Shown piece by piece: positions 1 through 64,000 of a stretch of DNA of 64,000 nt. The position numbers were made by a program, and so were the translations under genes. How positions within the stretch are numbered: the first letter of the stretch is position 1; each line of letters starts with the position of its first letter. The DNA comes from Terriglobales bacterium (GTDB taxonomy: Bacteria; Acidobacteriota; Terriglobia; Terriglobales; Acidobacteriaceae), in contig DASPST010000104.1 of assembly GCA_035623795.1 (NCBI GenBank), forward strand, positions 5,366 through 69,365, given 5' to 3'. The notes under the pieces were generated by a model. It did no database searches. It saw only the letters and a program-made list of their open reading frames with translations, and was not told the DNA's origin.

Positions 1-177
1 GGCTGTCAGCGGATCTTCTCGTGTGTTCGGCGGCTCCTACGCAGTCCTATAGGCCGGGTCGGGCGATTCTCTTCAGCTCTCTCCAGGGCGCTGTTTCTGA
101 AGGAGTTGGCGCACCACACGGGGCTGGATGTGGCGCGGGTTACCAGTTACCGGCGTAATATGCCGGAGGGGCTTTGA
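1..177 (+). CDS. possible 3' end of a CDS truncated by the window edge (unknown product)
   Basis: Forward frame 1 is open from base 1 to TGA at 175-177. It has the strongest third-position G+C bias of the forward frames. The tail ...LKELAHHTGLDVARVTSYRRNMPEGL looks HTH-like, but I recognise no family. Confidence 0.25.
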   Translation, partial: GCQRIFSCVRRLLRSPIGRVGRFSSALSRALFLKELAHHTGLDVARVTSYRRNMPEGL

Positions 178-179
178 TG

Positions 180-208
180 TTGACCTGCCCATTCACCAAA
201 CTTACATT
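180..208 (+). promoter_or_regulatory. candidate sigma70-type promoter of the 226-1668 module
   Basis: TTGACC (180-185), 17 nt, TACATT (203-208). The paralogous module has the same architecture upstream: TTGACT-17-TACAGT at 49988-50016 on the minus strand. Confidence 0.4.
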
Positions 209-225
209 CGCCTGCAGGGGGTTGT

Positions 226-498
226 ATGAAGGACATCCATGAGGTTTTGCGCCGAAAGCAGGCGAAATACGCACAACTAGCCAAGCAGATCGAAGCTCTG
301 CAGCAGGCGGCGGAGAAGTTGCGCGAAGTTGCTCCCCTGCTGGCTGAGAATGAAGAGGACGATAACGTCGTTCTGGCGGAGATGGACGACGAATTGACTC
401 AATCCAACGTGATGGCCGCAAAAGCGTCCAGTTCCCAGCAAGGTGGGAGCGGTTCGTCGGCTAAGCCGGCCCGGGGAGTTGCTCCTCGTTGGCCCTAA
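226..498 (+). CDS. small coiled-coil protein with acidic then Ser/Gly-rich tail (hypothetical; small-partner family, copy 1)
   Basis: ATG start preceded by GGGGG. The N-terminus MKDIHEVLRRKQAKYAQLAKQIEALQQAAEKLREVAPLLAENEEDD is heptad-like. A close paralog lies at 49805-49969 (minus). The ORF ends 33 nt before the REC-PilZ gene. Confidence 0.6.
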   Translation: MKDIHEVLRRKQAKYAQLAKQIEALQQAAEKLREVAPLLAENEEDDNVVLAEMDDELTQSNVMAAKASSSQQGGSGSSAKPARGVAPRWP

Positions 499-531
499 TC
501 CGTGGAACGACGTGGCAGATGTGAGCGTGGT

Positions 532-1668
532 ATGACCCTTCAGGCTTTGCTGGTTACCAAAGACGATAGCGCTGCCGATGTCCTCAGCCGAGTGCTGGCC
601 AATCTGGGCGTGGCGGTCGAGCGTTTCAGCGATTCCAACGTCGCAGAGAATCGCCTGCGCGAGCATCGTTTTGACGCACTGGTGGTCGATTTCGACGAGC
701 CGGAGACGGCCAGCCAACTGTTGCAGGTTGGGCAGCCTTCGGGGTCCGGCGCCATCATGGTGACCGTCGCCCTGGTCAACCAGGAGTGCACGGTGCGACA
801 AGTGCTGAAGGCCGGAGCAAGATTTATTCTCTTCAAGCCCGTCAGCCCTGATCATGCGGCGGCTGGCCTGAGCGCGGCCACCGCCTTGTTGAAGCGCGAA
901 CGGCGATCCTCGTTTCGCGTAGCTGTCCAAGCCCCGATTCAGTTAAGCCTGCCGGGCGGGGATCCCATGGAAGGAATCATGCTCGATTTGAGCCAGACGG
1001 GCATGGACGTGCTCGCAGCACAGCCGCTGCATCCGGCGGCCCTCGTCGGACTGCGTTTTACCCTTCCGGACGGAAGCCTCGAAATTGAGACCCGCGGGGA
1101 AGTTGCGTGGGCGAATCCGAATGGCCAGTCGGGTGTGCGCTTTCTGGATATCCCTGCCGATGTGCTGGAGAAGCTGCAAGCCTGGCTCCTGGCCAATGCT
1201 CCGGAAGTTCCCTCCGAGGACACGGACTTCGTTTCTCATTGCAAGCTCACCGACCTCAGCCTGGGTGGGTGCTACGTCGAAACCGACTCTCCCTTTCCCG
1301 AGCAGGCGCTGGTGGATCTCTGCCTGAAAGCGGAAGACATGGAGATCCACGCCGATGGCGTCGTGCGCATCATGCATCCCGGCTCCGGCATGGGCCTTGA
1401 GTTTCCTTCTCGTACTGAAGAACAGCGCGAAACCGTCACCAAGTTCATTGAGTTCCTCGCCAGCCGGCCTGGAACTACCCCTGAGCTCCTGATTGCTCCG
1501 CGTTCCATGACCGCTGATGAAAGCCAGTTCCAGTCGGCTGGCAGCGCCGAAGACACACTCGACGATCCGCTGCTGGAATTGCTCCGTAATGGCCCAGCGC
1601 TCTCGGAAGAGGAGTTTCTCGTGGAGCTGCGCCGCCAGCGCCATTCCGAGTCCATTGCCTCCAACTGA
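532..1668 (+). CDS. response-regulator receiver (REC) plus tandem PilZ domain protein
   Basis: CheY-like N-terminus (LLVTKDD, ALVVDFDE, ILFKPV). PilZ-1 has the RSSFR and DLSQTG motifs. PilZ-2 has DLSLGG but no RxxxR. I chose ATG 532 over the GTG at 502 used in the ORF track. Paralog of 48603-49763. Confidence 0.8.
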   Translation: MTLQALLVTKDDSAADVLSRVLANLGVAVERFSDSNVAENRLREHRFDALVVDFDEPETASQLLQVGQPSGSGAIMVTVALVNQECTVRQVLKAGARFILFKPVSPDHAAAGLSAATALLKRERRSSFRVAVQAPIQLSLPGGDPMEGIMLDLSQTGMDVLAAQPLHPAALVGLRFTLPDGSLEIETRGEVAWANPNGQSGVRFLDIPADVLEKLQAWLLANAPEVPSEDTDFVSHCKLTDLSLGGCYVETDSPFPEQALVDLCLKAEDMEIHADGVVRIMHPGSGMGLEFPSRTEEQRETVTKFIEFLASRPGTTPELLIAPRSMTADESQFQSAGSAEDTLDDPLLELLRNGPALSEEEFLVELRRQRHSESIASN

Positions 1669-2005
1669 GCAGGTTTTGGAATAACCCTGCGTCCGCCCAG
1701 AGACTGTTTCCAGCGATCCTGAAGGTCGGAGAGAAGTCCTACACGGGTATCCTGGCAGGAACCGCAGCGGCAGTCTGGCCTGGGAACCGAAGGGCCAGCA
1801 CCCCGTCTCTGGCGTGACCCCTCGAGTTCCCAGTGGTCTGTTCCACCTCGATGCGAAAGACGCTAAAGCCCGGGTGTTACATGAATATTGCAATCGTGTG
1901 AATTCTCGTTGAAAGAAAATCAAAGCTTTCCACACCCTGCGCTCACTTGTCTTGGTGACAGGAGTCACTGCCTCTTCGGCCATCCGGTCCTAGGGTAGAA
2001 GTAGG

Positions 2006-2022
2006 GGTTCCCGGCGGGAACC
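2006..2022. promoter_or_regulatory. perfect palindrome GGTTCCCG-G-CGGGAACC just upstream of usp
   Basis: 8+8 bp inverted repeat read directly, 18 nt before the ATG at 2040 and abutting the AGGAAG ribosome-binding region. It could be an operator or a 5'-UTR hairpin. Confidence 0.3.
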
Positions 2023-2039
2023 AGGAAGCGAAGGCGCTT

Positions 2040-2921
2040 ATGCCAACCGCGAAGACAAGTACCCGCCTTACCTTTGATAACATTCTCTTCCCCACTGATT
2101 TCACTGGGGCATCGGACGCCGCTCTGCCCTACGTTTTGGCTGTCGCCCGCTGGTACGGAGCCAAAGTCTTCATAACCCACGCGGTCGCCCCGCCCACCCC
2201 GCTCAGCATTCCACTGGAGCCCATTCCCCTCGAGATGGATGCGCTCTGGCAAGAAGCCAGGAGACGAGCAGATCAGTTCCTGCAGTCACATTGCCTACAG
2301 GACACAAAGAAGGAGGTCATACTCGAACAGGGCGCTTTGTGGAGCGTCCTTTCTGATGTGATCCGCAAACACTCCGTCGATCTTATTGTGTTAGGAACGC
2401 ATGGACGCCATGGCTTGAAGAAACTGGTCCTTGGTTCTTCGGCTGAACAAATTTTCCGTCAGGCTCCCTGTCCTGTCCTGACGATTGGCCCGAAGGTCAG
2501 CGCGAACTCCGTCGTCGATCGCTTGAGAACCATTCTGTTCGCCACCGATTTCTCCTCCGGGTCGCTGCACGCACTGCCTTATGCTCTGTCGCTAGCCGAG
2601 GAGAATGAGGCCGCGATTACGCTTCTGCACTCGATCCCACTGGTGCCCCTGCACCATCAGGAGACGGTGAGGGGAAGTGCAATCCGGCGGCTGCAGTCCC
2701 TGCTCCCGTCCGATGCAACCGACTGGTGCCGTCCGAAATCGGTGGTCCGCTTCGAATTTCCGGTAGAAGCAATTCTCCGTCAGGCTGAGGAGGAGCAGGC
2801 GGACCTGATCGTGATGGGCGTCCATCGGCAGACGCCGCACGCCTCGGCGCACCTGCCCTGGGCCATCGCGTACGAAGTTGTGTGTCGCGGATCTTGCCCG
2901 GTGCTGACCGTGCGCGGCTGA
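2040..2921 (+). CDS. universal stress protein, tandem UspA domains
   Basis: Two Usp-like halves: ILFPTDFTGASDAALPYV...IVLGTHGRHGLKKLVLGSSAEQIFRQAPCPVLT and ILFATDFSSGS...IVMGVH...CPVLTV. Confidence 0.85.
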   Translation: MPTAKTSTRLTFDNILFPTDFTGASDAALPYVLAVARWYGAKVFITHAVAPPTPLSIPLEPIPLEMDALWQEARRRADQFLQSHCLQDTKKEVILEQGALWSVLSDVIRKHSVDLIVLGTHGRHGLKKLVLGSSAEQIFRQAPCPVLTIGPKVSANSVVDRLRTILFATDFSSGSLHALPYALSLAEENEAAITLLHSIPLVPLHHQETVRGSAIRRLQSLLPSDATDWCRPKSVVRFEFPVEAILRQAEEEQADLIVMGVHRQTPHASAHLPWAIAYEVVCRGSCPVLTVRG

Positions 2922-2936
2922 CGGTGGTGAACATTA

Positions 2937-2971
2937 ACGGCGGGCGCGGCAAGATGCGCCCGTCGTTTCTT
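2937..2971 (+). terminator. rho-independent terminator after usp
   Basis: ACGGCGGGCGC / GCGCCCGTCGT forms an 11-bp stem with one G-T pair and an 8-nt loop, followed by TTCTT. Confidence 0.55.
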
Positions 2972-3121
2972 GGCGTTCCACCTGGAGTTCCCGCTCCTCA
3001 CACGAACTGGTACAGTTAGGGCTGCGTCCCCAACCCACCTCAGGAGCCGCGCTCTCTGGAACCGTCGCCCTCAGTCCCAAGCTGTGTCTCGGATAAGGGA
3101 AAGGCCAATTCTGCGCCTGAT

Positions 3122-4744
3122 TTGTCTCTATTGCTTACGCCGGGCCTTGCCGTGATGGCGGCATCTTTCGCCGTGGTCGTGTCCTTTTCCTTCCTAGGCA
3201 ATCCGTCAGGCCATGACTTCGAGTTCCACATGTATTCGTGGATGGAAGTCCTGAACCAGTGGAAACAAGGTGTCCTTTACCCACGATGGGCCGCGTTATC
3301 CCACTGGGCCTACGGCGAGGCTCGCTTCCTTTTCTACCCGCCTGTTTCGTGGAGCCTGGGCGGAATGCTGGGAGCTGTGCTCCCCTGGAAAGCCGTGCCG
3401 GGCGCGTTCATCTGGCTGGCACTGACCGCCGCTGGCTGCTCCATGTTTACGTTATCCCGCCGCTGGCTCAGTCGCAGCGATGCGGTTGTGGCCTCGGTTG
3501 TTTACGCCGCTAACCCCTACCACATCGTGATTGTGTATTGGCGGAGTGCTCTCGCGGAGTTGCTGGCAAGCTGCCTCCTCCCGTTGTTGCTCCTGCTGAT
3601 TTTGAAGTCCGTGGACGAGGGAAATCGGATGGTGTTTCCCCTGGGCCTGGTCGTGGCTGTCGCCTGGCTGACCAACGTGCCGTCAGCGGTCATGGTGAAC
3701 TACTCCTTGGCGTTACTCGTCGTTGTCGTCGCGGTTGCGCACCGCGCCCCACGCGTGCTCTGGTACGGCGCGCTCGCGGTTGTGCTCGGGGCTGCGCTGG
3801 CAGCGTTTTACTTGGTGCCAGCGGCCTACGAGGAGAAGTGGATCAACGTGGACCAGGTTTTCTCTCCTGGGGTACGACCGGAAGACAATTTTCTGTTCAC
3901 GACCATCCCCGACCCCGACCACAACAATTTCAATCGTATCGTTTCCACCATCGCTGTCGCCGAGATGATTGTACTGGCGGGCGCCCTTGCTCTTTCACGC
4001 CGATTGCGTAGAGATCACAAGGCCGCATGGTGGAGCCTGGCCCTCTGGGGAATCGCGGCCGGCGGACTGATGTTCCCCATCACCTTGCTTTTCTGGCACT
4101 ATCTGCCCAAGCTGCGCTACTTGCAGTTTCCCTGGCGTTGGCTGCTTTGCCTCAACGTGCCACTCGCGATTCTGCTCGTGATGGCATGGCGCCGCTGGGT
4201 CCCACGCGTAGTCTTGTATGTTTTACTGCTTGGGGTGATCGCAGTCGTTTGGCACCGAGTGCAGGAGCCGTGGTGGGACAATGCCGCCGACGTAAAAGAA
4301 ATGCAGGATGCCATCGCTGACGCGACCGGATACGAGGGCACCGATGAGTATGTCCCAGCGGGGGTTGATCCCCTTGATTTGAATAAGAACGCTCCACTGG
4401 TGGCCGCGGAACCGGGGACGAACCTTCAGATCAGGTCGTGGAAACCTGAATCCCGGAGCTTCGTTGCCGAGGTGACGAGGCCGGAAGAACTGCGTTTACG
4501 CCTCTTCAACTATCCGGCCTGGCGAGTTGAAGTAAACCATAGGCAGGTTCACGCTGAGACTACTGCCATCACAGGCGAGATGCTGATTCCAGTGGAAGTC
4601 GGCCGCAATGAGGTCATGGTCAGTTTCGAGCGCACGTGGGATCGCTCCCTAGGTGGGATTGTGTCGTCCGTCTCTGCCCTAGGCATGGTGCTGTGGCGCA
4701 TTATGCAATGGCGGGAGCGTGCTTTGACCAAAACGACGTCCTGA
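3122..4744 (+). CDS. polytopic membrane protein, PTPS-related / glycosyltransferase-like family
   Basis: Many TM helices. The N-terminal GHDFEFHMYSWMEVLNQWKQGVLYPRW motif resembles the membrane family annotated as 6-pyruvoyl-tetrahydropterin synthase-related. The start is uncertain: TTG 3122 or ATG 3152. Confidence 0.6.
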   Translation: MSLLLTPGLAVMAASFAVVVSFSFLGNPSGHDFEFHMYSWMEVLNQWKQGVLYPRWAALSHWAYGEARFLFYPPVSWSLGGMLGAVLPWKAVPGAFIWLALTAAGCSMFTLSRRWLSRSDAVVASVVYAANPYHIVIVYWRSALAELLASCLLPLLLLLILKSVDEGNRMVFPLGLVVAVAWLTNVPSAVMVNYSLALLVVVVAVAHRAPRVLWYGALAVVLGAALAAFYLVPAAYEEKWINVDQVFSPGVRPEDNFLFTTIPDPDHNNFNRIVSTIAVAEMIVLAGALALSRRLRRDHKAAWWSLALWGIAAGGLMFPITLLFWHYLPKLRYLQFPWRWLLCLNVPLAILLVMAWRRWVPRVVLYVLLLGVIAVVWHRVQEPWWDNAADVKEMQDAIADATGYEGTDEYVPAGVDPLDLNKNAPLVAAEPGTNLQIRSWKPESRSFVAEVTRPEELRLRLFNYPAWRVEVNHRQVHAETTAITGEMLIPVEVGRNEVMVSFERTWDRSLGGIVSSVSALGMVLWRIMQWRERALTKTTS

Positions 4745-4797
4745 GCATTGGTTAATTGAGGGATGATGTCCGCCGCCTGCAGTCTGATCGGCTCGTT

Positions 4798-5427
4798 ATG
4801 AGGAGAATTCTCGTCGCCACGTCCAACCCCGGCAAACTGCGGGACTTTGCCGCAGCCGCGATCGGGCACGAAATCGAAATAGCAGGGATCCCGAACTTCG
4901 CCGCGCTGCAGCCGGTGGTCGAAGATGGATCAAGCTTCGACGTGAACGCATGCAAGAAGGCGCAACAGTACAGCCTCGCTGCTCCGGAGGAAATTGTGGT
5001 CGCCGACGACTCGGGTCTTGAGGTCGACGCCCTCCAAGGTGAGCCCGGTGTGCGCTCGGCCCGTTACGCCGCCGAAGATCCGAGCCGGGCCGGAAGTAAT
5101 ACGGATGACGACAGCAACAACGCGCGCGTGCTGCGTGAGCTCCGCGGCGTGCCGCTCGAAAAACGTACGGGACGGTTCGTCTGCGTCATCGCCGCAGCAC
5201 GGAACGGAAATTTACTGGGCACGTTTCGGGGAGTGGCTGAAGGGCTCATCCTCGATCACCCCCAGGGCACCGGCGGTTTCGGTTACGATCCCCTCTTCTA
5301 TTTTCCTTCGCTCCAGAAGACCTTTGCTGAACTTCGGCCGGAGGAGAAAGCGCGGTATAGCCATCGCGGCCAGGCGCTGCTCAAATTTCTAGCCTGGATG
5401 GATAAGCGGGAGGGATCGGTTGCGTGA
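4798..5427 (+). CDS. rdgB: non-canonical purine NTP pyrophosphatase (RdgB/HAM1 family)
   Basis: MRRILVATSNPGKLRDF..., DDSGLEVDAL.G.PG..SARY, FGYDP.F family signatures. ATG 4798 chosen. Confidence 0.9.
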   Translation: MRRILVATSNPGKLRDFAAAAIGHEIEIAGIPNFAALQPVVEDGSSFDVNACKKAQQYSLAAPEEIVVADDSGLEVDALQGEPGVRSARYAAEDPSRAGSNTDDDSNNARVLRELRGVPLEKRTGRFVCVIAAARNGNLLGTFRGVAEGLILDHPQGTGGFGYDPLFYFPSLQKTFAELRPEEKARYSHRGQALLKFLAWMDKREGSVA

Positions 5428-5475
5428 AGGTCGCCCTGACCTGCCTTCCACTTCCCTAGTAGTCAATTGTTTCAA

Positions 5476-5748
5476 CTAGATAGGCTTGGACTGGTGTCCA
5501 ACTGATGTCCAATTGGGATCCTGGACGTTCGTCTCAAACGTGGCCATGGCCTTCCGGACCTGATCATCCACGGGGAGAATGTAGTAAGCCTCCGTGGTCT
5601 TCACATCGGAGTGACGAAGAATCGCCTGGATGACCTTGGGCGGCACTCCCATGTAGTAAAGATTCGTACCCAATCCACGACGGCAAGCGTGCCAGCCGGC
5701 TCGATCCCTGTGTGCATCGCGACTTTGGATGCGGTGGGAAGGATCCAC
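5476..5748 (-). pseudogene. tyrosine recombinase (phage integrase family), C-terminal fragment only
   Basis: WHACRRGLGTNLYYMGVPPKVIQAILRHSDVKTTEAYY carries the box II H-x-x-R ... H ... Y catalytic signature. Nothing integrase-like lies upstream of about 5705 in any frame. Confidence 0.7.
5490..5512 (+). repeat. att-like direct repeat, left copy
   Basis: acTGGTGTCCAACTGATGTCCAA, an internal tandem of an 11-bp unit TG(G/A)TGT(C/T)CAA. CCTGGACGTT follows 6 nt later. Confidence 0.4.
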
Positions 5749-6205
5749 GGCATCACCGACTGGCGTCCGGCGGCTCCGGCGGCTCCGTCGTCTCCGACTC
5801 CACCTTTGCCGCCGGTGATGCTGAGCACCTCGGTGTCGGGAACCACCGGCACGATCATTCCCGCCACCGTTCCTCCTCCCAACACCCTGGTTCAGATCTG
5901 GCAGATTCTCTGCTCGACCACCTCCGCCTCGACCTCAACCACCGCAACGATCTCCTGGCTCGTCTACGTGCCCCCGGGCACCGCGCCGGTGCCGCGGCCT
6001 ACCACCCAGACGCTGGTTCTCGATCCCCGACCATAACCAGCCTTGCCCCAGTTGTGGTGCAGTGGTTTCCTCAATCCTTCTAGGCCGGGGCGGGACGAAG
6101 ATGCTTTCCTCCAAACCACGAGGACGATTTCCTGGCCGACCGGGCGGACTGGATTGTGCTCATCAAAAGATGGCGGCCGGGAAGGCGGAGGCGAGGGCCT
6201 AAAAA

Positions 6206-6802
6206 TCAGAAAGACCTCCCCTGGGCGGCGTCCAGGCGGGATTGAATCTCTCTAATTGCAGCCGCTGAGCCCGAGGTCTGCTGGATCCTGAGGTACTTAC
6301 TGCCAAGGCCGCGGAGGTTCGGCAGTGCATCGTACGCAGGATCCGTATGTAGCGTGTTCTTCGCTTTGGTTAGGAAGCTAACGAGCTCCGTATCCCCTCC
6401 CCGCTTATAAGCGCTCATCGCACCCTTGTAGAATTCACGGGCGACTGCCCTCCCCTCTATCATCTCCCAAAGCCCCTCTCTCCCAATGACCGGATCCAAC
6501 AGAGTGAGATCGCCCCAAGTTGAGCCGTCGGAGAATTGGACCAACAATGGAACTACCTTGGTGATGGCAAGACCGTTGGCGGTCACAAAGCTCGCGCCTG
6601 GTGGCTCACCGCCTGGCTTGAAATAAAAGTCATCTGCTCCTAGGTTGGTTACTAGGAGAATAATCGTTTTCCTCGAGACGTTTGTAGCAGTGCCATTGAC
6701 GCTGAAGGTTACTGGTGGACTCGGATCTGGCGTCTGACCTGTGAGTGTCACCGCCAAGGCAATAATTGTCCCTGTTAACCACCGCCACCTCGTTCCGGTC
6801 AT
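6206..6802 (-). CDS. secreted hypothetical protein (tandem paralog A)
   Basis: Signal-peptide-like N-terminus MTGTRWRWLTGTIIALAVTLTG. The C-terminal half (REFYKGAMSAYKRGGDTELVSFLTKAKN...KYLRIQQTSGSAAAIREIQSRLDAAQGRSF) is strongly similar to 6878-7255. Confidence 0.6.
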   Translation of the reverse strand: MTGTRWRWLTGTIIALAVTLTGQTPDPSPPVTFSVNGTATNVSRKTIILLVTNLGADDFYFKPGGEPPGASFVTANGLAITKVVPLLVQFSDGSTWGDLTLLDPVIGREGLWEMIEGRAVAREFYKGAMSAYKRGGDTELVSFLTKAKNTLHTDPAYDALPNLRGLGSKYLRIQQTSGSAAAIREIQSRLDAAQGRSF

Positions 6803-6877
6803 AGCCCCCCCCGGTTTCCGCGCTGGTCACGGCGAGTCAGGACCTTTTTCATCTGCCCGCTGGGCCTGTCTACCCAA

Positions 6878-7322
6878 TTAGAATGACCTCCCCTTGGCAG
6901 CGTCCAGATGTGATTGGATTTCGTTAATTGCCGCCAGTGATCCCGAGGTCTGCTGGATCCTGAGATACTTGCCCCCCAGTTCGCGCAGGTTAGGGAATGG
7001 ATCAACAGGGTCCCTATTGGTGGGGGGCGAGTTCTTTGCTTGGGTAAGGAATTTGACCAAATCATAGTCCCCGCCCAGGTCATACGCGCTGATTGCGCCT
7101 TGGTAGAACTCGCGGGCAACGAGCCTGCCTTGCATCATGTCAGCAAACTCAGTCTGGAGCAGAGAACTGTCGCCCCAAATCGTTCCGTCAGCAAACTGCA
7201 CAACGACCACCTCAGCTTTCGTAATTGGGAGCTGATCTGGACTCGGCCCCGCCATCTGATAAGATTCGCCAGCAGCCAAAGGCTGAGCAGAGCAGCAGAC
7301 TACAAACCCAAGGTTTCCGCAT
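6878..7322 (-). pseudogene. tandem paralog B of 6206-6802, probably frameshifted between signal peptide and mature domain
   Basis: GAGGAG then ATG at 7322 gives MRKPWVCSLLLCSAFG... in one frame, stopping at 7212-7214. The conserved domain (...VVVVQFADGTIWGD...KYLRIQQTSGSLAAINEIQSHLDAAKGRSF) is in another frame. The track ORF's 5' extension to 7459 overlaps the ligase fragment on the opposite strand. Confidence 0.45.
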
Positions 7323-7406
7323 GTCGTCTCCTCAGAAGCGGCGTGATCGCAATTATAGTCACAGGGCCGGGTCAGGAAAGGGGCGGCTTGCAGGGGTAGA
7401 AGGCCG

Positions 7407-7598
7407 TTGTTTAAGCTCGCCTGTGCACGTGATCTTGAGGGTGTGGTTGCGACGTGCAAGCGGGGGCGCTACATGGAGGGCGACCACCGCACCAGCTGGG
7501 TGAAGATCAAGAACCGCAAGTACAGCCAGAGCATCGGACGCGAAAAGCTTTTCGAAAAGCGACAAGCTGACTCACATAAGAACAAAGGCCTCGCCTAG
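7407..7598 (+). pseudogene. ATP-dependent DNA ligase, C-terminal (OB-fold tail) fragment
   Basis: DLEGVVA..KRGRY..G.....WVKIKNRKYSQSIGREKLFEKR matches the typical end of bacterial ATP-dependent ligases (LigC/LigD-type). No adenylation domain lies upstream. Confidence 0.55.
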
Positions 7599-7608
7599 AA
7601 GGAGGGAT

Positions 7609-7785
7609 ATGGACGTTTATCAGGCCCTGGCGCAAAAAGTGGTGGATCTGGAGCGGGTACGGAAGGAAATCGCGGCTCTCCACCTTGCGATTCCGTTGCT
7701 GGTCGAAGAGGCAGACTGGGCGGAAAATGGCTGTTTTCCCAAGAGCCCTAGCAGTTTGCACGAGCGGGAACCGCAAGCGTCATAG
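7609..7785 (+). CDS. small coiled-coil protein (orphan third member of the small-partner family?)
   Basis: Strong AAGGAGG precedes the ATG. The 58-aa product is MDVYQALAQKVVDLERVRKEIAALHLAIPLLVEEADW... It shares the pattern of N-terminal helix, I.AL, PLL and an acidic run with 226-498 and 49805-49969. Confidence 0.4.
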   Translation: MDVYQALAQKVVDLERVRKEIAALHLAIPLLVEEADWAENGCFPKSPSSLHEREPQAS

Positions 7786-8221
7786 GGAGTCGCACGTCGT
7801 CCATCAAGAGAGGGACACGCTTGGATGCGGTCCCCCCTCTGGTTGGTAGCCCTGCAGTATCTCCCCACGCAGGGCCACGTTCCCCATATGCATGGGCGAT
7901 TCTAGCCTAAGGAGTGCCACCTGCCTGTTGCGTATGTGGATGCACTATGGGTACGAGGTGCCTTACCTACCTTCGGCGGGCTTTCGCAATTCCGTTTTCT
8001 CAAGGCGAAACTCTGTGTGACATTGCAAAGCGACGGGAGGCTTCGTCAGGTCATTGAGGACGGGAAGGGGGGGTGGTGGTTCCGCTCGCAAACGCACCTC
8101 AATTTTCTGACTGGCACGACCTGCTGGGCAATCTCAATCTCCTTTTTAGCCCCAAGGCCGAAGAAAGCGTTGGCTGGTATTGTGACAGGCAGAAAGATAG
8201 CGTCGAATCCCGATAACGTGG

Positions 8222-8259
8222 CAAAACTAAAAGGCCCTGGCCATTTAAGCTCCAGGGCC
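8222..8259 (-). terminator. orphan rho-independent terminator-like hairpin
   Basis: On the minus strand: GGCCCTGG, 11-nt loop, CCAGGGCC, followed by TTTTAGTTTTG. No convincing ORF ends upstream of it. Confidence 0.4.
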
Positions 8260-9033
8260 CGGACCGCAAACAGAGAAGAAGAGAGTTTACCGCCGCAGGA
8301 CCTACCAGAGCCGGGCAGAAAAATAGGGCGGAGTTCCCGAAAACCCCACCCTAGAGGTACATCGTTGGTCAGCGTCGACGGGCCTCATTCCGCCGACACA
8401 TCGTGGACTCTAGCGCGGTGGCAAGGAGAGTCAACTGTAAGAAGTGCCAGTTGTCTTCTCAACGGACTATCCCCCAGCCTAGGAAATGACGCCAATGGTC
8501 CCTTTTGTGTTGGGGAACGACCGACGGGACCGTAGGTCAGCCTGGCGTTGAGGGCAGGGGGCGCCTCCCGCTCCGTCTTTCTTTATTGCCTGCACTATTG
8601 CAGTCACCGCCTGCGGACACAGTAACGGACGCGCGACACCGTGAAGGCTGGGCCCCCGATTTACTGAATTGTGCTGGCAGCTTGCGAAAAAACGTTGCTG
8701 GCGTTTGAGCCAATCAGCCGGATCGTGCCCACCGGCGATGTCCTGACCTTGCTCGTCGGACCATAGTCGGCTAAAGCAACATGCAATGGATCTCCTGCTG
8801 CGAGGTGCGACCCAAGGGGTGTTGCTTTGATGGGGGTGTCCCTCAAAGCAAGCAGAACGCCCCCGCATTTGAGTCGCACCCGATGTAGAAAAGTAACTTC
8901 TGCGGCGAGCAATGTCGTTGCTACGAAGCAAGCATGTCCTTGCTGGCAGGAAAACGACTCTGCGCGTGGAAGGGGCGGCTCATGAGGCTCTCCGCCTGGC
9001 AGTCATGGCCATCACGATGTCCACGCTGGCATC

Positions 9034-9207
9034 CTACGAAATGCGGGTGATTTCGCGCAGAGCTTCGAGAGCGTTCGCCTTGGCAGCCTCGATCAGGCCC
9101 GGATCGTCCATCCGCAGGAACTGAATGGCGGTTTCGAGTTTGTCGAGTTGATGTCGGATGTCCCTCGCCTTCGCGGCGAGGTGGGCAGCTAGAATGTTTG
9201 CAGCCAT
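9034..9207 (-). CDS. small helical hypothetical protein (57 aa)
   Basis: ATG with GGAG about 10 nt upstream. Product: MAANILAAHLAAKARDIRHQLDKLETAIQFLRMDDPGLIEAAKANALEALREITRIS. It lies just inside the right end of the element. No homolog recognised. Confidence 0.25.
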   Translation of the reverse strand: MAANILAAHLAAKARDIRHQLDKLETAIQFLRMDDPGLIEAAKANALEALREITRIS

Positions 9208-9271
9208 GTGGAGCCCGCTCCGGGCGACTCGGTGGTTTAGGTTCCGCTCAGGTGTTCCAGCACCTGGACGT

Positions 9272-9292
9272 TGGTGTTCAACTGGTGTCCAA
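9272..9292 (+). repeat. att-like direct repeat, right copy
   Basis: TGGTGTTCAACTGGTGTCCAA, preceded directly by CCTGGACGTT. This is the permuted arrangement expected for attL/attR halves. Confidence 0.4.
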
Positions 9293-9398
9293 AGAGTCTC
9301 AAATCAAAAAGTCTCAAGTGAGCTGGTCTAGCGTGGTGTCACGAGGTCTCAGGACACCCTATTGATATCGCGGGCATGACCTCCTTCGTCCGGTTGCC

Positions 9399-9428
9399 TT
9401 GACTTCCCTTCTCCCGCGCCAAGATAAT
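9399..9428 (+). promoter_or_regulatory. candidate sigma70-type promoter of sdhCAB
   Basis: TTGACT (9399-9404), 18 nt, GATAAT (9423-9428). Confidence 0.45.
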
Positions 9429-9493
9429 ACAAGGTTCGCGACTCACATTTGAACGGGCAAGGTGCAGTTACTGTGGCCTCAACGGCAGCTCCG

Positions 9494-10204
9494 ATGCGAA
9501 TCAAACCGGGAGTGGCTCCGCTGCGGGCCGGTCAGGGGACTTCGTTCCTCTTCCGACGCCTGCATTCTCTCACCGGTATCGTTCCGGTGGGGGCATTCCT
9601 GGTCGAACATTTCATATCCAACGCCTTCGCTACGAAGGGTCCGGCCGCTTACACCAAGCAGGTCGAGTTGCTCACGAGTTTTCCTTTTGTGGTGGGACTT
9701 GAATTGTTCGGGATCTGGCTTCCCATCCTTTATCACGCGGGCTATGGCTTGTACATCTGGTATTGCGGCGAGAGCAATCTCGGAGACTATCCCTGGACTG
9801 GAAACTGGCTGTACACCAGCCAGCGGTGGACGGGCGCCATCGCATTCCTTTACATCGTCTATCACACTTGGCATCTGCGCTTCACCGGCATTCACCTGCT
9901 CAGTCACCCGGCCGCAGCCTTTGGCAAAGTGCAGCTTGAGTTCCAGAACCCGTTAATCGTTGCCTTCTACGTGGTCGGCATCGTGGCCGCGTCCTGGCAT
10001 TTCGCGTACGGACTGTGGCTGTTCGCGGCAAAATGGGGCATCACGGTGGGGCCGAACGCCCGCCGCCGCTTTGGCTATGTGTGCCTGGTGATCGCTCTCG
10101 GTTTCATCGCGGTCGGACTTGCGTCGGCTTACTCATTCCTTTACTACCCGCAACAGCCCCTGGACTTCGGTTCGTCCAGCGACTCCGTGGTCATGATGCG
10201 GTAG
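9494..10204 (+). CDS. sdhC: succinate dehydrogenase cytochrome b subunit (single-subunit, b558-type anchor)
   Basis: FLFRRLHSLTGIVPVGAFLVEHFISNAF resembles the Bacillus-type SdhC N-terminus. Five hydrophobic helices, directly upstream of sdhA. The start could be TTG 9449 instead of ATG 9494. Confidence 0.8.
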   Translation: MRIKPGVAPLRAGQGTSFLFRRLHSLTGIVPVGAFLVEHFISNAFATKGPAAYTKQVELLTSFPFVVGLELFGIWLPILYHAGYGLYIWYCGESNLGDYPWTGNWLYTSQRWTGAIAFLYIVYHTWHLRFTGIHLLSHPAAAFGKVQLEFQNPLIVAFYVVGIVAASWHFAYGLWLFAAKWGITVGPNARRRFGYVCLVIALGFIAVGLASAYSFLYYPQQPLDFGSSSDSVVMMR

Positions 10205-10240
10205 TTCCGGGCGCAACCCGGCAGATCGGAAGCGAAATCG

Positions 10241-12007
10241 ATGTCCAATCCCCGAATCATCGTAGTGGGTGGCGGCCTGGCGGGCTTGTCGGCCGTGATC
10301 AAGATCGCCGAAATGGGAGGCCAGGCCGATCTGTTCTCGATCGTCCCGGTGAAACGTTCGCACTCGGTCTGCGCCCAGGGCGGAATCAACGCAGCCAAGA
10401 ATCTCAAGGGCGAAGGGGATTCCACTTGGCAGCACTTTGACGACACCATCTACGGCGGCGACTTCCTGGCCAACCAGCCTCCCGTCAAAGCCATGTGCGA
10501 GGCAGCGCCCGGTATCATCGATCTGCTTGACCGCATGGGTGTCCCGTTCAACCGCACGCCCGAAGGCCTGCTTGATTTTCGCCGCTTCGGCGGCACGCTC
10601 TATAACCGCACCGCGTTCGCCGGGGCTACCACAGGCCAGCAACTCCTCTACGCCCTCGACGAGCAGGTACGGCGTTACGAATCGGAGGGCAAAGTCAAGA
10701 AATACGAGCACTGGGAGTTCCTCTCGGCGGTGCTCGACGGCAAGCGCGTGTGCCGCGGTATAGGCGCGATGGATCTGCGCACCATGGAGATCCGAACCTT
10801 CCCTGCGGACGCGATCATCATCGCCGCCGGTGGGATCGGCGCGATTTTCGGCAAGTCGACCAACTCCGTGGTCTGCACAGGATCGGCCCAGTCCGCGCTG
10901 TACCAGCAGGGTTGCTACTATGCCAACGGAGAATTCATCCAGGTCCACCCCACGTCGATTCCCGGGGAGGACAAGCTGCGGCTGATGTCGGAATCGGCGC
11001 GGGGCGAAGGCGGCCGGGTTTGGGTACCCAAGACGCAGGGCGACAAGCGCGACCCCAAGAGCATCCCAGAGAGCGAGCGCTGGTACTTCCTGGAAGAGTG
11101 GTATCCGAAGTACGGAAACCTGGTGCCGCGCGACGTCGCAACTCGAGCCATCTTCAAGGTTGTCTACGAACACCACTTGGGCATCGATGGCAAGCCCATG
11201 GTCTATCTCGATCTCACCCACATCGACCGCAAGACCCTCGACAAAAAGTTGGAGGGCATCCTGGAAATTTACGAGAAATTTGTGGGCGACGATCCGCGCG
11301 ACACGCCCATGAAGATCTTCCCGGGCATGCACTACACCATGGGGGGCCTGTGGATCGATTACAACCAGGCCACCAATATTCCCGGCATTTACTCGGCGGG
11401 CGAATGCGAATATCAATACCACGGCGCGAATCGCCTGGGAGCGAACTCGCTCGTCTCCTGCATCTTCGGAGGATTCGTGGCCGGACCCAACGCGGTCCAG
11501 TACGCCTGTGGACTGCAGAAAAGCGACGGAAACCGCCATTTCGAGGTCGAGACGAAACGCCAGCAGGAAATCAACGACGCCCTCATGAAGTCAGACGGCG
11601 CGGAGAACCCATTCCGACTGTGGCAAGAGTTGGGTCACGAGATGACCAAGAACGTTACGGTCATCCGTTACAACAACAACCTTGCCGAGACGGACGCGAA
11701 GCTTGTCGAGCTGCTGGAGCGGTTCCGCAAAATCAACCTCAGCGACCGCTCGCAGTGGGCCAACACCACCATCGCCTTTGCGCGCCAGCTGTACAACATG
11801 CTGCAGCTGGCGCGAGTGATTGCCCAGGGGGCGCGGCTGCGGGACGAGTCGCGCGGCTCCCATTACAAGCCCGACTTCCCTGAGCGCGACGACAAGAACT
11901 GGATGAAGACGACCAAAGCGGTCTTCGCTCCCGATGCCGACGAACCGAAATTTGAGTTTGAGCCGGTGGATGCGTCGCTCATTCCGCCACGGGCGAGGAA
12001 GTACTGA
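10241..12007 (+). CDS. sdhA: succinate dehydrogenase / fumarate reductase flavoprotein subunit
   Basis: IIVVGGGLAGLSA FAD-binding fold, SVCAQGGINAA, HYTMGG and RGSHYKPDFPERDD signatures. Confidence 0.95.
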   Translation: MSNPRIIVVGGGLAGLSAVIKIAEMGGQADLFSIVPVKRSHSVCAQGGINAAKNLKGEGDSTWQHFDDTIYGGDFLANQPPVKAMCEAAPGIIDLLDRMGVPFNRTPEGLLDFRRFGGTLYNRTAFAGATTGQQLLYALDEQVRRYESEGKVKKYEHWEFLSAVLDGKRVCRGIGAMDLRTMEIRTFPADAIIIAAGGIGAIFGKSTNSVVCTGSAQSALYQQGCYYANGEFIQVHPTSIPGEDKLRLMSESARGEGGRVWVPKTQGDKRDPKSIPESERWYFLEEWYPKYGNLVPRDVATRAIFKVVYEHHLGIDGKPMVYLDLTHIDRKTLDKKLEGILEIYEKFVGDDPRDTPMKIFPGMHYTMGGLWIDYNQATNIPGIYSAGECEYQYHGANRLGANSLVSCIFGGFVAGPNAVQYACGLQKSDGNRHFEVETKRQQEINDALMKSDGAENPFRLWQELGHEMTKNVTVIRYNNNLAETDAKLVELLERFRKINLSDRSQWANTTIAFARQLYNMLQLARVIAQGARLRDESRGSHYKPDFPERDDKNWMKTTKAVFAPDADEPKFEFEPVDASLIPPRARKY

Positions 12008-12229
12008 CATGCTGAGCTCTATCGCATTCCGTTCTACGGCGAGCGATGGTGGGCCGGCGGTTCGTAGGGTTGCCGCAGCGGCTTCCGCACCAAGGTTGGA
12101 CAGAATCATGAAAAGGTGAGGGGTGCTCGATCCCCGTCCGTGCGTTTTGTGACTGGTACGGAATTGCATCGCGTCAACCTAGGGTGTGGTCAGGGGCCAA
12201 TGCGCTGGGAGTTAAAGGCTGGAAGCTAA

Positions 12230-12982
12230 ATGGCAAATAGCAAAACCTTCATCATCAAAATCAAACGTCAGCTCAATCCCGACGCCAAGCCTTATTGGGA
12301 GGAGTTCGAGCTTCCCTACAAGCCGAACATGAACGTGATCTCCGCCCTCATGGAGATCGCAGCCAACCCGGTAACGCGGTCCGGCAAGGCGACGACACCC
12401 ATTACCTATGACTCGAATTGCCTCGAGGAAGTTTGTGGCTCTTGCGCGATGATAATCAACGGGCGTGCCCGCATGGCCTGCTCCGCCCTGCTCGACAAAC
12501 TGGAGCGACCCATCCGGCTAGAGCCGTTTTCCAAGTTCCCGCTGGTGAGGGACCTGGCCACGGACCGGGGCGTGATCTTCGAGAATCTCAAGGCGGTGAA
12601 GGCCTGGGTTCCGGTCGATGGCAGCTACGACCTTGGCGCCGGGCCGCGCCTATACCCCGAACAGCAGGAGGCGATGTATCCGCTTTCCCGCTGCATTTCG
12701 TGCTGCTGCTGCATGGAGGCCTGTCCCCAGTTCAACGACGAGACAAATTTCGTTGGGGCAGCGACGATTTCGCAAGTCCGATTGTTCAACGAGCATCCCA
12801 CCGGCCGCGCTCTCCAACGCGAGCGCCTCACCGCCCTGATGGGCGATGGAGGCATCCAGGAGTGCGGCTATGCTCAGAACTGCGTCGAGGTTTGTCCCAA
12901 GGACATCCCGCTCACGACTTCGATTGCTGAAGTTGGAGGCGAGGTCATGAAACAGGCGATCCGCGACCTGTTCCGCCGCTAA
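12230..12982 (+). CDS. sdhB: succinate dehydrogenase iron-sulfur subunit
   Basis: Cys clusters CLEEVCGSCAM, CISCCCCMEACP and CVEVCP. Confidence 0.95.
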   Translation: MANSKTFIIKIKRQLNPDAKPYWEEFELPYKPNMNVISALMEIAANPVTRSGKATTPITYDSNCLEEVCGSCAMIINGRARMACSALLDKLERPIRLEPFSKFPLVRDLATDRGVIFENLKAVKAWVPVDGSYDLGAGPRLYPEQQEAMYPLSRCISCCCCMEACPQFNDETNFVGAATISQVRLFNEHPTGRALQRERLTALMGDGGIQECGYAQNCVEVCPKDIPLTTSIAEVGGEVMKQAIRDLFRR

Positions 12983-13187
12983 GGGAAATCTGGCCGCCGT
13001 TTCCGGCATTTTGCTCTGTTCTGCGAACTCAATAGGTTAGGCTGGGTAATCACGCGTAACCGTTACCAAAACAGTCCCTCGGTAACTGGTTCAGGAACGA
13101 TTTCCTCTTGGCATCTTGACAGGTGAGGTTAGAATAACGTTCTGCTTCGGGCTGCCGAAGCGCTCCCCCAGGGTTCGAGGCCACTTC

Positions 13188-13922
13188 GTGTCGACTTTAA
13201 TTCGGTGGTCCCTATTGTGGAGAGGGTTGTCCATTCTGGCCGTGTGCGGCCAAGCCTTCGGTCTGCACAGCTACACACCTCCGCGTCATCCGATCAGACA
13301 AACGGCCCGTCGGCACACGCGCCGTCTCGCCTGGAATCCCATGTTCCGCCCGTCCCACGAATCGCTACTGCGTCAGAACGAGGAAATTGACCGCCTGGAC
13401 TTGCCCAGGATCCAGGACGACGACGAACTGGATGCGTTGAAGGCCAGCGGGGCCCTGGTGCAAATTCGCGTCGGTCAGACGCTGCGCATCGATCCCCGCC
13501 TCGACCCCAGCCGCCGCTACTGCCGTCCTTGGACTCGGGATTTTGTGGAAGATTTGAGTGATGCTTTCTACGAGAGATTCCACGAACAGATCCAGCTCAA
13601 CTCAGCCGTCCGTACCGTGAAAGTGCAGAAGAAGCTCCGCCGGCACAACCGCAATGCTGCTCCGGCAGACGGCGACACCGCCTCCTCGCACCTGGCCGGA
13701 TTGACCGTGGATCTGCAAAGACGAGGAATGACCCGCGATCAGGTCCACTTTGTGGAGCGATACCTCTTCTACCTTAACGCTCTGGGCCTGGTAGAGCCGG
13801 AAGAAGAGCGGCGCCAGTGGGTCTTCCACGTGATGGTTTCAGAACGCTACGCGGACTGGCGGGAAAGTCAGGATGTTATCCACTGGGACTTCGACCCTGT
13901 TGTCGAAGTCAGCCAGAAGTAG
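13188..13922 (+). CDS. secreted peptidase M15-like (VanY/LD-carboxypeptidase-like) protein
   Basis: A GAGG ribosome-binding site precedes GTG 13188, and the N-terminus is signal-like (LIRWSLLWRGLSILAVCGQAFG). SSHLAGLTVDL matches the S-x-H-x-x-G-x-x-x-D zinc motif of Hedgehog/DD-peptidase folds. The family call is tentative. Confidence 0.5.
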   Translation: MSTLIRWSLLWRGLSILAVCGQAFGLHSYTPPRHPIRQTARRHTRRLAWNPMFRPSHESLLRQNEEIDRLDLPRIQDDDELDALKASGALVQIRVGQTLRIDPRLDPSRRYCRPWTRDFVEDLSDAFYERFHEQIQLNSAVRTVKVQKKLRRHNRNAAPADGDTASSHLAGLTVDLQRRGMTRDQVHFVERYLFYLNALGLVEPEEERRQWVFHVMVSERYADWRESQDVIHWDFDPVVEVSQK

Positions 13923-14040
13923 CCAAGGCCTCCTACTCGACCGCAGCACCCTGCTGGCCACGAATCCATCTCTCACCCCACCGTCCCTCGTATAGAATCA
14001 AAGCCTGCGTCCAAACGAAAAATCCCAAGGTTCAACATCC

Positions 14041-15312
14041 ATGCGCAAGTTGATTCACTGGTCGTCCGTCTTCGTACTGTTGTTCTGCCCATTTCTGGCG
14101 GCCCAAAACAAGCCCTCGGCCATGTCTGGCGTCAGCCTTCGGGCTCTGAGAATTCACGACTCCGCGATCATAGTGGACACCCACGCCGACACCCCACAAC
14201 GTTTCCTCGACGAACATTTCGACATTGGAAACACTGATCCCAAGGACCCGGGTCACATCACTCTCGATCGGGCGCGCGCTGGCAACCTGGGGGCCGAGTT
14301 TTTCTCCATCTGGGTGGAGCCGTCCTTCAAAGGACAGTACGCCCACCGGGCCTTGGATCTGATCGACTCGGTGTATGAACAGGCGGCTCACCATCCCGAT
14401 CGCATGATGATGGCGTTTTCCGTGGCTGACATCGAAAAGGCTCACCAGCAGAAAAAGCTTGCTGCCTTACTCGGCGTCGAGGGCGGCCACGCCATTGAGA
14501 ACGACCTCGACCTGCTGCGCGACTACTACCGACTCGGGGTTCGCTATATGACCCTGACCTGGTCCAATACGAACGCGTGGGCGGATTCCTCCGGCGACAT
14601 CACAGACGCCAAGGTTGAACACCACAATGGGCTTACTGACTTCGGCCAGCAGGTCGTCCTAGAGATGAACCGGCTGGGCATGATGGTCGACATCTCTCAC
14701 GTCTCTGACAAGACGTTCTATGACGTGGTGGCGGTTTCCAAGGCGCCGCTCATCGCTTCTCACTCTTCGGCGCGGGCCCTAACCGACGCGCCCCGCAACA
14801 TGAGCGATGACATGCTGCGAGCTGTCGCCAAGAACAACGGCGTGGTCATGGTCAATTTCTTTAGCGGCTTCATCGACGAGAACTACTGGAAGGCGGCCCA
14901 AGCCCAAAGCAAGGACCGCGATGCCGCCGTGGCTGCGCTTGTCGAGCAAAGCAAAGCGGATGGCAAGCCGGTGACCTACGTTGCGTACGACCGCATCGAG
15001 CGGGCGTGGTTGGCCCGCATCCCCCGACCTCCGCTCGAGTCCCTGATCGATCACATCGACCACGTGGCCAAGATCGCCGGCGTGGACCACGTCGGTCTGG
15101 GTTCCGATTTCGATGGCATCAGCGGCGCCACTCCCCAGGGAATTGATTCCGCCGCCGACCTGCCCAAGATTACGCAGGCACTGCTCGATCGCGGCTACGG
15201 TGAGAATGACGTCCGCAAGATTCTCGGGGAAAACCTTTTGCGGGTTTTCCGCGAGGTCGAGCAGGTCAGCCTCCGAATGCAGTCGGCGCCAACCATTGCG
15301 GCGGAGCGCTAA
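14041..15312 (+). CDS. membrane dipeptidase (peptidase M19, renal dipeptidase family), secreted
   Basis: Signal peptide, IVDTHADTP, GVEGGHAIENDL, YMTLTWSNTN, DISHVSDKTF, ASHSSARAL and VGLGSDFDG signatures. Confidence 0.85.
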   Translation: MRKLIHWSSVFVLLFCPFLAAQNKPSAMSGVSLRALRIHDSAIIVDTHADTPQRFLDEHFDIGNTDPKDPGHITLDRARAGNLGAEFFSIWVEPSFKGQYAHRALDLIDSVYEQAAHHPDRMMMAFSVADIEKAHQQKKLAALLGVEGGHAIENDLDLLRDYYRLGVRYMTLTWSNTNAWADSSGDITDAKVEHHNGLTDFGQQVVLEMNRLGMMVDISHVSDKTFYDVVAVSKAPLIASHSSARALTDAPRNMSDDMLRAVAKNNGVVMVNFFSGFIDENYWKAAQAQSKDRDAAVAALVEQSKADGKPVTYVAYDRIERAWLARIPRPPLESLIDHIDHVAKIAGVDHVGLGSDFDGISGATPQGIDSAADLPKITQALLDRGYGENDVRKILGENLLRVFREVEQVSLRMQSAPTIAAER

Positions 15313-15402
15313 TCCGTGTCAGCGGGCTCGTGGCGTACAATGTGACGTTATCATCACAACTAAGACGGCGGGAAACCGATCCGCTTTCACAAGGAGTCTT
15401 GC

Positions 15403-16047
15403 ATGCACCAGCGTACAAGTCTGTTCGTGGTTATCATCTTGTCCCTCGCTGCCTGGTCACAGACGTCCACCCCACCCAATCGCACGGCCGGGCAGCCCTC
15501 CGCTGCGACAGAAGCTAACCCGGTGGCGATTATTGACACCACCGCCGGCAAAATGCACTGCACCCTGTTTCCGAAGCAAGCTCCCATCGGGGTCGCAAAC
15601 TTTATTGGGCTCGCCACCGGCACCAAGGACTGGACCAATCCTGCAACCCATGCCAAGAAACACGGAGTTCCCTTGTACGATGGCACGATTTTTCACCGCG
15701 TGATCCCGGATTTCATGATCCAGGGCGGAGATCCTCTGGGTAGCGGCACCGGCGATCCCGGCTACAAGTTCAAGAATGAGACTTCCCCCCAGCTTAAGTT
15801 CGACCGCCCTGGGCGCCTGGCTTACGCCAACGCCGGTCCCGACACGAATGGCTCGCAGTTCTTCATCACCGAGGTGCCTTACCCCAGCCTGAATGGCGGA
15901 TACACGATTTTCGGTCAGTGCGACGAAGCAACCATACAACTGGTCAAGCAGATCGCCCGCATGGGAAGGGATGCGAATGACCGCCCGTTCCGTCCCGTGA
16001 AAATCAACCACATCGCCATCGAGCAGGCCGGAGCAACGTCACACTAA
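15403..16047 (+). CDS. ppiA: peptidyl-prolyl cis-trans isomerase, cyclophilin type, exported
   Basis: Signal peptide plus FHRVIPDFMIQGGDP and NGSQFFIT motifs. Confidence 0.9.
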   Translation: MHQRTSLFVVIILSLAAWSQTSTPPNRTAGQPSAATEANPVAIIDTTAGKMHCTLFPKQAPIGVANFIGLATGTKDWTNPATHAKKHGVPLYDGTIFHRVIPDFMIQGGDPLGSGTGDPGYKFKNETSPQLKFDRPGRLAYANAGPDTNGSQFFITEVPYPSLNGGYTIFGQCDEATIQLVKQIARMGRDANDRPFRPVKINHIAIEQAGATSH

Positions 16048-16117
16048 AGAGCGAAAGGCAAGGTTAAAACGAAATTTCGATTGTCGCGTTTACATCGCCG
16101 ACTCAGAAAGGACCGCT

Positions 16118-16645
16118 ATGACTCGCACATCGGGCAGCTACGCCATCTTCCAGACCACCGAGGGCACCATCGTCTGCCGGCTGTTTGAAAAAGATGCCCC
16201 CAAGACCGTCACCAATTTTGTGGACTTGGCCGAAGGCAAACGCGAGTGGACCCATCCGGTCAGCCACAAGAAGAGCAACGACCGGCTTTATGACGGGACG
16301 ATTTTTCATCGCGTGATCCCCGACTTCATGATCCAGGGCGGCGACCCGGCCGGCGACGGCAGGGGTGGCCCAGGCTACCAGTTCGAGGATGAAACCAGGG
16401 GCTCGCCGCACAAGTTCGACAAGGCCGGCAAACTGGCAATGGCCAACGCCGGGCCCAACACCAACGGCTCGCAGTTCTTCATCACGGTTGCGCCCACCAC
16501 CTGGCTGACCGGCAAGCACACCATTTTCGGGGAAGTTGTGGAAGGCCAGGAGGTGGTCGACAAGATCACTAAAGTCCCTCGCGGCCGACAGGACCGGCCG
16601 GTAAAGGACGTTGTGCTAAAGTCAGTCGCGATCGAGCGAGTCTAG
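16118..16645 (+). CDS. ppiB: peptidyl-prolyl cis-trans isomerase, cyclophilin type, cytoplasmic
   Basis: FHRVIPDFMIQGGDP, NGSQFFIT and HTIFGEVVEG motifs. No signal peptide. Confidence 0.9.
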   Translation: MTRTSGSYAIFQTTEGTIVCRLFEKDAPKTVTNFVDLAEGKREWTHPVSHKKSNDRLYDGTIFHRVIPDFMIQGGDPAGDGRGGPGYQFEDETRGSPHKFDKAGKLAMANAGPNTNGSQFFITVAPTTWLTGKHTIFGEVVEGQEVVDKITKVPRGRQDRPVKDVVLKSVAIERV

Positions 16646-16709
16646 GCCCTCGCGTCTCGGCACTCGCGGCTCTCGTCGACGAGCACGTGTCTTCGCCTCT
16701 ACCCTCCCA

Positions 16710-17636
16710 CTAGACTCCGATCACACTCACCAGTTCCTTCACCGCCGAGGCGCTCTTGTCAAGTTCAGCCTTTTCGTATGGGGTGAGCTTGATCTCCACG
16801 ATTTGCTCGATGCCCTTTCCTCCCAGCTTTACCGGAACACCTACGAACAAGCCTTTGATGCCGTACTCACCCTCCAGGTACGCGGCGCACGGCAAAATCT
16901 TCTTCTTGTCCTTGAGAATCGCCTCCACCATTTCGGTGACCGCCGCCGATGGAGCGTAGTAGGCCGAGCCTGTCTTAAGATACTTCACGATTTCAGCCCC
17001 TCCGTCCCGGGTGCGTTGCACGAGTTGCTCCAGGGTTCGCCCCTCGAGCAACTCGGTGATGGGAATGCCAGCAACCGTGGAATAGCGCGGGAGCGGCACC
17101 ATGGTGTCGCCATGCCCGCCCAATACGAAGGCGGTAACGTTCTCCACGCTGACCTGCAGTGCGTCGGCGATGAAAGTCCGGAAGCGCGCCGAATCGAGAA
17201 TCCCGGCCATGCCAATTACCCGCTCTCGCGGAAAACCACTCATTTTGTAAGCCGCCTGAGCCATGGCATCCAGAGGATTCGACACAACGATGAGAATACA
17301 ATTCGGTGAAAACTTGACCGCCTCACCTACCACCGCTTTCATGATCTTGTAGTTGGTGTTAAGCAGGTCATCCCGGCTCATGCCCGGTTTGCGCGGGACA
17401 CCAGCGGTAATGATTACAATGTCAGAGTTCGCCGTATCCTTGTAGTCCTGCGTGCCCAGGATGTGCGAGTCCCGCTTCTCGATCGGCATCGCTTCCAGAA
17501 GGTCGAGACCCTTGCCCTGGGGCACGCCATCGATGATGTCAATCAATACGACGTCGGCCAGTTCCTTGGAGGCAATCCAATGGGCCGCCGTAGCGCCCAC
17601 GTTTCCCGATCCAACGATCGTCACTTTTTTACGCAT
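16710..17636 (-). CDS. mdh: malate dehydrogenase (LDH-like type)
   Basis: [32 protein letters not shown] and [12 protein letters not shown] motifs. ATG 17636 chosen. Confidence 0.95.
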
Positions 17637-17690
17637 GAAGCAGTTCCCCTCTCTGACCCCACGTGCGGGTTTCACAAAACATGGTACCCA

Positions 17691-19118
17691 TCACCGAGCG
17701 CCCGTGAGCACCTGAACATCCATGTTCTCAATGATGTGACTGGCGAACTCGCTGGTTTTAACCTTGGTTGCACCTTCCATGAGCCGTTCAAAATCGTATG
17801 TCACTTTCTTCTGCTCAATCGTGCGCCCCATGCCATGCTCGATGAGGTCCGCCGCCTCTTCCCATCCCAGGAAGCGGAACATCATCACGCCTGAAAGAAT
17901 CACCGACCCGGGATTGATCACATCTTTGTCAGCATATTTAGGCGCGGTCCCGTGCGTAGCCTCAAAGACGGCGTACCCATCTCCGATGTTGGCGCCCGGA
18001 GCGATCCCCAACCCCCCTACCTGGGCCGCGCAGGCATCAGAGATGTAATCGCCGTTCAGGTTGGGTGTGGCCAGCACGGAATATTCGTCGGCTCGCGTCA
18101 CCACCTGCTGAAATATGGAATCCGCGATACGATCATTGATCATCAATTTTTTCTTCCACGCGCCCCTTCCGTGGGTAGCGTAGATTCGATCCAGAACGTC
18201 CTTGATCTCCCGGTAGACCGCTTGGCGGAAGTCATCCGTGGCAAACTCCAGCCCGGGCTCAATCAGGTTGGCATTCTCCTCGACGCTGAGATTCGAGTTT
18301 CGGTCCTTGTTATCCAGAATCCAGCTCTCGCGTTCCGTCACCACTTTTTCCCGGAATTCCTCGGTCGCAAGTTCGTACCCCCACTTGCGGAAAGCACCTT
18401 CGGTGAATTTCTGGATGTTGCCCTTGTGGACCAAGGTCACGGCCCGGCGGCCGGTTTGGAGAGCATGTTGGATGGCCATTCGCACCAGCCGCTTCGTGCC
18501 TGTGACCGATATCGGCTTGATGCCCACGCCCGAGTCCAACCGGACCTGCTTTTTGCCGCCCTTCAACATCTCATGGTTCAGGAATTCGATGAGCCGTGCG
18601 GCCTCCGCCGTGCCCTCCTCCCATTCGATCCCGGCGTAAACGTCCTCCGTGTTCTCCCGGAAGATCACCACATCCATTCGTTCAGGGTGCTTAACGGGAG
18701 ACGGCACACCTTTGTAATATTTGACCGGCCGCACGCAGGCGTACAAGTCGAGAATCTGTCGCAGGGCGACATTCAACGATCGGATACCTCCACCGACTGG
18801 AGTGGTGAGAGGCCCTTTGATGGCAACGCGAAACTCGCGCACGGCGTTTACCGTATCATCCGGCAGCCAGTTGTCAAACCTGGCTTTGGCCTTCTCCCCG
18901 GCAAAGACCTCGTACCAGGCGACCCGACGTTTGCCTCGGTAGGCTTTTTCTACCGCCGCGTTGAACACCCGCCCCGAGGCTTTCCAGATATCCCGGCCCG
19001 TGCCGTCACCCTCAATAAAAGGAATGATGGGGTTGTCCGGAACCTGGTAGCGTCCGTCGGTATAGGTGATGCGGGCTCCATCCACCGGCACGGCCGAGCC
19101 GTTGTAAGACTGCGCCAT
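17691..19118 (-). CDS. icd: isocitrate dehydrogenase (NADP-dependent)
   Basis: [35 protein letters not shown] and [11 protein letters not shown] signatures. ATG 19118 chosen. Lies 54 nt upstream of mdh on the same strand. Confidence 0.95.
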
Positions 19119-19205
19119 GGGAAATTCCTCCACTGCGGGAAAAACCCTCAATTATAAAGAACTCATGCGCCTGCACGAAATGACTCGGGGCAGACGCCAC
19201 AGCGC

Positions 19206-19234
19206 TTGACAACATCCCACCTCACGCACACAAT
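19206..19234 (+). promoter_or_regulatory. candidate promoter for 19288-19776
   Basis: TTGACA, 17 nt, CACAAT. Confidence 0.3.
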
Positions 19235-19287
19235 TTTGGTTATCTTCGATTGAAGTGCGGGCCTGTCGACAAGGGTTGCCAGACGCT

Positions 19288-19776
19288 ATGAAATATCTCT
19301 TGCAGGTTTTGCTCCCGGCGGTCATCTTTGCCCTGGTGCCTGTGGTTCACGCTCAGAAGACGGCGGACATCACACAGTTTGGCCACGATATCCACGTGCA
19401 GCCGGACCAGAAAGTTGGCGACCTCACCTGCTTCAACTGTTCTATCTACGTACGCGGACAAGTTGCGGGCGATGTAACCGCCATTCTCGGCCGCATCTTG
19501 ATTGATGCAGACGCGCAGGTCGCTGGAGATGCAACCACCATAGGCGGAGACATCCGGATAGGCCATGGCGCAAAGATCGCGGGTGACCTGACGGCCGTAG
19601 CTGGTTCGGTGAGTCGCCCTCCAGATGCCAGTGTGGCCGGAGATGTTACCTCTCTGGGCGGTATGTGGTGGCTGGTCCTGATCTTCGGTACGCCGCTCAT
19701 CCTGCTTGGACTGGTCATCGCCGTTATCGTCTGGCTGCTGCGGCGGGGAGCGGCCCCGGCCCCGGTTCGTGCCTGA
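19288..19776 (+). CDS. exported, C-terminally membrane-anchored repeat protein (bactofilin-like beta-helix repeats)
   Basis: Signal peptide MKYLLQVLLPAVIFALVPVVHA. Five repeats of about 19 aa centred on V/I-AGD-(V/A/L)-T. C-terminal TM helix WWLVLIFGTPLILLGLVIAVIVWLL. Confidence 0.6.
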   Translation: MKYLLQVLLPAVIFALVPVVHAQKTADITQFGHDIHVQPDQKVGDLTCFNCSIYVRGQVAGDVTAILGRILIDADAQVAGDATTIGGDIRIGHGAKIAGDLTAVAGSVSRPPDASVAGDVTSLGGMWWLVLIFGTPLILLGLVIAVIVWLLRRGAAPAPVRA

Positions 19777-19784
19777 CCCGGCCA

Positions 19785-22700
19785 TCAGGCGATTATCCTG
19801 TCGTAGACTTGCCGCACCATCCGGAAGGTACGCTCGAGTTCTGCCTCGAGGCCCTGGGAAAACCGCTGCTGCAAGATCGAGCCCGCAAGTTCTTGCGTGA
19901 CCTGCCGCTGATGTTGCATTGCCGGGAGCCACTTGATCGCCTTGCCCCCGGCCAGTCGCACCACATGCTCAGTCGTGCGAACCAATTCAGACGCATGGTC
20001 CAGCACCGCCGCATCGTTCTTTGGCAGAAAGCCCGCATCCGCACATTGCCATATCCGGTCCCGCAACCCGCTCCTGATGCTGCGCGCACCATGTTTCACG
20101 AGCAGATAACCGGTTATGAAGTCCACATCGTAGAGTGCGCCCGGGCTGGCCTTGAAGTTTCTCTGTCCAGAACTTTCTAATTTCTGACGCATTTCGCGTG
20201 TCGCCGGCGTGAAATCCGGATCCTGTGCGAACCGCGCAAACAGGTTCTTGGTGGCAGCGATGGCTTGTGTTGCCGCATTGGCATCTCCGGCAAGGTAGCG
20301 CAGCTTGGTGAACATCAATGCCTCCCACGGCTGGGCTTCCCGCGCAAAGTAGCTGCGCAACTGTGCGACCGACACCAGAAGATCTCCTTCCTCTCCTCGC
20401 GGCCGCAATCGCGTGTCCACGGGAAAGACCGTGCCGTCCTGGGTGTAGGCGGCAAGCGCTTGGACGATTCGCTCGGCCGACCGCGCCAATCCGCTGAGGC
20501 CCGAGTCTTCGCAAACGAATAGCAAATCCGCGTCCGAACAGATGTCGAACTCACGGGATCCCAGCCCTCCCAAACCCATGACGGCCACCCCTGAGGGACT
20601 GCCGGCGATGCCAAAGGCAGCCCGAACCGCGTCCTCGGCGGCCGCCGTGGTCGCGCGCAACGAACTGTACACATCGCGCAGACTGTAGACATCTCGTGCG
20701 CCCTCCAGGAACATCCGGTGCCGGTATTGGGTCCGCAGCAGGGACAGCTTCTCCCCGTAGTTTGCCGGCGAGGATGCCAGGTAGGAGAAGACGGGGTCGT
20801 CCGAGCGTGTGGCGTCGTCTTGCTGTGGGTCAAACAAGGTGAAGCTGGGTGGCGATGCGGGAACGTCCTCCAGCACCGCCAGTGCGGCAATTTCCTCCGG
20901 GTGACGTACGAGAATGTCAGTGAGGTACTCGCTAGCATGAAGAATGGAAAGCGCTCTGGCCAGCGCCTCAGGCTGACGTAAGAGCGCACCGTACCGCTCA
21001 GAACTGGCAAAAGCGGCGCTCACGAAACGTAGCGCGTTCTTGCGCGCTTGGGGGCTCAGGTCGCTCCGGCGGAGCGTGGCATGCAGTTGCGGCGAGTCTT
21101 CCGCCAGCCGCTCCAGAATCTGCGCATTGGGCGCATCACCCGGCACCGCCTCCACGCCAGCTTGCAACGCAAACAGGACATCACCCGCCTCCCGGCGCTC
21201 CCGCACCTGCTGCTGGAAGATGACCCGCTTGTAAATGGTGGACACTGCGGCCATGCGCGCGCGAATCGCCTCCACCAGGTCCGGACCGCGCTCCCCGGAT
21301 AGGGCATGCTTTTCCATCGATCGCCGCAGGATTTCCAGCTCTGCCGGCGAAGTCGGCAGCCGGTGGGTTTGCTGCCCCCGGCGAAGTTGCAAGCGATGCT
21401 CCACATTCCGCAAGAATTCGTACGTTCCGCTTAAGGCGTGGAAGTCCTTGCCGCTGATGGACCCTTTGTCGTGCAGCCGGTGCAAGGAGAACAGCGTTCC
21501 CCCCGAACGCAACCATGCATCCCGTCCGCCATGCACTCTTTGCAGGCACTGCACCAGAAACTCGATGTCTCGAATGCCGCCGTGGTCCAGCTTCACGTCA
21601 ATCGCCGTCCCTTCCTGCGTGTTCTGGAATCGGCGATGGCGATCCATTCTTTCCCGCGCCACCAGGGCGGTTTTGATGGCGGCGAAGTTCAACGGGCGAG
21701 GTTCTGCCTTCTCCTCCCCGGAGCCCAAGCCATACACCTGGGGCTGCACGCCCCGAATAAACTCGCGCGCCAGCCGTTCGTCTCCTGCGGACCGGCGTAT
21801 CTTGATCAGCGCCTGCCGCTCCCAGTCTTCGGCGGTGCGCGTGTAATAGCGCAAGGCCTGGCCCAGGCTGATGGCTAACTCTCCCTCTCGGCCTTGCGGG
21901 CGCAAACGCAGATCAATTCGATAGACTGGCCCCTCAGGAGTCTGGCGTGAGAGCACTCTCGTCAGCTGCTGCGCGAGCCGGATAAAGTATTCCCGGTTGC
22001 TGATGCCGGTCTGCAGCTCCGCCCCATCGTCGGCAAACAGGTAAAGCAGATCGACGTCCGAGCTGTAGTTCAGTTCATTGCCGCCCAGCTTTCCCAAGGA
22101 AAGCACCGCGAACCCAGTCCCGACGAGACGACCTCCGGAGTCCAAGTGCCAGCGCGATCCGTACTTCCCCTGCAGGCAGTTCTCTGCCTGGCGCAACCCC
22201 TCTTCGATCAGGACATCCGCCAGGGAAGAGATTTCTGCCGCGGTCTCTGCAAACGCTGCAATGCCCAGAACGTCGCGCAGTACGATTCGGACGTACTCCA
22301 TTCGCTTGAAGCGCGCCAGCGAGCATGCGATGTCCTCATCCGGGTTATGGGCACGAAAGTGCGCGAGCCGGTTCTGGAACTCCTCCCGCGAGTAGCTTTG
22401 GTCAAGGCTCCTAGGATTCAGGAAGGAGCCCAGCAGGTCGGGGTTCCTGAGCAGCGTTTCCCCCAGGAAACGGCTGTGTCCGAATAGGGCGATTGCGTAG
22501 TGGGCCAGCGTGGGATGCTGATTCAGTAGACTTAACACTTGGGGATCAGATTCATCGAGGAGCCTGCTGAAGAAAAGCACGGCCGCATCCGGATCGGGCG
22601 CCTCGGCAAGCAGGGCGGGCAGTGCCGCAGCGAGCTTTGGTGACAGCTGATGCAAGGCCCGAGCAAGGTGACGCCCTGACTTCTCAACCTCCTGAAAGGG

Positions 22701-22796
22701 TATGGTCTGAATTGCCGCGGCCAGGTCCGGCGACTCCCGGGAATCGGATGGCGGTATCTCCCGCACGGCTCTCTGCTCGAGTTCCCAGGATAGCAC
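19785..22796 (-). CDS. glnE: bifunctional glutamine synthetase adenylyltransferase / adenylyl-removing enzyme
   Basis: About 1000 aa with two nucleotidyltransferase halves (LGKLGGNELNYSSDVDLL and GLGGLGSREFDICSDADLL), each followed by the conserved VYRIDLRLRP / VFPVDTRLRP segment. Confidence 0.9.
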   Translation of the reverse strand: MLSWELEQRAVREIPPSDSRESPDLAAAIQTIPFQEVEKSGRHLARALHQLSPKLAAALPALLAEAPDPDAAVLFFSRLLDESDPQVLSLLNQHPTLAHYAIALFGHSRFLGETLLRNPDLLGSFLNPRSLDQSYSREEFQNRLAHFRAHNPDEDIACSLARFKRMEYVRIVLRDVLGIAAFAETAAEISSLADVLIEEGLRQAENCLQGKYGSRWHLDSGGRLVGTGFAVLSLGKLGGNELNYSSDVDLLYLFADDGAELQTGISNREYFIRLAQQLTRVLSRQTPEGPVYRIDLRLRPQGREGELAISLGQALRYYTRTAEDWERQALIKIRRSAGDERLAREFIRGVQPQVYGLGSGEEKAEPRPLNFAAIKTALVARERMDRHRRFQNTQEGTAIDVKLDHGGIRDIEFLVQCLQRVHGGRDAWLRSGGTLFSLHRLHDKGSISGKDFHALSGTYEFLRNVEHRLQLRRGQQTHRLPTSPAELEILRRSMEKHALSGERGPDLVEAIRARMAAVSTIYKRVIFQQQVRERREAGDVLFALQAGVEAVPGDAPNAQILERLAEDSPQLHATLRRSDLSPQARKNALRFVSAAFASSERYGALLRQPEALARALSILHASEYLTDILVRHPEEIAALAVLEDVPASPPSFTLFDPQQDDATRSDDPVFSYLASSPANYGEKLSLLRTQYRHRMFLEGARDVYSLRDVYSSLRATTAAAEDAVRAAFGIAGSPSGVAVMGLGGLGSREFDICSDADLLFVCEDSGLSGLARSAERIVQALAAYTQDGTVFPVDTRLRPRGEEGDLLVSVAQLRSYFAREAQPWEALMFTKLRYLAGDANAATQAIAATKNLFARFAQDPDFTPATREMRQKLESSGQRNFKASPGALYDVDFITGYLLVKHGARSIRSGLRDRIWQCADAGFLPKNDAAVLDHASELVRTTEHVVRLAGGKAIKWLPAMQHQRQVTQELAGSILQQRFSQGLEAELERTFRMVRQVYDRIIA

Positions 22797-22859
22797 GCGT
22801 CCAGCTCACCTCCACCTGGGGGCCGAGGAACGCCAAAGCCCACTCGAAGCGGGCGCCTC

Positions 22860-23426
22860 TCACGGTTCCCTTCTTCCAAAATACTTCCTGACGCCGAAGG
22901 CGTTATACCGTCCCCAAGGTCCGTTCAGGCCCAGGTCGGCGGGCCCGAGATAGCGGTCGCGGGCCCCGAAGCGCTGGAAGAGGAAGTGTTGCGTGACCCG
23001 CATCTCGAAGCCGCGGCCGAAGTCGATGCCCAATCCCCAAGACCGCTCCCAACCGATTCCATCCCACGACCAGGTATAGAGCGTCTGGGGAACATTCTTG
23101 CCGAACAGGAAGGTGGGAGCACCGAAGAACATCAGGCGCCTGAGCGGTGTTCTAGCGAACGGCCGAAACTCCACGTATCCCGACAGCATGTAACGCGCAA
23201 AGGCGTTGCAGGGCGCATCCTTGCCCCCGTAGTTGCCGGCGTTCGCGGCGCACAGATTGGGATCAACCTCATTGTGAGGCGGTGCGATGTCAAACTGCGC
23301 CCAGGCCCAGATGACGTTCCGGGGAAAGAACAACCTTTCGCCGCTCACCGCAGGTTGCCGAGTCTCCTGCGCAAATGCTGGCAGCACTCCCGTTAGCAGA
23401 ACAGCAACCACGAACACACGTTTCAT
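22860..23426 (-). CDS. exported hypothetical protein between glnA and glnE
   Basis: ATG 23426 gives the signal peptide MKRVFVVAVLLTGVLPAFAQE. The mature part is rich in aromatics and Gly (..YTWSWDGIGWERSWGLGIDFGRGFE..). No family recognised. Confidence 0.55.
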   Translation of the reverse strand: MKRVFVVAVLLTGVLPAFAQETRQPAVSGERLFFPRNVIWAWAQFDIAPPHNEVDPNLCAANAGNYGGKDAPCNAFARYMLSGYVEFRPFARTPLRRLMFFGAPTFLFGKNVPQTLYTWSWDGIGWERSWGLGIDFGRGFEMRVTQHFLFQRFGARDRYLGPADLGLNGPWGRYNAFGVRKYFGRREP

Positions 23427-23611
23427 GAAGACTCCGCCAGGCTGGTTGAGATTTCTCGCTTTGGTTGGAAACCTTTCCGCAAGGCACGGCGCGATTGCCG
23501 ATGGCGCCCTGGTCCCGCCCAATTCGCTGAGAGCTAGCGATTCTATCCTCAAACTGCAAAGGATCAACAGGCTTGCCAGTCCACAATCGGAAGACCACCA
23601 TTCCGGCAACC

Positions 23612-23641
23612 AAAAAAAAGGCCCAGCATCTTGGCCAGGCC
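23612..23641 (-). terminator. rho-independent terminator after glnA
   Basis: On the minus strand: GGCCTGG / CCAGGCC-type 7-bp stem (two G-U pairs) with an 8-nt loop, followed by TTTTTTTT. It lies 53 nt past the glnA stop. Confidence 0.5.
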
Positions 23642-23693
23642 CTCCGAGCCGGAATCACTTAATCTTCGACGGTCGGTACGACAAAGGCTTCTT

Positions 23694-25106
23694 CTAGATG
23701 TCGTAATAGAGTGCGAACTCGTAGGGGTGCGGCCGCAGTCGAACCGCGTCCACCTCCTTTGCCCGTTTGTAGTCCACGTACGTCCGCAGCACCTCCTCGG
23801 TAAAAACATCGCCCTTCAGCAGGAAGCCGCTGTCCCTTTCCAGCGCGTCCAGAGCGTCCTCCAAGGAGCCCGGCATCGACGGAACCTTGGCCAGTTCCTC
23901 GGGACCCAGGTCATAGATGTCTTTGTCGAGGGGTTGTCCCGGATCCAGCTTATTCTCGATGCCATCCATGCCTGCCATCATCATGGCCGAGAAAGCCAGA
24001 TAGGGATTACAGCTGGGATCGGGCGGACGGAACTCCACTCGTTTGGCCTTGGGTGACGCCGAGTACATCGGAATGCGGCAGGCTGCCGATCGATTGCGCC
24101 GTGAATAGGCCAGGTTCACCGGCGCTTCGAAGCCAGGCACGAGCCGCTTGTAGGAATTGGTCGTGGGCGCGATCAGGGCCGACAACGCCGGTCCGTGCTT
24201 GATCAGACCGCCGATGTACCACAACGCCAGCTGGGACATTCCGGCGTAGCCGTCACCGGCAAACAGAGGCTTTCCACTCTTCCACAGCGACTGGTGCGTG
24301 TGCATCCCGCTGCCGTTGTCTCCGTAAATTGGCTTGGGCATGAAAGTTACGGTCTTGCCGTATTGGTTGGCCACGTTCTTCACCACGTACTTGTACAACA
24401 TCATACTGTCGGCCGACTTCACCAAAGAGTTGAACTGCAAATCAATCTCCGTCTGGCCGCCGGTCGCCACCTCGTGATGATGACACTCGACCGTCAGCCC
24501 TGCGTTTTGCATGGCGATCACCATTTCGCTGCGCAGGTCCTGGTAGTGGTCCGTCGGCGGCACCGGGAAGTATCCTTCCTTGTAGCGCGGCCGGTAGCCG
24601 AGATTGTTCTCCTCACGTCCGGAGTTCCACCTTCCTTCTTCCGCATCAATGAAATAAAAGCCGAACTGCTCTTTCTGATCGAAACGCACATTGTCAAAGA
24701 TGAAAAACTCGGCTTCCGCCCCGAAGTACGCTGTGTCCGCGATCCCCGTCGAAGCCAGGAACATCTCGGCCTTCCTGGCGATATAGCGCGGATCACGGTC
24801 ATAGCGCTGTTTGGTCACCGGATCGATCACATCACACACCATCACCAGCGTCGAAACTTCTGTGAACGGGTCCAGCAGGTAAAAGTTAGGATCGGGAATG
24901 AGCAGCATGTCGCTTTCATGGATCGCCGCCCAACCGCGGATTGACGAGCCATCCATGCCAAAGCCTTCTTCAAACGAGGCTTCACTCAACTGCTCGATGG
25001 GAAACGAAACGTGGTGCCAGAGCCCGGGCAAATCCGTGAACCGCAGATCCAGGATCTTGACATCATTTTTCTTCGCAAACTCCAGCACTGCTTTTGCATC
25101 AGCCAT
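23694..25106 (-). CDS. glnA: glutamine synthetase, type I
   Basis: 470 aa with FTDLPG, FDGSSI-like (MDGSSIRGW), [20 protein letters not shown] and the [11 protein letters not shown] signature region. Confidence 0.95.
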
Positions 25107-25267
25107 GGGTATCTCCTCGTGGAATTCTCGGCGATGACAGGGTCGAGAGGGATGGCGTTTTCAGTCGCGGTGACCGGTCGGAGTAGAGCAGAGAACACTC
25201 CGCACAATAACTAGCGAGTCTAGAACCGTCTGGCGATCGCTTAAAATCGATTGTTTTTATGGCCGGC

Positions 25268-25282
25268 ATAAAGGCTCTTTAT
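25268..25282. promoter_or_regulatory. LysR-type (T-N11-A) dyad ATAAAG-GCT-CTTTAT in the glnA / lysR divergent region
   Basis: Perfect 6+6 inverted repeat containing T-N11-A. It sits 162 nt from the glnA start and 150 nt from the LysR gene start. Confidence 0.4.
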
Positions 25283-25432
25283 TCACCTGCAAACCCATTG
25301 GATTCAGCAGCATGACGAGTGGAAAACTTTCCCGGGTCACTCGGAAGGTGGGCGCGACGGTTTATGATGGTGTGGATTCGAGCGTAGAGAGCTGGTTCTG
25401 TTGTTCGGCGGGACCATCGGTTAACTGCCCCT

Positions 25433-26353
25433 ATGGATTTCGACCAACTTGAAACATTCCTCGAGGTCGCCCGGCTGAGTTCGTTCTCGCGCGCCGCCGA
25501 AAAGCGCTTCCGAACGCAGCCCGCGGTCTCGTCTCAGATTCGAGCTCTCGAGGAGGAGATCGGCGCCCGGTTGCTCGACCGATCCGGCGGCAAAGTCTCG
25601 CTCACCGCGGCTGGCAAGCTGTTCCTCCGCTATGCCGAGGATACCCTCGATGCCCGTAAGGCGGTCTGCACCGCGATTGCCGAGACCGAACGCATTCCGC
25701 GGGGCGAAATCGTGGTCGGGGCCAATGAGGGGACCTGCCTCCACATCCTTCCCGAGGTGTTCGCCCAGTTCAAGAAGAGTTACCCGGAGGTCGCGGTCAG
25801 TATCAAGCGTGCCGATTACGCCAAGACTTTGGAGTCGGTAGTCGACAATTCGGTCGATTTCGGGGTGGTTTCGCTGCCGGTCACGGATCCCAGGCTCACC
25901 GTCGTGCCTATCCACCGCGACGAACTGGTAATCATTGCCCCCCCGCACCATCCCTTAGCCCGGCTGAAATCTGCCACTGTCGAGGAAGCCGCCCGCTTTC
26001 CCCTGCTCATGCCCAAGACCGGCCACACTCGGGATTCCCTGGAGAACCTCTTTCACGAACGTCGGCTCAAACCGCAGTATTCGATGGAACTCGACTCGAG
26101 CGAACTGCTCAAGCGCTTTGTAGCCGCCGACGTTGGCATCGGCTTCATCCCCCGTTCGAACGTGGCCGAGGATCTCAGCGCCAATGCGCTCCGCATCATT
26201 CCCATTGCCGACGCCCAGCTTCGCCGGGACCTGGCGCTCATTTTCCGCAAAGACAAGGCGCTCAGCCGCGCCGCCCTGGCCTTCATCGACACTGCCGTGA
26301 AACTCAAGACCCCGGAAACGGTCGGTCTGGCCACGACAGTTCCACAGCGATAG
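25433..26353 (+). CDS. LysR family transcriptional regulator
   Basis: The N-terminal HTH LETFLEVARLSSFSRAAEKRFRTQPAVSSQIRALEEEIG, followed by a substrate-binding domain of typical length. Confidence 0.9.
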   Translation: MDFDQLETFLEVARLSSFSRAAEKRFRTQPAVSSQIRALEEEIGARLLDRSGGKVSLTAAGKLFLRYAEDTLDARKAVCTAIAETERIPRGEIVVGANEGTCLHILPEVFAQFKKSYPEVAVSIKRADYAKTLESVVDNSVDFGVVSLPVTDPRLTVVPIHRDELVIIAPPHHPLARLKSATVEEAARFPLLMPKTGHTRDSLENLFHERRLKPQYSMELDSSELLKRFVAADVGIGFIPRSNVAEDLSANALRIIPIADAQLRRDLALIFRKDKALSRAALAFIDTAVKLKTPETVGLATTVPQR

Positions 26354-26403
26354 CGGGAGCCTAGCCGGGCGGACGATAAGCGCTTCGGCTAGAATTAACT
26401 CGC

Positions 26404-27714
26404 GTGCAGCCCTCTTCAACCTACATTTTCCTGGTTTTCTTGCTGGGTGGAGCCGGCTTTGTCCAGGCACAGGCCGGACATGGTCCCAAGGTTCCGGCCG
26501 ACCAAAAGCTCATCTCCATTACCGTTACCGGGACGCGGCGGTTCACTCCGGAGGAAATCACCGCCGCCTCCGGCCTCCAGATCGGCGCCATTGCCACCGA
26601 GCAGGATTTTCAGAACGCTGTGGCACACCTAGGTGAATCCGGCCTCTTCACCAACGTCGCTTACAGCTATAGCTATTCCCCCGCCGGCACTAAGCTCGAA
26701 CTTCACCTGGCCGACGCCGCCCGCCTCGTCCCCGTCCGCTTCGACGATTTTGTCTGGTTCTCCGACCAGGAACTGCTGCAAAAGCTTCACGAGCACCTGC
26801 CTCTCTTCAAAGGCGAGGCTCCACCTGAGGGCACCATCGCAGACCGCATTTCGGACGTGTTGCAGGCCCTACTGCTGGAGCGCTCCCCTACCGGCGTGGT
26901 GGACTACGTGCGTGAGGGCAAGAACAACGGGCCGGTCGAAGCCCTTGTCTTCCGCGTTGACAATGTTCACGTTCGCGTGCACGGCCTCGACTTCCCCGGA
27001 GCGTCCCCCGCCGACCTACCGGCGTTGAACGCGGCCCTTGCGCCGCTGGTCGACAACCCGTATGTCCGCTCCGATATCAGGCGGTACGTTGAGATCCGCG
27101 TTCGTCCCATCTACCTCGAGCGCGGCTTCGTCAAGGCTACATTTGCCGATCCACAGGCGAAGGTCGTTCACGAAGGTGAGGATGAGACTCTCGTTGACGT
27201 AGCCCTGCCCATCGAGCCTGGCCGCCAGTACAAGCTTTCGCAGATCGAATGGGTCGGAAACAAGGCCTTCCCAGCCGACAAGCTTCAGTCTCTGGTGCCT
27301 TTGCCGCCCGGCGAGCCGGTGAACGCCATCCTGCTGACGTCAGACCTCGAAAAAGTGCGGAAGCTGTATGGAACCTTGGGCTATATGGCGGTGCGCGTGG
27401 AACCCGAACCGGAATTCGACGAAGCAGCGGGGACGGTCGGCTATCGTCTCAAGGTCAATGAAGGCGACGTCTATCACATGGGCGATCTCGACATTCGCGG
27501 CGTCGACCACAAGACGGCCGACCGCCTGGCACAGAGCTGGACCCTGCGGCCAGGGGATCCCTATAACCAGAGCTATCCCAATCGCTTCGCCAACGAGTCC
27601 CTTAAGTTGCTCACGTCAACTCTAGAGTGGTCCGTCAGCGTGCGCGAGGCCGTGAATGATCAGGACAAGACGGTCGACGTGACCCTGCGTTACAACCTGA
27701 GTTCTACCCGTTAA
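26404..27714 (+). CDS. POTRA-domain protein (BamA/ShlB-like N-terminal repeats, no beta-barrel)
   Basis: Signal peptide, then POTRA-like units (ISITVTGTRRFTPEEITAASGLQIG...DFQNAV..L..SGLF..V.Y). The protein ends at 436 aa inside or just after a POTRA unit. Confidence 0.6.
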   Translation: MQPSSTYIFLVFLLGGAGFVQAQAGHGPKVPADQKLISITVTGTRRFTPEEITAASGLQIGAIATEQDFQNAVAHLGESGLFTNVAYSYSYSPAGTKLELHLADAARLVPVRFDDFVWFSDQELLQKLHEHLPLFKGEAPPEGTIADRISDVLQALLLERSPTGVVDYVREGKNNGPVEALVFRVDNVHVRVHGLDFPGASPADLPALNAALAPLVDNPYVRSDIRRYVEIRVRPIYLERGFVKATFADPQAKVVHEGEDETLVDVALPIEPGRQYKLSQIEWVGNKAFPADKLQSLVPLPPGEPVNAILLTSDLEKVRKLYGTLGYMAVRVEPEPEFDEAAGTVGYRLKVNEGDVYHMGDLDIRGVDHKTADRLAQSWTLRPGDPYNQSYPNRFANESLKLLTSTLEWSVSVREAVNDQDKTVDVTLRYNLSSTR

Positions 27715-27839
27715 GCTTGGCGGCCAGAAACCGGGGTTTCCATATCTTTTGTAACCTTTTCCTGAGGTGATAATCTCTAAGTTACGGGTTCCCTTGCGGG
27801 CCACGCGAGGACATCCATCCCTGACAGGAGAATCATTGC

Positions 27840-28193
27840 ATGACATCCCGTGTGCAGAATCTGGGCAATTTGCTCGTTGCTGTTCTGATGACGGCCGGCC
27901 TAGCTGTGTCCACCGCTTCCGCGGCTGGCAAAACCCAGTCCTTTGTTGGCCAGGTCGGCGACTCGATGTGCGGCGCTCATCATATGGGCGGGACACCCGC
28001 AGAGTGTACGCGGATCTGTGTCTCGAAGGGCGCAAAGTATTCTCTAGTGGTAGGCGACAAGGTTTACACTCTGGATACTACTGACAAAAACGAATTGGAT
28101 CGACTGTCCACGCTCGCCGGCGAGAAAGCTAAGGTTACCGGTACTGTCGACGGCGACATCATCAAGGTGGCATCGGTCGAAGCCAGCAAATAG
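27840..28193 (+). CDS. small exported Cys/His-motif protein (hypothetical)
   Basis: Signal peptide ending ..STASA, then the mature motif CGAHHMGGTPAECTRIC. A clean terminator follows. Confidence 0.6.
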   Translation: MTSRVQNLGNLLVAVLMTAGLAVSTASAAGKTQSFVGQVGDSMCGAHHMGGTPAECTRICVSKGAKYSLVVGDKVYTLDTTDKNELDRLSTLAGEKAKVTGTVDGDIIKVASVEASK

Positions 28194-28237
28194 ATTGCGG
28201 TTTTCTGCTGCCCTCCCCCACAGGCGCACGCAGGCCG

Positions 28238-28266
28238 GGCGGGGGCCTTCTGGCCCCCGCCTTTTT
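28238..28266 (+). terminator. rho-independent terminator
   Basis: GGCGGGGGCC, loop TTCT, GGCCCCCGCC, followed by TTTTT. Confidence 0.8.
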
Positions 28267-28359
28267 CGTCTTCGCTGGATCTTTTTATCCAATGTTCACA
28301 AATCGCTATGTTAGATTTGCGTTTTCTTCCGCTCGGTTTGAGCGCTGGAGGCAAGTGAA

Positions 28360-28917
28360 TTGAGCAAGGACATGGTCCCGAAGCGGATCTTCTTCACCAA
28401 GGGAGTAGGCAAGCACCGTGAACGGCTTACCTCATTCGAGCTTGCCCTGCGGGACGCCGGTATCGCCGCACAGAATCTTGTGCGCGTCTCCTCCATTTTT
28501 CCTCCCAATTGCAAACTGGTGCCCCGCTCCGCCGGACTCAAATACCTGCACCCGGGTGAAGTGGTCTTTGCGGTGATCGCGGAGAACAGCACCCGGGAGG
28601 CCCACCGCCTTCTCGCCTCCAGCATCGGGGTCGCCATCCCCGCCGATCGAACGACCTACGGCTACTTGAGCGAGCATCACTCCTTCGGCGAAACGGAAGA
28701 CTCTGCCGGTGATTACGCCGAGGAACTGGCTGCCGAGATGCTCGCCACCACGTTGAACGTCGAATTCGATCCCGACCGCTCTTGGGACGAAAAAAAGCAG
28801 ATTTACCGCCTGTCGAACAAGATTGTCCGAACCGCTAACGTCACCCAGTCGGCGGTCGGAGACAAGCGGGGCCTCTGGACAACCGTAATCGCGGCTGCCA
28901 TCTTGATCTTCGACTGA
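28360..28917 (+). CDS. pdaD: pyruvoyl-dependent arginine decarboxylase
   Basis: [12 protein letters not shown]...[26 protein letters not shown], including the self-cleaving Ser-Ser site typical of PdaD. GGAGG lies 8 nt before TTG 28360. Confidence 0.85.
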
Positions 28918-28968
28918 TCGCCGCCAGCCTGCCCGGAGAACAACCGAAGGTACCAACCTCGGCTGCCC

Positions 28969-30117
28969 CTATCTCGCCGCCATCTTCTTCTTGGCCTTCC
29001 CTTTGAGGCCCTTATCCTTCTCCAGCCGTTCTAACACCGCCGCCGCAATGATCGGTAAACCCACGGTCGCATCCACGAAGGCCTCTCCAAACTTCCCTCC
29101 CTCGGCCGGCGGTACAAACTTGCCCCAGGAAATCGCCTCGCTGTACGGACTGCCGGACAATCCGCCCCAGTACACCGGCTCCGGGCAAATGCGTACCCCA
29201 TAGTGATAGCGCTTCAGGGGAATGTTCTCCCCCAGCCGCCGGTGCCGCAGCTCAATGAACGGACCAAACTGCTGCGACCAGTTCCGCGGCACGCCCCCGC
29301 CGATGGTCAGCAGACCCAGCCGCTTCTGTCGCAGTAAGGTCGCAGCGAAATGCTCTAGGTCCAGAAACGGATCGAAGCGAATTTTGTGGCGTCCGGTCGA
29401 CTCCCGCAGCCGGTTATTCAAGGCCACGTCCAGCCCGAGTTCCGAATCCGTAAAGGCAGGGACAAAGACCGGAACACCCTGTTCAAACGCCGACTTCAAA
29501 ATTCCACGCTGGTCCTTCGCCGTCCTGACCAGATGCGCTCCGATGGCGTGGTTCAGCTTGTAGGAGCACAACACCTCGCTGTGATCCCAGCCTTCGAGTA
29601 TCTCGGATATTACTTCCTCGACGTCATCCAGGTTCTGCTCAGGTTCTAGGGTGTCATACACGCGGTTGTACCCTTGCTGATACAACTCCTCGTCGGAGAC
29701 CTGGGGATTGACCCGGAAGTGTGCCCGTCCGGTTGCTTCCACCAGCCCATGCGCCATCAGTGCCCCGGTCGAAACCACTGCATTTACGATTCCCCGGTCG
29801 ATCAGCTCGGCAATAATCAGGCCTTGTTTGGCCACTGTCATGGCGCCCGCCAGCGTCATCACCACAAAGCAGTCCTCGTCACGGGCCATGGCTTCCAGCA
29901 CATCCGCAGCTTCGCCCAGCTGACGTCCGGTGAATGCGGTCTTCGCCATGGCACGCACCAGGTCATCGATCGACCGCACTTTGGTCAGATCCAGGGGCTC
30001 CAGCGGAACAAGTCGGTCCTCGACGGGATTGTGCAGTTTCCGGTCAATTCCCGCCCCATCCCCCGAAACACTATGATTGTTGTGACTCTGGTGAGGGTGC
30101 TTGTCATGATTCTTCAA
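28969..30117 (-). CDS. deoxyhypusine synthase family protein (probable homospermidine-synthase-like enzyme)
   Basis: TLAGAMTVAKQGLIIAELIDRGIVNAVVSTGALMAHG and GGGVPRNW family signatures. Confidence 0.8.
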   Translation of the reverse strand: MKNHDKHPHQSHNNHSVSGDGAGIDRKLHNPVEDRLVPLEPLDLTKVRSIDDLVRAMAKTAFTGRQLGEAADVLEAMARDEDCFVVMTLAGAMTVAKQGLIIAELIDRGIVNAVVSTGALMAHGLVEATGRAHFRVNPQVSDEELYQQGYNRVYDTLEPEQNLDDVEEVISEILEGWDHSEVLCSYKLNHAIGAHLVRTAKDQRGILKSAFEQGVPVFVPAFTDSELGLDVALNNRLRESTGRHKIRFDPFLDLEHFAATLLRQKRLGLLTIGGGVPRNWSQQFGPFIELRHRRLGENIPLKRYHYGVRICPEPVYWGGLSGSPYSEAISWGKFVPPAEGGKFGEAFVDATVGLPIIAAAVLERLEKDKGLKGKAKKKMAAR

Positions 30118-30254
30118 ATGTCACCTCCAAGCTCCTGGCGTATGAATGCAAGCCAATACTCTACTAGAAGCGCAGCTTCTCTGGCAGTGCGCCTGTCTGC
30201 CACAGACAGACCGGTCTTCAAGCTCTGCTATCCTATCTGTCCACCTCGGGGAGG

Positions 30255-31166
30255 ATGCCAAGCTTGCCACCACAGAACTTCAGCCTAGGGCTCATCCAGA
30301 TGTCCTGTGGCCCGGAGCCGGAAGAAAACATGCAAAAGGCGTTGGCTCGCATCGGCGACGCCGCCGCGAAGGGCGCCCAGGTGGTGTGCCTTCCCGAGCT
30401 GTTCCAGACTCAATACTTCTGCCAGCGCGAAGACCACGCCCTGTTCGAGCTGGCCGAGCCCATCCCCGGCCCGAGCACCGAAAAACTCGCTGCAGCCGCC
30501 CGCCAGCATGGCATCACCCTCATCGCATCGCTATTTGAGAAGCGTGCCCCTGGCCTTTACCACAATACCGCCGCCGTCTTTGACACCGATGGCACCCTCC
30601 GCGGCATCTACCGTAAAATGCACATCCCGGATGACCCGCTCTACTACGAAAAGTTTTACTTCACGCCCGGGGACCTTGGCTTCCGGGCCTTTGACACGCA
30701 ATCCGGCAAGATCGGCGCGCTGGTTTGCTGGGACCAGTGGTACCCGGAGGGCGCCCGCCTGACCGCTCTGCAGGGCGCCACTATCCTCTTCTATCCCACC
30801 GCCATCGGCTGGCATCCATCGGAGAAAGCCGAGTTTGGCGAAGCCCAATACGACGCCTGGCGTACCATCCAACGCGCCCATGCGATTGCCAACGGAGTCT
30901 ACGTCGGCGTAGTGAATCGTGTCGGCTTCGAGACCGGAAATGTGCGCGGTAATGTTGCTTCCGGCACAGGGCTGGAGTTCTGGGGCGGCTCCTTCGTTGC
31001 CGATCCCTTCGGACGCGTGCTGGCGCAGGGGTCGCATGACAGGGAAGAAATCCTGCTGGCCGAGGTCGACCTGCGCAAGCTCGAAGATATTCGTCGCAAC
31101 TGGCCATTCCTGCGCGACCGCCGCATCGACAGCTACGCTCCCATCACCAGCCGCTTGATCGATTGA
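30255..31166 (+). CDS. aguB: N-carbamoylputrescine amidase (CN-hydrolase family)
   Basis: LGLIQMSC...VVCLPELF...YRKMHIPDDP.YYEKFYF.PGD...ALVCWDQWYPE. The catalytic Glu/Lys/Cys context matches the nitrilase superfamily. Confidence 0.85.
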   Translation: MPSLPPQNFSLGLIQMSCGPEPEENMQKALARIGDAAAKGAQVVCLPELFQTQYFCQREDHALFELAEPIPGPSTEKLAAAARQHGITLIASLFEKRAPGLYHNTAAVFDTDGTLRGIYRKMHIPDDPLYYEKFYFTPGDLGFRAFDTQSGKIGALVCWDQWYPEGARLTALQGATILFYPTAIGWHPSEKAEFGEAQYDAWRTIQRAHAIANGVYVGVVNRVGFETGNVRGNVASGTGLEFWGGSFVADPFGRVLAQGSHDREEILLAEVDLRKLEDIRRNWPFLRDRRIDSYAPITSRLID

Positions 31167-31198
31167 GGACCGACCGCAGCCGCCACCGCCAGACCTCT

Positions 31199-32332
31199 AT
31201 GAAACCCGCCCACCACCGAAGCGCAGCCCACAACCCAGCCGACGCCGTCATGCCGGCGGAATGGGAGCCTCACCAGTCGACCTGGCTCGCCTGGCCGCAC
31301 TTTCGCGGCGATTGGCCGGGGAAGTTTGAGCCCATTCCATGGGTTTATGCCGAGATCATCCGCAACCTCGCCCGCCACGAGCGGGTCGACCTCATCGTCA
31401 ACAACGCCGAGTCGGAGAGACGCACGCGTAAGACCCTGAAGCTGGCGAACGCTCTGAAGCGAAACATCCGCTTCCACCGCTGGCCCACGAACCGGGTCTG
31501 GACCCGCGATTCCGGCTGCACCTTCGTATGGAGCGCAAACGCCCACGCCCGCTCCGGGACAAGCCGGCCCGCCGGTGTCGATGAAAATGTGACATCATTG
31601 CAGGCCATCAAGTGGCGCTTCAACGCCTGGGCCAAGTACCGGAACTACCGCCATGACGACAAGGTCGGCTCAATGATGGCCAAGGCGGCAAGGACGCCGG
31701 AGATTCGAGCCATTTACAACCACGTGCCTGTGGTTCTGGAAGGAGGCTCCATCGACGTGAACGGCCGCGGAACTCTGCTGACGACAGAGGAGTGCCTGCT
31801 CAGCAAGGTTCAACCGCGCAATCCCGGTTTCCGGCAGAACGACTACGAGCAGGTGTTCGCCAACTACCTTGGCATTCAAAAGGTCATATGGCTTGGCCGC
31901 GGCATCATCGGCGATGACACGCACGGACATGTCGACGACATCACCCGCTTCGTCGCCCCGGATACGATCGTCACCATGGTTGAGAGCAATCCCGGTGACC
32001 CCAACCACGCTCCGCTGCAAGAGAATCTGGCCTGCCTGAAATCCGCCACCGATCAAGATGGCCGCCGGTTCACCATCGTCGAGCTGCCCATGCCGCGGCC
32101 CGTTGTATTCGAGCGACGCCGTCTTCCCGCCAGCTACGGAAATTTCTACATCGCCAACGGCCTCGTGCTGGTTCCCGTCTTCGACGATCCCAACGACCGT
32201 CTCGTCCTCAACATCCTTGCGGACCTGTTCCCCGGCCGTGAGATTGTTCCCATCTACTCCGGCGACCTGATCTGGGGCTTGGGGGCGCTGCACTGCATGA
32301 CACAGCAACAGCCGGCGGCTCAGCAGCTTTGA
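31199..32332 (+). CDS. aguA: agmatine deiminase
   Basis: MPAEWEPHQSTWLAWPH, TRDSG, DDTHGHVDD and GALHCMTQQQP (catalytic Cys) motifs. An alternative TTG start at 31163 overlaps the aguB stop by 4 nt. Confidence 0.9.
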   Translation: MKPAHHRSAAHNPADAVMPAEWEPHQSTWLAWPHFRGDWPGKFEPIPWVYAEIIRNLARHERVDLIVNNAESERRTRKTLKLANALKRNIRFHRWPTNRVWTRDSGCTFVWSANAHARSGTSRPAGVDENVTSLQAIKWRFNAWAKYRNYRHDDKVGSMMAKAARTPEIRAIYNHVPVVLEGGSIDVNGRGTLLTTEECLLSKVQPRNPGFRQNDYEQVFANYLGIQKVIWLGRGIIGDDTHGHVDDITRFVAPDTIVTMVESNPGDPNHAPLQENLACLKSATDQDGRRFTIVELPMPRPVVFERRRLPASYGNFYIANGLVLVPVFDDPNDRLVLNILADLFPGREIVPIYSGDLIWGLGALHCMTQQQPAAQQL

Positions 32333-32543
32333 TTACACCTCGATTCGTTCTGGCCTTCGCGGTTCGAGAAAAGCTCATGCGGGGGCTGGAGAGGCGGGCG
32401 TCGGCGCCCGTTGTGCGACTGGCGCAAGGGCTGAAGTGAAAGGCGTGGAAAGACCCACTCTCCTTATGAATTTGTTCCGCTCTCGGGTCCGGCTGGTGAG
32501 TTTGAAGTTAGACGGGGTGCGAAAATTGGCCGGTTGAGGTCCA

Positions 32544-33005
32544 CTATTTCTTATACACCGTCGGCTCCGGCCCCTGTTCCAGCGTCTGCCGGTCCCAGAT
32601 CATACCCTCACGGGAGTAGTTGGCCAGCTCGAAATCCTGTGTCAACTCCAGCGCGTCGGTGGGACACGCATCCTCGCACAACCCGCAGAACATGCAGCGG
32701 CTCAGGTCGTAGGTGAAGTTGGTGAGTTCTTTGCGGCGGGTTTTTTCGTTGCGCTCGCTCGAGACCACGATCAGGTGCTCGGGGCACGCCAGCGCGCACA
32801 GGTCGCAGGCAATGCACATGGTCTCGTTGGTGTCGGGATTGACGTTCAGCCGAGGCGCACCCCGGTACCGCTCCGCCACCTGTGGCCGCTCTAGCGGATA
32901 CTGCTCAGTGTAAATCTCCTTGGGATCCTGGTACCGGAACGTAACCTTAAGCCCCTGCATCAGGTCTAGCAGGAATACCTTGCGCAACAGGTCGGGGATT
33001 CCCAT
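32544..33005 (-). CDS. nuoI: NADH-quinone oxidoreductase subunit I (2x[4Fe-4S] ferredoxin type), stand-alone copy 1
   Basis: The N-terminus LLRKVFLLDLMQGLKVTFRY...YPLERP is NuoI-like. CIACDLCALACP and CMFCGLCEDACP cluster motifs. ATG 33005 chosen. No other nuo gene is adjacent. Confidence 0.8.
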   Translation of the reverse strand: MGIPDLLRKVFLLDLMQGLKVTFRYQDPKEIYTEQYPLERPQVAERYRGAPRLNVNPDTNETMCIACDLCALACPEHLIVVSSERNEKTRRKELTNFTYDLSRCMFCGLCEDACPTDALELTQDFELANYSREGMIWDRQTLEQGPEPTVYKK

Positions 33006-33158
33006 ACTTGGGTTAGCATACCACGCGGCCCCCATCCCACAACCGCTGGGCAGCCGGGCTCCGTCCTCTAACCCGCCTGTTTACAGCCTCTTCGGAACAG
33101 TTGGATCATCGGAACCTTTTGCCCTCCCGGCACGTATCTAGCTGCGAGAGTGGGAACC

Positions 33159-33314
33159 GTGAAAGCCTTCCTGACATTGCGGTCCGACTGGCGCTGGGCT
33201 CTGTTGGCAGTCCCGGTGCTGATCGTGGCTCACTGGATGATCGTCACCGTCGGTCCCGTGGTCCTTCGTACCGTAGTCCCAGACACCGTGCGCACAGTCT
33301 TGCATTTGTTGTGA
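33159..33314 (+). CDS. possible 51-aa single-pass membrane peptide
   Basis: GTG start. Product: MKAFLTLRSDWRWALLAVPVLIVAHWMIVTVGPVVLRTVVPDTVRTVLHLL. It is below the ORF-track cutoff, the ribosome-binding site is weak, and there is no homology evidence. Confidence 0.25.
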   Translation: MKAFLTLRSDWRWALLAVPVLIVAHWMIVTVGPVVLRTVVPDTVRTVLHLL

Positions 33315-33351
33315 TCTGCCCTTTTCTCGGCTTGCTGGCCGAGCCGATAGA

Positions 33352-33888
33352 ATGAGTGTCGGGTTGAACGACGAGAACCAACAACACATGAGTTTGGCCA
33401 ACGACCAACGAGCAACGACCAACAACTATTCCGCGACCGATCCCCAGGATGAGTTCTTCATGCAAGAGGCCCTGCGGGCTGCACAGCGCGCCCTAGAGTT
33501 GGGCGAGGTGCCGGTGGGTGCGGTGGTGGTCTGTGACGGGCGCATCATTGCCTGCGGCTGGAACCGCAATATCACCGACAGCGATCCCAGCGCGCACGCC
33601 GAGATCATCGCGCTGCGCGAAGCGGGTGCCGCCGTTGGTAACCACCGCCTGGGCGACTGCGAACTGTTTGTTACAATTGAGCCGTGCGCCATGTGCGCGG
33701 GCGCCTTGGTTCAGGCCCGTCTCCGGCGCCTGGTTTACGGAGCCGATGATCCGAAAGCTGGCGCAGTGCACTCGGTCTTGCAGGTGCTGAATCACCCGCA
33801 ACTGAACCACCGCATGCCAGTCCGCGCGGGAGTTCTATCCGGTCGATCAGCGCAGCTACTGCAAGAATTTTTCCGAAGCCGGAGATAG
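33352..33888 (+). CDS. tadA: tRNA adenosine(34) deaminase
   Basis: FMQEALRAAQRA...EVPVGAVVV, HAEI and TIEPCAMCAGAL zinc-binding motifs. Confidence 0.9.
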   Translation: MSVGLNDENQQHMSLANDQRATTNNYSATDPQDEFFMQEALRAAQRALELGEVPVGAVVVCDGRIIACGWNRNITDSDPSAHAEIIALREAGAAVGNHRLGDCELFVTIEPCAMCAGALVQARLRRLVYGADDPKAGAVHSVLQVLNHPQLNHRMPVRAGVLSGRSAQLLQEFFRSRR

Positions 33889-33923
33889 AAGCTGTTGGTC
33901 GTCAGCGATCGTGCTTAGCGCGT

Positions 33924-34013
33924 GGAGAGGTGCGTGAGTGGTTGAAACGATCCGCCTCGAAAGCGGACATACCTTAACGGGTATCGGGGGTTCGAATCCC
34001 TCCCTCTCCGCCA
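33924..34013 (+). tRNA. tRNA-Ser(CGA): tRNA-Ser (anticodon CGA)
   Basis: Hand-folded cloverleaf. Acceptor GGAGAGG/CCTCTCC, anticodon stem TCCGC/GCGGA with loop CTCGAAA, long variable arm, T-loop TTCGAAT, encoded CCA. Confidence 0.9.
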
Positions 34014-34176
34014 TTACCCTCGTGATCCAGCCCCCCCGATCGGGCTGGGGCGCGCTGTGCTCGTAAGCGTAGATTGACGTTTGCCACCCACTACGATCGG
34101 GGCGCGAGTGTCGCTACTCGGGAGCGACCCGCCAAGTGACGATCGAGGTAAGACAGGAAGATCTTTGTCGTCGCCT

Positions 34177-35367
34177 ATGTCCACCACACAACCGCTTAGC
34201 TTGCCTAAACCGCTATCGACCAGCGGTGCCAACACGCCTTTCTCCGCGCGCCTGGTCTGCCTGGACGTCTTCCGCGGACTAGCTGTCGCAGGCATGATCC
34301 TTGTTGACAACCCCGGCAGTGACGATGGCGCTTACTGGCCCATAAAGCATGCCGAGTGGAACGGCTGGACCCCGGCTGACTTCATTTTTCCATCATTCTT
34401 GTTCTTGGTCGGCGTTTCCATGGTGTTCTCCTTTTCGTCGCGCCTCCGGCGTGGCCAGTCACGCCGGCAGATTCTGTTCCACGGTTTCAAACGCAGCCTC
34501 ATCCTGATCGCGATCGGGCTGGTGGTGAACGCGTCTCCCATTGTTGGTCTGGATCTGCGCACCTGGCGGTTTGAAGGTGTAACCCAGCGCATTGCGCTCT
34601 GCTACCTGGTGGCCGCAATTCTTGTACTGTGGTCAAGTCGTCGGGGACAGTGGATTGCGTTGGGCACCTGTCTGGTTGGGTATTGGGTGATACTGCGCTT
34701 CGTCCCGGTGCCCGGCTTGGGCTTGCCCGGACGGGACATTCCGTTCATGGACCCCGATCGCAACCTTGTTGCCTGGCTGGACCGAAAGTTGTTCGCGGGA
34801 CATCTTTATAACGGTTCCCGCGACCCGGAAGGCATCATCAGCACAATTCCGGCGATCGCCACTACCTTAATCGGAGTGCTGACCGGACACTGGCTCCATT
34901 CCGCAAAGAACTCCGGCGCCAAGGCACTTCGCCTGCTACTTTTCGGAATTCTTGGCTTAGTGACTGGTCTGGTGTGGAATCACTGGTTTCCAATCAACAA
35001 GAATCTTTGGACCAGCTCATTCGCCCTCTTTAGCGGCGGCTTCGCTCTGGTTTTTCTTGCTTTTCTCTACTGGGTGCTGGAAATCAAGCAATGGCGTGGT
35101 TCCTGGACTATGCCAATTTTGGTCTTCGGGATGAACGCAGTTGTAGGATTCCTTGCCGACTCGCTGGTGTACGGTCCTGGATATACTTTCACGGTGAAGG
35201 ATCGGAATGGAAGCCCAACCAGTTGGCATGACGCCGCACAGGGTTTTCTGGTGTCCCTCGGCTTCAACGTGGCCAACGCGTCACTGGTCTACTCCCTGGC
35301 TGCGGTGCTGTTTTGCTGGACTCTCCTGTGGCTCCTCTGGCGAAAACGGATTTTTATCAAGGTCTAA
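34177..35367 (+). CDS. heparan-alpha-glucosaminide N-acetyltransferase-like membrane acyltransferase (DUF1624/DUF5009 type)
   Basis: The RLVCLDVFRGLAVAGMILVDNPG N-terminal signature, about 10 TM helices. ATG 34177 chosen. Confidence 0.7.
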   Translation: MSTTQPLSLPKPLSTSGANTPFSARLVCLDVFRGLAVAGMILVDNPGSDDGAYWPIKHAEWNGWTPADFIFPSFLFLVGVSMVFSFSSRLRRGQSRRQILFHGFKRSLILIAIGLVVNASPIVGLDLRTWRFEGVTQRIALCYLVAAILVLWSSRRGQWIALGTCLVGYWVILRFVPVPGLGLPGRDIPFMDPDRNLVAWLDRKLFAGHLYNGSRDPEGIISTIPAIATTLIGVLTGHWLHSAKNSGAKALRLLLFGILGLVTGLVWNHWFPINKNLWTSSFALFSGGFALVFLAFLYWVLEIKQWRGSWTMPILVFGMNAVVGFLADSLVYGPGYTFTVKDRNGSPTSWHDAAQGFLVSLGFNVANASLVYSLAAVLFCWTLLWLLWRKRIFIKV

Positions 35368-35488
35368 CGCCGCACCGACTCCCGCCCAGGTACCCGTCTC
35401 CCGTTCGACATCCCAAACGTCAAGGGCCGACCCACCCGTTAGACGTTACGAATTGGGAGGTTCCGCGTCTCATTCTTGAGGTGCATTC

Positions 35489-36598
35489 ATGCGGTCTCTC
35501 ACGGTCTGGGTGGCGCTTGCGATTCTCCTATCCCCTGTTGCGGTCGGCGCTCAAACACAACTGGCGAACGATGGTTGGGCGAAGATAGACCCTGCAGAGG
35601 GCGGTCTCTCTGACGCCAGACTGCACGCGATGAGTGTGGCGATCCGCTCCGACCAGTTCAAGAAAATCGGGAGTGTTCTTATCGCCCGTCACGGCAAGCT
35701 TCTGTACGAGGACTATGTTGAGGGTGACGCAAGCACCCTGCGTGATACGCGGTCGGCCACCAAGAGCATTACCGATGTCCTCGTGGGCATAGCAATTGAT
35801 GAGAAAACCCTGACTGGGGTAGGGGCTCGCATCTTGCAACTGCTGCCGGGCCATGCGGCTAAGCTCGAAAACCGCGATCCGCGGAAGGACCAGATGACGG
35901 TGGAAGACTTTCTGACTATGTCTTCCCCTCTTGAGTGTGATGACTGGAACGACGCCTCTCGAGGCAACGAAGAACGGATGTACCTGGTCGAAGACTGGAC
36001 GCAATTTATCCTTGACCTCCCCATTCGCGGACATACGCATTTGGGTGAGCAACTTGAGCCGCCTCCCTTCGGAAGATATTTCAGCTACTGCACAGGAGGA
36101 GTCTTCGCGCTCAGCGAGATCCTTGAGAACGTGACTGGTTTGCGTACCGATCGCTATGCGCAGCTAAAACTCTTTGGGCCGTTGGGAATCACTGACGCGC
36201 AATGGGTTTTCTCGCCCATGAATATCCCCATGACGGGCGGTGGACTGCGACTCTCCAGCCGCGACCTGTTAAAGATTGCCGAGCTTTACCGCAGCGGAGG
36301 CCAATGGCACGGCCAGAGGATCGTCGACGAAAGCTGGGTACACACCTCCGTCCAAGCCCATGCCCGGGTCGACGAGACAACCGAGTACGGCTACCTGTGG
36401 TGGCTCAAGTCGTTCACCTCCGCTGGAAAGAGCAATCCGGCGTTCTTTATGAGTGGGAATGGCGGTAACAAGGTCGCCGTGTTCCCTGGCTTAGATCTGT
36501 CCGTTGTCATCACCAGCACCAACTACAACACCCGCGGCATGCACGAGCAAACTGAAAAACTCCTGACCGATCATGTTCTGCCTTCTGTCGAGAAGTGA
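35489..36598 (+). CDS. serine hydrolase, beta-lactamase (class C-like) family, exported
   Basis: Signal peptide, S-x-x-K motif SATKSITDV, and YCTGG/YSN-like region. Confidence 0.8.
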   Translation: MRSLTVWVALAILLSPVAVGAQTQLANDGWAKIDPAEGGLSDARLHAMSVAIRSDQFKKIGSVLIARHGKLLYEDYVEGDASTLRDTRSATKSITDVLVGIAIDEKTLTGVGARILQLLPGHAAKLENRDPRKDQMTVEDFLTMSSPLECDDWNDASRGNEERMYLVEDWTQFILDLPIRGHTHLGEQLEPPPFGRYFSYCTGGVFALSEILENVTGLRTDRYAQLKLFGPLGITDAQWVFSPMNIPMTGGGLRLSSRDLLKIAELYRSGGQWHGQRIVDESWVHTSVQAHARVDETTEYGYLWWLKSFTSAGKSNPAFFMSGNGGNKVAVFPGLDLSVVITSTNYNTRGMHEQTEKLLTDHVLPSVEK

Positions 36599-36842
36599 AG
36601 CAGTTTCCTCATCGATCGAGCCACGACGTCTCAAAACGCCAGGGACAGGTCAATCTGTCTCCCTTAACCCAGGTGCCATGAGGAAGGGATCAGATGAGTA
36701 ACGACGCTGTCGAGAGAGTTAAGTCAGAGCCGTGGAGGCTGATTCGTTGCGCTCCGCCATGCTCTGGATGGCGGAACCGGATCGGGGACGATATAGTGGT
36801 CCCGCACTTCATCCATCTCACAACAACCTTGGACGGAGAGAC

Positions 36843-38252
36843 ATGGCACCGAGAAAATTTGTGTTTCTGGCCTTGATCCTGGTGATAGCGCCTTCGGGCA
36901 TGCTTTTCACCCAGGGTACGCAGGCAATCGTTGACCTCATCGTCAGTGGCGGCACGCTCGTGACCATGGACTCGGCTCGAACCATCCTGCCTGATGGTGC
37001 CGTGGCCGTGCTGGGGGATTCGATCGTGGCAGTCGGGCCCCGACGCGAGGTCGAGACGAAGTACAGGGGCGTGCAGACCATCAAGGCCCAGGGCGCGTTG
37101 GTGCTGCCCGGATTCATCAACGGGCATACGCATGTGCCGATGACGCTGTTCCGCGGGCTGCACGATGATGTCACGCTTAACGACTGGCTCTACAAGTACA
37201 TCTTCCCTGCCGAAGCCAAGAACGTGAACGAAGAGTTCGTTCGCTGGGGCACACGCCTGGCAGCGGCCGAGCAGATCCGATTCGGGGTGACGACGTTCGC
37301 CGACATGTACTACTTCGAGGACGCGGTGGCCGAAGAGACCAAGGCGGCGGGCATGCGCGGAGTGCTGGGGGAAACGTTCATCGACTTCCCTGCCCCGGAC
37401 AACAAAACCCACGCCGAGGCGCTGGCCTACACCGACCGCTTCCTCAAGCGATGGCAAGGTAACCCGCTGATTCACGCGGCCGTAGCTCCGCACTCGATCT
37501 ACACCTGCTCGCAGCAGACCCTGGAGCACGCGGCGGCACTGGCGCGGCAGTATCATGCACCCATCCTGATCCACGTGGCCGAGATGAGGAAAGAATGGCA
37601 GGACAGCGAGGCGCAGAATGGCATGTCGCCGGTGGCTTACCTCGACAAGCTCGGCGTGCTGGGGCCTGACGTGGTGGCGGCGCACTGTATCTTTGCGGAT
37701 GGGTCGGACCGCAAAATCCTGGCCGAACGCCAGGTTGGGTGCGTGCACAATCCGTCCAGCAACATGATGCTGGCCAGCGGTGTCTCGCCAGTGCCGGAGA
37801 TGCGTGCCGCCGGGGTGGCCGTCGGATTGGGCACGGACGGGCCCGCAGGCAGCAACAACGATCTTGACCTGATGGAAGAGATGGACCTGGCGGCCAAGCT
37901 GGCCAAGATCTCGAAGATGGATCCCCTGGCGCTCAACGCCAAGGCCGTGGTGGAGATGGCGACCATCGACGGCGCGCGCGCCTTGCACCTCGAGAAAGAA
38001 ATCGGCTCGCTCGAAGCGGGCAAGAAAGCCGACATCGTTCTCATCAGCCTGGACGAGCCCAACGCCGTGCCCATGTATGACACTTACGCGGCGCTGGCCT
38101 ACGCCCTCAAAGGCAACGATGTGGAGACGGTAGTGATCGGTGGGCGAGTGGTGATGCGCGACCGAAAAGTGCTGACGGTGAACGAAGCGGAGGTGCTAGC
38201 CAAGGCACGGGTGTACCAGAAGGCGGTGGCGCGGTCGTTGGGGATGGAGTAG
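36843..38252 (+). CDS. amidohydrolase family protein (TRZ/ATZ, MtaD/SsnA-like deaminase fold), with signal peptide
   Basis: VLPGFINGHTHVPM metal-binding HxH motif, HVAE, GLGTDG and the NNDLD tail. GGAG precedes ATG 36843. Confidence 0.8.
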   Translation: MAPRKFVFLALILVIAPSGMLFTQGTQAIVDLIVSGGTLVTMDSARTILPDGAVAVLGDSIVAVGPRREVETKYRGVQTIKAQGALVLPGFINGHTHVPMTLFRGLHDDVTLNDWLYKYIFPAEAKNVNEEFVRWGTRLAAAEQIRFGVTTFADMYYFEDAVAEETKAAGMRGVLGETFIDFPAPDNKTHAEALAYTDRFLKRWQGNPLIHAAVAPHSIYTCSQQTLEHAAALARQYHAPILIHVAEMRKEWQDSEAQNGMSPVAYLDKLGVLGPDVVAAHCIFADGSDRKILAERQVGCVHNPSSNMMLASGVSPVPEMRAAGVAVGLGTDGPAGSNNDLDLMEEMDLAAKLAKISKMDPLALNAKAVVEMATIDGARALHLEKEIGSLEAGKKADIVLISLDEPNAVPMYDTYAALAYALKGNDVETVVIGGRVVMRDRKVLTVNEAEVLAKARVYQKAVARSLGME

Positions 38253-38417
38253 GAGCAAGTTGTCGGGCCAGAGGCCTTCCCACCCTTCCAAAAAAAGCAA
38301 GGGATGGCATGGTTCTATTCTAGGAAGGACTTCCGCCCGGTCCTTACTGGGACTGCAAAACTACAGCGTCATGCCAAGATGGCTCGCGCGAGCGTCTTCT
38401 AACGACAGGCCGCCGGC

Positions 38418-40493
38418 GTGCGCGCCCTCCCGTGCGTTAGACTGTCGACTAGGACATACTCCAAGGATTCTCTGGAATTGAGCCAGACTGTCTTCATCGA
38501 GCCGACCGCGTCGTCGGTTCATGCCTCGTCGCCACACGGCAGATTTCCCTATCTTGCCCTGGTGCTCATCTTCACGTTGGTCTATTTCGTATCCCTCTTT
38601 CCTCCGGCGCTGTTGGACGATGCGGACAGCACCCATGCCGAGGCGGCGCGCGAGATGTTCGTGAGCGGGAACTACGTCACTTTGCAGGTGAACGGAATCC
38701 GGTATCTGGAGAAGGCTCCTCTTCCCTACTGGCTGGCGGCCGTTGGCTATCGGATTTTTGGGGTTAACGAGTTCGCCGCTCACCTGCCGAACGTGCTCGC
38801 CGTGCTGCTGCTGGGAGTGCTGGGGCTGGTCTGGGGGCGATGGGCGTTCGGCGAGCGCGGCGGGATCTACGCTGCGCTGTTCTTGTTCACCTGCACCGGG
38901 ATGTATCTGTTTACCCGCATCTTCATTCCCGATGCGCTGCTCAGCCTGCTGATCAGCGCGGCGCTTTACTTTTTCCTCACGGCCCTTGAGCCCGGCGAGC
39001 GACGCTGGCGCTGGTATGCCGGGTACGCGTCGGTCGCGCTGGCGGTGCTGGCCAAGGGACTGGTGGCGTTGGTGTTTGTGGGGGTTACGGCAATCCTCTT
39101 TGTGGCGATTACAGGCGACTGGCGGCGGTGGCGGGAGTTCCGGCTGTTCACAGGGCTGCTGCTGTTGTTTGCGATCGCAGCGCCGTGGCACATTCTGGCG
39201 GGGCTGCGGAATCCCCGGTTCTTCTGGTTTTATTTTGTAAACGAGCACGTTCTGCGATTTCTGGGGAAGCGGTACCCGCGTGACTACAACAAGCTTCCGG
39301 CGACTCTGTATTGGACACTGCACCTGGTATGGCTGTTTCCGTGGAGCTTCTACCTGCCGGTGCTGCTGGCAGGGGTGCGGGCACGACGAACTTCGGTGGC
39401 TAAAGCCCCTCCATCCTCGGGCCCGATCGGCCCGGCGGGAGCCTTCCCAGCTGTGGGCCTCGCAGGTGCAGCGCGCCTGGGTTCACAGACGGCCGTGGAG
39501 GCCTCTCCCGTCCCTCCCAGGGATCCGGACGCGCGTCCGCTTCGGTTAGGTCGGGTGGAAAAGGACGGGCACTTCCTCGGGCCGGTTGCCGAGAGCGATT
39601 CCAGCAGGTTTGCCGCGCGGACTCGACTGCTGTGCTGGCTTCTGGCGGGCTTCGTTCTGGTGTTCTTTGCCATTTCCACCAACCAGGAGTACTACACGCT
39701 CCCGGCCTACCTGCCCCTGTTTCTGTTGCTAGCAGACGGACTGGTGCGCCGGGAGGCGGTGGAGACCGCCGCGAGCGGGGGGCAGTGGCTCTGGATGTCG
39801 ACTGCGGCGCTGGCTGTCATCGGGGTCCTCGGCAGTGTTGCCTTGTTCGCCGGGTTGTGGTTATCACGGAAGCTGCCGTTTGTACCGGACATCGGAGAGC
39901 TTCTGGCCCGGCACAACCTCTCCACGGACACGCTTTCCATGTCGCACATGCTGGATCTTAGCTGGCAGTCGTTTGCCGCGCTACGGCTGCCGGCGGTGCT
40001 GGCTGGCGCAACGCTCATCGTCGCCTCGGTGCTTTCCCTCGTACTGCGCTGGCGCGGGCGCCACTACGCAGCAACCTGGACATGGGGCTGGGGGATGGCG
40101 GTCGTGCTGCTCGCGGCGTTTATCGCGTTTGGGCGATTTTCTCCCTATCTCTCGTCCAAGCAGCTGGCGACGGCGATTGCGGCACGGGCGGGGCCGCAAG
40201 ACAAGATCTTGATCTACGGCGACCAGTCGTTTGGTTCGTCGCTGCTGTTTTATCTGCGCCGGCCCGTTGCCTTGGTGAACGGGCGAAGTTCGTCGATGTG
40301 GTTCGGTTCGACGTATCCGGACGCGCCGCGGATTTTCCTGAGCGACGCAGACGTGCTCGAAGAGTGGGCTGGCCATGGCAGAGTTTTCCTGTTTGTTCCT
40401 CCGCACCTCAATGCGAAGGTCGAAGCACTGTTGCCACGCCGGTTTGTTATCGCCCAGGCCTCAGGGAAAACCGTCTATAGCAATCAGCCGTAG
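38418..40493 (+). CDS. glycosyltransferase family 39 (ArnT/PMT-like) membrane protein
   Basis: LLDDADSTHAEAAREM....G......G..YLEKAPLPYWL and FG.NEFAAHLPNVL N-terminal signatures, with many TM helices. It carries a long low-complexity loop at about residues 310-400. The start is uncertain. Confidence 0.75.
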   Translation: MRALPCVRLSTRTYSKDSLELSQTVFIEPTASSVHASSPHGRFPYLALVLIFTLVYFVSLFPPALLDDADSTHAEAAREMFVSGNYVTLQVNGIRYLEKAPLPYWLAAVGYRIFGVNEFAAHLPNVLAVLLLGVLGLVWGRWAFGERGGIYAALFLFTCTGMYLFTRIFIPDALLSLLISAALYFFLTALEPGERRWRWYAGYASVALAVLAKGLVALVFVGVTAILFVAITGDWRRWREFRLFTGLLLLFAIAAPWHILAGLRNPRFFWFYFVNEHVLRFLGKRYPRDYNKLPATLYWTLHLVWLFPWSFYLPVLLAGVRARRTSVAKAPPSSGPIGPAGAFPAVGLAGAARLGSQTAVEASPVPPRDPDARPLRLGRVEKDGHFLGPVAESDSSRFAARTRLLCWLLAGFVLVFFAISTNQEYYTLPAYLPLFLLLADGLVRREAVETAASGGQWLWMSTAALAVIGVLGSVALFAGLWLSRKLPFVPDIGELLARHNLSTDTLSMSHMLDLSWQSFAALRLPAVLAGATLIVASVLSLVLRWRGRHYAATWTWGWGMAVVLLAAFIAFGRFSPYLSSKQLATAIAARAGPQDKILIYGDQSFGSSLLFYLRRPVALVNGRSSSMWFGSTYPDAPRIFLSDADVLEEWAGHGRVFLFVPPHLNAKVEALLPRRFVIAQASGKTVYSNQP

Positions 40494-40558
40494 GACATCA
40501 GGGAGTGGGGTCGCGGGATCCCGATCTCCAGACACGGCTTCCTGCTTGGTTCCCTTCC

Positions 40559-41311
40559 CTAATCCCGGCTTCGGAGTTTCGTCAGCAGTCGCAGGATCTC
40601 AAGATACAGCCAGATCAGGGTGACCATGAGTCCGAAGGCGCCATACCACTCCATGTAGCGGGGTGCACCGGCGCGAACACCGGACTCTATGAAATCGAAG
40701 TCGAGCACGAGATTCAGTGCAGCCACGATCACGATCACCAGGCTGATGCCGATACTGAGCGGGCTCGATCCCCAGAGCGACGGGAAGCGCACGCCGAAGA
40801 ACCCCAAGAGCATGGTGACGAGGTAAAACACCATGATCCCGCCGGTGGCTGCGACCACCCCGAGGCGAAACTTATCCGTCACACGGATTACGCCGGAGCG
40901 GTAAGCGAGAAGGAGAGCGAACAGGGTGCCGAACGTGAGGGCGACGGCCTGCATGGGGACGCCGGGATAGCGTGCTTCCAGAACGGCCGAGACGCCGCCG
41001 AGAACCAGTCCTTCGAGCAGCGCATAGATTGGTGCCGTAACCGAAGACCATTCCTTCTTGAAGACGGTGACCAGGGCGACGATGAGGCCGCCGATGCTTC
41101 CGATCCCCACGAAACCCATGACCTCTGCTGGATTTCCAGAGTTGAGGAAGCGGTTCCACGTCCAGGCGGCGGTGGCGATCACGCAGACCAGCAGGATTCC
41201 GGTCTTGTTCACAGTTCCCGAGAGGGTCATGGAATCGCCCAGCACCGCGCCTCCCACCTGGAAGGCTTTCTGACTCAGGGCCGGATTGGACGTTCGTAAG
41301 AGATCAGCCAT
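40559..41311 (-). CDS. Bax inhibitor-1 / YccA family membrane protein
   Basis: MADLLRTSNPALS N-terminus and seven hydrophobic helices. GGAGA precedes ATG 41311. Confidence 0.75.
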   Translation of the reverse strand: MADLLRTSNPALSQKAFQVGGAVLGDSMTLSGTVNKTGILLVCVIATAAWTWNRFLNSGNPAEVMGFVGIGSIGGLIVALVTVFKKEWSSVTAPIYALLEGLVLGGVSAVLEARYPGVPMQAVALTFGTLFALLLAYRSGVIRVTDKFRLGVVAATGGIMVFYLVTMLLGFFGVRFPSLWGSSPLSIGISLVIVIVAALNLVLDFDFIESGVRAGAPRYMEWYGAFGLMVTLIWLYLEILRLLTKLRSRD

Positions 41312-41606
41312 TCGTATCTCCGATAACAACGATATTCATCGATCTGTGTTGTCGATGTACGGAAGCCGGATCACCAAATGCAAGGACACGTTCCTATCCT
41401 GCAAATTCCGGTAGAGTTTCTCTACGCTTGGGACCAAGCTGCCGTTGCCTTAAGGCGGAAGCCTCGAACCGAGAGGGCCCGGCTGACGCCGCGCCCTTGC
41501 AAAGCGATAGCCAACATAAGCAAATTACGCCACAACCGGCGATTCGTCCACCGGGCGGGACGGCGTCCATCAGCCGCCTGCTCAGGACAGGCAGCCGGCG
41601 CTACCC

Positions 41607-42146
41607 TCAGGCGCGCACTTTCTGGCTGAACTTCTTCTCAAGTTTTCGCAGCTTTGGGGCGATGATGAACTGGCAATAGGGCTGGGTCGCATTGTTGTCG
41701 TAGTACTGCTGGTGGTAGTCCTCGGCCACATAGAAAGTCCCGGCGGGTTCTACGGCAGTCACGATTGGCTCGGGAAAAACGTGGCTGGCGTTCAGCTCCG
41801 CGATGGCATCCTCGGCTTCGCGCTCCTGCTCTTCACTGGTGTAGAAAATCGCGGAACGGTATTGCTCGCCTACGTCGCTTCCCTGCCGGTTCAGTGTGGT
41901 TGGATCGTGGATGGAGAAGAAGATATCGAGGAGATCGCGATAACGGATGACTGCAGGATCGAACTTCACGCGCACGACTTCGACGTGACCGGTGTCGCCT
42001 CCGCAAACCTGGCGATAGGTGGGATTCTCGACGTTTCCCCCCATGAAGCCCGACTCCACTGAACTGACTCCTTCCAGCCGGCTGAACACCGCCTCGACGC
42101 ACCAGAAACAACCTCCGCCAAATACTGCTGTCTGTTCGTTCCGCAT
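41607..42146 (-). CDS. msrA: peptide-methionine (S)-S-oxide reductase
   Basis: AVFGGGCFWCVEAVF active-site motif and GHVEVVRV.FDP. An alternative start lies at 42185. Confidence 0.9.
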   Translation of the reverse strand: MRNEQTAVFGGGCFWCVEAVFSRLEGVSSVESGFMGGNVENPTYRQVCGGDTGHVEVVRVKFDPAVIRYRDLLDIFFSIHDPTTLNRQGSDVGEQYRSAIFYTSEEQEREAEDAIAELNASHVFPEPIVTAVEPAGTFYVAEDYHQQYYDNNATQPYCQFIIAPKLRKLEKKFSQKVRA

Positions 42147-42337
42147 GCGTATTGGATGTCTGTGCCTTGGGAAAGTTTCCGGCATTCCCCTGAATCAATT
42201 GGCCTCACGGCATCCTTCCTCTCTGCTGACTACAGAGGGAGGAGCTGCCGACTCTAAAGGGGGGTCCCCCAGTTGCATCCGCAAACGCCCCACCGCGTAA
42301 GCCCTTCTGTCTGCTGCCATGTTGGAGGCTGGAGCTG

Positions 42338-45300
42338 CTAGACAACAAAGTACTTGGCCGCGGGGTGGTGCACGACGATCGCCGAGGTTGATTGTTCGGG
42401 TTCGAGCAGAAAACCGCTGGTAAGGCGCACGCCAACGTTTTCTTCAGGGTGGAGCAGCACGAATAGCTTGGTCTGATCCTCCAGGTTCGGGCAGGCCGGA
42501 TACCCGAACGAATACCTTGAGCCGCGGTATTTCTGATGGAACAGGTCGCGGGTGTGAGGCGAGTCCTCGCCGGCGATGCCCAACTCCTGTCGCATGGTGC
42601 GGTGATGGTACTCAGCCAGGGCTTCCGCGGTCTCGACGCTGAGCCCGTGCAGGTAGAGATATTTTGTGTATTCGCCAGCTTCAAAAAGGCGTTGTGTCTC
42701 CCGGCTGGCGCGAGATCCGATGGTTACCAGAGAGAGGCCCAGGACGTCCATCCTGCCTGAGCTTCTCGCCGCGAAGAAGTCGGAAATACAGAGCCTGCGG
42801 CCAACCTTCTGGCGGGGGAAGTTGAACCGCAACAACTCCGGCACGGCGGTGGTCCCGGCGGCCGCCGCGTCGGGGGAGTACACGATGAGATCGTTGCCCT
42901 CGCTCTGGGCGGGGAGATATCCGTACACGACGTTTGGCTCGAACAACCCGGCGGCAATGACTTCCTCCTGGAGTTGGGCCTTGAGGGGACGGAATTTCTC
43001 CTCCACCAAGCGCAAATAGTCTTCCTGGGAAGCGGTCTTCAATTGCCACTGGTTCTTGAACAGGGCGGTGTCATTGATGAAGGAGAACAGCTCGCGTAAG
43101 TCGAAATCCTTCTTCACCCGCACGCCCCAGAACGGTGGTGACGGGATGTTGGGCGGGTCGCCCACCACTGGACTGCGCTCGACGAAGACGGGGCCGGTTT
43201 CCTCGTCGACGGCGGCAGCCTTGGCATATTCCTTCACGCTCCGTCCTTCGCTGAGCCGGGCCTCGCGCTTTCCATCGGAAGCCGCCAGATCCTCCATGAT
43301 GTGCAGGCCGGCAAAGGCGTCGTCGGCATAGAAGACACCCCTGGCATACTCCCGGCGCAGGTCATCTTCCACGTACTTTCGGGTAAGGGCGGCGCCACCG
43401 CAGATGACGGGAAAGTCCAGTTGCTGCCGCTCGAGATCCTGGATGACGTACTTCATTTCCAGCGTCGACTTCACCAGCAGGCCACTGAGGCCTATCGCAT
43501 CCGCGCGGTGCTGCTGCGCCGCCTTGATGATGGTGTCGCCCGGCTGCTTGATCCCCAGGTTGACGACCTTGAAGCCGTTGTTCGAGAGGATGATGTCAAC
43601 CAGGTTCTTGCCGATGTCGTGCACGTCTCCCTTGACCGTGGCAAGGACGATGGTGCCTTTCTGCGAGCCGGACTTCTTCTCCATCTTCGGCTCGAGATAG
43701 GCCACTGCCTGTTTCATGACGCCCGCCGAGTCGAGCACCGAGGGCAGCTGCATCTTGCGCGCCCCGAACAAGTCGCCCACGGTCTTCATGCCGTCGAGCA
43801 ATACGGTGTTGATCAGGTCCAAGGCTGAATATTGCGCCAGCGCCTCTTCCAGCAACTCTTCGAGCGATTTCTTCTGGAGGCCCTCGCCTACCGACTTCTC
43901 CCCGTTGATAATGGCAAACTTCAGCTTGTCCTCCACCGAGAGCGTCTCCAGGTGCGCGGTCGTTGCCGTCTGCGGTTTGCCTTTCATCCCGGCAAAGTGG
44001 GCCATGTAGACCTGGAGCGGGTCGCCGTTGGACTGGTCGCGATAGATGAGCTTTCTGGCAAGCTCAACTTCTTGCTGAGGAATTTTGTACAAAGGATAGA
44101 TTTTGCTGTAGTTGACGATGGCAATATCGAGGCCATTGTCGACCGCTTCGTGCATGAAGACGCTGTTCAAGACGCGGCGGGAGTAAACATCGAGGCCGAA
44201 CGAGATATTGCTTACGCCCAGGATGGTGTGAACCTCGGGCAGCGCCTGCTTGATACCTTTGACTGCCTTCAAGGTCTCGACGCCAGCCGTCCGGTACTCT
44301 TCTTGGCCGGTGGAGATAGGCAGGGTCAGAGCGTCAAAGATCAGGTCCACCGGGCGTATGCCGTATTTTTGTGTGGCCAGATCATAGATGCGCTTGGCGA
44401 TGGCGATCTTCTTCTCTGCGACCAAGGCCATCCCATCCTCATCGATGGTGAGAGCGATAACGGCAGCGCCGTAGCGCTTGGCCATGGGTAGAACCTTGGA
44501 GGTGCGCTTCTCACCGTCTTCGAGGTTGATGGAGTTGATGATCGCCTTTCCGGGAATACGCTTCAGCGCCTCTTCGACGACGTCGGCTTCGGTCGAATCC
44601 ACCAGGATGGGCGCGGGCACACGCGTGGCTATCTTCTCCAGGACGGAGGTCATGTAGCCTTTCTCGTCCTCTCCGACGATGGCGCAGCACAGATCCAGCA
44701 TGTGCGAGCCCTCGTTCACCAGGCGCTTGGCAAGCGCGAGGATGTTGTCATACTGCTTGCCGCGCACCAGGTTGCGGAAGTGCTCCACTCGGGTGGTGGT
44801 GTTCATTTCCTCAGCCCCGATAAGGGGCTTCGGTTCAAGATCAAGCGGAACTGAAGTGTAGGCGCTGGAAACTGCGCCCACGGGCTTGACCTCGCGCTTG
44901 GCGGGTTCGATGCCAGCGACTGCCTCGACTACAGCTTTCAGGTGTTCGGGCTTGGTTCCACAACAGCCGCCCACGATCCGCACCCCGTAATCTTGAACGA
45001 AGTGTTTGTGGTATCGCGCTAGTTCCTGGGGGGTGAGGCTGTAGACGGCATGTCCACCCTCATTCTGCGGAAGGCCGGCGTTGGGCAGGACAGAAACGTG
45101 CTTCGTGGAATTGAGGCCCAGGTAGCGCACCGCATCGTTCATCTCGGCCGGGCCGGTCGCGCAATTCAAGCCGATGATGTCGACATCGAACGGTTCCAGC
45201 GCCGTTAAGGCAGCGCCGATTTCCGTTCCCAGCAGCATTGTGCCTGACTCCTGCAGCGTGACCTGAACCGCTACCGGCAGCCGCTTGCCTGCCTTGCGCA

Positions 45301-45826
45301 AGGCCTCCAGCACACCGACCGCTGCAACTTTCGCTTGCAGCAGGTCTTGCGCGGTCTCAATCAGGAGCACGTCCACTCCACCTGCAATCAGCGCCAAGGC
45401 TTGCTCTTCGTAGGCGGCCGCCATTTCGTCGAAACCGATGTGGCCCAAGGAGGGCAACTTGGTCGTCGGGCCGATCGAGCCGGCTACAAAGCGCGGCTTG
45501 TCTCTGGTCGAAAACTGTTGCGCCATTTCCCGCGCAAGCTGCGCCGCTTTGGTGTTGATTTCAGATACCCGGTCCTGCAGACCGAATTCACCCAAGACGA
45601 TACGAGTTCCGCCGAAGGTGTTGGTCTCCACCACATCACAACCGACCTGCAGGAACGAAGCGTGAATGTCTCGGACGATATCCGGACGGCTGAGCACCAG
45701 CACCTCGCTGCAATTTTCCTTGCCCCAGTAATCGTCCACACTGGGATTGCGGAGCTGGATGTTGGTGCCCATTGCGCCGTCGTAGATCACAACGCGCTCG
45801 TTCACGGTCTGGAGAAAATCAAACAT
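42338..45826 (-). CDS. metH: methionine synthase, cobalamin-dependent
   Basis: Four modules. Hcy-binding (YDGAMGT...GGCCGT), pterin-binding, B12-binding (ATVKGDVHDIGKN) and the AdoMet activation domain. ATG 45826 chosen. Confidence 0.95.
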   Translation of the reverse strand: MFDFLQTVNERVVIYDGAMGTNIQLRNPSVDDYWGKENCSEVLVLSRPDIVRDIHASFLQVGCDVVETNTFGGTRIVLGEFGLQDRVSEINTKAAQLAREMAQQFSTRDKPRFVAGSIGPTTKLPSLGHIGFDEMAAAYEEQALALIAGGVDVLLIETAQDLLQAKVAAVGVLEALRKAGKRLPVAVQVTLQESGTMLLGTEIGAALTALEPFDVDIIGLNCATGPAEMNDAVRYLGLNSTKHVSVLPNAGLPQNEGGHAVYSLTPQELARYHKHFVQDYGVRIVGGCCGTKPEHLKAVVEAVAGIEPAKREVKPVGAVSSAYTSVPLDLEPKPLIGAEEMNTTTRVEHFRNLVRGKQYDNILALAKRLVNEGSHMLDLCCAIVGEDEKGYMTSVLEKIATRVPAPILVDSTEADVVEEALKRIPGKAIINSINLEDGEKRTSKVLPMAKRYGAAVIALTIDEDGMALVAEKKIAIAKRIYDLATQKYGIRPVDLIFDALTLPISTGQEEYRTAGVETLKAVKGIKQALPEVHTILGVSNISFGLDVYSRRVLNSVFMHEAVDNGLDIAIVNYSKIYPLYKIPQQEVELARKLIYRDQSNGDPLQVYMAHFAGMKGKPQTATTAHLETLSVEDKLKFAIINGEKSVGEGLQKKSLEELLEEALAQYSALDLINTVLLDGMKTVGDLFGARKMQLPSVLDSAGVMKQAVAYLEPKMEKKSGSQKGTIVLATVKGDVHDIGKNLVDIILSNNGFKVVNLGIKQPGDTIIKAAQQHRADAIGLSGLLVKSTLEMKYVIQDLERQQLDFPVICGGAALTRKYVEDDLRREYARGVFYADDAFAGLHIMEDLAASDGKREARLSEGRSVKEYAKAAAVDEETGPVFVERSPVVGDPPNIPSPPFWGVRVKKDFDLRELFSFINDTALFKNQWQLKTASQEDYLRLVEEKFRPLKAQLQEEVIAAGLFEPNVVYGYLPAQSEGNDLIVYSPDAAAAGTTAVPELLRFNFPRQKVGRRLCISDFFAARSSGRMDVLGLSLVTIGSRASRETQRLFEAGEYTKYLYLHGLSVETAEALAEYHHRTMRQELGIAGEDSPHTRDLFHQKYRGSRYSFGYPACPNLEDQTKLFVLLHPEENVGVRLTSGFLLEPEQSTSAIVVHHPAAKYFVV

Positions 45827-46015
45827 ACCCTTCCAGCTGCTAGCTCCCCCCGCACATCGCGGGCGCGCCTGCAAGGGGCGCTTTTCTCACCGCCAACCGG
45901 GTTGTGGCCCGTCCAAACCGGCCACTCTAGAGCAATATGCCAACGACCTTCTCTATACACGAACGCCGGCCCCCGTTTCGGGACCGGCGTCGGATTCCTG
46001 GATCAGAACTTGAGC

Positions 46016-46546
46016 TTACTCTCCTGGAAGCACCGCCGCCGGGGCCCCGGCCTGAACTTCGGCCTGGTTGAAGACGAGGTTGGCTCCCATGTGAGCTGGC
46101 GCGGGCGCCAGCATCTGCTCCTTCCGGTAGATCAGGTTGCTGGCGTTGAAGGATGCCAGTTCGAACCCATGACCGTGCGTGATCGCATCGGTGGGGCACG
46201 CTTCCACGCAGTAGCCGCAGAAGATGCACCGGTTGTAGTCGATGTTATAAACCTTAGCGTAGCGCTCGGCGCCGCTCACGCGCTCGGTTTCGGTGTTCTC
46301 CGCGGCTTCGATGTAGATGCAATTCGCGGGGCAGGCGGCGGCGCACAAAAAGCAGGCAACGCACTTCTCCAGGCCGTTCTCGTCCCGCTGGAGCACGTGC
46401 ATGCCCCGAAACCGTTCCTGGAAGCGCGCGCCCTTTAAGGGACCCGGTCCGTCCGGATAGTTCTCGACCTGCGTCGGTTGAAACATCTCCTTAAAGGTGA
46501 TGCTCATTCCCTTGGCGATCGCCGCGACATTTTTAAACACTTGCAT
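46016..46546 (-). CDS. nuoI: NADH-quinone oxidoreductase subunit I-like 2x[4Fe-4S] protein, stand-alone copy 2
   Basis: AKGMSITFKEMF....ENYPD NuoI-type N-terminus. CVACFLCAAACP and CIFCGYCVEACP motifs. Same strand as metH and directly upstream of it. Confidence 0.75.
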   Translation of the reverse strand: MQVFKNVAAIAKGMSITFKEMFQPTQVENYPDGPGPLKGARFQERFRGMHVLQRDENGLEKCVACFLCAAACPANCIYIEAAENTETERVSGAERYAKVYNIDYNRCIFCGYCVEACPTDAITHGHGFELASFNASNLIYRKEQMLAPAPAHMGANLVFNQAEVQAGAPAAVLPGE

Positions 46547-46681
46547 GAATCATCAGTATACCCAAAGCCGGCAAGGGACGCGAAGCCGTCACGGTCGGGC
46601 GGGATTACCATGTGGACGGCGACGCATCCTTCGCTTACGATGGCACATCTAAGCGCCTGTCTCTGGTCGCCTTCTGCCAAT

Positions 46682-48592
46682 ATGGCCCCAATTCTGGATA
46701 CCATCAATTCTCCTGCCGATGTTAAGCAGCTTTCCCTCTCCCAGCTGGACCAACTGGCCGCGGAAATCCGCGAAGAGCTGATTACCGTTCTGGCCAAGAC
46801 CGGGGGCCATCTCGGACCCAACCTCGGCGTCGTGGAACTGACCATCGCCCTGCATTACGTGTTCAACACGCCCGCAGACCATTTCGTCTTTGACGTGAGC
46901 CACCAAGCCTATGTTCACAAGTTGCTCACCGGACGGCGCAAGCAGTTCCATACGATTCGAACCCCAGGCGGGTTGAACGGTTTCATGCTGCGCACCGAGA
47001 GTCCGCATGATTGCTATGGAGCCGGTCATGCGGGAACCGCGTTGTCGGCGGCCCTGGGCATGGCCGTCGCCCGGGACCGGGCAGGAGGGAAGGAACATGT
47101 CGTGGCGCTGGCGGGAGACGCGGCCTTCACCTGCGGCATAACGTACGAAGCCCTGAACAACATTGCGCAGCAGACGCGCCGGCTGATCGTCGTCCTCAAC
47201 GATAACGAGTGGTCGATCGACAAGAATGTGGGGGCGATCGCCAGTTACCTCAACCGGATCGTGACCAACCCGCGCTTCGACTACCTGCATGAGCGGGCGG
47301 GTCGGTTCGTGGAGACGATGGGCGGCAAGATCGCGTTGCGCATGGCGCGCAAGGCGGAGGAAGCCGCCAAGAGCATGTTCTGGCCTAGCGTGATCTTCGA
47401 GGAACTGGGCCTGAAATACTACGGTCCGCTGGACGGACACGACATCACGACCCTGATCAAGACCTTCGAGTTTCTCAAGACGCAGCGGCGCCCCGTGTTG
47501 CTGCATGTACTCACTCAAAAAGGCAAGGGCTTCCAGCCCGCCCTAAAGAAACAGAAGAAATTTCATGGCTTGGGGCCTTACGATCCCGAGACGGGCGAAA
47601 CCAAGCCGCTCGGCCGACGCACCTACTCCGAGGTCTTCGCCGACACCCTGGTGAAGCTGGCGGACCTGAACCCGAAGGTTGTGGCCATCACGGCCGCCAT
47701 GCCCAACGGCACGGCTCTCGACCGCTTCCATCCTCATCATCCAGACCGATATTTTGACGTGGGAATCGCCGAGGAACATGCCGTCATCTTTGCCGCCGGG
47801 ATGGCGACCCAGGGGCTCAAACCCTATTGCGCCATCTATTCGACGTTCCTGCAGCGCTCGTTGGACCCTATCCTCCATGACGTGTGCCTGCAGAATCTGC
47901 CGGTGGTGTTCGCCATGGACCGCGGCGGCTTATCCGGCGACGACGGGCCCACTCATCATGGCTTGTTTGACATCAGTTACTTGCGCGGTATCCCCAATAT
48001 CGTGCACATGGTTCCTAAAGATGAGGACGAACTGGCAGACATGCTGTTCACTGCCATGCAGCACAACGGTCCGGTCGCAGTGCGCTACCCGCGGGGAGTC
48101 GGCCCGGGGACGCCGGTGAAGGACGTTCCGCGTGCCATACCGATTGGCAAGGGCGAACTTCTCCAACACGGGGAGAACGACCGCGTGGCCATCTTTGCGC
48201 TGGGAGCGCTGGTGCCGCTGGGGCTCGAGGTGGCCAGGAAGCTGGAAGGGGAAGGTGTCACCAGCGCCGTCGTCAATGCCCGCTTTTGCAAGCCGGTGGA
48301 TATCGAGCTGCTTGAGTTCTACGCGCGCAATGTGGAGGTCATTCTGACCCTGGAGGATCACGTGCTGAAGGGCGGTTTCGGCAGCGCAGTGCTGGAAGAA
48401 TTGAGCAATCTGGGGTTGAGTACCCCGGTGGCGCGCATCGGCTGGCCGGACCGGTTTATCGAGCATGGCAAGCCCGAGGCTCTTCGCGAGAAGTACGGGA
48501 TCACAGCGGCGGCGGCACTGGAGAAGCTACGGCCGTACCTGATTCAGCCGCGAGCCTCGCCGCGACTCACCGTCAGACCTCCGCCGGTTTGA
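46682..48592 (+). CDS. dxs: 1-deoxy-D-xylulose-5-phosphate synthase
   Basis: ILDTINSPADVKQLS, GGHLGPNLGVVELT, DVSHQAYVHKLLTGR and GDAAFTCG signatures. ATG 46682 chosen. Confidence 0.95.
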   Translation: MAPILDTINSPADVKQLSLSQLDQLAAEIREELITVLAKTGGHLGPNLGVVELTIALHYVFNTPADHFVFDVSHQAYVHKLLTGRRKQFHTIRTPGGLNGFMLRTESPHDCYGAGHAGTALSAALGMAVARDRAGGKEHVVALAGDAAFTCGITYEALNNIAQQTRRLIVVLNDNEWSIDKNVGAIASYLNRIVTNPRFDYLHERAGRFVETMGGKIALRMARKAEEAAKSMFWPSVIFEELGLKYYGPLDGHDITTLIKTFEFLKTQRRPVLLHVLTQKGKGFQPALKKQKKFHGLGPYDPETGETKPLGRRTYSEVFADTLVKLADLNPKVVAITAAMPNGTALDRFHPHHPDRYFDVGIAEEHAVIFAAGMATQGLKPYCAIYSTFLQRSLDPILHDVCLQNLPVVFAMDRGGLSGDDGPTHHGLFDISYLRGIPNIVHMVPKDEDELADMLFTAMQHNGPVAVRYPRGVGPGTPVKDVPRAIPIGKGELLQHGENDRVAIFALGALVPLGLEVARKLEGEGVTSAVVNARFCKPVDIELLEFYARNVEVILTLEDHVLKGGFGSAVLEELSNLGLSTPVARIGWPDRFIEHGKPEALREKYGITAAAALEKLRPYLIQPRASPRLTVRPPPV

Positions 48593-48602
48593 GTTTAGGC
48601 CG

Positions 48603-49763
48603 TTAGAAAGGGAGGATGTTCTCCTCCGCAGCATCCATCGGGTGGGACATGCGTTGCTTGCGCAGTTCGCCGAGGAAGAGTTCGGCGGGCAAGGAGGCCT
48701 TGTCGTAGAACAATTCGAGGAGCGGATCATCGATTTCGTGGCCGTCGGGCGCCGCCTTTGAGGGCACATCCGCTTCCGTCTCCAGCCCCTCCGGCTCAAC
48801 CATGAGTTCGGGGATGGCGCCGTCTCCATCGCGGAGAGCGTGAATGAATTTCTCCACCTGATCACGCTGCTCGTCAGTCGTTTGCCGGAACTCGACGCCC
48901 ATTCCAACTTCAGGGTGCATGATGCGCACTACCCCTTCGACGCGAAGTTCGAGCCCGGCGGCGCGCATGCAAATCAGAATCCGGGTGCGCGCCGGAAAGG
49001 GAGAAGACACCTCCAAATAGCATCCCCCCAGACTGAGGTCGGTCAGCTTGCAGCGCACGGGTGGGTCATCCTTCTCATTTTCAGGAGACTGGCTGTTCAA
49101 CCACTGCCGCAGCTGATACGAGATCTCGACCGGAGGACCCACAAAACGGATCCCGATCTGCCCTCCCGGGTTCTGCCAGGCGGCCTCGCCGGCCAGCTCG
49201 AGTTCTCGGGTTGAGCCCGGCAGAGCAAACTTCACTTGCCAGGGGCCGCGGTGCTTCGCGCCATGACGCTTGGGATGTTGCACCGCGATGCCACCCTCGC
49301 TCAAGTCGTTGCTGACCACCTTCTCTTTGAGACCGCTGCTCTGGTTGATCAGGTGAACCGGGACCTGAACTGGAACCCGGGTGTTGCGCCGGCGTTCGCG
49401 CTTCATGAGGGCACGAGCCGCCCGGAAGGCAGCCTTCGCCCGTTCCGGGGAGACCGGTTTGTAGAGGACAAAGTGGGCCCCCATGTCGAAAGCAGAACGC
49501 AAACCCGTGTGCCCGTCCATGATGGCTACGGCAATAGCGCGTTTGTTGCATGGAGCGGTGCGAGCGGTCTTGAGCGCCGTGCTTGCGGTTTTCAGGTCGG
49601 TGCAATCGACGATGACGGCTTCAAAACGCAGCCGGGTAAGCTTGCGGATTGCGCTTTCGGGTTCGCTGCAGTGGTCGATGCCGATCTCCAACTCGCTGAG
49701 GACACGCCGCAAAAGGCGGACAATCTTCTCATCGGAGCACAGCACGAGTGACTTCAGACTCAT
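48603..49763 (-). CDS. response-regulator receiver (REC) plus tandem PilZ domain protein (paralog of 532-1668)
   Basis: VLCSDE, AVIVDCTD and VLYKPV mark the REC domain. RRRNTR ... DLSEGG mark PilZ-1, and KLTDLSLGGCYLE marks PilZ-2. It shares the C-terminal tail IDDPLLELF....LP.E.FLGELRKQR. Confidence 0.8.
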   Translation of the reverse strand: MSLKSLVLCSDEKIVRLLRRVLSELEIGIDHCSEPESAIRKLTRLRFEAVIVDCTDLKTASTALKTARTAPCNKRAIAVAIMDGHTGLRSAFDMGAHFVLYKPVSPERAKAAFRAARALMKRERRRNTRVPVQVPVHLINQSSGLKEKVVSNDLSEGGIAVQHPKRHGAKHRGPWQVKFALPGSTRELELAGEAAWQNPGGQIGIRFVGPPVEISYQLRQWLNSQSPENEKDDPPVRCKLTDLSLGGCYLEVSSPFPARTRILICMRAAGLELRVEGVVRIMHPEVGMGVEFRQTTDEQRDQVEKFIHALRDGDGAIPELMVEPEGLETEADVPSKAAPDGHEIDDPLLELFYDKASLPAELFLGELRKQRMSHPMDAAEENILPF

Positions 49764-49804
49764 AACGCAGGCTTTCAGGCTCGCGGTTGCAGCCGGCCGG
49801 CTGC

Positions 49805-49969
49805 TCAGCCCCGGCCAGGCGGAATGTCTTTCTCTTCTTCCTCATCCGCATCGAGCAGGTGGGCGACGTTGCGCAACTGCTCGGCAGCTGTCTGGAGGGC
49901 TTCGATCTGCTTTCCCAACTCGGCCTGCTGGGCTTGTTTCCTACGCAACACCTCGTGAATATCTCTCAA
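49805..49969 (-). CDS. small coiled-coil protein with acidic tail (small-partner family, copy 2; 54 aa, TTG start)
   Basis: GGGAGG lies 5 nt before the TTG. Product: (M)RDIHEVLRRKQAQQAELGKQIEALQTAAEQLRNVAHLLDADEEEEKDIPPGRG. By hand alignment, 32 of the first 47 residues are identical to 226-498. It is below the ORF-track cutoff. Confidence 0.55.
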   Translation of the reverse strand: MRDIHEVLRRKQAQQAELGKQIEALQTAAEQLRNVAHLLDADEEEEKDIPPGRG

Positions 49970-49987
49970 GAGCGCCTCCCGAAGGCC

Positions 49988-50016
49988 ACTGTACGGTGGG
50001 GTGCCAAGGGAGTCAA
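49988..50016 (-). promoter_or_regulatory. candidate sigma70-type promoter of the 49969-48603 module
   Basis: On the minus strand: TTGACT, 17 nt, TACAGT. Confidence 0.4.
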
Positions 50017-50174
50017 TGAAGGTCCCTTGCCCTCAGGTTACGGCCGTAATAGGCTGAAGGCCAGGAGTTCGTGAAGGCGCCGTCGAGTTCACAATGACGG
50101 TGATGTATTTCGTCTAACCTATTGCTGGGTAATGACTTAGTTTTTTGACGCCGGCGTTTGAGGTAAGAATCGCA

Positions 50175-50203
50175 TTGACTTTAAGGCAGAAATAGCCTAG
50201 TAT
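50175..50203 (+). promoter_or_regulatory. near-consensus sigma70-type promoter
   Basis: TTGACT (50175-50180), 17 nt, TAGTAT (50198-50203), in an AT-richer spacer. It would give a leader of about 150 nt before the ATG at 50360. Confidence 0.5.
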
Positions 50204-50359
50204 CTGTAGTTTCCGAAACCCAGTGAGCTGCCGTGCTGTAGGGCAGTGGCTTTCTGTCTAGCTGGCGTTTTCCTGTGAATCCCAGCCAAGGTCCAAGGAA
50301 TCTAAGCGTTAGAGCGTGTTTTCCTAGGCGTTAATTTCAGCAAACGAGGCGTAATTTTC

Positions 50360-50587
50360 ATGGCAAAGCGACGCGGCAACCCGAATTGGGGTAAGCCGGA
50401 GCCCATCGGGCCGATTACCCCCACCGTCACCGAGTTCGAACAGGTGGTGCGTGAATACAAACTCTCCCCCGACCAATATTTGCGGTCGACGCGTTTGCGG
50501 GAGTGGGCACGGCGAAACAAGAACTCGAAGTACATCCCCGAACCGCTGTTGGAAGCCTGGGGCTTCGAGATCGAGTCCACTCTGTAA
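50360..50587 (+). CDS. small basic hypothetical protein (75 aa)
   Basis: MAKRRGNPNWGKPEPIGP... It has its own promoter-like boxes and is followed by a clean terminator. No family recognised. Confidence 0.55.
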   Translation: MAKRRGNPNWGKPEPIGPITPTVTEFEQVVREYKLSPDQYLRSTRLREWARRNKNSKYIPEPLLEAWGFEIESTL

Positions 50588-50607
50588 CGATTCGGAGGTT
50601 TCAGACG

Positions 50608-50634
50608 GGGGCCGCCCGCGTGGCGGCCCTTTTT
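50608..50634 (+). terminator. rho-independent terminator
   Basis: GGGCCGCC, 5-nt loop, GGCGGCCC, followed by TTTTT. Confidence 0.75.
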
Positions 50635-50700
50635 CTTGGCTGGGTAACGGGCTTATGCTTGGGGACGGCGATTGCCAACAAGGTCGCTCGTGAAGGCGTC

Positions 50701-51330
50701 ATGCTGCAAGCGGTCAAAATTCCGCCCACCGACCTGGTTGCTGGCCTAGTGGCGGTCAGCTTCGCGGCGGGCCTCAACATCTACGCGACCGTGGCCACAC
50801 TCGGTCTGCTAGCCCGTAGCGGAGTGCTACCGCTGCCTGTGCCTTTGCACCTCCTGGCCAGTGGGTGGGTCATCGGGGCCAGCGTGGCGCTGTTCCTGGT
50901 GGAGTTTTTCGCCGACAAGGTACCGGCATTCGACCTGATCTGGAATGCGCTGCACACTTTTGTGCGGGTGCCGGTGGCAGCGTTGCTAGCTTACGGCGCG
51001 ACGTCCCAGCTTTCGCCGGAGAAGCAACTGCTGGCAACGCTGCTGGGGGGAGCCATTGCGCTGGCCGCCCATGGGGGCAAGACTGCGGTGCGGGCGGCGG
51101 TGACCCCTTCGCCCGAGCCGATCTCCAATCTCTCGTTGAGCCTGGGCGAAGATGTCCTGGCTGTGTTTCTGACCTGGTTTGCGACGGCGCATCCTTACCT
51201 GGCAGCTGCGATCACGGCGGCTTTTCTGCTCGTAATTGCAGTTGTGGTTCGTTTCGTGGTGCGGGCCTTGCGGGCGTTGTTCCGCGGAGCTGAAAGCGAA
51301 CTTGTGCACAAAGTTCCGGCGACACGATAA
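50701..51330 (+). CDS. DUF4126-like integral membrane protein
   Basis: ATG 50701. Hydrophobic throughout, with AAGLNIYATVATLGLL and FFADKVPAFD motifs reminiscent of DUF4126. Confidence 0.65.
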   Translation: MLQAVKIPPTDLVAGLVAVSFAAGLNIYATVATLGLLARSGVLPLPVPLHLLASGWVIGASVALFLVEFFADKVPAFDLIWNALHTFVRVPVAALLAYGATSQLSPEKQLLATLLGGAIALAAHGGKTAVRAAVTPSPEPISNLSLSLGEDVLAVFLTWFATAHPYLAAAITAAFLLVIAVVVRFVVRALRALFRGAESELVHKVPATR

Positions 51331-51531
51331 CGGAAGCGGGAGAGCCTTATTGCCAGCAACTTCCGGCTGCCGCGAGTGTCAAGTTCGTTGAAGAATCGTT
51401 GGGGGGATGAAGGCGTACCCCGGGGGCTGAAGCCCCAATTCGTAGGCGCTCGGTTTGGCGCAGCCGAGGGTAGGCCCCTTCGAAAACGCCATTCGCATAT
51501 TCAGTGGACTTTGGTTGCAACGAGACCCTCT

Positions 51532-52701
51532 ATGAGTAACCCTTTCCCCTTCACTGATGTTCCGACGGCCATCGCAGAGGTTCGCGCGGGTCGCATGATC
51601 GTTGTGGTGGACGATGAAGACCGCGAGAACGAAGGCGATCTGACCCTGGCCGCGGAGAAGGTCACCCCAGAAGCCATCAATTTCATGGCCAAACACGGTC
51701 GCGGGCTGGTCTGCCTGGCCATGACAGAAGAGCGTCTGGAACACCTGCGCATCGGCCCCATGACGGCGGAGAATACGTCGAACTACGGAACCGCGTTTTG
51801 TGAGGCCATCGACGCCCGCCAGGGGATCACGACGGGGATTTCCGCCTATGACCGCTCCCGCACCATTCTGACGGCAATTGATCCGGCCACGCGGCCCGCC
51901 GACTTGGCGCGTCCGGGACACGTCTTCCCTCTGCGTGCCCGTAAGGGAGGCGTCCTGGTACGCGCTGGGCAGACCGAGGCCGCGGTCGACCTGGCGCGCC
52001 TAGCCGGGCTGGTGCCGGCTGGGGTCATCTGCGAAATCATGAAAGACGACGGGACCATGGCTCGGGTTCCGGATCTGGCAGAGTTCTGCCAGAACCACGA
52101 ACTCAAGATGCTGACCGTGGCCGAACTGATCCGCTACCGCATGGCCCATGAGCGCTACGTGCATCGCGTGGGCGAGGCCATGGTGGGTACCCGGCACGGT
52201 GAGTTCCAGCTGATTGCTTATGAGAGCGAGGTCGATGGCGGCGAATCCCACGTTGCGCTGATCCGGGGAGAACTCGGGAGGGGCAGCGAGCCGGTGCTGG
52301 TGCGCATGCACTCGCACTGCGTGATGGGGGATGTGTTCGGCTCCACAGCGTGCGACTGCCACGCCAGCATCGAGGGCTCCCTGCGGGCGATCGCTGAAGA
52401 GGGCCGGGGCGCTCTCATTTACCTGCACTTGACATCCAAAGGGTTTTCCATTGACCGCATTGCGGAGCGCACAGTTCTTACCTTTCACCGGGACCGTACC
52501 CTGCCCACGCTGCCCGAAAGCGAACGGAAGACCCAGCGCGAGATCGGCATTGGAGCGCAGATCCTTTCCGATCTGAATCTGCAGCGTATCCGGCTGCTGA
52601 CCAACCACCCCAGGAGGGTGGCAGCCCTGGAAGGATTTGGGATCGAGATCGTCGAGCACGTGCCGATTCCAGCGGCACGGGAGAAGCTTCGTCGGGCTTG
52701 A
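51532..52701 (+). CDS. ribBA: bifunctional 3,4-dihydroxy-2-butanone-4-phosphate synthase / GTP cyclohydrolase II-like protein
   Basis: The DHBPS half has [13 protein letters not shown] and GHVFPL. The GCHII half keeps the Zn Cys triad (HSHC...CDC) but replaces the QEGRGIGL.NK..AY block with [15 protein letters not shown]. Confidence 0.85.
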
Positions 52702-52737
52702 GAGAGAGCGCCAGAGTACGAGTTCTTCGCACCCGAC

Positions 52738-53001
52738 TCAGACCGGTTTTCTGGGAAGGATCTCGCTTTCGCGAATGAAGAACTGGGCGGAGCATTCATT
52801 GGAGCCGCAGATTACCGCCAGTAGACCAGCCATTTGTTTACGCGTGACCAATCCAAGCGTTCCACAAGAGGGACAGGACAGCACCGCCCAGTAGGGATCT
52901 TCCTTTTCGCCGACTTCCCCAGCATTCTCCAGGACGAACAGAGTTCCGGGAAGCATCTGCTCAGGAATCCATTCGCTCAGGATGTCGAGCTCTGCCCTCA
53001 T
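52738..53001 (-). CDS. small zinc-ribbon-like protein (87 aa, hypothetical)
   Basis: AAGGGGG precedes ATG 53001. CPSCG ... CGSNEC forms a four-Cys motif. It lies 25 nt downstream of the MerR gene on the same strand. Confidence 0.5.
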   Translation of the reverse strand: MRAELDILSEWIPEQMLPGTLFVLENAGEVGEKEDPYWAVLSCPSCGTLGLVTRKQMAGLLAVICGSNECSAQFFIRESEILPRKPV

Positions 53002-53026
53002 ATTCGCCCCCTTGATGCAAATCCAG

Positions 53027-53509
53027 CTATGAGGCCGGTCTACGGCTGGCCCTCCGCGACCGGCCAGGTCCGGCCACTGACCCGCTGCGCTTCTTGCCCT
53101 CGAGGATCCCGGCCCGGACGCGGCGCAGGGCATCGCTGATACAGACCACCAACATAGGCTGGTTGGCGTTCTCGAGGATGTCGACGATCTGCTGGGGCGA
53201 AGTCTCCAGGTAAAGGGTCCTGCCGTCGGTAAGCAGATGGTAATTGGAGGCTCCCGTAATGGTTGCCGCCAGGCGGCTGCCGAATTGCCGCTGCAGGAGG
53301 TTAATGACTTTGCGTACCCGCTGCAGAGAAAACCCGCGGCGACGGAGCTCGCAGATCACCGCTACCTCGGAAAGATCATCGAGGGAGTAAATTCGTTTGT
53401 GCCCCCGGCGATCAGGAACGACAACTCCCCGTTCGTCCCACCATTGCAGCTGGCGCGGGGTGATACGCGTGAGGGCGATGACATCCCGGGATGTGAACTC
53501 AGTCTTCAT
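53027..53509 (-). CDS. MerR family transcriptional regulator
   Basis: FTSRDVIALTRITPRQLQWWDERGVVVPDRR..HKRIYSLDDL forms the MerR HTH. The C-terminal domain of about 90 aa is uncharacterised. ATG 53509 chosen. Confidence 0.8.
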   Translation of the reverse strand: MKTEFTSRDVIALTRITPRQLQWWDERGVVVPDRRGHKRIYSLDDLSEVAVICELRRRGFSLQRVRKVINLLQRQFGSRLAATITGASNYHLLTDGRTLYLETSPQQIVDILENANQPMLVVCISDALRRVRAGILEGKKRSGSVAGPGRSRRASRRPAS

Positions 53510-53521
53510 TTCTCGGCACAG

Positions 53522-53558
53522 ATGTTTCAAACATGTTTGTTGGAAATGTTTGAAACAT
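53522..53558. promoter_or_regulatory. double palindromic operator upstream of the MerR gene
   Basis: ATGTTTCAAACAT (53522-53534) and ATGTTTGAAACAT (53546-53558). Each is a 6+1+6 palindrome, with centres 24 bp apart, starting 13 nt upstream of the MerR ATG. Confidence 0.55.
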
Positions 53559-53819
53559 TGTAGGCCCGGATTGGGGGCTGTCAAGGAAGAGTGTTTGGGA
53601 GGCTTGTTGACTACTGGAGTTCGGGCGAGGGGCAGAGCCGGAGCACTGCAGCTCAGTTCGGCTCTGCCTCACTACTGCTTGGCGGCTAATAAGGGCGCTG
53701 GTTCTTTGATGGTGGCCGCGATGCCCACCGTCCGACCGTGGATCTCAGGAACAGATCTGGGGTCGTAGACGCTGCTTTCCGAGGTCTGGGGGCTGAGATA
53801 CTTCGGTTGCCTGGTCGGT

Positions 53820-54053
53820 CTACCGAATCCTGTTGTTCGGAATTCCTCCGCCCGCACCACCGCCCACGAACTGGACGATCTCCAGTCGATCTCCCTCTGA
53901 CAACTGTCGGGCCGGCCACTGGTCGCGGGGCACGATGTCCAGGTTGAGTTCCACTGCGACTCGGTCGGTCTTCATGCCCAAGCGTTGGACCAGTGCTGCC
54001 AAGGTAAGCGGAGCGTCGAAACTCCGTTCTTCCCCGTTGATGATGATGTTCAT
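53820..54053 (-). CDS. thiS: ThiS/MoaD-like sulfur-carrier protein with C-terminal extension
   Basis: The first 66 residues, MNIIINGEERSFDAPLTLAALVQRLG...GDRLEIVQFVGGG, have canonical ThiS length and Gly-Gly end. The ORF continues with AGGGIPNNRIR before the stop. Confidence 0.75.
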   Translation of the reverse strand: MNIIINGEERSFDAPLTLAALVQRLGMKTDRVAVELNLDIVPRDQWPARQLSEGDRLEIVQFVGGGAGGGIPNNRIR

Positions 54054-54176
54054 CCCGTACGATCTTCGCAAGCGGGTGGGGATAGGCGCAAGTGCGGGCG
54101 GGTGCAGAGAAAGTCGATGTGCGAACCTCAGCGCCAGCGCAGAAAAAAGCTGCGGCGAGGCTGAAAGCTAGCTTGC

Positions 54177-54764
54177 CTATTCGACTCGGCGCAGACGGAA
54201 TTTTCGGGTCGCCGTTCTGCCCGCGAGGCTGGCTTGCACCAGCACCGAGGAGTCGAGAAGAGCGGTCTCTTCCAGTTCGATCTTCATTTCGGCGCTGCCA
54301 GTGGAGTCAGAGATGGCCTGGGTGTAAAAAGGTGTGGCATCAGGGCGCGCGAAACGAAAGGTGAGACGGGCTCCCACGGCCGGCTCCCCACCTTCGGTGA
54401 CCCGCACACGCATGACCAGCATGCGATCGCTATGAACCGAATCGGCGTTGACCCACTGGAGGTCTAATTCCTTCACCGTTGCCAGGGTCTCTGGAGTCTC
54501 CCGGCGGTCGAGAATACTCTCCAGCCGGCTTTCCCGAATTGCATCGAGCACCAAGCGATGCTGGTCGCGCAGCATCTGCTCTTTCTGCTGATCGGTAAAC
54601 TGGCCGCTGGACAGTCGCTCGGCGTACGATACCGCCCGTTTGCCGATGCAGCGGCCCCGAACGAACACCTGGGTCTGGAGCACGAGCTCGTTTTCACGTG
54701 CTTCGCTCTGCACGTGGTAGACGGTATCTCCTTGTTTCACGTCCGTATTGAAACCGAAAATCAT
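54177..54764 (-). CDS. hypothetical protein (two-domain; N-terminal MIFGFNTDVKQGDTVYHVQSE module)
   Basis: Long ORF with coding-like composition. The start is uncertain (ATG 54764 or GTG 54806). No family assigned. Confidence 0.5.
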   Translation of the reverse strand: MIFGFNTDVKQGDTVYHVQSEARENELVLQTQVFVRGRCIGKRAVSYAERLSSGQFTDQQKEQMLRDQHRLVLDAIRESRLESILDRRETPETLATVKELDLQWVNADSVHSDRMLVMRVRVTEGGEPAVGARLTFRFARPDATPFYTQAISDSTGSAEMKIELEETALLDSSVLVQASLAGRTATRKFRLRRVE

Positions 54765-54907
54765 GCCAGCCCGACTGAAGAGGTTCGACGAAAAAACCGA
54801 GCGCACTCCCGCACTGTGCAGCGGCCGCCTCGCTTGACAGTGCTGATCATGAACTCTAATCTAGAACTTTTAAGCCACACTTGGCGCGAATTATATATAG
54901 CTCCGTC

Positions 54908-55303
54908 ATGCCGGACAATTACTTCGCCCGCTACCTGCCGTTACTCCTCCACGTGCTGGCGGCTGCGTTCGTGGCGATGGCGATTGTGGTCCTGTCCTGG
55001 GTGCTGGGCAAGCGCCGGCCAACGCGCGCCAAGTTGTCTCCCTATGAGTGCGGCATGGCTCCCGTCGGAGACGCCCGCGAGCGCTTCTCGGTGAAATTCT
55101 ACCTGGTCGCCATCCTGTTCATTCTGTTCGATGTAGAAGCGGTGTTCCTATATCCCTGGGCCGTGCTCCTGCGCGAGCTGAGGATGTTCGGGTTCTGGGA
55201 GATGCTGATCTACATCCTGATCGTGCTGGTGGGTTTCTTCTACATCTGGAAAAAGGGAGCGCTCGACTGGGCCAAGCCTTCTACCACACGAGGGCAGGTG
55301 TGA
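54908..55303 (+). CDS. nuoA: NADH-quinone oxidoreductase subunit A
   Basis: SPYECGM....A...F...FYLVAILFILFDVE..FLYPWA signature. Confidence 0.9.
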   Translation: MPDNYFARYLPLLLHVLAAAFVAMAIVVLSWVLGKRRPTRAKLSPYECGMAPVGDARERFSVKFYLVAILFILFDVEAVFLYPWAVLLRELRMFGFWEMLIYILIVLVGFFYIWKKGALDWAKPSTTRGQV

Positions 55304-55304
55304 A

Positions 55305-55802
55305 ATGCCGCCCGCTCCCCCCATCAGCGATCTGGACCAATTGAAGACTCATCCGGCTTTGGCCGCCCTCCTGGCCTGGAATGCAGCAGCCGTCGAAGGC
55401 GCAAAGTTCGATCGCGATGAGATGACCATCTACGTCGAACGGTCGTGCATCCGCGAGGCCTGTGCTCTGCTGCGCGAACATCCCGAGTTCGAGTTCAATT
55501 TCCTGTCGGACATCACCTGCGTGGACTGGACGCCGTCGGAACCGCGCTTCGAGGTTGTCTATCACCTGCTCTCGATGTCCAAGAAGGAACGGGTGCGGCT
55601 GAAAGTCAGACTGGACGGCGCCAGCCCGGTCTTGGAGTCGATCACTTCGGTATGGTCGGGCGCCAATTTTTTCGAACGTGAGATCTTTGACCTGTTCGGC
55701 GTCCGCTTCAGCGGCCATCCCTACCTGAGGCGCATCCTGATGCCCGAAGACTGGGAAGGCCATCCGCTGCGCAAGGACTATCCCGTGGAGGGCTACCGGT
55801 GA
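55305..55802 (+). CDS. nuoC: NADH-quinone oxidoreductase subunit C
   Basis: FNFLSDITCVDW, FEVVYHLLS, ANFFEREIFDLFG..F.GHP and LRKDYP signatures. It starts 1 nt after the nuoA stop. Confidence 0.9.
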   Translation: MPPAPPISDLDQLKTHPALAALLAWNAAAVEGAKFDRDEMTIYVERSCIREACALLREHPEFEFNFLSDITCVDWTPSEPRFEVVYHLLSMSKKERVRLKVRLDGASPVLESITSVWSGANFFEREIFDLFGVRFSGHPYLRRILMPEDWEGHPLRKDYPVEGYR

Positions 55803-57007
55803 TGGCGCACTTGACGCCCACGCCCGTGCTCGAGCCAGCCCAGGATCGCACCATGATCCTGAACATGGGGCCGCAACATCCCTCGACCCATGGCGTGCTG
55901 CGCGTGCTGCTGGAGATCGACGGCGAAACCGTGGTCCGCATCATGCCGGACATCGGTTACCTGCACACCGGGATCGAAAAGACCTGCGAAGCCAAGTTTT
56001 ACCAGCAGGTGGTGCCCCTCACCGACCGCATCGACTATCTCTGTCCCCTGACCAACAACCTTTGCTACGCGCTGGCGGTCGAGAAGCTGCTGGGGCTTGA
56101 GATTCCACCCAAGGCGCAGTGGCTGCGCGTCCTGCTTAACGAACTGACGCGAATCAACTCGCACCTGGTGTGGTTAGGAACGCACGCCTTGGACATCGGC
56201 GCCATGACCGTCTTCCTGTACTGCTTCCGCGAGCGGGAGGATGTTCTGCGCATGTTCGAGATGGTCAGCGGGCAGCGCATGATGACCTCCTACTTTCGCA
56301 TCGGCGGCATTGCGCTCGAGCCCCCGCTGGGGTTCTTCGATTTCGTCCGCAACTTTGCTGACCGCTTCCCCGCCAGGGTGGATGAGTACGAGAACCTGCT
56401 GACGGGAAATCCCATCTGGCGCATGCGCACCAAGGGAGTCGCAAAGATTTCTGCCGAGGATGCGCTTGCCCTGGGCGCAAGCGGCCCGACGCTGCGGGGC
56501 AGTGGGGTCGATTTCGACTTGCGACGCGACATGCCGTACACCGGCTACGAGAACTTCAAGTTCAATGTACCCGTCGGCCAGGAAGGCGACGTCTATGACC
56601 GGTACCTGATCCGGGTCCAGGAACTGCGCGAGTCGATCGGGATGGTGAAGCAGGCAGTGCAGGGAATGCCGGAGGGCCCAATCAAGGCCGACGCCCCGAA
56701 AGTGGTACTGCCGGACCGGGAAAAGATGAAAACCCAGATGGAGGCCCTCATCTACCACTTCAAGATCATCACCGAGGGTTTCTCGGTACCCGCGGGCGAA
56801 GTCTATCAAGGGGTGGAATCGCCGCGGGGCGAGATGGGCTACTACGTGGTCAGCGACGGGACGGCCAAGCCTTACCGCGTTCACATGCGGGCGGCATGCC
56901 TGGCTAACCTGCAAACACTGGCGAAAATGTGTGAAGGGCGCTTGATCGCCGACGTAGTGGCGGCGATTGGGTCGATCGATATCGTGCTGGGGGAGATCGA
57001 CCGGTAG
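55799..57007 (+). CDS. nuoD: NADH-quinone oxidoreductase subunit D
   Basis: NMGPQHPSTHGVLR, GYLHTGIEK and ESPRGE.G.Y signatures. Overlaps the nuoC stop. Confidence 0.95.
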   Translation: MMAHLTPTPVLEPAQDRTMILNMGPQHPSTHGVLRVLLEIDGETVVRIMPDIGYLHTGIEKTCEAKFYQQVVPLTDRIDYLCPLTNNLCYALAVEKLLGLEIPPKAQWLRVLLNELTRINSHLVWLGTHALDIGAMTVFLYCFREREDVLRMFEMVSGQRMMTSYFRIGGIALEPPLGFFDFVRNFADRFPARVDEYENLLTGNPIWRMRTKGVAKISAEDALALGASGPTLRGSGVDFDLRRDMPYTGYENFKFNVPVGQEGDVYDRYLIRVQELRESIGMVKQAVQGMPEGPIKADAPKVVLPDREKMKTQMEALIYHFKIITEGFSVPAGEVYQGVESPRGEMGYYVVSDGTAKPYRVHMRAACLANLQTLAKMCEGRLIADVVAAIGSIDIVLGEIDR

Positions 57008-57090
57008 GAATTGTGCGATCGCTTCAAGGAGCAGCGGCCGTTTGGTTGCACGGAGAGGGCGCGAGGCGCAGGGGTATTCCGTAGACGAGC

Positions 57091-57573
57091 ATGAAGTTCT
57101 CACCGGAATTCGAGCAGCGTTTCACCCAGATGCTGACCCACTACCCTACCCGGCGCTCGGTGTTGGTTCCGACCCTGCTCTATGCGCAGGATGAGTTCGG
57201 CTATTTGAGTGAGGAAGTCATTCAGGAACTGGCGCGACGGTTGGACTTGACCGAGCTCGAAGTGCGCAATGTGATCAGCTACTACTCTATGCTGACCCTC
57301 AAGCCGCGCGGCAAATATAATGTGCAGGTCTGCACCAACATCGCTTGCATGCTGCGCGGCGCGGACGAGTTATTCGCGCACTGCCAGCGCCGACTGGGCA
57401 TCGGCCACAAGCAAACGACCCCGGACGGATTGTTCACTCTGGAAGAAGTGGAGTGCATCGGCGCCTGCTGCTGGGCCCCGGCCATGCAGGTGAACTACGA
57501 CTTCCACGAAAACCTCACCACCGACAAACTCGACCAGGTGCTTGACGAGTACAGCAAGAAAGGAATGCAGTGA
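57091..57573 (+). CDS. nuoE: NADH-quinone oxidoreductase subunit E
   Basis: [2Fe-2S] motifs VCTNIACMLRG and ECIGACCWAPAM. Confidence 0.9.
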   Translation: MKFSPEFEQRFTQMLTHYPTRRSVLVPTLLYAQDEFGYLSEEVIQELARRLDLTELEVRNVISYYSMLTLKPRGKYNVQVCTNIACMLRGADELFAHCQRRLGIGHKQTTPDGLFTLEEVECIGACCWAPAMQVNYDFHENLTTDKLDQVLDEYSKKGMQ

Positions 57574-57595
57574 GGGGATTCTGCAATTTTGCAAT

Positions 57596-57684
57596 CGGGT
57601 AATTTCGTAGTCGGAAATTGGCCGCATGTCATACGCGGAGGTCGCTCGGAAATCGCACAGGTAGCCGACCACAAAATTTACCCG
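57596..57684 (+). other. long imperfect stem-loop inside the 126-nt nuoE-nuoF spacer
   Basis: CGGGTAATTTCGTAGTCGG (57596-57614) pairs with CCGACCACAAAATTTACCCG (57665-57684). By hand, 16 of 19 positions pair, with one bulge. TCGGAAAT is repeated inside. Confidence 0.4.
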
Positions 57685-57699
57685 ATCCTCCTTTACTAA

Positions 57700-59019
57700 A
57701 TGGCAACCTTGGTTTCCCATCCCGATGAGGTGAGGGTCGTTTCCAAGCGCTTCGGCAAGGGAGCGACCTCGATCGATCGCTACCTCGAACTGGACGGCTA
57801 CAAGGCCGTGCAGAAGGCGCTTTCCATGCCGCCGGACGCGATCATCAACGAGGTAAAGAGTTCCAACCTGCGTGGCCGCGGCGGGGCAGGTTTTTCGACT
57901 GGGATGAAGTGGTCGTTCGTGCCCAAACAATCGGCCAAGCCCAAGTATGTTCTGTGTAACGGAGATGAGAGTGAACCCGGCACCTGCAAAGACCGCCTGA
58001 TCTTCGAACACGACCCACACGCGGTGATCGAAGGCGTGACGATTGCCGCGATCGCCGTCGGCGCGCACACCGGATACATCTACATCCGCGGCGAGTACCG
58101 CTACCTGTCGGTGATCATGCAGAAGGCAATCCAGGAAGCATATGCGCGCGGCTTTCTGGGGAAGAACATTTTGGGCAGCGGGTATGACCTAGACATCCAC
58201 TGGCACGGCGGCGCGGGCGCTTACGAGGTGGGCGAAGAGTCGGCGCTCATGGAATCGCTAGAAGGCAAGCGCGGCATCCCGCGGATCCGACCGCCCTTCC
58301 CTGCCGTAGTCGGCCTGTGGGGCGGGCCGACGGTCATCAACAACGCCGAAACCCTGGCCAGCGTCCCCCACATCCTTCTTGGGGGCGGGGAATGGTTCGC
58401 CAACCTGGGTACGCCCAAGAACGGGGGGACGCGCCTGTTTTGCCTGAGCGGCAACCTGGCAAGGCCCGGCGTCTACGAGTTGCCCATGGGCTACAACCTG
58501 AAAAAGATGATCTACGACGTCGCCGGCGGGATGGCAAACGGAGGCGAGTTGAAGGCGGTTGTTCCCGGTGGATCCTCGGTGCCGGTGCTCCTGCCTTCGG
58601 AGATCGATATCGCCATGGACTTCGACGCAGTCGCCAAGGCGGGTTCGCTGCTGGGCTCCGGGGGGGTGGTCGTTCTCGATGATGCAACCTGCATGGTGAA
58701 GTTCGCACTGCGTACCATGAAGTTCTACCAGCACGAGAGTTGTGGCTGGTGTATCCCTTGCCGCGAAGGCACGGACTGGCTGAAAAAGACGCTACTGCGT
58801 TTCCATGCCGGAGGCGGGTTGAAGGCGGACATCGACAACATGCTGTATCTCGCCGAGAACATGCTGGGCCGGACATTTTGTCCGCTGGGCGATGCTGCCG
58901 CCATGCCCATGATCGGCTTCGTGCAGAAATTCCGCAAAGAGTTCGAGGATCACCTGGAAGGCAGGCCGTGCCCGTACGAAACGCGAGGGGTGGTGGAGAA
59001 ACTTCCGGTGATGGCTTAA
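57700..59019 (+). CDS. nuoF: NADH-quinone oxidoreductase subunit F
   Basis: GRGGAGFSTG.KW, CNGDESEPGT and ESCGWCIPCREG signatures. Confidence 0.95.
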   Translation: MATLVSHPDEVRVVSKRFGKGATSIDRYLELDGYKAVQKALSMPPDAIINEVKSSNLRGRGGAGFSTGMKWSFVPKQSAKPKYVLCNGDESEPGTCKDRLIFEHDPHAVIEGVTIAAIAVGAHTGYIYIRGEYRYLSVIMQKAIQEAYARGFLGKNILGSGYDLDIHWHGGAGAYEVGEESALMESLEGKRGIPRIRPPFPAVVGLWGGPTVINNAETLASVPHILLGGGEWFANLGTPKNGGTRLFCLSGNLARPGVYELPMGYNLKKMIYDVAGGMANGGELKAVVPGGSSVPVLLPSEIDIAMDFDAVAKAGSLLGSGGVVVLDDATCMVKFALRTMKFYQHESCGWCIPCREGTDWLKKTLLRFHAGGGLKADIDNMLYLAENMLGRTFCPLGDAAAMPMIGFVQKFRKEFEDHLEGRPCPYETRGVVEKLPVMA

Positions 59020-59062
59020 GCAGATTTTGTGATTTCCCATTGCGCACTTACCGAATTTTGAC

Positions 59063-61426
59063 ATGGCTGATGTCACTCTGACGGTCGATGGCAACAAGAT
59101 TACGGCGCCTGCGGGGACGCTGTTGATCGAAGTCTGCAAGAGTGTGGGCATCGAAGTGCCCTCGTTCTGCTACTACCCCAATTTGTCGCTGCAGGGCGCC
59201 TGTCGGATGTGCCTGGTGAAGATCGAAAGGATGCCCAAGTTGCAGACGGCGTGTACCACGGTGGTCAGCGAGGGCATGATCGTCACCACGGACAGCGACG
59301 AAGTGCGCCAAGCGCGCAAGGCGATGGTCGAACTGCTACTGGGAAATCATCCGCTGGACTGCCCGGTCTGCGATGCCGGAGGGGAGTGCGAACTGCAGGA
59401 CATGACCTTCTCCTACGGTGCGGCCGAGTCGCGCTACATGGAGGCAAAGAATCACAAGGACGAACAGCAGTGGTCTCCGGTGGTGTTCTTCGACCGCCCG
59501 CGCTGCATTCTCTGCTACCGCTGCGTTCGCGTCTGCGGCGAGGGCATGGACGTCTGGGCGCTGGGCGTGCAGAACCGCGGTGTGTCCTCCATCATCGCAC
59601 CCAACCGGGAAGATCACCTGGAGTGCGAGGAATGCGGGATGTGCATCGATATCTGCCCGGTTGGAGCGCTGACGTCTGGCGCATACCGGTACAAAACGCG
59701 TCCCTGGGAGATGAAGCACGTGGGTACCATCTGCACCCACTGCGGCGATGGTTGCAAGACGACCCTGGGGGTCCGCCGGGCGGATACCGGAATGCAGATC
59801 GTGCGCGGCGACAATCGCGACAAGAGCGGCATCAACCATGACTTCCTTTGCGTGAAGGGGCGGTACGCATTCGATTTTGCCGAAAATCCCGACCGCATCA
59901 CCACACCCCTGATTCGGAAAAACGGCAAGCTCGCGTCGGTAACCTGGGAAGAGGCTTTCGAACTAATCGGGAGACGCTTCGCTGAGGTTCGTAACCACGA
60001 CGGCGGACACGCCATTGGGGTTATCGGATCCACCCGCACCACCAACGAGGAGAACTACCTGTTGTCGAAATTTGCCCGGGTAGTTCTCAAAACCAACAAC
60101 CTGGACCACCTCCGAACCGCCGACTTCCCTGCCCTGGCGGCGGCGCTCCGCGGAAAGCTAGGACGGACCGCCAGCATGCGTGAGGTTTACGACGCGCCGG
60201 CCATCCTCGTCATCGGAAACAATCCCACGGACCAGCATCCGCTCCTGGCGTGGCAGATCCGCAACAACGTCCGGTTGCACCGGTCGCGCTTGTACGTGAT
60301 CAACTCCCAACACATCAAGTTGGGTCGCCAGGCTACGGGTTTCATGCCGATTCCGGCCGGGGCCGACAGTAAGGCCGTTGCCTTTCTGGCAGGCGACGAA
60401 TCCGCTGCCCACACCCTCATCGCCCGGGGCGCGACGCGCGAGGGCTGGACTGCTTTGCGCGACCAGCTTTGCCGAGAGCCGAAGCTCATTCTCATCTTCG
60501 GCTCAGAAATTCGCGGAAATGACGTCAGCACCCTGGTGAGATTTGGATCCGACATTCCGGGCGCAAAGTTCGTCGCGCTGGCGGACTACGCAAACTCACG
60601 CGGCGCCGCCGACATGGGGCTGTATCCCGATCTTCTGCCCGGCTATCAACAGGTTAGCGAGCCCGGCCAATTCGGGGAAGAGTGGGGCGAAATCCCGGCG
60701 ACGCCTGGTCTGACCATCCCCCAGATGGCGGAGGCCGCCCGGGCAAACAAGCTGAAGGCCCTCTACGTCGTGGGCTCAAACCCGGTCGCCCGCTTCGCCA
60801 TCGACCCCTTCACGTTCGCGAAGAGCTTCGTGGTCGTTCAAGACATGTTCCTGACCGAAACCGCTGTTCTGGCGGACGTGGTTCTTCCTTCCAGCAACGC
60901 CTACGAGAAGGCTGGAACCTTCACCAACACCTGCGGCGATCTCCAACTGGTGAAGAAAGCCGGCGACGTGACCGGCACCAAAAGTGATTTCGAAATGATC
61001 GTCCGCATCGCGGATGCCATGGGGTCTGATGTCCACCAGCTGGTTCCGTTCGGCGGCGCTGTGCGCGCTGACATGGGCCAGTCGCGCGGAGCGCAGTCCG
61101 GCGAGGCCGACCGCCACGCGGTCTGGTTGGAAGCCCGCGGCCTCGAACCTAAAATGAGCCCGTTCGACCCGGTGGCCATTCTGGACGAAATCCAGCGGCT
61201 TGTTCCGGGATACGACGTTTCTCGCATGAACTTGCTGGCGGGCAACGATCAGCACACTTCGTTGTCCGGAAGTGGAGGCGGAGGGCAGCACAACCCTGAG
61301 CTCATCATGCCAGCCAACGACACCCTATTCACCTCCGGCACCCTGGGCCAATATTCGAGGGCCTTGAATTCCGTAATCGAGAATCGTGATCGCGAGCCGG
61401 CAACGCCGGAAGTCGCGGCGGACTAG
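59063..61426 (+). CDS. nuoG: NADH-quinone oxidoreductase subunit G
   Basis: N-terminal 2Fe-2S and 4Fe-4S motifs (CYYPNLSLQGACRMC, HPLDCPVCDAGGEC, CILCYRCVRVC, CGMCIDICPVGAL) followed by a molybdopterin-like domain. Confidence 0.95.
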   Translation: MADVTLTVDGNKITAPAGTLLIEVCKSVGIEVPSFCYYPNLSLQGACRMCLVKIERMPKLQTACTTVVSEGMIVTTDSDEVRQARKAMVELLLGNHPLDCPVCDAGGECELQDMTFSYGAAESRYMEAKNHKDEQQWSPVVFFDRPRCILCYRCVRVCGEGMDVWALGVQNRGVSSIIAPNREDHLECEECGMCIDICPVGALTSGAYRYKTRPWEMKHVGTICTHCGDGCKTTLGVRRADTGMQIVRGDNRDKSGINHDFLCVKGRYAFDFAENPDRITTPLIRKNGKLASVTWEEAFELIGRRFAEVRNHDGGHAIGVIGSTRTTNEENYLLSKFARVVLKTNNLDHLRTADFPALAAALRGKLGRTASMREVYDAPAILVIGNNPTDQHPLLAWQIRNNVRLHRSRLYVINSQHIKLGRQATGFMPIPAGADSKAVAFLAGDESAAHTLIARGATREGWTALRDQLCREPKLILIFGSEIRGNDVSTLVRFGSDIPGAKFVALADYANSRGAADMGLYPDLLPGYQQVSEPGQFGEEWGEIPATPGLTIPQMAEAARANKLKALYVVGSNPVARFAIDPFTFAKSFVVVQDMFLTETAVLADVVLPSSNAYEKAGTFTNTCGDLQLVKKAGDVTGTKSDFEMIVRIADAMGSDVHQLVPFGGAVRADMGQSRGAQSGEADRHAVWLEARGLEPKMSPFDPVAILDEIQRLVPGYDVSRMNLLAGNDQHTSLSGSGGGGQHNPELIMPANDTLFTSGTLGQYSRALNSVIENRDREPATPEVAAD

Positions 61427-61447
61427 GCGTATTCACCGCCGAGCAGG

Positions 61448-62524
61448 TTGCACCAGCAGTCGCTGTTACAGGACACGCCCTTGCTGAGTACCGAAGTTTT
61501 CATTGTCGCCTCTCTGGTCAAGATCGTAATCGCGATCTTGGTGTTGCTCACCGCGGTCGCCTACAGCGTGTGGCTCGAACGCAAAGTCGTGGGCCACATC
61601 CAGAATCGCTGGGGGCCGACACGAGTCGGGCCGTTCGGACTGTTGCAACCCCTGGCGGACGGCATCAAGTTCATCGTGAAAGAGGACCTGACTCCACCGC
61701 ACGTTTACAAACCGTTGTTCATCGCGGCCCCGATGATCGCTGTAACCTGCGCACTGACCTCGATTTCAGTGATCCCCATCGGGAACTGGATCACGGTGTT
61801 CGGCTACCACATACCTTTGCAGATCACCGACGTCAACACCGGGCTGCTCGTGGTCCTGGGGGTAACCTCGATCGGGGTGTACGGGGTCGCGCTGGCAGGC
61901 TGGTCCTCGAATAACAAGTATTCCCTGCTGGGCGGGCTGCGCGCCAGCGCGCAGATGGTCAGCTACGAAATCGCACTCGGACTCTCCCTGGTGGGCGTGC
62001 TGATCCTCTCCGGAAGCTTCAGCTTGCGCGACATCGTCAACGCACAGGCGGGAACCTTTTGGGGGTTCATTCCCAGGTGGAACGTCTTCTACGGTTGCCA
62101 GTTCTTCGCCTTCTTTATCTATCTGATGGCGGCCTATGCGGAGACCAATCGCATTCCCTTCGACCTGCCCGAGGCGGAAACGGAACTGGTCGCCGGCTAT
62201 CACACCGAGTACAGCGCCATGAAGTTTGCCATGTTCTTCATGGCGGAGTACGCCAACATGATCACGGTGGCCTGCCTGGCCACGCTGCTGTTCCTGGGAG
62301 GGTGGCGCGGGCCCGTATTCGGGCCGCCGCTGCTGCAGGCTCTTCTGCCCGTGTTCTGGTTCGTGGCCAAGGTTTTCGTCTTCATGTTCATTTACATCTG
62401 GGTGCGCGGCACGCTGCCGCGTTTCCGATATGACCAGCTCATGGCCTTCGGATGGAAGTTCCTGCTTCCGCTCGCCATAGCCAACCTTCTGATTACGGGG
62501 TTCATCGTGGCTTACCGGTCCTAG
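61448..62524 (+). CDS. nuoH: NADH-quinone oxidoreductase subunit H
   Basis: ERKV.GHIQNRWGP.RVGPFGLLQPLADG.K and FDLPEAE.ELVAGYHTEYS signatures. The start is uncertain. Confidence 0.9.
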   Translation: MHQQSLLQDTPLLSTEVFIVASLVKIVIAILVLLTAVAYSVWLERKVVGHIQNRWGPTRVGPFGLLQPLADGIKFIVKEDLTPPHVYKPLFIAAPMIAVTCALTSISVIPIGNWITVFGYHIPLQITDVNTGLLVVLGVTSIGVYGVALAGWSSNNKYSLLGGLRASAQMVSYEIALGLSLVGVLILSGSFSLRDIVNAQAGTFWGFIPRWNVFYGCQFFAFFIYLMAAYAETNRIPFDLPEAETELVAGYHTEYSAMKFAMFFMAEYANMITVACLATLLFLGGWRGPVFGPPLLQALLPVFWFVAKVFVFMFIYIWVRGTLPRFRYDQLMAFGWKFLLPLAIANLLITGFIVAYRS

Positions 62525-62527
62525 CCA

Positions 62528-63049
62528 ATGTTGCACCTGATCTTGTTCCTGATTTTCGGCTCGATCTGCGTGGCGGGAGCAGTGAATCTTCTGGTCCAAC
62601 GCCACCCCATCAGCAGCGCCTTGTCGCTGGTGGTGGTCATGGCATCGCTCGCGGTGGAGTACCTGCTGCTCGGGGCCGAATTCGTGGCGGCGGTGCAGGT
62701 CATCATCTATGCGGGCGCGGTCATGGTGCTGTTCGTATTCGTCATCATGCTGCTCAATGCCGGCGCGGAAGAGCGCACCCAAGGCAGCCGAGTGGCGCTC
62801 CTTTTGGGGGTTCCCGGGGTGCTGGTGGGCGGGGTGCTGGTGGCTTGGGTATTGTTGCGGCAATCGGGAACGCAGCCCGTGGCGCTGGGAGCGCTCCCCG
62901 GCTATCCCAAGATCATCGGCAACCTCATCTTCCACGATTTTCTGCTGCCCTTTGAAGTGACGTCGATCCTGATCCTGATCGCCATCATGGGTGCGGTGGT
63001 GCTGGCCGGCCAGCCGGCGACGCAATCGCAGCCAGGAGAGGAACGCTGA
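62528..63049 (+). CDS. nuoJ: NADH-quinone oxidoreductase subunit J
   Basis: [27 protein letters not shown] signature. It starts 3 nt after the nuoH stop. Confidence 0.9.
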
Positions 63050-63351
63050 TGGTTCCGCTGTCTTATTACCTGGTGCTGAGCGGGATCCTGTTCGCCTGCG
63101 GAGTGATCGGCTTCCTGATCAAGCGAAACATCATTACCATTTTCATGTCGATCGAACTCATGCTGAATGGGGTGAATCTGTCGTTTGTGGCATTTGCCGC
63201 GCACTGGCAGCGCCTGAGCGGCCAGATCTTTGTCTTTTTCGTGATGGTGGTGGCGGCGGCCGAAGCGGCGGTCGGACTGGGAATAATCATTGCCGTCTTC
63301 CGCACGCGCGAGACCTTGAACGTGGACCAAGTGAACCTGCTGAAACTATGA
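63049..63351 (+). CDS. nuoK: NADH-quinone oxidoreductase subunit K
   Basis: 100 aa with [11 protein letters not shown] and [11 protein letters not shown] motifs. Confidence 0.9.
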
Positions 63352-64000
63352 CGCCCTCCCTTCATCTCTGGCTGATCGCGGTGCTGCCGCTGATCGGGGC
63401 GGCGATCAACGGCCTGCTCGGCCGCCGGTTTTCACGGCAGACCGTGGCTGCGATCGCGCTGGGGTTCTGCGGGGCAACGTTTGTCTGGGTGCTGTTCGTG
63501 GCGGCCCGGTTCAGCTCACTGGAAATTCCGCATGTCGAAATCGTCGCACCCTGGATCCGCTCCGGCGGTTTCCTGGTGAACTTCGAGATGTATCTTGACC
63601 AACTCACGCTGGTGATGGCGTTGGTGGTCACGGGTGTCGGCTTTCTGATCCACATCTACTCCATCGGTTACATGTGGGAGGAGGGCGGCTTCTACCGGTT
63701 CTTCAGTTACCTGAACCTGTTCATGTTCTTCATGCTCACGCTGGTGCTGGCGGGCAACTACCTGCAGATGTTCATCGGCTGGGAGGGCGTGGGTCTGGCT
63801 TCCTACCTGTTGATCGGATTCTGGTTTACGAAAGACGCAGCGGCGGCAGCCGGCAAGAAGGCATTCATCGTCAACCGCATCGGCGACTTCGGCTTTCTCA
63901 TCGCGCTGTTCCTGATGATCAAGCACTTCGGGTCGCTCGATTTCCTGCAAGTGTTCGGTAGGGTGGAGAGTGGCCTCGAGCAGGGAACGGTGAGCGTGGG
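63348..64000 (+). CDS. nuoL: NADH-quinone oxidoreductase subunit L (5' part, runs off window)
   Basis: An ATGA overlap with the nuoK stop. I translated [25 protein letters not shown]...YSIGYM...[18 protein letters not shown] with no stop to base 64000. It is absent from the ORF track because it has no in-window stop. Confidence 0.9.

Follow-up and report, generated by a model that had tools for sequence, protein, structure and literature searches.

Two related gene pairs in a 64,000-nucleotide stretch of DNA from a Terriglobales bacterium (hereafter the window) have the features of a conserved signalling unit. It is probable, in our judgement, that each pair constitutes a co-transcribed two-protein cyclic-di-GMP (c-di-GMP) signalling module in which the small protein is the obligate partner of the large one, and the module appears to be specific to Terriglobia (Acidobacteriota). 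The first pair lies on the plus strand and has a small protein of the long subfamily: a small ORF of 90 aa with an ATG start (226..498) is followed after 33 nt by a large ORF of 378 aa beginning at ATG 532 (532..1668). The second, on the minus strand, combines a small ORF of the short subfamily (49805..49969; 54 aa, TTG start) with a large ORF of 386 aa (48603..49763) that begins 41 nt further on and has the same four-part architecture. Both pairs were thus found on opposite strands just where the original prediction had placed them, with the lengths and the 33-nt gap of copy 1 as described, and they are the only copies within the window. A mechanical ORF list gives the large ORF of copy 1 a GTG start at 502 and a length of 388 aa; we favor ATG 532 because most homologs are 378 aa long. 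The small and large ORFs of copy 1 (226-1668) share one reading frame. Reading the sequence, a Shine-Dalgarno-like AGGGGG (216..221, plus strand) lies 4 nt 5' of the small gene ATG, and in the alignment of upstream regions AGGGGGTTGTA(A)TG at the small gene start is nearly invariant across orthologous loci; in copy 2, GGGAGG (49975-49980, minus strand) lies 5 nt 5' of the TTG. Only the expectation that such small ORFs had been overlooked by annotation failed, both being called "hypothetical protein" in the NCBI, JGI, ENA and Logan assemblies.

Linkage between the two genes is strict. The small gene sits directly upstream, on the same strand, in 80/80 species loci fetched with the large protein, and a copy-2-type large gene sits directly downstream in 78/78 usable metagenome loci (those with enough downstream DNA) fetched with the short small protein, so that the predicted position of the small gene immediately ahead of a REC-PilZ gene holds when approached from either side. 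The pairing was also seen in six further lineages or places and, with 544 relatives among species representatives, the species genomes that carry the module number in the hundreds. A median of 32-37 nt separates the small and large genes (about 25-46 nt in most loci), and no terminator was found between them. Because their relative frames vary across loci (0, 1 or 2), small and large are two separate proteins, and from the strictness of their linkage we infer that they are physical partners.

The two pairs are the products of an old duplication. A hand alignment of the small proteins had counted 32 identities in 47 residues, and BLASTP returns 32/49 (65%; E 9e-20); the large proteins align end to end, as had been proposed, with 148/379 identical residues (39%; E 3e-86) and with the DDPLLEL...FL.ELR.QR tail inside the alignment. 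Synonymous divergence between the copies has reached saturation, long small proteins pair with copy-1 large proteins and short small proteins with copy-2 large proteins, and in distant lineages the pair is already copy-1-type; the duplication is therefore old and, judged from the sequences, the gene pair falls into two subfamilies that are both ancient. The large-protein regions common to both paralog families, namely a RERRR..R motif, the second PilZ domain (PilZ2) and the C-terminal helices, mirror the N-terminal helix common to both small subfamilies. Conserved-and-identical columns between copy 1 and copy 2 amount to 46% in PilZ2 and 21% in the receiver, and PilZ2, although degenerate, shows higher conservation between the families than any other region. 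Strict linkage, matched subfamilies and low dN/dS together bear out the idea of a conserved small partner and a receiver/PilZ receptor kept as one unit through duplication.

Homologs of the small protein number thousands, all in Terriglobia: a search with the long protein gave 3589 homolog clusters and one with the short protein 227, the best-scoring ones listed being 51-54 aa. The family offers a clear domain grammar. After the almost invariant residues 1-41, the long type (~88 aa) continues with an acidic patch and a disordered linker rich in Ala and Ser, and it ends in an invariant PRWP, while the short type (~53 aa) has the same zipper helix and acidic end without the PRWP tail. The leucine-zipper-like helix of copy 1 spans about residues 3-40, with I4, K11, L18, L25, L32 and L39 at the d positions, the four leucines being invariant; AlphaFold predicts a helix over residues 1-40 of the long protein (pLDDT 80-92) and gives the tail low scores. 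PRWP is found in 81/81 long small proteins and residues 1-41 stay near-invariant, while the large proteins drop to 53% identity. Small reading frames are intact across orthologous loci, and dN/dS (0.08 for long and 0.065 for short small genes) lies below that of the large genes (0.12-0.15). Frame conservation had been put forward as a check on the small ORF, and this degree of sequence constraint indicates that both small ORFs are real genes.

Such constraint also bears on the reading that the small and large proteins never touch, the small one being an independent coiled coil or an upstream ORF that tunes expression of the large gene, with adjacency reflecting mere shared transcription. Contact between the two is deduced rather than observed, and the start codons of the short subfamily are weak (GTG in 58/65 loci and TTG in 3/65), as would fit a regulatory role. 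A low dN/dS, a near-invariant helix of 41 residues and an invariant PRWP are, however, hard to square with a leader peptide; the short gap and variable frames oppose translational coupling of the overlap type; and the pairing has outlived an ancient duplication with matched subfamilies, holding without exception (158/158 usable loci), in contrast to the other, variable neighbours. We regard the absence of contact as highly improbable, and return to the small protein as a partner.

Searches of Pfam, NCBIfam, PADLOC and PDB sequences for a known family of the small protein yielded sub-threshold coiled-coil noise only. A test for bZIP (PF00170) failed, with bZIP_1 scores of 12.9-15.3 bits against a cut-off of 27.6, and just four basic residues precede the zipper despite the Leu heptads. 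Neither the small family nor its pairing with the large protein was found described in Pfam, NCBIfam, the PDB or the literature, which agrees with the prediction that the pairing is without described function.

The large protein is composed of an atypical receiver, a canonical PilZ1, a conserved PilZ2 without RxxxR and a conserved C-terminal helical hairpin (AlphaFold model of copy 1: pLDDT 84, pTM 0.70). Profile alignments to the RpfC, CheY2 and CheY receivers delimit the receiver-like domain to residues 1-120 (532..891, plus strand). Although Response_reg (PF00072) scores below its gathering threshold of 30.2 bits (25.8 for copy 1 and 17.3 for copy 2), the CheY-like fold first proposed for this region is supported by structural comparisons: the family profile matches solved receivers among PDB sequences at E 5e-5, AlphaFold models a (beta-alpha)5 fold of five strands alternating with helices over residues 3-125 (pLDDT mostly 80-96), and Foldseek aligns the domain to the receivers of MtrA, PhoB and CheY4 with TM 0.7-0.76. 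The profile search and the models thus agree on a predicted receiver fold.

Whether this receiver is a phospho-receiver, as originally suggested, is a different matter. Copy 1 keeps D11, D12, D53 and K102, and among 146 large-protein homologs (81 copy-1 and 65 copy-2) the acidic pocket is retained, with D11 and D53 in 146/146 and Asp or Glu at position 12 in 144/146; in the profile alignments D53 corresponds to the phospho-acceptor Asp of RpfC, CheY2 and CheY. The Thr/Ser at the end of strand 4 is not kept, Ala80 occupying the CheY Thr87 position in 145/146. At the end of strand 5, the Lys is present as K102-P103 in 81/81 copy-1 proteins, and copy-2 proteins have Lys in 46/65 and Gln in 19/65 (29%). 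No kinase gene lies near the pair in the source genome, and the hybrid kinase that adjoins it in some distant lineages is missing both here and in the 80 closest species. Hence the receiver fold and Asp pocket stand, while phosphorylation is uncertain. A Thr/Ser at receiver position 78, two residues before Ala80, was seen in copy 1 only.

The association of a coiled coil of ~86-90 aa with a receiver-domain protein recalls RssB of E. coli, which is controlled by the small proteins IraP, IraD and IraM; IraP is itself a small coiled-coil protein of a size similar to that of the small protein here. On this model the small protein would act on the large one as an anti-adaptor or inhibitor does on an adaptor with a receiver domain: it would bind at the receiver and either block or release the large protein, possibly in controlled proteolysis, and PRWP would serve for docking. 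As is typical of docking motifs, PRWP is a conserved peptide at the C-terminal end of a disordered linker, the RssB-IraD and RssB-IraM complexes are among the Foldseek receiver matches and NCBIfam gives a weak RssB match. Nevertheless, the RssB matches are confined to the receiver (TM about 0.25-0.3, rmsd above 19 Å), the neighbourhood contains no genes for proteases or sigma factors, the short small subfamily lacks the tail, and the receiver is less conserved between the paralogs (21% of columns, as against 46% for PilZ2); this mode of action is, in our view, very unlikely. Nor is there a sequence relationship between RssB with its Ira proteins and the pair: RssB carries a PP2C-like domain, not PilZ, and rssB does not form an operon with the Ira genes.

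By comparison with the receiver, the PilZ domains are readily recognized. Pfam PilZ (PF07238) matches two stretches, at E 5e-26 (PilZ1) and 1e-19, and scores 91.3 bits for copy 1 and 70.7 bits for copy 2 against a cut-off of 22.5; TIGR02266 exceeds its cut-off of 68.7 bits in copy 1 (72.5) and falls below it in copy 2 (60.9). PilZ1 comprises residues 121-222 (892..1197, plus strand) and PilZ2 residues 235-311 (1234..1464, plus strand); AlphaFold predicts barrels at 130-204 and 235-290, followed by helices 209-222 and 296-311, respectively, and Foldseek gives domain-level matches to the PilZ domains of Alg44, MapZ and BcsA with TM 0.67-0.78 normalised by target and rmsd of 2.4-2.9 Å. In PilZ1, the arginine motif R124-R125-x3-R129 (RRSSFR in copy 1) is present in 81/81 copy-1 and 64/65 copy-2 proteins, and D152-x-S154-x2-G157 (DLSQTG in copy 1) in 81/81 copy-1 proteins, copy-2 proteins having Gly for Ser in 26/65. 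PilZ2 is without RxxxR in both families (81 copy-1 and 65 copy-2), and its CKLTDLSLGGCY is invariant: DLSLGG, which extends as DLSLGGCY, occurs in 81/81 copy-1 and about 58-65 of 65 copy-2 proteins. Pfam and the sequence accordingly uphold the description of one intact PilZ (RSSFR, DLSQTG) and a second that keeps DLSLGG but has no RxxxR. A two-helix hairpin with the pattern DPLLELL...F..EL.[RK]QR follows at residues 344-371 (1561..1644, plus strand); its modelled helices, 346-356 and 359-371, are conserved in both paralog families. We also considered that the small protein might lend an RxxxR in trans to PilZ2, and rejected this: R10-x3-K14 and the tail R-x4-R-W-P are not a conserved RxxxR, and the short small subfamily has no tail at all.

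The large protein can therefore be compared with several classes of PilZ protein. Tandem PilZ proteins typically comprise one canonical c-di-GMP binder and one degenerate barrel (10.1101/814665; 10.1101/2020.02.11.943704), and those of the xPilZ-PilZ (YcgR, MotI/DgrA, PlzA) and PilZ-PilZ (e.g. Bll4394) types have, as here, two PilZ-fold barrels per chain; Foldseek indeed matches the large protein to MotI, VCA0042 and the YcgR PilZ domain. The order is nonetheless reversed with respect to the YcgR type, the canonical PilZ1 being N-terminal and the degenerate PilZ2 C-terminal (YcgR model E 0.036), and the large protein adds an N-terminal receiver, a C-terminal hairpin and a dedicated small gene, with no flagellar genes in the context of the pair. 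REC-PilZ fusions have been noted since the first description of PilZ, and an uncharacterised 'cluster 10' of the PilZ similarity network consists of REC-PilZ di-domain proteins, with the receiver N-terminal to a c-di-GMP-binding PilZ (10.1101/2020.02.11.943704; 10.1101/814665). Those di-domain proteins have one PilZ and a length of 140-280 aa, and the text consulted mentions no partner gene for them, whereas the large protein here adds another PilZ and a C-terminal hairpin and comes with an obligate small gene ahead of it. In Pseudomonas aeruginosa, PilZ and receiver also meet in HapZ (PA2799)-SagS, through which c-di-GMP modulates two-component signalling (10.1101/2020.02.11.943704); HapZ is a single-domain PilZ that binds a kinase receiver in trans, while here a single chain carries both receiver and PilZ, and what is added is a coiled-coil protein. 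Finally, PilZ folds without RxxxR act as protein-protein interaction modules in Xanthomonas PilZ-FimX-PilB and in the tetrameric PilZ XCC6012/FlgX (10.1101/814665; PMC11725899). Those adaptors stand alone, whereas the degenerate PilZ2 adjoins a canonical PilZ1 in one chain and keeps an invariant DhSxxG-like motif (DLSLGG).

How might such a module work? In the model that we favor, the large protein would be a sensor or scaffold, with PilZ1 as the predicted binding site of the biofilm signal c-di-GMP. The receiver-like domain could add a second input, by phosphorylation of D53 or only through a conformational or docking role, and PilZ2, having lost its Arg motif, may form a protein-binding surface with the C-terminal hairpin. 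The N-terminal helix of the small protein would dock on this PilZ2/C-terminal core, or dimerise, or both; in the long type, the acidic patch and flexible linker would present PRWP to a further site, which may be on the large protein itself or on a target downstream. The small-large complex, and with it the output, would then change upon ligand binding and possibly also upon phosphorylation. The most conserved part of this predicted PilZ receptor is its degenerate second barrel and, if partner binding is true, the pair would offer a new way to couple a PilZ receptor to output through a dedicated small subunit. Literature searches on REC-PilZ, and on PilZ in Acidobacteria/Acidobacteriota, returned nothing, and no paper on Terriglobia c-di-GMP signalling was found. 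Terriglobia rank with the most abundant bacteria of soil, and the pair suggests that a phylum dominant there has a signalling module as yet unstudied.

The two operons also have a common control region. Sigma-70-like promoters were identified by consensus scan ahead of operon 1 (TTGACC-17-TACATT; 180..208, plus strand) and operon 2 (TTGACT-17-TACAGT; 49988..50016, minus strand; conserved in copy-2 loci), and when 18 upstream regions are aligned, TTGAC and TAnAnT stand out as conserved; the TTGAC(C/T)-17-TACA(T/G)T boxes noted ahead of both pairs are present and are conserved across species. Upstream of each lies an operator-like palindrome with the consensus [G/A]TTAC-N4-GTAA[C/T], GTTACCGGCGTAAT in operon 1 (146..159, plus strand) and ATTACGGCCGTAAC, on the minus strand, in operon 2 (50037..50050). 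The centre of the operon 1 palindrome precedes the -35 box by 26-27 nt and lies near -62 relative to the inferred start of transcription. The palindrome occupies the same position in 77/80 copy-1 and 57/60 copy-2 loci (134/140), and also in distant lineages; allowing up to 1 mismatch, the window has 2 matches against 0.41 expected, and outside these promoters, across about 1 Mb of flanking DNA and in the window, it is no more frequent than our chance estimate. Since promoter layout and candidate TTAC-N4-GTAA operator are common to both, the two paralog operons are probably co-regulated, and this defined promoter and candidate operator are amenable to testing. Rfam revealed no riboswitch or other RNA near either operon, the only match in the window being a tRNA at 33924-34010. 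A divergent 75-aa ORF, considered as a candidate regulator, has no family or structure match.

A palindrome so placed raises the question of whether the pair itself is the regulator, in the manner of MrkH/MrkI of Klebsiella pneumoniae. MrkI is a LuxR-type protein, and the small protein has no similarity to it. MrkH, for its part, is a tandem-PilZ activator without a classical DNA-binding domain that uses basic C-terminal helix residues (PMC5055493), binds upstream of the -35 and is encoded with a co-transcribed second protein in the bicistronic mrkHI operon (PMC3828302, PMC5344390). By this analogy the pair would be a c-di-GMP-responsive transcription factor that binds TTAC-N4-GTAA near -62 and autoregulates both paralog operons, and the fixed position and scarcity elsewhere of the palindrome, the conserved basic helix EL.[RK]QR at the C-terminus of the large protein, and R9, R10, K11 and K14 ahead of the four Leu heptads of the small protein, with its weak bZIP_1 matches, could all be accommodated. 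Yet Pfam and NCBIfam detect no DNA-binding domain in the pair, the bZIP matches are far sub-threshold and the basic stretch much shorter than a bZIP basic region, and a 4-bp spacing of half-sites is more in keeping with a helix-turn-helix dimer than with an uninterrupted zipper helix. Moreover, the RxxxR lies outside the inter-PilZ linker, unlike that of MrkH, Foldseek gives a poor global fit to MrkH (TM 0.18-0.29), and the palindrome was sampled in about 1 Mb, leaving room for a wider regulon under another factor. DNA binding by the pair is hypothetical, and a MrkH-like role for it seems to us unlikely. The more specific form, in which small and large are the two subunits of a Terriglobia-specific MrkH counterpart, c-di-GMP-responsive and perhaps phospho-responsive, that lacks a classical DNA-binding domain, reads TTAC-N4-GTAA at ~-62 and auto- and cross-regulates both operons, we hold to be distinctly unlikely.

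Returning to the module as a complex of partners, fusion proteins were sought as Rosetta stones by an exhaustive profile search, which gave three longer proteins (P0366, P0367 and P0370). P0366 and P0370 were discarded as frameshift read-through artefacts. In the metagenome protein P0367, the small protein is fused in frame to PilZ1-PilZ2 with the receiver missing; this is a single truncated metagenome read that may be an artefact and gives weak evidence for a physical link.

Around the pair, a hybrid histidine kinase, REC-HDOD and REC-HD-GYP are encoded directly upstream in three distant lineages; we rejected this kinase/HD-GYP cluster as a general neighbour, as it is missing from the 80 closest species. 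For some conserved neighbours, Ham1 among them, adjacency may be due to inheritance of the gene order and not to a common function. Downstream of the pair, 64-68 of the 80 loci encode a GT-C-like PTPS_related/YfhO membrane protein, and upstream of it 57/80 encode a PEP-CTERM protein; these neighbours suggest a cell-surface or matrix context and hint that the output of the module is tied to the cell surface or biofilm matrix.

The reading that best accounts for our findings, which we consider moderately probable, is that each pair encodes a c-di-GMP effector and an obligate small partner that is co-transcribed with it. The two gene pairs lie where the original prediction had placed them, as confirmed by ORF lists and sequence. 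On the forward strand, a small ORF at 226-498 (90 aa, ATG start) precedes a large ORF at 532-1668 (378 aa), whose ATG at 532 stands 33 nt past the small-ORF stop; on the reverse strand, a 54-aa ORF at 49805-49969, with a TTG start and GGGAGG 5 nt upstream, precedes a 386-aa ORF at 48603-49763. The mechanical ORF list begins the first large ORF at GTG 502, giving 388 aa; we place its start at 532 because the majority of homologs are 378 aa long. BLASTP bore out the likeness between the copies, both for the small proteins (32/49 identities, E 9e-20) and for the large proteins, which align end to end (148/379 identities, 39%, E 3e-86). No third copy of the pair was found in the window by tblastn. 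The proposal of a conserved small partner and a receiver/PilZ protein kept as a unit through duplication is supported, and we infer that the two proteins are in contact.

Both small ORFs are real genes. For the 90-aa protein, a large protein collection gave 3589 homolog clusters, the best 120 of which are 85-103 aa long with full-length alignments, and an identical deposited entry ("hypothetical protein VEI01_21800 [Terriglobales bacterium]"); the 54-aa protein has 227 clusters, with lengths of 51-54 aa among the best-scoring matches listed. Public contigs already carry gene calls for both, so the small partner had not been overlooked by annotation, as had been thought possible. The proposed conservation of the small frame agrees with dN/dS among orthologs (Nei-Gojobori), which was 0.08 for the long small gene and 0.12 for its large gene (628 pairs each), and 0.065 and 0.15 for the short small gene and its large gene (192 pairs each). 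Between the window copies of the small gene, synonymous sites are saturated (pS 0.905) and pN is 0.17 across the first 47 codons. The family is narrow: an exhaustive profile search gave 131 representatives at E <= 0.001 among 1.84 billion, nearly all short, and every source-named member belongs to Terriglobales or Terriglobia. It is absent from all libraries searched, with no relatives past coiled-coil noise in Pfam, NCBIfam, PADLOC or the PDB.

In the long type, carried by copy 1, residues 1-41 (MKDIHEVLRxKQxxYAQLxKQIExLQQAAEKLREVAPLLAE) are almost invariant across 81 species, and the C-terminus reads R-x4-R-W-P, with PRWP in 81/81 proteins. When distant and short members are counted in, the family as a whole keeps I4, K11, L18, L25, L32, L38 and L39 invariant; on our own reading of the sequence, I4, K11, L18, L25, L32 and L39, and not L38, would occupy heptad d positions, with L8, Y15, I22, A29 and A36 at putative a positions. 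AlphaFold predicts a helix at about residues 3-40 (pLDDT 80-92), with low confidence beyond. Past the helix comes an acidic patch, after which the short type ends, and then, in the long type, an Ala/Ser-rich linker of variable length. The long subfamily always starts with ATG; short-type starts are GTG in 58, TTG in 3 and ATG in 4 of the 65 loci analysed, the TTG of the copy-2 small gene in the window lying at 49967-49969.

A scan of the large-protein alignment against one genome per species returned 544 relatives. Among the best 80 of these (53-71% identical; MAGs of Terriglobales, Acidobacteriaceae and Ca. Sulfotelmatobacter), a small-protein homolog in the same orientation immediately precedes the large gene in 80/80, as had been predicted. 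Likewise, searching metagenomes with the short small subfamily yielded 80 loci, and a copy-2-type large gene lies directly downstream in all 78 usable ones, namely those whose downstream DNA exceeds about 135 nt. The long small gene always accompanies a copy-1-type large gene, and the short one a copy-2-type. Median small-large gaps are 32 and 37 nt, and relative frames 0, 1 and 2 are all represented; because of this spread, the two genes are separate ORFs without a read-through product. In this genome the copy-1 ORFs are in-frame, parted by one TAA and 10 sense codons, a shared frame that is coincidental since the relative frame differs across species. Given the low dN/dS and the subfamily-matched pairing, co-expression alone, or a leader-ORF role for the small gene, seems very improbable. 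Distant lineages are still paired, their small proteins 41-51% identical and their large proteins copy-1-type (44-50% identity to copy 1 versus 37-40% to copy 2), which argues that the duplication is old. Among longer proteins from the profile search, P0366 and P0370 were rejected as small-large fusions, being frameshift read-throughs across both genes. Another, P0367 (metagenome read SRR5204863_92733; 252 aa), carries small residues 1-84 in frame with PilZ1-PilZ2, the receiver missing, and may be a natural fusion, a deletion or an assembly artefact.

The AlphaFold model of the large protein (pLDDT 84, pTM 0.70) comprises five parts: a (beta-alpha)5 receiver (residues 1-125), PilZ1 (130-222), PilZ2 (235-311), a strand (318-325) and two C-terminal helices (346-371). 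Foldseek matched single domains only (PilZ domains of Alg44, MapZ and BcsA, and many receivers), with no full-length structural match. The phospho-receiver originally proposed is uncertain: D11, D/E12 and D53 are universal, Ala stands opposite CheY Thr87 in 145/146 large proteins, and the Pfam Response_reg score falls under the gathering score. K102 is universal in copy 1 and Gln in 19/65 copy-2 proteins. We therefore consider the receiver atypical; it may be phosphorylated. The PilZ motifs had been read correctly. Copy 1 keeps RRxxxR and DxSxxG of PilZ1 without exception (copy 2 has Gly for the Ser of DxSxxG in 26/65), and PilZ2 has no Arg motif, its CKLTDLSLGGCY being invariant behind an acidic loop. 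We class the large protein as a PilZ-domain receptor whose receiver is atypical.

Columns conserved across both paralog families make up 67% of the RERRR..R motif, 46% of the PilZ2 barrel, 36% of the C-terminal helices, 21% of the receiver and 14% of the PilZ1 barrel. The RERRR..R motif, PilZ2 and the C-terminal helices mirror the N-terminal helix common to the small proteins, and for this reason small-large contact is likely to fall at these regions, which both paralogs share. An RssB/IraP-like anti-adaptor relation between small and large proteins appears distinctly improbable.

Both REC-PilZ fusions and tandem PilZ architectures have been described; the cluster of REC-PilZ proteins and most clusters of tandem PilZ proteins are uncharacterised (10.1101/814665; 10.1101/2020.02.11.943704). 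YcgR-type proteins carry their degenerate domain at the N-terminus, whereas here it is C-terminal and the best-conserved part of the large protein. In HapZ-SagS, PilZ-receiver cooperation occurs in trans (10.1101/2020.02.11.943704), and in MrkH a PilZ protein mediates DNA binding (PMC5055493). None of these is known to have a dedicated small coiled-coil partner like the one proposed here.

The predicted promoter-like boxes were located at 180-208 (+) and 50016-49988 (-), and upstream-region alignment revealed that both operon families keep TTGAC (-35), TAnAnT (-10) and a ribosome-binding site. Furthermore, a palindrome, [G/A]TTAC-N4-GTAA[C/T], sits 26-27 nt 5' of the -35 box in both families (146-159, +, and 50037-50050, -, in the window). 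Allowing up to 1 mismatch, it has 2 matches in the 64-kb window, both at the paralog promoters, where 0.41 were expected. Its position is unchanged in 77/80 copy-1 and 57/60 copy-2 loci (134/140 promoters); elsewhere in the flanks the motif is at or under chance level, with 9 matches in about 976 kb versus a chance estimate of about 20. In distant lineages (L169, L171-L174), TTAC-N4-GTAA stands at the same place. Its centre, about -62 from the inferred transcription start, would be a class-I-activator-like position. We think it unlikely that the two proteins form a MrkH-like transcription factor of two subunits that works through this palindrome as an operator common to both operons. Rfam detected no RNA elements by either operon, its sole match in the window being a tRNA gene (33924-34010, +).

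For the c-di-GMP effector and its small partner, the surrounding genes give a hint of two-component and c-di-GMP signalling with an output at the cell surface or in the matrix. A polytopic membrane protein of PTPS_related/YfhO-like type (3122-4744, +; 540 aa; Pfam PTPS_related over threshold, YfhO just under) is encoded downstream of the copy-1 pair and recurs in 64-68/80 species and in distant lineages, often immediately past the large gene or, as here, past a tandem universal-stress-protein gene (2040-2921, +; 293 aa, two Usp domains), which occupies that spot in only 14/80 species; a Ham1-like gene comes next in 56/80. In 57/80 species the small gene is directly preceded, in the same orientation and at a distance of about 260 nt, by a gene for a secreted PEP-CTERM protein some 209 aa long (TIGR02595, 26.4 bits; cut-off 16; species loci L009-L088; in L049, for example, 2594-3502). 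Farther upstream, 35/80 encode a cyclic-nucleotide-binding protein that stands alone and is about 159 aa long; neither gene is found in this genome (L001). In three distant Terriglobales lineages the pair is immediately preceded, in the same orientation, by genes for a hybrid histidine kinase (REC-PAS-HATPase), REC-HDOD-HD and REC-HD-GYP (L169 1-4596; L171 1-4643; L173 1557-5572), a cluster found in none of the 80 closest species. Divergent from the copy-2 operon, a 75-aa ORF (MAKRRGNPNWGKPEP...; 50360-50587, +), without match in Pfam, NCBIfam or the PDB, could be a regulator; 59/80 metagenome loci have it beside copy 2, and 46/80 have a DUF4126 gene by copy 2.

Follow-up and report, generated by a model that had tools for sequence, protein, structure and literature searches.

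The window, a stretch of 64,000 nucleotides from a Terriglobales bacterium, carries on its minus strand a two-gene module in which a very short gene precedes a gene for a protein with a receiver-like domain and two PilZ domains (REC-PilZ-PilZ). The short gene (49805-49969, minus strand), read from the sequence, encodes 54 amino acids (about 53) and begins with a TTG codon at 49969-49967. No ATG, GTG or TTG lies between the upstream in-frame TGA and this codon, which is the first canonical start, as the initial annotation had stated. Direct reading confirmed the annotated Shine-Dalgarno sequence GGGAGG at 49980-49975, separated from the TTG by 5 nt (CGCTC). The stop codon of the small ORF is followed after 41 nt, again as annotated, by the ATG of the large gene (48603-49763, minus strand), which encodes 386 amino acids, and the antisense ORF on the plus strand (49787-50074) is present and spans 95 amino acids. 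The small ORF had also been described as invisible to the ORF track. This holds for the track of the window, from which it is missing because ORFs of its length are listed only below the default threshold of 60 amino acids; it does not hold elsewhere, where gene callers find hundreds of homologues.

The small ORF is a genuine, strongly conserved coding gene. Among 20 orthologues, the variable sites at codon positions 1, 2 and 3 number 13, 5 and 39 of 39, with saturated third positions, and pN/pS over codons 2-40 is 0.056. In each of the 19 genome orthologues the motif (A/G)GGAG(G/A) precedes the start codon by 5-8 nt, and this codon is GTG in 53 of the 56 loci that carry the small ORF. The claim that the ORF is real is thus borne out by purifying selection, synteny, the conservation of promoter, Shine-Dalgarno sequence and spacing, and a conserved paralogous pair.

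The small protein, its large neighbour and their duplication

The family of the small protein is compact and stems from uncultured Acidobacteriota/Terriglobales. The copy-2-type protein found at this locus has 227 homologous clusters of 51-54 amino acids and the copy-1-type protein encoded elsewhere in the window has 3589, conserved over the full length, while a profile run against 1.84 billion representatives returned only 131 matches, nearly all of 50-130 amino acids. Two of the weakest profile matches, which lack the C-terminal RWP (P0340 and P0361), have unrelated neighbour genes and no palindrome and are not counted as members; for a third, P0348, the contig is too short for a judgement. 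No significant match to the small protein was found in NCBIfam (best E = 0.079) or among PDB sequences (best E = 0.19), and Pfam offered no curated family (best E = 0.006, to Prefoldin, below the cut-off). The automatic JGI names given to homologues (YlxW, H-NS, MlaD, RQC) reflect coiled-coil noise and find no support.

The AlphaFold2 model of the copy-2 small protein shows a single helix at residues 3-45, with a pLDDT above 90 up to about residue 38, and a disordered acidic tail that ends in GRG. The helix is amphipathic, and its leucines 18, 25, 32 and 39 stand at exact heptad spacing. In addition to these heptad positions, D3, E6, R9, K11, Q12, Q21, E23, Q26 and R33 are invariant; such residues occupy all faces of the helix, a distribution that would fit a helix buried in a complex. 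Since the helix is near-invariant, no covariation signal assigns it to a particular surface of the large protein.

The large protein was characterized by Pfam, alignment, AlphaFold2 (mean pLDDT 78.9) and Foldseek. Its N-terminal receiver-like domain (amino acids 3-120; nt 49757-49404) falls below the Pfam cut-off for Response_reg (PF00072), with 17.3 bits in copy 2 and 25.8 bits in copy 1 against 30.2. The model nevertheless shows the five-strand, five-helix layout with a pLDDT of about 90, and Foldseek aligns it to CheY4 and other receivers with TM scores of 0.84-0.85. D11 (with E12), D53 and K102-P103 are invariant in the alignment, and the conserved Thr/Ser switch residue at the end of beta4 is absent (I81-M82-D83). 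No adjacent kinase gene is found within the 64-kb window; genes for REC-HD-GYP and a hybrid kinase adjoin copy-1-type operons at the loci L104-L106.

Pfam PilZ (PF07238) matches the large protein twice (E 1.4e-19; 70.7 bits, cut-off 22.5), and the model shows two barrels with a helix after each, which resemble the PilZ domains of Alg44, BcsA and MapZ (Foldseek TM 0.66-0.76). PilZ1 (amino acids 123-225; nt 49397-49089) is associated with the RxxxR motif R122-E-R-R-R126 and contains the DxSxxG motif D153-L-S-E-G-G158, both invariant or almost invariant across 26 sequences, copy 1 included. PilZ2 (amino acids 236-312; nt 49058-48828) keeps D242-L-S-L-G-G247, and no RxxxR stands where the motif would be expected. 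A function in a c-di-GMP circuit, as the initial annotation had assumed, is therefore suggested by the binding motifs of PilZ1, the one domain in which they are intact. The protein ends in conserved C-terminal helices (DDPLLELF...ELRKQR) and the tail EENILPF (amino acids 345-386; nt 48731-48606).

A paralogous module, copy 1, lies on the plus strand at 146-1668. It comprises a palindrome (146-159), a -35 box (180-185), a -10 box (203-208), a small gene with an ATG start (226-498; 90 amino acids, ending in APRWP) and a REC-PilZ-PilZ gene that runs from its ATG at 532 to 1668. Between the copies, identity is higher for the small proteins (65% over 49 amino acids, E 1e-19) than for the large pair (39% over 379 amino acids, E 8e-85). 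These comparisons indicate that the pair was duplicated as a unit and that, with large proteins only 39% identical, the duplication is ancient rather than recent. The tails differ much as initially described, Ser/Gly-rich in copy 1 and short and acidic in copy 2, but that description missed that the copy-1 tail also ends in an invariant (A/L/S)(P/L)RWP. The copy-1 type (about 88 amino acids, with a linker and an invariant C-terminal PRWP) is commoner and probably ancestral, and the copy-2 small gene, judged from the alignment, is a derived, truncated paralogue from which linker and PRWP are gone. Fixed differences distinguish the paralogues at residues 14-15 (KY versus E/Q-Q), 19 (A/G) and 37 (P/H), and may be seen to resemble insulation between paired paralogues.

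Promoter, palindrome and conservation of gene order

Upstream of the small gene, a consensus scan identified a candidate sigma-70-type promoter (49988-50016, minus strand) with the -35 box TTGACT at 50016-50011, a 17-nt spacer and the -10 box TACAGT at 49993-49988, which would imply a leader of only about 12 nt. The arrangement TTGAC(T/C)-17 nt-TACA(G/T)T is common to both copies, just upstream of the Shine-Dalgarno sequence, and boxes and spacing recur in all 19 genome orthologues.

The initial annotation had proposed comparing the upstream regions of both copies in relatives for a shared operator. A candidate for such an element was found and adds to what had been observed before: an operator-like palindrome, ATTAC-GGCC-GTAAC (50037-50050, minus strand; core TTACN4GTAA at 50038-50049), ends 20 nt before the -35 box. 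The exact sequence TTACN4GTAA occurs at two sites only in the 64-kb window, here and at 147-158 upstream of copy 1, against 0.16 expected. Related loci share it in 83 of 88 cases, at a fixed -76 to -83 from the start of the small ORF, with invariant half-sites and a free N4, and 86 of the 93 palindrome sites found in 514 kb of such loci fall within the upstream zone (about 3.9 expected in all).

The 41-nt intercistronic spacer (49764-49804, minus strand) contains a GC hairpin, GCAGCCGGCCGGCTGC, at 49804-49789, which lacks a U-tract, and no terminator-like site was found in it. Spacer length is conserved, mostly at 39-46 nt. An RNA element was considered and rejected, as Rfam gave no match at the copy-2 locus, the transcript folds no better than its shuffles (z = 0.13), and the hairpin is specific to the window. 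Promoter and Shine-Dalgarno sequence are conserved ahead of the small ORF only, and the large gene has a weak, distant GGAG; from this layout, the two genes would form one transcription unit and be co-transcribed.

The idea that the small ORF is a conserved partner gene of the duplicated REC-PilZ-PilZ module is supported by gene order. The ORF lies 24-160 nt upstream of the large gene in 56 of 100 copy-2-type loci, and at every RWP-type locus examined a PilZ protein of about 375 amino acids follows after 28-36 nt. The linkage also shows in three long entries of the database, called by read-through or frameshift, which run on from the small ORF to the REC-PilZ gene. REC-PilZ genes of relatives without an upstream small ORF had been named at the outset as evidence that would speak against the gene. 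They do exist, in a large monophyletic clade of 34 loci and in the single loci L016 and L087, beside the majority that carry the ORF, and the small ORF is accordingly best described as ancestral but dispensable at the copy-2 locus. Within the copy-2 lineage, at least three losses of the small ORF left the REC-PilZ-PilZ gene intact; the receptor can accordingly function when no copy-2 partner is encoded in cis, and possibly uses the copy-1 small protein instead. A co-loss of the small ORF with the tail EE(T/N)ILP(V/F) of the large protein was rejected: the main loss clade lacks this tail, but the tail is also missing from about 10 loci in which the small ORF persists, L016 has a tail without the ORF, and the pattern is confounded by phylogeny.

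A candidate protein partner and competing readings

We consider it probable, with appreciable room for doubt, that the small ORF is the genuine first cistron of a co-regulated bicistronic operon and that its product is a protein partner of a c-di-GMP receptor. A single sigma-70-type promoter with a very short leader would drive both genes, with REC-PilZ-PilZ as the second cistron, and the palindrome, at about -62, would occupy a position typical of activator sites. As the copy-1 operon has the same layout, one regulator probably controls both operons. The helix would act as a protein and not as a leader peptide, most likely as a subunit, regulatory or adaptor, that binds the REC-PilZ-PilZ receptor expressed with it, and the binding of c-di-GMP, perhaps also receiver phosphorylation, would change what the pair does. 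Co-transcription, physical interaction, ligand binding and cellular output are the parts of this model that we infer. Against it stand the intact receptor genes in the lineages that lost the copy-2 small gene, the sub-threshold Pfam score of the receiver and its missing Thr/Ser switch residue, the missing RxxxR of PilZ2, and the near-invariance of the helix, which yields no covariation to tie it to the receptor.

Among the alternatives, it seems unlikely, though worth weighing, that the small helix is itself the regulator, alone or with the PilZ protein, and forms a minimal leucine-zipper dimer on TTAC-N4-GTAA that autoregulates both operons, with REC-PilZ-PilZ as signal input or co-regulated neighbour. 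The heptad-spaced leucines, the mildly basic N-terminal RRKQ and weak Pfam bZIP_1 matches in both copies (E 0.021 and 0.13) point in this direction, as does the palindrome, whose near-exclusive occurrence upstream of these operons fits a dedicated or auto-regulator; DNA-binding dual-PilZ proteins also exist (MrkH and PlzA), both of them among the fold matches. However, bZIP_1 reaches 15.3 bits, well under the cut-off of 27.6, and membership among leucine-zipper DNA-binding proteins was rejected, the roughly 17 residues before the zipper including three acidic ones (D3, E6 and E17) and no bZIP basic-region signature. Pfam and NCBIfam detect no DNA-binding domain in either protein, and the clade without the small gene has kept the palindrome, which another protein must therefore bind there.

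It is somewhat less likely still that the small ORF is a regulatory uORF whose translation, and not its product, tunes REC-PilZ expression through coupling, mRNA protection or stalling at the Pro-stop of the PRWP form. The ancestral form does end in an invariant PRWP-stop, similar to the Pro-stop at which peptides like TnaC stall; the ORF is a first cistron with a minimal leader, a strong Shine-Dalgarno sequence and a conserved non-ATG start, ahead of a gene whose own GGAG is weak and distant, and where evolution deleted it, a 5' UTR of 60-110 nt stands in its place. Yet selection on amino acids extends over all 40 residues of the N-terminal helix, well away from the stop codon, copy 2 lacks PRWP, and the small paralogues are more alike than their partners. 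Together with the spacer of 24-160 nt, the lack of overlap and the absence of a conserved alternative RNA structure or Rfam match, this led us to reject membership among leader peptides and uORFs.

Similarly doubtful is the notion that the small gene of copy 2 has become redundant and is decaying towards eventual loss, with the copy-1 protein doing the real work. The lost linker and PRWP, the weak start codons and the repeated deletions would all agree with decay, but where the gene is retained, its low pN/pS is maintained across lineages with saturated synonymous sites, and copy 2 keeps its own fixed, paralogue-specific residues.

A bolder proposal, to which we attach even less probability, joins helix and REC-PilZ-PilZ in a novel type of transcription switch responsive to c-di-GMP and phosphorylation: the zipper would dimerise the complex on the palindrome, each operon would be autoregulated, and the fixed helix differences would insulate the paralogous pairs. 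If true, bacteria would have a DNA-binding subunit built on a minimal zipper, and PilZ receptors a new mode of output. Finally, that the small ORF is a chance ORF or an antisense shadow without product, as its shortness, its TTG start and the longer ORF on the opposite strand might suggest, has a negligible chance of being correct, as it is effectively refuted by the codon-position pattern and contradicted by the hundreds of homologues and the conserved Shine-Dalgarno sequence and start position.

Relation to known PilZ systems

PilZ proteins are the commonest c-di-GMP receptors, and the downstream partner of most of them is not known. Comparative genomics here provides a specific partner candidate, a one-helix protein of about 50-90 amino acids that is better conserved than the receptor, duplicated with it and probably expressed from the promoter that serves both. 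To our knowledge, signalling in the Acidobacteriota, which are abundant in soil, is almost unstudied experimentally, and a two-gene module with a defined putative operator offers a small, testable entry point. The analysis also illustrates that synteny and codon-position statistics reliably recover genes of fewer than 60 amino acids with non-ATG starts. Its reach is limited in that the gene is already present in public annotations, where homologues are listed as "hypothetical protein", in that copy 2 is dispensable in a large sister clade, and in that the function is one that we infer. Our literature search found no paper on REC-PilZ and none of relevance on PilZ in Acidobacteria.

The flagellar brake YcgR, whose name JGI gives to many homologues, shares a c-di-GMP-type PilZ domain with the REC-PilZ-PilZ proteins, but PilZN/YcgR_N is absent here (no Pfam match to YcgR_N). 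Membership was rejected: with the NCBIfam model FlgBrkeYgcR, whose cut-off is 400, the copy-1 paralogue obtains 13.6 bits and copy 2 is not listed, and the annotation is a domain-level transfer.

PixA of Myxococcus xanthus (PMC8316039) likewise combines PilZ and a receiver in one polypeptide, has no adjacent kinase and no DNA-binding output domain, and is thought, like the protein described here, to act by protein-protein contacts. The comparison extends to shared domains only. PixA has the opposite order, PilZ-REC, with one PilZ domain where the protein here has two, and pixA is described as monocistronic, without a small partner gene (PMC8316039). Tandem PilZ proteins (the PilZ-PilZ Bll4394/Blr5568 type, PlzA with xPilZ-PilZ, and MrkH; Galperin & Chou, bioRxiv 10.1101/814665) also have two PilZ-fold barrels, one with the full motif and the other degenerate. 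PlzA (7mie) and MrkH (5kec/5kgo) are the best whole-chain Foldseek matches, with poor superposition (TM 0.2-0.3). In our protein the canonical barrel is N-terminal and the C-terminal barrel lacks RxxxR, whereas PlzA and MrkH show the reverse, and the N-terminal receiver and the conserved C-terminal helices are additional here.

Parallels to the proposed partnership are MapZ-CheR1 and PilZ-FimX-PilB, in which a PilZ domain, under the control of its ligand, works as an adaptor that contacts a second protein; MapZ chains (5xly, 5y4r) are among the top Foldseek matches. In these systems the partners are enzymes or ATPases encoded elsewhere, whereas here the candidate partner would be a helix of about 53 amino acids encoded immediately upstream of its putative receptor.

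A duplicated pair of small and REC-PilZ-PilZ genes

The minus-strand pair (copy 2) opens with a small ORF of 54 codons, read from the sequence as running from TTG at 49969-49967 to TGA at 49807-49805 and preceded, 5 nt 5' of the TTG, by GGGAGG (49980-49975); no in-frame ATG, GTG or TTG lies between the preceding in-frame TGA and this start. The large ORF of 386 aa (ATG at 49763 to 48603) starts 41 nt 3' of the small one, and its product gives two PilZ matches (E 1.4e-19) and a receiver (REC) match below threshold. An antisense ORF of 95 aa (49787-50074, plus strand) appears in the ORF listing, in which the 54-aa frame shows only with a length threshold below the default of 60 aa. All that the initial annotation stated at sequence level is correct, including start codon, GGGAGG, gap, paralogue and antisense ORF. 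In the ORF listing, the paralogous plus-strand pair (copy 1) comprises a small ORF of 90 aa with an ATG start (226-498) and a large gene (ATG 532 to 1668). The small proteins of the two copies are 65% identical across 49 residues (E 1e-19) and the large ones 39% across 379 residues, and duplication of the pair as a unit is established.

Used as a query, the 54-aa product retrieves 227 clusters, mostly of 51-54 aa, from Acidobacteriia/Terriglobales metagenome bins, several of which NCBI or JGI already list as 'hypothetical protein'; longer entries among the homologues are mis-called upstream starts with the same Val/Leu start internal. In 19 of 20 genome loci fetched by the large protein, the small ORF lies directly 5' of the large gene. 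Across codons 2-40 of 20 sequences, all 39 third positions vary, as do 13 first and 5 second positions; synonymous sites are saturated, and the pooled pN/pS comes to 0.056. The antisense frames have no comparable selection support and are open merely through composition. Homologues, linkage, codon-position pattern and pN/pS thus bear out the earlier proposal that the small ORF is real: it is a gene.

Promoter layout and an operator-like palindrome

All 19 genome orthologues carry TTGAC(G/T), 17 nt and TA(A/C/G)A(G/T)T ahead of the small ORF, and (A/G)GGAG(G/A) 5-8 nt before its start codon; with the -10 box ending some 19 nt short of this codon, the leader would be about 12 nt long. The predicted promoters in the window are TTGACT-17-TACAGT for copy 2 (50016-49988, minus) and TTGACC-17-TACATT for copy 1 (180-208, plus). 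The small-to-large spacer is mostly 39-46 nt among the genome orthologues and no terminator-like site was found in it, which, together with the shared promoter layout, makes co-transcription of the two genes likely. A GC hairpin after the small-ORF stop in the window is not conserved among orthologues, predicted structure in the transcript does not exceed that of shuffled sequences (z = 0.13), and an Rfam scan of the window returned only a tRNA, elsewhere. In a subclade of related loci (L015, L025, L033, L035), the spacer is enlarged to 92-115 nt and contains a long inverted repeat, GTCGTCAGTCGCCAG...CTGGCG..CCGACTGACGAC, with five consecutive T after it; this repeat may be an attenuator or terminator between cistrons.

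The proposed comparison of upstream regions for a shared operator was fruitful, as an operator-like palindrome, (G)TTAC-N4-GTAA(C/T), occurs in both copies (146-159, plus, in copy 1; 50037-50050, minus, in copy 2) and in relatives. In both copies it ends exactly 20 nt before the -35 box, and these are the only two sites of the exact core TTACN4GTAA in the 64-kb window, against 0.16 expected. The palindrome is found in 83 of 88 related loci having enough upstream sequence, with invariant half-sites and a free N4, and starts at -76 to -83 from the start codon in loci with the small ORF; it is retained in the clade of copy-2-type loci without the small ORF (the loss clade) and in distant copy-1-type loci. 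The fetched loci, 514 kb altogether, hold 93 sites where about 3.9 are expected in total; 86 of them fall in the upstream zone, four others, in a basal clade, precede the large gene by 53 nt, and three are elsewhere. The palindrome centre, about -62 from the inferred start site, is at a typical activator position, and a single regulator bound there would govern both paralogous operons. Four basal copy-2 loci (L070, L073, L079, L082) have spacers of 111-160 nt, each with a second exact TTACN4GTAA, a hint that the large gene has its own operator or promoter there.

Retention and loss of the small gene, and its wider family

A metagenome scan added 80 loci with large proteins 54-78% identical to the window's, and an HMM of the small family was run on the upstream 450 nt of all 100 loci. 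The small ORF was present, 24-160 nt upstream, in 56 loci and absent from 37 with at least 300 nt of upstream sequence; in 7, this sequence was too short for judgement. Start codons among the 56 include GTG (53), TTG (1) and at least one ATG (L062); TTG is that of the copy-2 small ORF in the window itself. On a neighbour-joining tree of the loci rooted on copy 1, losses are confined to one large monophyletic clade (34 loci) and the isolated L016 and L087, and the basal copy-2 lineages retain the small ORF. The ORF was thus present in the ancestor of the copy-2 lineage, with no fewer than three later deletions. Relatives lacking an upstream small ORF had been named as evidence against a real gene; they do exist, next to the 56 that have it, and their absence of the ORF argues for dispensability at the copy-2 locus, not against coding.

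Loss-clade loci have an untranslated leader of 60-110 nt after the promoter. A hairpin-like segment, GTGTTTCGTTTCCGC...GCGGGAGAAGCAC, recurs in the leaders of L045, L053, L054, L058, L067, L083 and relatives, about 110-40 nt ahead of the REC-PilZ ATG, and may be a structured leader replacing the small ORF. Copy-2 large proteins of most loci keeping the small ORF end in a conserved acidic-hydrophobic EE(T/N)ILP(V/F) (48603-48626 in the window); those of the main loss clade end in GLAAAxxSA, and the copy-1 large protein lacks the tail. This tail may be a docking motif, its pattern with the small ORF being confounded by phylogeny.

The copy-1 small protein retrieves 3589 clusters at full-length coverage. 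By alignment, this commoner form comprises a helix (1-40), an acidic stretch, an Ala/Ser-rich linker and an invariant (A/L/S)(P/L)RWP-stop; copy-2-type proteins lack linker and RWP and have a short acidic tail, often with GRG. The reported divergence of the tails stands, but the description of copy 1 as Ser/Gly-rich had missed its invariant end. RWP directly precedes the stop in copy-1-type homologues down to about 35% identity (475-498 in the window) and could serve as a short linear motif for docking or else cause a translational pause at Pro-stop.

Searched with a profile, 1.84 billion representatives gave only 131 matches, nearly all of 50-130 aa, and the family, found only in Acidobacteriota/Terriglobales-labelled sequences except for one Dormibacteraeota-labelled bin, is compact. 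In three long matches, the small ORF has been called together with the REC-PilZ gene, by read-through or frameshift, which is independent evidence for this gene order. Each of the distant RWP-type members P0225, P0332 and P0307 has a PilZ protein of about 375 aa encoded 28-36 nt after it; for P0348, the contig is too short to reveal a downstream gene. P0340 and P0361, the weakest of the matches looked up, lack RWP, lie in unrelated contexts and were left out. Searches of Pfam, NCBIfam and PDB sequences gave no match to the small protein. Directly 5' of a distant copy-1-type operon (L104-L106, 1-2596), three genes encode a hybrid histidine kinase (REC-PAS-HATPase), a REC-HDOD-HD protein and a REC-HD-GYP (HD_5) protein, which are candidates for the input to this circuit and for its c-di-GMP breakdown.

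The predicted receptor, its neighbours and its putative partner

The AlphaFold2 model of the copy-2 large protein (mean pLDDT 78.9) has a CheY-like receiver with invariant D11, D53 and K102-P103 but with no Thr/Ser conserved at the end of beta4. Its last helix continues straight into the RxxxR (R122-R126) of PilZ1, which also carries D153-x-S-x-x-G158; PilZ2 has DLSLGG and no RxxxR, and two conserved C-terminal helices (DDPLLELF...ELRKQR) are modelled at low confidence. Foldseek matches include the PilZ domains of PlzA, MrkH, MapZ, Alg44 and BcsA and many receivers; the JGI label 'YcgR' for homologues is unsupported.

The neighbouring genes are of the housekeeping kind (metH, dxs, a DUF4126 gene, ribBA), and no cyclase, phosphodiesterase or kinase was found in the examined flanks of either copy. 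The convergent dxs (46478-48592, plus) and REC-PilZ-PilZ gene (stop 48603-48605, minus) have 10 nt (48593-48602) and no terminator-like site between their stops. Divergent from the copy-2 operon, an ORF of 75 aa (MAKRRGNPNWGKPEPIGPITPTVTEFEQVV...; 50360-50587, plus), with a promoter-like site nearby (50175-50203), encodes an extraordinarily conserved small protein, 94.7-100% identical in 80 related loci versus 54-78% for their REC-PilZ. It lies 333-840 nt from the REC-PilZ start, save in two loci (1720 and 1892 nt), and copy-1-type loci lack it; Pfam and PDB gave no match, the sole hit being a weak MarA-like HTH (E about 0.08-1.2).

AlphaFold2 models the small protein as a single helix (3-45; pLDDT >90 as far as about residue 38) with a disordered tail after it. 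Leucines 18, 25, 32 and 39 have heptad spacing, and invariant D3, E6, R9, K11, Q12, Q21, E23, Q26 and R33 occupy the other helix faces in the alignment, a pattern that would fit a helix surrounded by partners better than a simple homodimer; fixed differences between the paralogues lie at positions 14-15, 19, 27, 31, 34 and 37. Coding status, selection, linkage, unit duplication, promoter and operator conservation and predicted folds are established. As the best-supported reading of the sequence data, the small gene would code for a functional single-helix partner subunit of a co-transcribed REC-PilZ-PilZ c-di-GMP receptor: the helical protein would be made from the same transcript as the receptor and act as its subunit. 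One rival is an autoregulatory minimal-zipper DNA-binding factor, against which stand a bZIP score below threshold and the persistence of the palindrome in loci that have lost the small gene. Selection at the amino-acid level throughout the helix contradicts another, a translational uORF, and the pN/pS of retained copies contradicts a third, a redundant, decaying copy-2 paralogue; a chance ORF is excluded.

The gene pair is a clean, testable module in an understudied phylum; its small gene is already called in databases, has a putative function and, as copy 2, is dispensable in a sister clade. In a literature search of limited reach, no paper was found on the small-protein family or on any pairing of it with PilZ receptors. 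REC-PilZ fusions and PilZ-PilZ tandems are known domain architectures (bioRxiv 10.1101/814665), and the studied PilZ-REC protein PixA of Myxococcus differs in its reverse domain order and in having no operon with a small gene (PMC8316039); what appears novel here is an undescribed, strictly linked, putative small helical partner, together with a dedicated operator-like site, in a PilZ receptor operon.
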